Shown here in pieces: positions 1-14,291 of a DNA stretch of 14,291 bases. The translations under genes and the position numbers were made by a program. Origin of the DNA: Candidatus Jordarchaeia archaeon (GTDB taxonomy: Archaea; Asgardarchaeota; Jordiarchaeia; Jordiarchaeales; Jordiarchaeaceae); assembly GCA_029856435.1 (NCBI GenBank), contig JAHQXB010000050.1, positions 1-14,291 of the forward strand, read 5' to 3'. The notes under the pieces were generated by a model, which saw only the letters and a list, made by a program, of their open reading frames with translations, searched no databases and was not told the origin of the DNA. The first letter of the stretch is position 1. The number at the start of each line of letters is the position of its first letter.

Positions 1-159
1 CTCTGTACATTTTTCGGCTCAAACATCCTTCTTATTGGACGTATTTCGGCGTTTTTGTCTGTGGAACAACTGCCAGCAGGCTCCCATCAGGGGAGCTTAG
101 AACACTTTCCGAATGCGCACACAATAGGTAACGCCTAGATAATTATGTCGATTATTTTA

Positions 160-175
160 GAAAAAGGCTTATATT
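160..175 (+). promoter_or_regulatory. Candidate archaeal BRE-TATA promoter upstream of the acyl-CoA synthetase gene
   Basis: GAAAAAGG-CTTATATT, a purine-rich BRE-like run followed by a TATA-like box about 140 bp upstream of the TTG start. Pattern only. Confidence 0.3.
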
Positions 176-315
176 CTACTCAATCGATGTTCTTAAAAAA
201 TTAATCTCGAGTATTCTTGCTAATTATTTTTGTATGCTTCAAGAGTCAGCAAATGTGCTTTTGAAGTTGTTTACTTGTGTGAATCATTGGAAAGGCGTAG
301 AAGGAAGGTGGAAAG

Positions 316-1788
316 TTGATTCAAAAAAATAAGGAAGAGAAGTTTGTTTCTAATAGGGGGTTTACTGAGAATCTGTCGAGAAGTACAGCGTTTGGAAGTG
401 ATTTGGCTCCGTTTTTTGAGCCGAAAAGCATCGCAATAATCGGCGCCATTAAAAGCCTCTGGTTTGGAGGCTTGGTTACACTCAATAATTTGAAAAATTT
501 GGGGTATAAGGGGCAAGTTTATCTGGTGAATCCTTCGTATCCAGAGGTTGAGGGAATAAAGGTTTATCCAAATATAAAAGAAGTTCCGGACGAGGTGGAT
601 TTGGCTGTGATAATCACTTCCGCTAGGGCTGTACCGGGAATAGTTAGGGACTGTGTGGAGAAAGGGGTGAAAGGGGCGGTTATTGTGGCTGATGGTTTTG
701 CTGAGAGGGACGAAGAGGGAGCGAAGCTTCAGCAAGAAATCGTTAACATTTCCAAGCAGACTGGAATAAGACTACTGGGACCCAACACTATTGGGGTTGT
801 CAACCCCTATTCAGGCGTTATTACGACGCCTTACCCTCTGGGATACAAGAGTATTAGAAAAGGACATGTAGCGCTGGCCGCTCAGACAGGAATTATAGGT
901 GCGCAAGCATTTCCCTTTGAAGAGCTGCAGTACGGCGTCAGCAAAATATGTGATTTTAGTAACAAGTGTGACGTTAACGAGACGGATCTATTGGAATATC
1001 TGGAAGATGATCCAGATACCAAAGTAATTGCATTGCACATTGAAGATATTAGGGATGGAGCGCGATTTTTAAAAGTGGCAAAAAGAGTGGTTAAAAAGAA
1101 GCCGATCCTGATATACAAGCCGGGTAGGACCAGCGAGAGCAAAAAGGCTTTGGCATCCCACACTGGATCCATTGCGGGGAATCAGAGAATATACGAATCA
1201 GCCTTCAGACAGACTGGATTAATCCAAGTAAATTCTTTCTCAGAATTGTTACAGATTGCTAAAGCGTTCGGATACCAACCTCTTCCCAAAGGAAATAGGC
1301 TGGGTATAGTCACTATCACTGGGGGTGCTGGCATTATGGCAATAGACACGGCGGTAGAGTGGGGATTAGTTTTAGGTAAATTGTCGGATGAGAGTAACGA
1401 AAAGTTATTTAGAATTCACGCCACCATGGTTGGTAATCCCTCAGACATAGGGCCGGCAATGCCCACTCTACAGGATCCCATTACGCCTTATAAAAAAGCG
1501 ATTGAAGTTTTCTATCAAGACCCCAATGTTGACTGTTTGCTAATTACATTTTACGCCTTTCCAGGAGTCACTCCAGAACTCTACGTAAATATGCTCAAGG
1601 AAGTTCGAGGCCCTGTAGAAAAGCCAGCAGCAATCTGGATTTATGGACCTAGTAATGAGAGCATCAACAAGATTTACAAAGCTCTTGAAGCTGCGGATTA
1701 CCCTGCCTATTTGGATATAGAGATGGCTGTCAAAGCGTTAGGAGCAATGTACCAATATACCCAGATCAAATCCAAATTAGGTGCTTAA
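316..1788 (+). CDS. acdA: ADP-forming acetate/acyl-CoA ligase, alpha subunit (CoA-binding domain plus ligase domains), 490 aa
   Basis: Motifs FFEPKSIAIIGA, VYLVNP, VDLAVI, RLLGPNTIG and the phospho-His motif ASHTGSIAG (His codon 1159-1161), plus GGAG and NPSD motifs. No ATP-grasp (beta) domain is fused. TTG start preceded by AAGGTGG. Substrate unknown. Confidence 0.9.
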   Translation: MIQKNKEEKFVSNRGFTENLSRSTAFGSDLAPFFEPKSIAIIGAIKSLWFGGLVTLNNLKNLGYKGQVYLVNPSYPEVEGIKVYPNIKEVPDEVDLAVIITSARAVPGIVRDCVEKGVKGAVIVADGFAERDEEGAKLQQEIVNISKQTGIRLLGPNTIGVVNPYSGVITTPYPLGYKSIRKGHVALAAQTGIIGAQAFPFEELQYGVSKICDFSNKCDVNETDLLEYLEDDPDTKVIALHIEDIRDGARFLKVAKRVVKKKPILIYKPGRTSESKKALASHTGSIAGNQRIYESAFRQTGLIQVNSFSELLQIAKAFGYQPLPKGNRLGIVTITGGAGIMAIDTAVEWGLVLGKLSDESNEKLFRIHATMVGNPSDIGPAMPTLQDPITPYKKAIEVFYQDPNVDCLLITFYAFPGVTPELYVNMLKEVRGPVEKPAAIWIYGPSNESINKIYKALEAADYPAYLDIEMAVKALGAMYQYTQIKSKLGA

Positions 1789-1992
1789 TAAAATCATTAA
1801 AAAGTGATTCGTCTAGTTTGCGATGTGAAATAAGGGTATTTAAAAATGCGAGTTATATAAAAATTCATACTGATTAGAACATTAAATCGTCGGCAAACGG
1901 TTTACTCGGTGTTTATTTAGACTTAAAATTTATAAATAGTGACAGGGGTAAAAGGGATAGGGAAGGTCATAATGTGATTCGGTGGAGACCTA

Positions 1993-2262
1993 ATGCCTAA
2001 AGAATTTAAAGATGTTTGGGATTATTACTACACCACAAGTATGGGTAAAGAGGGAGAACAAATCATCGTAATTCATGCTACCGCACAAGCGAAAAAGCTG
2101 GCTAAGTTAGGGTTAAACGATTCAGCCAAAATTAAGAAACTCTGGCTCGACGTTATAAAACAGGTTCCCTTCTTCAACGATAATGCGGTCAGCACAGATT
2201 TCGAAATAAAAATTGAGGGGGATAGTGTCGAAGCAACTATTACAATAACCCAAAAAACATAA
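1993..2262 (+). CDS. Hypothetical protein, 89 aa
   Basis: ATG preceded by the SD-like GGTGGAG (1981-1987) and an upstream TTTATAAA box. Composition is protein-like. No family recognised. Confidence 0.6.
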   Translation: MPKEFKDVWDYYYTTSMGKEGEQIIVIHATAQAKKLAKLGLNDSAKIKKLWLDVIKQVPFFNDNAVSTDFEIKIEGDSVEATITITQKT

Positions 2263-2520
2263 AAGAACCTTCGGCAGCTCACCCTCGAAACCAAGTGGTG
2301 GAGTCTAAAGATTGGCGGATTATTTTTGCTTTTCCCAAAGGACAGTGTAATGTGAGTGCATTTTTTGAATAAGGTTACATGTATTTGTTTGTGGGCTGAG
2401 TGCATATGACGCCTCCCTGAAGCCCCATTTCCTGCTCCAAGATATAAAACAGGGTGCTAGGACACCTTTACATAAAAAACAATAAGAAACACTCATACAT
2501 CATGCTTTTTCCTAATTATA

Positions 2521-2533
2521 AAAACTTATAAAA
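2521..2533 (+). promoter_or_regulatory. Candidate BRE-TATA promoter for the longin gene
   Basis: AAAACTTATAAAA about 75 bp upstream of the TTG start. A second AT-rich box at 2541-2557 is an alternative. Confidence 0.3.
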
Positions 2534-2608
2534 CTGATTTACTTAAATTATATTAAGCGGTATACAATTCCAATCCTGAGATTATCTGTACTGGTGGTGC
2601 AATGACAC

Positions 2609-3223
2609 TTGATACATGGAATATACATAATCGAGGCCTGTAGCGGCATATGTTTAGTCTCGCGAAAGTATGGAGATGTGGAAATAGATGATGGGCTTAT
2701 AAGTGGTTTCTTAACAGCATTACAACATTTCTCCTCAGAGTTATCTATACGGAAGGATCAACCAGCAATCCTTCGAGAAGTGGAAATGAGGAGTTATAAC
2801 ATAATTTACGAAAAGCGTGGGGAAACCACAATTGTTGCATGTGTTGACAGGGGGGATAGCGAGAAGGTTCTCCGTGAGACTCTGGTCAAAATAGCGGATA
2901 ACTTTCTTGAGAGATTTAGCAATTACCTTAAGAACTGGCGGGGCGACACTAAACCCTTTAAAGAGTTTTTGCCCTTGATTGATAAATTGACCTTGGACGG
3001 CAAGATTGCTGAGCTTGCAGTTCCGAAACCACTCCTGAAAAAGAAAATTCCCAAGTCCGTGATTAAAATGGGAGTATTTTTAGAGGAGGACGCTTTTAAA
3101 GTGGCTAATTTTTGTGATGGGACAAAATCTAAACAAGAAATCGCTGAAGAAACTGGTTTTACTGTAGAAAAAGTAAGTGAAATATTGGAAAAACTGGAAA
3201 AGATGGGCTTGATTGAAATGTAG
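2609..3223 (+). CDS. Longin-domain protein with C-terminal winged helix, 204 aa
   Basis: The N-terminal ~130 aa show the longin pattern: beta-hairpin IHGIYIIE..SGICLVSRKY, helix LISGFLTALQHFSSEL, strands LREVEM/YNIIYEK/TIVACVD, then two helices. The C-terminal 46 aa FCDGTKSKQEIAEETGFTVEKVSEILEKLEKMGLI form a wHTH. SD GGTGGTG lies 9 nt before the TTG. Confidence 0.8.
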   Translation: MIHGIYIIEACSGICLVSRKYGDVEIDDGLISGFLTALQHFSSELSIRKDQPAILREVEMRSYNIIYEKRGETTIVACVDRGDSEKVLRETLVKIADNFLERFSNYLKNWRGDTKPFKEFLPLIDKLTLDGKIAELAVPKPLLKKKIPKSVIKMGVFLEEDAFKVANFCDGTKSKQEIAEETGFTVEKVSEILEKLEKMGLIEM

Positions 3224-3227
3224 CGTA

Positions 3228-3253
3228 GGCTTCTTCCCATCCTTGAGGAGGCC
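3228..3253 (+). terminator. Stem-loop between convergent genes
   Basis: GGCTTCTTC (3228-3236) pairs with GAGGAGGCC (3245-3253): 9 bp including two G.U pairs, 8-nt loop, followed by AATATTTT. Confidence 0.35.
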
Positions 3254-3266
3254 AATATTTTCAAGT

Positions 3267-4106
3267 CTACTCGATTTCTTCGTAGCGTATACCATAGTAT
3301 ATGAGGATCAGTGCAATCATGGCAAGTGCGGGCGCTAATACTATCGATAACAATGTAGACAAATATGTTTTAATTAGCGCCGCCTGAAGCACTCTGCCCA
3401 CATAGTAAATTGTGAAGCCGAATCCAAGAAGGAGGGCTCTTTTTCTAATAGTTCCAATTCCCTGCCAAGCTACATAGAAGAATATGAGGGGAATAATGAT
3501 TGCGTATACTGCTGCTAGAACATAGTTTAATGCTATGTAAATTATGCCACAAGGCTGGTAAAGAAATCCGATAATTATGGGAATCTGTGAACTAACACCA
3601 AAGTTTAGGAAGGTAATAATCGGATCCTCCAGAAAAATGAATTGTGGCACAAAGTAGTTCAACAGCTCAATTTCAAAGGAGAAAAATAGGTTTTCAGGCA
3701 CTAGGAGTATGGCAAATGCGGCGATGAATGGTACTACGGGGATTGCCCTTTGTAACATTTTATTTTCTAGCAGAGTCAGAACCATACCTAATGTGAGCCA
3801 GCCTAAAGCTATCCATTCCCAGAAGGAACCTAAACGCCAGAACCAAGGATTAATCAGGAAGAAGCCGAAGAGAGGATCTATAGAAAGTAGATAAACGCTT
3901 GGAACTAGATAGAAGTCGTAGATTACGAAGAATATTCTGCCAATGGTTAGAGATAGGAAAAACACACCTAGACTTAGCAGGAATACGTTTTTTGTCTGTC
4001 TCCATTTAAAGAAGTAGAGATAGATAAATAATAGGAGATAAAGAGAGATGTTGATAAACCATAAACCTAAACCAAGAGAATCCAAAATATATCCTGAAGG
4101 TATCAT
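3267..4106 (-). CDS. Polytopic membrane protein with about 7 TM helices and no cytoplasmic output domain
   Basis: About seven hydrophobic segments with basic loops (KWRQTK, IRKRAL). The ORF track starts at GTG 4115, but that GTG lies inside an AGGTG SD motif, so ATG 4106 is the likelier start. Confidence 0.8.
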   Translation of the reverse strand: MIPSGYILDSLGLGLWFINISLYLLLFIYLYFFKWRQTKNVFLLSLGVFFLSLTIGRIFFVIYDFYLVPSVYLLSIDPLFGFFLINPWFWRLGSFWEWIALGWLTLGMVLTLLENKMLQRAIPVVPFIAAFAILLVPENLFFSFEIELLNYFVPQFIFLEDPIITFLNFGVSSQIPIIIGFLYQPCGIIYIALNYVLAAVYAIIIPLIFFYVAWQGIGTIRKRALLLGFGFTIYYVGRVLQAALIKTYLSTLLSIVLAPALAMIALILIYYGIRYEEIE

Positions 4107-4442
4107 TACGAACACCTTAATGGATCATTTTTGACCTGCAAATTTTTCATTTTGTTGGATTCCATTTAAACTCAAAAACACTAATTAAGCAATTTATAAG
4201 AAAATAATTATCTCTTTTAATTTATGAAGGTTTTTGTATCAAGCAAAAGTGCAAAACGTGAAATAAAACTCAAAGAGTTTTCTAAAAAATTATCATAACG
4301 CGTCAAATGTGAAATTAGATTGGTTTTCAGAATCAACAAAACGGCTGAAAATCCACTCCCACTCAAAGAAAAAGGAGAAAAATAGGGAAAAAAGGCTAAA
4401 ACAAATTTAATGCTGTTAATTATAAAATGAACTTTATGAGTT

Positions 4443-5261
4443 GTGGGCAAAATGAGACTAGGATACGCGTCGGGATGCTTTTTGGAAAGGCGGAAAGGTT
4501 TTGTTATACCGCGTCCTATTCCAGATGAGTTAAAAAACTATTCGGTTGAACTCCAGGTTGGGAGGGGATATGATTATTCCGATTTTAATAATATAGTTTC
4601 AATTCACCTTCCTTTTACGCATTATAAGGAATCAAGAGTGAGGGGTACTAAAGTTTACGAGAAATTGAGAGAAGTGAACATAGCATCGATAAATCAGGAA
4701 TTCTGGGCGGAAGACCTAGCAGTCTTTAAAGAACACATCAAAGAGGCTGCTTGTAGAGGAATAAAGTATGCAGTTTTCCACTATGGCAGCTGTAATTGCG
4801 GGAGCCGACTTTGGCGTGATGAAAAACATAGAAAACTCCACTGGAACAGAGAAAAAGAGTTTCTGGAAGAGCTTTCCCAATTGGCTGAAAATAGTGGAAT
4901 CAGGTTGCTGGCCGAAAATCATCCCTATGGTGACGGGGTTTTTTTGAACCACGTTAAACACATTTCTGATATAGTTGATAACGGTTATGCAGAGATATGC
5001 TTAGATTTTCCTCACGCCTTTTATCGTTCTGTAAAATTCGGCAATGCCAGCTTGGATGAGATTATAAACAAATTCCGGGATAGCATACAAGAAATACACT
5101 TGGCGGACAACAATGGATCAAGCCATGCCCCCCTAGCACTTGATAGAGGAAGCATTGACTGGAGGAAACTTATTCCCCTCTTCAAACGTTCCCTTTTAGT
5201 CATAGTTGAGTTGAGAGAAAACCCTCTAGAATCACTAAAGAAAGCTTTGGAGGTACTATAA
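4443..5261 (+). CDS. Sugar-phosphate isomerase/epimerase / AP endonuclease family 2 (xylose-isomerase-like TIM barrel), 272 aa
   Basis: Metal-ligand motifs SIHLP, VFHYG, LLAEN, ICLDFPHA and EIHLADNNG..HAPL..G.IDW. ATG 4452 is an alternative start. Confidence 0.85.
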   Translation: MGKMRLGYASGCFLERRKGFVIPRPIPDELKNYSVELQVGRGYDYSDFNNIVSIHLPFTHYKESRVRGTKVYEKLREVNIASINQEFWAEDLAVFKEHIKEAACRGIKYAVFHYGSCNCGSRLWRDEKHRKLHWNREKEFLEELSQLAENSGIRLLAENHPYGDGVFLNHVKHISDIVDNGYAEICLDFPHAFYRSVKFGNASLDEIINKFRDSIQEIHLADNNGSSHAPLALDRGSIDWRKLIPLFKRSLLVIVELRENPLESLKKALEVL

Positions 5262-5326
5262 GAATCCAAAATGGAGTAAACATCCTGATTAATAGTTTTT
5301 GAAACAGAACCGTGACTATTTATATT

Positions 5327-6586
5327 TTACTTTGACATTATTATGGTTATTTTTTGGAACGCTCGATAAAATACATCCGCCACAGAGAAAAAGGCTCTTC
5401 CCGCTTTACTTATGAGCGAGCTCTTTTCAGGGTAGCCCCAATCATACAATGGCTTTCTTAGCAGCATTTCTAGTCCCAGCGGTATTTCCAATTTACAGCC
5501 TAGCGAAAGTTCAGAGAATTTTTGAACCCCCTTCCGCTGCAAATATTCTTCGGGATCATAAAAACTGTCCCTTCTGAGGTCTGAAACCTTTTTCAATATC
5601 TCATTCACGTATAGTTGGATTTCTCTCATTTTTTGTAGCACCTGGGAATCAAATAATTTTGTTGACTCACATTTTTTATACAATGATTTTATTTCGTCGG
5701 GAACCTTTTCAATGGGTGTTCTCCAAAGTATTTTTTCAAGCTTGGAAATTAGGCTTTTCTGCTTAGAATCTTTACTCTTTCTTTTAAGCTTTGTTAAAAT
5801 GGAGTCCAAATAAACTACGCGTTCAAGGTAACCTTCAAAATCAATGTCTAGATTATCCTTAAATTCTTGGGGTTTAATTAAATAGAACGTGTAAGGTTCA
5901 CGAGTTTCCTCCTCTGCCCCCAATTTTCTGAAAAAGTTTTTGGCGGTCTGATACAAATTGGTCAACGTTTTGGATTTACTCAAGAATGAATAAACGGTTC
6001 TCTTTAATTCGCTGTACGCTTTGAGCTCCTTATTCTTAATCAAGCCCACCGCGTGGTCTCCTGGTTTGAAGTAAAATGAATAGTTTTCAAGTGCCTTCTC
6101 AAGAGAATCGTATACCCCCAGATAATATTTAAACAGTGCGGGGTAACCGTGAGCTGCAGTATTAAAACTGTAATAAGCCCTTTTTCCCTTTTGGGAGGGA
6201 TAGGACAAAATAATGATTCGCTCCAAATCTCCAGGATGATGTACCGATGAGGGGGCAATAACAAAGCCTTTACTATAAGCCATTAAAACATATATTGTGT
6301 ATCTCTCTTCGTCCTTTTTCAATCCGGGCAGCTTAAATACGAAACCAATTTTTTCTACAAGGGCTTCTTCCTGTTTCATCCATTCCTGTGACAATAAATA
6401 GTAGGCCTTCCTGTCAATTTCTTTGGAGAAGTACTGGAAGATTCCCTTAATGTCCCTACTTTTCGCTAGGGATTCCATCTTTTCAAGGATGGATTCAACT
6501 GATTTTGAGAATTTTTTGGAAACATATTCTAGACTCTTTTTCTCGTATATCTCGTCCTTTCTAGACATATAGACTTTAACTTTCAT
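5327..6586 (-). CDS. Hypothetical Lys/Glu-rich soluble protein, 419 aa
   Basis: Long uninterrupted ORF filling the gap between neighbours. No family recognised. ATG 6568 is an alternative start. Confidence 0.75.
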   Translation of the reverse strand: MKVKVYMSRKDEIYEKKSLEYVSKKFSKSVESILEKMESLAKSRDIKGIFQYFSKEIDRKAYYLLSQEWMKQEEALVEKIGFVFKLPGLKKDEERYTIYVLMAYSKGFVIAPSSVHHPGDLERIIILSYPSQKGKRAYYSFNTAAHGYPALFKYYLGVYDSLEKALENYSFYFKPGDHAVGLIKNKELKAYSELKRTVYSFLSKSKTLTNLYQTAKNFFRKLGAEEETREPYTFYLIKPQEFKDNLDIDFEGYLERVVYLDSILTKLKRKSKDSKQKSLISKLEKILWRTPIEKVPDEIKSLYKKCESTKLFDSQVLQKMREIQLYVNEILKKVSDLRRDSFYDPEEYLQRKGVQKFSELSLGCKLEIPLGLEMLLRKPLYDWGYPEKSSLISKAGRAFFSVADVFYRAFQKITIIMSK

Positions 6587-6847
6587 ATGCTGTAAACCCT
6601 TCGTTCTAAACTGGTGAAGTTTATGGCTTGAATATTCAGCTATAGAGGACTTTAACCTAGTGTATAGAATTACTCTGTAGAATTATAAAGATAACTTATT
6701 AAAAAACTATATTTGCGATTATTATTAAAAAGTTTTAAATAATATGCTATTTCAAACACTCTTTAACGAGAATAGAAGAAAATAAAAAAGGTATTGAAAA
6801 TATGGAAGAAACTAAGAAGGATGTAATCTAGAATCGGAGGCTTATTA

Positions 6848-7423
6848 ATGAAACTGGAAGTAACATTATTCGAAAAGGCAGGAATGCAAAATACGGAGGA
6901 AACGCTCAAAATCGCGAAAAAATTTGCCGAGGAAAACAATATTAGGGATATAGTTATTGCCAGCTCCACGGGAGAAACTGCAATTAAAGCTTTACAAATT
7001 TTCGACTCAAACAAATTTAACATTGTGGTGGTTACCCATTCCTATGGTTTTGTGAAACCTGGATACCAAGAAATGCCTGACGAGACAAGAAAGAAGCTGA
7101 CGGACAAGGGCATAAAGGTATTCACAGCGGGCCACGCACTCGCAGGAGCAGAAAGAGCCTTCAGAAAGAGTTTAAACATGTGGTTACCCGTGGAACTAAT
7201 TGCCCGGTTCCTAAGATCCACTGTTTGTGACGGTTTCAAAGTATGCATAGAGATCTCCGCCATGGCTGCTGACGCCGGACTTATTCCAGTAGACAAAGAC
7301 GTAATAGCCATTGGGGGAACAGGTAAAGGTAGCGACACAGCAGTACTACTTAGACCCGCCTACTCCTCAGATCTCCTCGACACAAAGGTAAGAGCAATAC
7401 TATGTAAACCGAGAGACTTTTGA
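6848..7423 (+). CDS. MTH1675/COG1751-like conserved protein (pyruvate-kinase alpha/beta C-terminal-like domain), 191 aa
   Basis: Motifs F...G..NTEETL..A, IVIASSTGETA, VVVTH..GF, HAL.G.ER, G.KVCIEI..MAADAGLIP, IAIGGTG.G.DTA. SD GGAGG at 6836-6840. Confidence 0.9.
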   Translation: MKLEVTLFEKAGMQNTEETLKIAKKFAEENNIRDIVIASSTGETAIKALQIFDSNKFNIVVVTHSYGFVKPGYQEMPDETRKKLTDKGIKVFTAGHALAGAERAFRKSLNMWLPVELIARFLRSTVCDGFKVCIEISAMAADAGLIPVDKDVIAIGGTGKGSDTAVLLRPAYSSDLLDTKVRAILCKPRDF

Positions 7424-7454
7424 TTCCAGAGCCACTAATTAATGGCTGCTTCTT

Positions 7455-7463
7455 AATCTTTAA
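7455..7463. repeat. Left copy of 9-bp target-site duplication AATCTTTAA
   Basis: Identical to 7642-7650 and directly abuts the left TIR. Confidence 0.9.
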
Positions 7464-7641
7464 GAACTTGTTAAAAAATAAGTCTTTTTCGCAGTTTGGT
7501 TGCAATTTCTTCAAGGGTTGGGGTGGTGGTGCAAAGCCTTCCTTTAGGGTATATTTCTGCCTTGGAACCCCCAGAATCACCCATTTACACCCACGGAAAA
7601 GCCAGTCAGAAACCCTGAAAAAGCAATTTTTTAACAAGTTC
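7464..7641. mobile_element. MITE, 178 bp, non-autonomous
   Basis: Perfect 16-bp terminal inverted repeats GAACTTGTTAAAAAAT (7464-7479) and ATTTTTTAACAAGTTC (7626-7641), flanked by a perfect 9-bp direct repeat. No transposase inside. Confidence 0.9.
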
Positions 7642-8482
7642 AATCTTTAAAGAACTCTTTTATCGGCCTTCTGCAGCTCGGACACCTTTCATCCTTTCTT
7701 AAATGCTCCATTAGTTCTTCTCGGCAAGCGCTCTCGAAACAGTAGGGACACATAACTTGATCGTCATTCTCGGTCAGTATTTTTCCGCAGAGCATACACC
7801 TAGTGATTTCTTCCTCCATCTCCTCCTCATAGTTGAAATCTGCTTGTGTGCTTGGAAGATTAGGTGCTCCAATCTCGTAAACGCCCTGCTCAATTATCAT
7901 GTTCCTGATTTGGATTTGGACCTCCTTGGGCGTGTGGCTTGCAATGTCCAGAAGTTTGTCCGCTTCTTCTTTTAGAATTGCTGCGTTAGATTTGGAAGCT
8001 ACAATCCTCCAGACCTCCCTTAGGAGAGGAAGGTTTCCAAGCAAGGGACTATAGAGCATGTTGGCAGACTCGTATGTGCGACCATCTTCAAAGTACCTAT
8101 TTACAGCATCTTTGAACATGCCCATTCTTAGAAACTGTATTATGGGGTTACTATTTGGCCCCCCTTCCTTCTCATACTGTTCAATTATCTTGAACACTTG
8201 GCGGGTTCTAAAAATACTATATATCATACTACCCAGTATACAGAAGAGAAAAACGAAGTCAAAAAGGAGATAAGAATAACTTGGTGTGGGAGGAACAGTT
8301 GTATTGAAGTAAACGAAGTAAAACAGGGAAGTGAGGTAAAGCATAATTTGCTCCCATGTACCTGTGGTGAAGTACGAAGCTATCTGCCAAATAAAGTATG
8401 CGGATATTATGCAGGTGATTAGACAGATTATCAACAATCTTCTTTTTAGTTTGTACTTTATTACTTCAGCCAAGGAAGCCAC
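7640..8482 (-). CDS. Membrane-anchored protein with C-terminal RING-like zinc finger (putative E3 ligase), 280 aa
   Basis: Two to three N-terminal TM segments. C-terminal CMLC-x12-CPYC-x4-C-x2-E-x10-CPSCR (7670-7798). GTG start preceded by GAGTAG. Confidence 0.8.
   Translation of the reverse strand: MASLAEVIKYKLKRRLLIICLITCIISAYFIWQIASYFTTGTWEQIMLYLTSLFYFVYFNTTVPPTPSYSYLLFDFVFLFCILGSMIYSIFRTRQVFKIIEQYEKEGGPNSNPIIQFLRMGMFKDAVNRYFEDGRTYESANMLYSPLLGNLPLLREVWRIVASKSNAAILKEEADKLLDIASHTPKEVQIQIRNMIIEQGVYEIGAPNLPSTQADFNYEEEMEEEITRCMLCGKILTENDDQVMCPYCFESACREELMEHLRKDERCPSCRRPIKEFFKD
7642..7650. repeat. Right copy of 9-bp target-site duplication AATCTTTAA
   Basis: Identical to 7455-7463 and directly abuts the right TIR. 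Confidence 0.9.
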
Positions 8483-8945
8483 CTACTCACTTAAATGTAT
8501 TCCTTTACACCAATTTAAAGAGTTTCAATTTGACAATGGGTTTCTTTGTTTTATTTTTTACTCCAATTTGAACATGTAAATTGCTTAAAAACCTTAGCAT
8601 TAAGAATAATGAGGAATATGGATTTGTAGTTACCAAAACAGCCATAAGTGTAAAAGAAGGCCTGTAAAAGCTCCTTCAGCAGTTGAAAAGAAGAGGAAAA
8701 CTAAGTAGCCAGACGATTTATATTAGGAATATGGTATAATGTTTCATAAATACTTTTAAAGAGACGTTTTTAAATGTTAAAACTTTAATTTTGAAAACCT
8801 ACGTCGAATGGTTTTCCCCCAGAAAAAATTACTTGAACGCATAAATAATTTAGAAAAATATATATACTAGTAATTATACTTATGCATCTCATTCAGCAAC
8901 TAAAAAAAGGTACGTACTAAACAGGATATAGCTCAGTTCAAGGGG

Positions 8946-10454
8946 GTGAGCCCCATTACAAGCAACACTACCAAAACATATGAGGAGATAAACGAGAAAA
9001 TCAAGAAGGGAGACGCAGTAGTAGTAACAGCCGAAGAAATGGTAAAAATAGTAGAAGAACAGGGCGAAAAAAAAGCCGCAAAAGAAATCGACGTAGTAAC
9101 AACAGGAACATTTGGAGCCATGTGTTCAAGTGGGGCTTTTCTAAACTTTGGACACAGTGACCCTCCTATAAAAATGGAGCAGTTATGGCTGAATGATGTC
9201 GAAGCCTACCATGGAAACGCGGCGGTGGACTGTTACATTGGCGTCACAAAAATGAGTACTATTAAGCCTTTCAAGTATGGGGGCGGCCACGTAATAGAGG
9301 ATTTGGTTAGTGGAAAAGAGATAACGCTGAGAGCTAGAGCTTACGGAACGGATTGTTATCCTAGGACAAGCCTTGAAACCACCTTTAACATAGAGGATCT
9401 TAACCAGGCGATTCTCTGTAATCCCAGAAACGCTTATCAAAGGTATAACGCAGCTACTAATGGGCGTGACGAAACAATTTACACCTATATGGGTAAACTC
9501 TTGGCGAACTATGGTAATGTTACATATTCTGGTTCCGGCTGTTTAAGTCCCCTTTATAATGATCCAGATTACGAAACAATAGGTATTGGAACTAGAATAT
9601 TTCTGGGCGGAGGAGTGGGCTACGTGATTGGGGAAGGAACCCAACATAATCCCAGAAACCACTTTGGAACTATAATGGTTAAGGGAGACCTAAAGCAGAT
9701 GAGCCCTGAGTATCTAAAAGGGGCCACCTTCACCAAGTATGGTACTACTATGTATGTGGGGCTAGGGATTCCAATACCCATATTAAATGAAGGGCTAGCC
9801 AGAAAAACAGCCATAAGTGATGCTGACATAACTACGGAAGTGGTAGACTACGGAGTTCCCAGAAGGGATAGACCGTCCCTCAGAAAAGTCACATATCAAG
9901 AACTCAAATCGGGAAGAATTGAACTTAACGGAAAAACAGTTAAGGTCTCCTCGCTTTCCAGCCTAAAAATGGCGAGAAGAGTGGCTCAAAACTTGAAAAA
10001 GTGGATAGAAGAAGGAAGATTCTTTTTAAGTAAACCAGTTGAAACACTCCCAACAACAAGTGAATTTAAACCCATGAAAATTACGAAGGAAATTCAGTAT
10101 GTTAGAAGTATAATGATTCCTGCAGTGACAACAACCACGGAGGCCAGCATCCACGAAGTAGCCAAACTAATCGTGGAAAAGAACGTCAACCACATAGTCG
10201 TGGTGGACAACGAGAAAACCCTTAAAGGGATAGTTACTTCCTTCGACATCACCCGAGCCGTAGCAAATAATAAAGAAAAACTGGAGGAAATAGTAGTTAG
10301 GAGAGTCTACACAGCAAAGCCAGACGACCCCCTGGACGCAGTGGTAAAAGAGCTGGAAACCCATAAAATTTCCGCACTTCCCGTAATAGATGAGAAAAAG
10401 AAAGTTTTAGGAATAGTCACCAGCGAGGAAATATCCAAACTGGTGGCCAGGTAA
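8946..10454 (+). CDS. L-aspartate semialdehyde sulfurtransferase (homocysteine biosynthesis, DUF39 plus CBS pair; MJ0100/MA1821 family), 502 aa
   Basis: Family motifs EEINEKIKKG.AVVVTAEE, DVVTTGTFGAMCSSG, GGHVIEDL, NPRNAYQ, IYTYMG and GIGTRIFLGG, followed by tandem CBS domains (NHIVVVD..GIVT..DI; ISALPVID..GIVT..EI). Confidence 0.92.
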   Translation: MSPITSNTTKTYEEINEKIKKGDAVVVTAEEMVKIVEEQGEKKAAKEIDVVTTGTFGAMCSSGAFLNFGHSDPPIKMEQLWLNDVEAYHGNAAVDCYIGVTKMSTIKPFKYGGGHVIEDLVSGKEITLRARAYGTDCYPRTSLETTFNIEDLNQAILCNPRNAYQRYNAATNGRDETIYTYMGKLLANYGNVTYSGSGCLSPLYNDPDYETIGIGTRIFLGGGVGYVIGEGTQHNPRNHFGTIMVKGDLKQMSPEYLKGATFTKYGTTMYVGLGIPIPILNEGLARKTAISDADITTEVVDYGVPRRDRPSLRKVTYQELKSGRIELNGKTVKVSSLSSLKMARRVAQNLKKWIEEGRFFLSKPVETLPTTSEFKPMKITKEIQYVRSIMIPAVTTTTEASIHEVAKLIVEKNVNHIVVVDNEKTLKGIVTSFDITRAVANNKEKLEEIVVRRVYTAKPDDPLDAVVKELETHKISALPVIDEKKKVLGIVTSEEISKLVAR

Positions 10455-10463
10455 GGTGAAAAA

Positions 10464-10847
10464 ATGAAGATAATGATAATATTCGGTTCCAATAGAGTAG
10501 GTGAACCTATCACCGCAAATGTAATATTAGAAAAAAAGGTGCCCTTCAATATTCTAACCGCCAAAATCGATAAAAAAGGCGGCGAAATGCTCATAGAGGC
10601 ACCAGACGATAAAGCAGAGGAATTAATACAAGCATTTAAAAGTAGAGGAATAAGGGTTGAAACCCGAAAATTTGTAGAGATACTGTCCCACAAGTGTACA
10701 CACTGCGGGCAGTGTTACTCAATCTGCCCTGTAGATGCAATAGTATACGAGGAGGACAAATCCATAACCCTAAAACAAGAGGCTTGCGTGGGCTGTCTTC
10801 AATGTATTGATAGTTGCCCCTTCGAAGCTATAGTTAAAATAAGCTGA
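10464..10847 (+). CDS. NIL-domain 2x[4Fe-4S] ferredoxin, iron-sulfur partner of the sulfurtransferase (MJ0099/MA1822 family), 127 aa
   Basis: NIL-type N-terminus (EPITA....VPFNILTA.I...GGEMLIE) and the motifs CTHCGQCYSICP and CVGCLQCIDSCP. SD GGTGA lies directly after the upstream stop, 9 bp intergenic. Confidence 0.9.
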   Translation: MKIMIIFGSNRVGEPITANVILEKKVPFNILTAKIDKKGGEMLIEAPDDKAEELIQAFKSRGIRVETRKFVEILSHKCTHCGQCYSICPVDAIVYEEDKSITLKQEACVGCLQCIDSCPFEAIVKIS

Positions 10848-10916
10848 AAAGCGCCCACCAAACGCTCCCAATTTTTCCGAAATTCTTTTTTCGGGGTAAA
10901 GGTCTAAATATATCCT

Positions 10917-11100
10917 TCGCTCTTAAATAAGATTTTTGTGGCTGACTTTCGGCGATGTGGATTTATTCGATTTTCCCCTTAATCACGAGTTCCAACCTGA
11001 AAGAGGAGGCCCCCATGAAAACACCCTCCCCAATAAGGTTGAACAAATCTCAAGTCTGCCTACAAAATGGGACAGCCACAAAATTCTTAGTTATGGGCGA
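10917..11100. other. 184-bp element bounded by 28-bp imperfect inverted repeats with nested internal stems (candidate ncRNA or MITE)
   Basis: 10917-10944 versus the reverse complement of 11073-11100 match at 24/28 positions. Internal stems: 10960-10967/11042-11049, 10993-10998/11036-11041 and 11003-11009/11025-11031. The repeat itself is certain, its nature is not. Confidence 0.6.
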
Positions 11101-11149
11101 TACTCTTTTTAGTATATATTGTTAAAAAACAAATTTTTGGGGATAAGAT

Positions 11150-11770
11150 ATGGTTTTTGAAGGGGAAGAAGTTTTAAAATCTGCGATGGAAGCCACAAAA
11201 CTGGTGGATAAGGACCTTAATGAGTTAAAGGTGATAATTCAAAACCTCACCGGCAAACTGAGTGAGAAAGATCAAGAAATAAAGGTTAGGGAGGCAAAAA
11301 TCCAAGAATTAGAAAGCGCTAAGAGAGAAAAAGAGGAGCAAATAGAAAAACTTGTTAGGGAACTGGAAATTTACAAGGAAAAAGTCTCCAAGAGCGAAGA
11401 TGAAGTTAGAAGATTGGAAGAGAGCAATACGAAAATGAAACAGGAGCTGCAGGGAATCCAAGAACAATTCTCAAAAATAAGTGAAATGTATCGCGAATTG
11501 TCCAAAAAGAAAGATGAAGCCATAGGTGTGAGAGAACTGCTAACAATATATGTTACTCTTCTGGAACAGGTTTTCGCGGGGATGCCACACGCCAAGATAC
11601 TCTGGCTGCTTCACGGTGCAAAACGTACACTAAAGCGGGAGGAACTGGTAAAAACCTCGGGAGTCCAAGCTGCAGTCATCCTAAAAAGCATATACGACCT
11701 GCAAAATGCAAACCTAGTCACATACGACATAAACTCCCAAGTCGTAACACTAATCAAAAAATTGTACTAG
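11150..11770 (+). CDS. Coiled-coil protein with C-terminal winged helix, 206 aa
   Basis: Roughly aa 20-125 are E/K/Q-rich heptads without Pro. The C-terminus PHAKILWLLH..LKREELVKTSG..AAVILKSIYDLQNANLVTYD..QVVTL has helix-helix-helix-hairpin wH spacing. Confidence 0.85.
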   Translation: MVFEGEEVLKSAMEATKLVDKDLNELKVIIQNLTGKLSEKDQEIKVREAKIQELESAKREKEEQIEKLVRELEIYKEKVSKSEDEVRRLEESNTKMKQELQGIQEQFSKISEMYRELSKKKDEAIGVRELLTIYVTLLEQVFAGMPHAKILWLLHGAKRTLKREELVKTSGVQAAVILKSIYDLQNANLVTYDINSQVVTLIKKLY

Positions 11771-11842
11771 ACCTAAAAGCGGAAAATCGCGGAAACAGTG
11801 AATTATAGGAAAGCCTCCAAACTACTTACTAATAATCACAAC

Positions 11843-11873
11843 AAGGGTAGCGTTAACCTGTTACTACCTTTTT
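11843..11873 (+). terminator. Stem-loop plus T-tract downstream of the coiled-coil gene
   Basis: AAGGGTAG (11843-11850) pairs with CTACCTTT (11864-11871), running into a T5 tract. Confidence 0.35.
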
Positions 11874-12054
11874 CCACAAATTTTTGTCCTTAGTTTAAGG
11901 ACTTATTTAATATTCATGCAGTTATAGAACCCTTTCAAGCTAGTTGAAGCCACCCCTTTTAAAAGTTGTAATTATTTTAAGTTTTAAGAGGATGAAGAGA
12001 ATTGTGGGAGGTTCTAATCTTTCCGTTTAGTTTAAATTTGGGAGCCAAATACGG

Positions 12055-12070
12055 TAACCAATAATGGTTA
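12055..12070. promoter_or_regulatory. Candidate operator palindrome at the predicted transcription start of the ACAD gene
   Basis: TAACCA-ATAA-TGGTTA, a perfect 6-4-6 inverted repeat about 18 bp downstream of a TTTAAAT box (12031-12037). Confidence 0.35.
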
Positions 12071-12094
12071 AAACTTTTTGGTGAGGTGCAAAAT

Positions 12095-13624
12095 ATGGAA
12101 CCGTTTCCTTGGTGGACAGAACAGCAAAAAAAGTTCGCAGAAGAACTGTACAAATTCGTTAATGAACATATGCCAGCGGCAGAGAAGGCATTCTGGGCAA
12201 GAAAATTTCCCATGGACATAGTGCGAAAAGTCCAAGAGAAAGGATACTTTGGAGCAGGAATACCAAAAAGGTATGGCGGAATGGAGCTTGGTGCCACGGG
12301 ATGCTGTATAGCAGCTGAACAATTAGGCCGCCTCTACGCAGTAGGACATGTATTCGTTGTAAGTATGTTGGGAGGCTATCATCAGCTGCTGCACTTCGGC
12401 ACCGAGGAACAGAAGAAAAAGTGGCTTACCAAAATGGCCAAGGGCCAATTGGGAGCCGTCTGCATAACTGAACCCTTCGCAGGCAGCGATGCAGCCTCCG
12501 TTATGACTACTGCCAGAAAAGAGGGCGACGAATGGGTAATTATGGGCAGAAAAAGGTTCATAACAGGCGCGGGACCAGCAGATAGGTACTTTGTTTATGC
12601 TAAAACAAGTGATGACCCCGAAGTTATAAGGAGATACGGTCACCTTACAGCCTTCATAGTGGAGAAAGGAACACCGGGATTCTCACTGGAAAAAATTAAT
12701 GAACTTATAGGGTTCGAGAATGTTCCTAACGGTTATTTAAACTTTGATGATGTTCGAATTCCCGACGAAAACAGAGTTGGTGATGTGGGCGCCGGCTGGG
12801 CAGTAATGACAAGCGGACTAAACTTTGAGAGACTGGTGGGTTCCGCCGTGGTTGGCGGCGGCTTGGAGGATATCATTAAAATGGTGATTTACTACACTAA
12901 TAGGAGGGTGCAGTTTAAGCAGCAGACGAGTAGGTTCGTTAATAACCAGTTTAAGATTGCGGATATGATAACTTGGAATAAGCTCGCTCGACTGATAACC
13001 TATTACACTGCAATGCTCCTTGACAGTGGGCAAAACGCGGCCGTGGAGGCGTCTATAGCCAAACTTTTGAACACGGACTACGCTATTCAAACAGGATTAG
13101 ATGCGGTACAGATTATGGCTGGCGATGGCTTAACAAAGTTTTATCCTGTGGAACGCTTAGTTAGGGAAGGCAAGATTGGACAGATTGTAGCTGGCACTAA
13201 TGAGATTCAGAAGTTGATTATTTATAGGATGGGTGTGCTTAGCTATCTGGATATGCCATTCAGACTACGTATCGATCCTGAATTGGAAATACCCATTTTG
13301 AGCTTAGACGATAGTCCCTGGAAGGGTAAAGAAATCACCGAGGAGGTTATGCTTAAGATTCTTGCAGAAGATTACAGAGCTAATCCGGGGCTATATATGA
13401 CAATTGAGGATTTACAAAAAGAAACTGGTTTGGGAAAGGAAAAGGTGCTTGAGCTGGTTTCTGCACTTGAACAGAAGAAGCTGGTAGTCAATTTTAGGGA
13501 CAGCCGTGGAAACATAATAATGTCAAAGGCAAACTATGAAGGACTCAGACGAGCATACCCCCCTGAACACTACAGGTATTTCCCCAGCTGGTTTGACCCA
13601 GAGGAGCTTGGATTCTTCGGATAG
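12095..13624 (+). CDS. Acyl-CoA dehydrogenase (isovaleryl-CoA-DH-type catalytic arrangement) with 131-aa C-terminal winged-helix extension
   Basis: Motifs IPKRYGG, CITEPFAGSDA, I.GRKRFITG, LNFERL, SIAKL, A.QI.AGDG and AGTNEIQK. The GTG at 12086 is part of the SD GGTGAGGTG, so ATG 12095 is the likelier start. Confidence 0.93.
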   Translation: MEPFPWWTEQQKKFAEELYKFVNEHMPAAEKAFWARKFPMDIVRKVQEKGYFGAGIPKRYGGMELGATGCCIAAEQLGRLYAVGHVFVVSMLGGYHQLLHFGTEEQKKKWLTKMAKGQLGAVCITEPFAGSDAASVMTTARKEGDEWVIMGRKRFITGAGPADRYFVYAKTSDDPEVIRRYGHLTAFIVEKGTPGFSLEKINELIGFENVPNGYLNFDDVRIPDENRVGDVGAGWAVMTSGLNFERLVGSAVVGGGLEDIIKMVIYYTNRRVQFKQQTSRFVNNQFKIADMITWNKLARLITYYTAMLLDSGQNAAVEASIAKLLNTDYAIQTGLDAVQIMAGDGLTKFYPVERLVREGKIGQIVAGTNEIQKLIIYRMGVLSYLDMPFRLRIDPELEIPILSLDDSPWKGKEITEEVMLKILAEDYRANPGLYMTIEDLQKETGLGKEKVLELVSALEQKKLVVNFRDSRGNIIMSKANYEGLRRAYPPEHYRYFPSWFDPEELGFFG

Positions 13625-13626
13625 AG

Positions 13627-14291
13627 GGGAACTGTGCTGAAGCCCATGCTAACAGTTCTAAAATAGCGGTGTTTAAATAGAATTATGCTGAACTACAACT
13701 AGATGCCTATGGAGCGATTATACACCCTCAAAGAGGCGAAACAACTACTGGGCGTCACGACGCGAACCATCCAGAAATGGGACAAGCAGGGCAAGCTACG
13801 AGTGGTCAGAACAGCCGGCGGTCGAAGACGGATACCCGAAAGTGAAATCAAGCGACTGCTTCACATCCACGAGCAGAGAGAGGTCATAGGGTACGCCCGC
13901 GTGTCGTCAGCATCCCAGCGCGACGACCTCCAAAGACAGGTGGAACTGCTCAAACAGCAGGGAGTTACAAAAATACTGACAGACATAGGCTCTGGATTGA
14001 ACGAAAAACGGAAAAACTACCAGAAACTCCTACAGCTAGTGGCGGATCGCAAGGTGGATAAGATTATGCTAACTTACCCCGATCGGTTAACCCGCTTCGG
14101 CTTCCACACTCTCCAAATGCTACTCGCCACCTTTGGAACAGAGGTGGAAGTGGCCAACGACAACGCCTACCGGACACCCTACGAGGAACTGGTCGAAGAC
14201 CTGCTTACCATCGTCGCTCATTTTTGCGGAAAACTCTACGGTACACGCTCCCACAAGCAAAAAAAGGTGGTCGAACGTGTTAAAAACATTC
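13627..14291 (+). mobile_element. IS607-family insertion sequence, left part (truncated by the window edge)
   Basis: Contains the IS607 TnpA. GC jumps (hand count 34/60 at 13741-13800 versus 24/60 at 12121-12180). Short direct repeats lie upstream of tnpA. The exact left end is inferred, at the GG run 13626-13629. Confidence 0.8.
13703..14291 (+). CDS. tnpA: IS607 TnpA serine recombinase (MerR-type HTH plus resolvase domain), 3-prime partial, not in the ORF track
   Basis: My translation: [49 protein letters not shown]...[19 protein letters not shown]...[14 protein letters not shown]...[10 protein letters not shown]...[25 protein letters not shown]. No stop before the edge. ATG 13709 is an alternative start. 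Confidence 0.95.

Follow-up and report, generated by a model that had tools for sequence, protein, structure and literature searches.

A membrane-anchored RING-type protein of the class Jordarchaeia as a candidate ubiquitin ligase

In eukaryotic cells, ubiquitylation at membranes drives both the quality control of the endoplasmic reticulum (ER) and endosomal sorting. The membrane-anchored RING ligases present diverse architectures, e.g., Hrd1, which combines a multi-span channel-like transmembrane (TM) domain with a RING-H2 finger, or Doa10/MARCH proteins, where an N-terminal RING-CH finger is followed by TM helices. As regards the RING fold itself, the U-box, as well as Rbx1 with its Asp ligand, provide precedents of E3 ligases with altered ligand sets. 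On the archaeal side, the Asgard RING ligases known so far are, to our knowledge, small soluble proteins of ubiquitin operons. The reference is srfp, the E3 of the operons grouping ubiquitin, E1 and E2 genes in Caldiarchaeum subterraneum and Asgard archaea (PMC5654768). Since an Asgard RING E3 ubiquitylates UEV-Vps23 in vitro, the ubiquitin cascade is functional in the Asgard group (bioRxiv 10.1101/2023.07.25.550441). Among human RNF proteins, 49 contain TM domains (PMC4021871), and the eukaryotic TMEM129 spans the membrane three times and ends in an atypical RING (PMC5127023). In addition, fingers devoid of one zinc site, namely the SP-RING and the UBR4 hemiRING, can still be active E3 modules (PMC10873205).

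The window considered here, i.e., the whole stretch of 14,291 nucleotides analysed, encodes a protein of another layout (Table 1), which the original prediction described as a membrane-anchored, RING-type E3-like protein. In the literature searched, mostly outside subscription journals, no description of a membrane-anchored Asgard RING ligase was found.

Table 1. Features of the RING gene and neighbouring elements in the window
Feature	Position	Strand	Basis or description
Whole gene, 280 aa	7640..8482	-	GTG start 8482; stop TGA 7640-7642
N-terminal basic segment, residues 1-15, 5 Lys/Arg, predicted cytoplasmic	8438..8482	-	Charge count, alignment
Transmembrane helix 1, ~residues 16-38	8369..8437	-	Kyte-Doolittle, helix in AF2 model
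Loop, residues 39-70, zero Lys/Arg, predicted extracellular	8273..8368	-	Hydropathy, alignment, AF2 pLDDT ~47-51
Transmembrane helix 2, ~residues 71-91, then conserved RTRQ motif	8210..8272	-	Hydropathy, alignment
Cytoplasmic helical-repeat domain, residues 92-205, seven helices	7868..8209	-	AF2 pLDDT 85-93
Flexible acidic linker, residues 206-226	7805..7867	-	pLDDT <50
RING-type finger, residues 227-276	7655..7804	-	Residue script, hhalign, Pfam-passing relatives, structural matches
Glu256 codon GAA, ligand position 6	7715..7717	-	His CAC/CAT in most orthologues
178-bp MITE	7464..7641		Perfect 16-nt terminal inverted repeats
PK_C-like gene, 191 aa	6848..7423	+	Stand-alone, weak pyruvate-kinase C-terminal (PK_C) domain
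HcyBio-CBS gene	8946..10454	+	HcyBio (COG1900-type homocysteine synthesis) + CBS
127-aa ORF	10464..10847	+	Follows HcyBio-CBS gene
MerR-HTH + serine-resolvase N-terminal domain gene	13703..14290	+	IS607-type transposase layout; runs past window end

The RING-type finger and its zinc ligands

Seven of the ten Cys of the protein lie within its last 52 residues. The ligand pairs originally proposed, namely C229 and C232, C245 and C248, C253 and E256, and C267 and C270, were each confirmed by script, as were H260 and R271; the finger also contains L231, P246, P268, R272 and P273. In a cross-brace arrangement, C229, C232, C253 and E256 would constitute zinc site 1, and C245, C248, C267 and C270 zinc site 2. 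As a loose RING pattern is rare in this genome (15 of the 11,654 stop-to-stop frames of at least 70 aa) and six of the Cys (C229, C232, C245, C248, C267, and C270) never vary among 17 orthologues, even at identities as low as 38%, the pattern cannot be ascribed to chance.

Taken alone, the protein scores under the Pfam gathering cut-offs, with 20.3 bits against 29.1 for Prok-RING_1 (E = 5.5e-4) and 13.4 bits against 27.3 for zf-RING_2 (E = 0.1), the latter aligned across the full length of the model. None of 12 orthologues passes the cut-off of a Pfam RING model, the best E-values being 4.7e-4 (zf-RING_2) and 2e-5 (Prok-RING_1). In a phmmer search of 1.8 billion proteins with this protein, the finger matched other proteins at E-values from 7e-10 (P0016) to 1e-3; these relatives share the pattern C-x2-C-x12-C-P-x-C-x4-H-x2-H-x3-W-x6-C-P-x-C, and P0025, P0018, and P0021 exceed the cut-offs of Prok-RING_1 and/or zf-RING_2. 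Aligned by hhalign with nine archaeal small RINGs, among them the 83-aa RING from the ubiquitin operon of the same genome (contig C40), the family matched with a probability of 99.0% (E = 4.2e-18, 61 columns) and all eight ligand columns in register. The membership in zf-RING or Prok-RING models, put forward as a check of the original prediction, was thus recovered through relatives but not for the protein itself. Within the genome, the closest match to the finger is again the 83-aa RING, encoded beside ubiquitin, E2, and E1 on C40. As judged from sequence comparison, the finger is paralogous to the small RING from the archaeon's own ubiquitin operon, from which it has diverged.

For fold prediction, the soluble part of the protein (residues 92-280) was modelled by AF2 together with 12 orthologues drawn from the two families of the class, and the finger came out as a beta-beta-alpha structure (pLDDT 75-86). 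A sequence profile search of the PDB with the family alignment gave nothing significant, the top matches (E 0.07-0.7) being a mixture of a GPCR chimera, zinc ribbons, and RINGs. By structural comparison, the modelled finger matches RNF165 at 1.3-1.6 A over 48-49 residues (TM 0.85), the Prp19 U-box at 1.5 A over 50 residues and TRIM37 at 2.4 A over 59 residues (Z 7.1, 29% identity), with further matches to Ring1B, EL5, Arkadia, RNF4, RNF38, and RNF12. As every structural match of the finger is a RING or U-box domain, with no zinc ribbon among them, a cross-brace is favoured over the zinc-ribbon fold, which the original prediction had regarded as contrary to its own reading. On profile homology and predicted fold taken together, the finger is a true RING domain, with the cross-brace as its predicted arrangement.

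The ligand set was originally described as Cys7-Glu, which stands for this very protein but not as a feature of the family, position 256 being occupied by His in 12 of the 17 orthologues, including all four of the distant sister family. From this distribution, the ancestral set appears as Cys7-His and Glu256 as derived. Glu256 is found only in the window protein, in three species with 93-95% identity to it and in one species with 73% identity, the last contributing two of the 17 orthologue rows (L037 and P0004); Asp occupies this position in P0031, which is more distantly related. At position 253, Cys is replaced by His in L038-type sequences. A sequencing slip is excluded for Glu256, since the change from CAC/CAT to GAA/GAG requires two substitutions. 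With respect to a single or double origin of the His-to-Glu change, the tree is an unresolved polytomy. Within the Glu256 clade, the RING displays a dN/dS of 0.03-0.06 at dS 0.4-0.9, as low as that of the helical domain and estimated from close pairs only, dS being saturated in more distant ones; the Glu-bearing finger is thus kept by strong purifying selection. Glu256 may act as a carboxylate zinc ligand or, alternatively, site 1 may be weakened without loss of the fold.

Membrane anchor, helical domain and gene neighbourhood

TM segments were called by Kyte-Doolittle hydropathy (19-residue window, threshold 1.6) and scanned across the family. While 2-3 TM helices had been envisaged, there are most likely two full spans (~16-38 and 71-91) and no third, as the short aromatic-rich helix 46-59 stays under the threshold in all family members. 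The same stretch is short and Asn-rich in the sister family, and the whole loop 39-70 is the least conserved part of the protein. Nearly every family member scanned has two above-threshold spans; a single one shows the second span only. Membrane-proximal Lys/Arg occur solely at the N-terminus (five) and after helix 2 (four), from which the positive-inside rule predicts a two-helix hairpin with both termini in the cytoplasm. A cytoplasmic C-terminus would suit a Cys-rich zinc finger. Kinship of the hairpin with Hrd1 was considered and rejected, the Z-scores of 8.4-9.2 (VIA-align, all PDB representatives) falling in the range of generic helical hairpins; with the full-length model, VIA-align against the same set gave matches to the TM hairpin only.

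The helical-repeat domain is the most conserved part of the protein (dN/dS 0.02-0.08). A profile search for longer proteins containing it returned orthologues only, and the ESM Atlas gave no usable match. No specific fold relative was accepted, since the candidates (designed repeats and CID/VHS/MIF4G-like domains, Z 6-7.8) remain under the bar set by the tool for helical repeats. Likewise, the helical domain plus RING was rejected as a protocoatomer-like module, with TM-scores of 0.2-0.27 and rmsd >14 A. Between the two domains, the acidic linker with YEEEMEEE claimed from the outset was located by script at residues 218-225; it is variable yet Glu-rich in all orthologues (dN/dS 0.09-0.33).

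Full-length relatives, 270-283 aa long, constitute a small family restricted to Jordarchaeia/Freyarchaeia, and phmmer against 1.8 billion representatives recovered full-length similarity in two 50%-identity clusters only. A single-copy orthologue is present in nine of the 11 genomes of the class, with both families represented, and the two genomes where it is missing are the least complete ones (73% and 83%). Some database entries are shorter (182-218 aa); the one checked, P0009 (locus L030), sits in a full 281-aa frame, and such entries appear to result from mis-called starts or cut contigs. Besides this family, the same genome encodes a 220-aa protein (contig C34, 13599-14258, minus strand) with hydrophobic segment(s) and an srfp-type RING, and one or two srfp-type RINGs similarly accompany hydrophobic segments in P0023 and P0024 (the latter labelled "Freyarchaeota"). 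From these three proteins, the TM-plus-RING layout arose more than once in the lineage.

At the 5' end of the gene, a TTG at 8473, three codons after the GTG, offers an alternative start giving 277 aa, as in the database protein P0001. A GGTG lies 6 nt upstream of this TTG and a TTTAAAT box ~30 bases upstream, so that either codon may be the start. At the other end, the MITE, of which ~20 copies exist in this Jordarchaeia genome, inserted exactly at the stop codon; its 9-bp target duplication, AATCTTTAA (7455-7463 and 7642-7650), spans the last two codons and the first base of the stop. The former TAA consequently became TGA, the last two bases being supplied by the MITE end, and the protein sequence is thus unaltered. 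The insert is absent from close relatives.

In both families of the class, the RING gene is flanked by the convergent PK_C-like gene and the divergent HcyBio-CBS gene, which looks like general synteny and offers no clue to function. In all class genomes examined, the PK_C-like gene and the RING gene converge, and the PK_C-like product is 65-82% identical, a conservation far above that of the RING protein. The HcyBio-CBS gene and the 127-aa ORF form a pair separated from the RING gene by a 463-bp spacer, an arrangement also kept in both families; on related contigs (L030 and L031), the gene equivalent to the 127-aa ORF encodes NIL and ferredoxin domains.

Ligase or docking module at the membrane

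Regarding potential partners, the E1, E2 and ubiquitin genes on which the original prediction depended are found in the genome, with over-cut-off matches for four UQ_con (E2 fold), three ubiquitin, and six ThiF. They include at least three separate E1/E2 clusters, namely (i) on C40 (RING, ubiquitin, E2, and E1), (ii) on C81, and (iii) on C139, and other RING proteins are encoded as well. Across the class, E2 genes are present in 11 of 11 genomes, ubiquitin and E1 likewise. The genome also carries ESCRT-I/II/III genes, with Vps28, EAP30, and two Snf7. On C81 (28727-30834), Vps28, EAP30, and a frame of 270 aa for a UEV-like E2 fold adjoin one another; a ubiquitin/E2/E1 cluster accompanied by three RING genes lies ~15 kb away on the same contig.

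The residues of the finger expected to face an E2 are for the most part retained. The residue before ligand 2 (L231) is L, I, or V in all orthologues, and the Pro and the linchpin Arg attributed to the terminal CPSCR hold beyond this protein, P268 being invariant after ligand 7 and position 271, after ligand 8, being R/K in 15 of the 17 orthologues (Gly then Arg in the other two). Four residues after ligand 6, the Trp of RING-H2 fingers and of srfp-type relatives is indeed replaced, as had been noted, by H260 here and by His or Tyr in all orthologues; such a Trp is not universal in active RING/U-box ligases. In the small RING of C. subterraneum, I30Q abolishes ubiquitylation and R69A impairs it, while with W58A mono- and di-ubiquitylation remain and chain building is weakened (PMC5654768). 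L231 and R271 correspond to I30 and R69, respectively.

Altogether, it is moderately probable that this Jordarchaeia-specific, membrane-tethered RING protein acts as an E3 ligase at the membrane. The RING would recruit a ubiquitin-charged E2 from one of the E1/E2/ubiquitin sets of the genome, with L231, P268, and the helix residue H260 as putative E2 contacts and R271 as the linchpin. The helical domain could hold a membrane-proximal substrate or partner, and the flexible acidic linker would allow the RING-E2~ubiquitin assembly to reach membrane-proximal lysines, so that membrane or membrane-associated proteins would be ubiquitylated. For this protein, the analysis shows the architecture, the homology to RINGs, the predicted fold, conservation under purifying selection and a ubiquitin cascade in the genome; how the protein sits in the membrane, its binding of zinc, its partner E2, its activity as a ligase, its substrates and a role in quality control are what we infer.

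The main rival explanation, which we regard as rather unlikely, is a RING fold without a ligase role, i.e., a structural or docking module assembling or dimerising a membrane complex where the helical domain does the real work. Three observations keep it alive: the E2-contact helix has His or Tyr in place of Trp throughout the family, ligand 6 is Glu in this clade, and operon linkage is missing, the gene never being adjacent to E1, E2, or ubiquitin genes in both families of the class examined. The higher conservation of the helical domain is in keeping with such a role, as are weak whole-chain Foldseek matches, whose top list (GATOR2, IFT-A, alpha-COP, Ufd2, and CHIP, E 0.07-0.4) includes the solenoid-plus-RING scaffolds GATOR2, IFT-A, and alpha-COP at E 0.07-0.2; the RING-like fingers following a solenoid in GATOR2 and alpha-COP may be structural modules. 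A second-look structural alignment, however, restricts the GATOR2 matches to the RING. Furthermore, the nearest relatives of the finger are RINGs of ubiquitin operons, and L231, P268, and the R/K linchpin, which persist even in orthologues of 38% identity, have no obvious role beyond E2~Ub binding.

More improbable is a ligase devoted to another ubiquitin-like modifier or to an E2 set of its own; in the Glu256 clade, its finger would then be of the one-zinc, SP-RING-like type. The six ThiF-type E1-like genes and the three or more E1/E2 clusters (C40, C81, and C139) would leave room for it, and, as with the SP-RING and UBR4 hemiRING, fingers can be active without one zinc site (PMC10873205), but the gene is linked to no single cluster and most orthologues possess the full Cys7-His set; it would in any case be a refinement of the candidate-ligase explanation and not a separate one. 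Very improbable, finally, is a double zinc ribbon, i.e., two sequential ribbons at the C-terminus binding nucleic acid or another ligand, where the weak Pfam matches to DZR_2, Zn_ribbon_6, and DZR (E 0.04-0.6) and the name "Zn-ribbon protein" given by one source to a truncated homologue are opposed by local structural matches of RING/U-box type only, by a beta-beta-alpha core and helix placement fitting a RING, and by a profile match to RINGs at E 4e-18.

Returning to the candidate ligase, a bolder version of it can be formulated, which is tentative and, taken as a whole, unlikely. The protein would be a working membrane-anchored ubiquitin ligase, with a carboxylate replacing the His zinc ligand, marking membrane proteins for UEV-Vps23/ESCRT or for extraction and proteasomal breakdown, and would represent a functional prokaryotic forerunner of eukaryotic membrane-protein ubiquitylation. 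If true, the same logic as in ERAD, MARCH, and endosomal sorting would apply.

Comparison with known RING ligases

The closest known system is srfp, with which the finger is homologous (hhalign 99%) and shares the unusual spacing C-x2-C-x12-C-x2-C-x4-(C/H)-x2-(H)-x10-C-x2-C, as well as a hydrophobic residue before ligand 2 and a Pro after ligand 7. While srfp is soluble, ~80 aa long and operon-encoded, the Jordarchaeia protein is a 280-aa protein with two TM helices and a private helical domain, encoded away from any ubiquitin cluster. The two further diverge in their residues: in srfp, ligands 5 and 6 are both His and the +4 residue is Trp, with Gly as the linchpin residue of this genome's copy, whereas in the Jordarchaeia protein ligand 5 is Cys, ligand 6 His/Glu, the +4 residue His/Tyr and the linchpin Arg/Lys.

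With eukaryotic TM RING ligases, the likeness resides in the layout, i.e., a membrane anchor followed by a linker-borne cytosolic RING, and the parallel originally drawn with eukaryotic membrane ligases holds at that level for TMEM129-type proteins. By analogy, such a layout would presumably place E2~ubiquitin at the membrane. Outside the RING, there is no relation in sequence or fold, and sequence, profile and structure searches detected no eukaryotic homologue of the TM hairpin or of the helical domain, so that an analogy is proposed and orthology is not claimed. Respective to Hrd1 and Doa10/MARCH, the Jordarchaeia protein differs by its two TM helices, its C-terminal RING and its ligand pattern. 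With SP-RING, UBR4 hemiRING, U-box, and Rbx1, it has in common a RING fold that departs from the full Cys/His ligand set; compared to these variants, the Jordarchaeia finger changes one ligand out of eight, for a potential carboxylate and in one clade.

What belongs to an already known kind is thus the archaeal RING ligase, and what is new here is the membrane anchor, the private helical domain and the Cys7-His/Glu ligands. The His-to-Glu swap, kept under purifying selection, provides a small natural experiment on the metal sites of RINGs. As the genome also has ESCRT-I/II/III and a UEV-like protein, this membrane RING, conserved across the class, is a concrete and cloneable candidate for asking whether membrane proteins were already handled through ubiquitin before eukaryotes arose.
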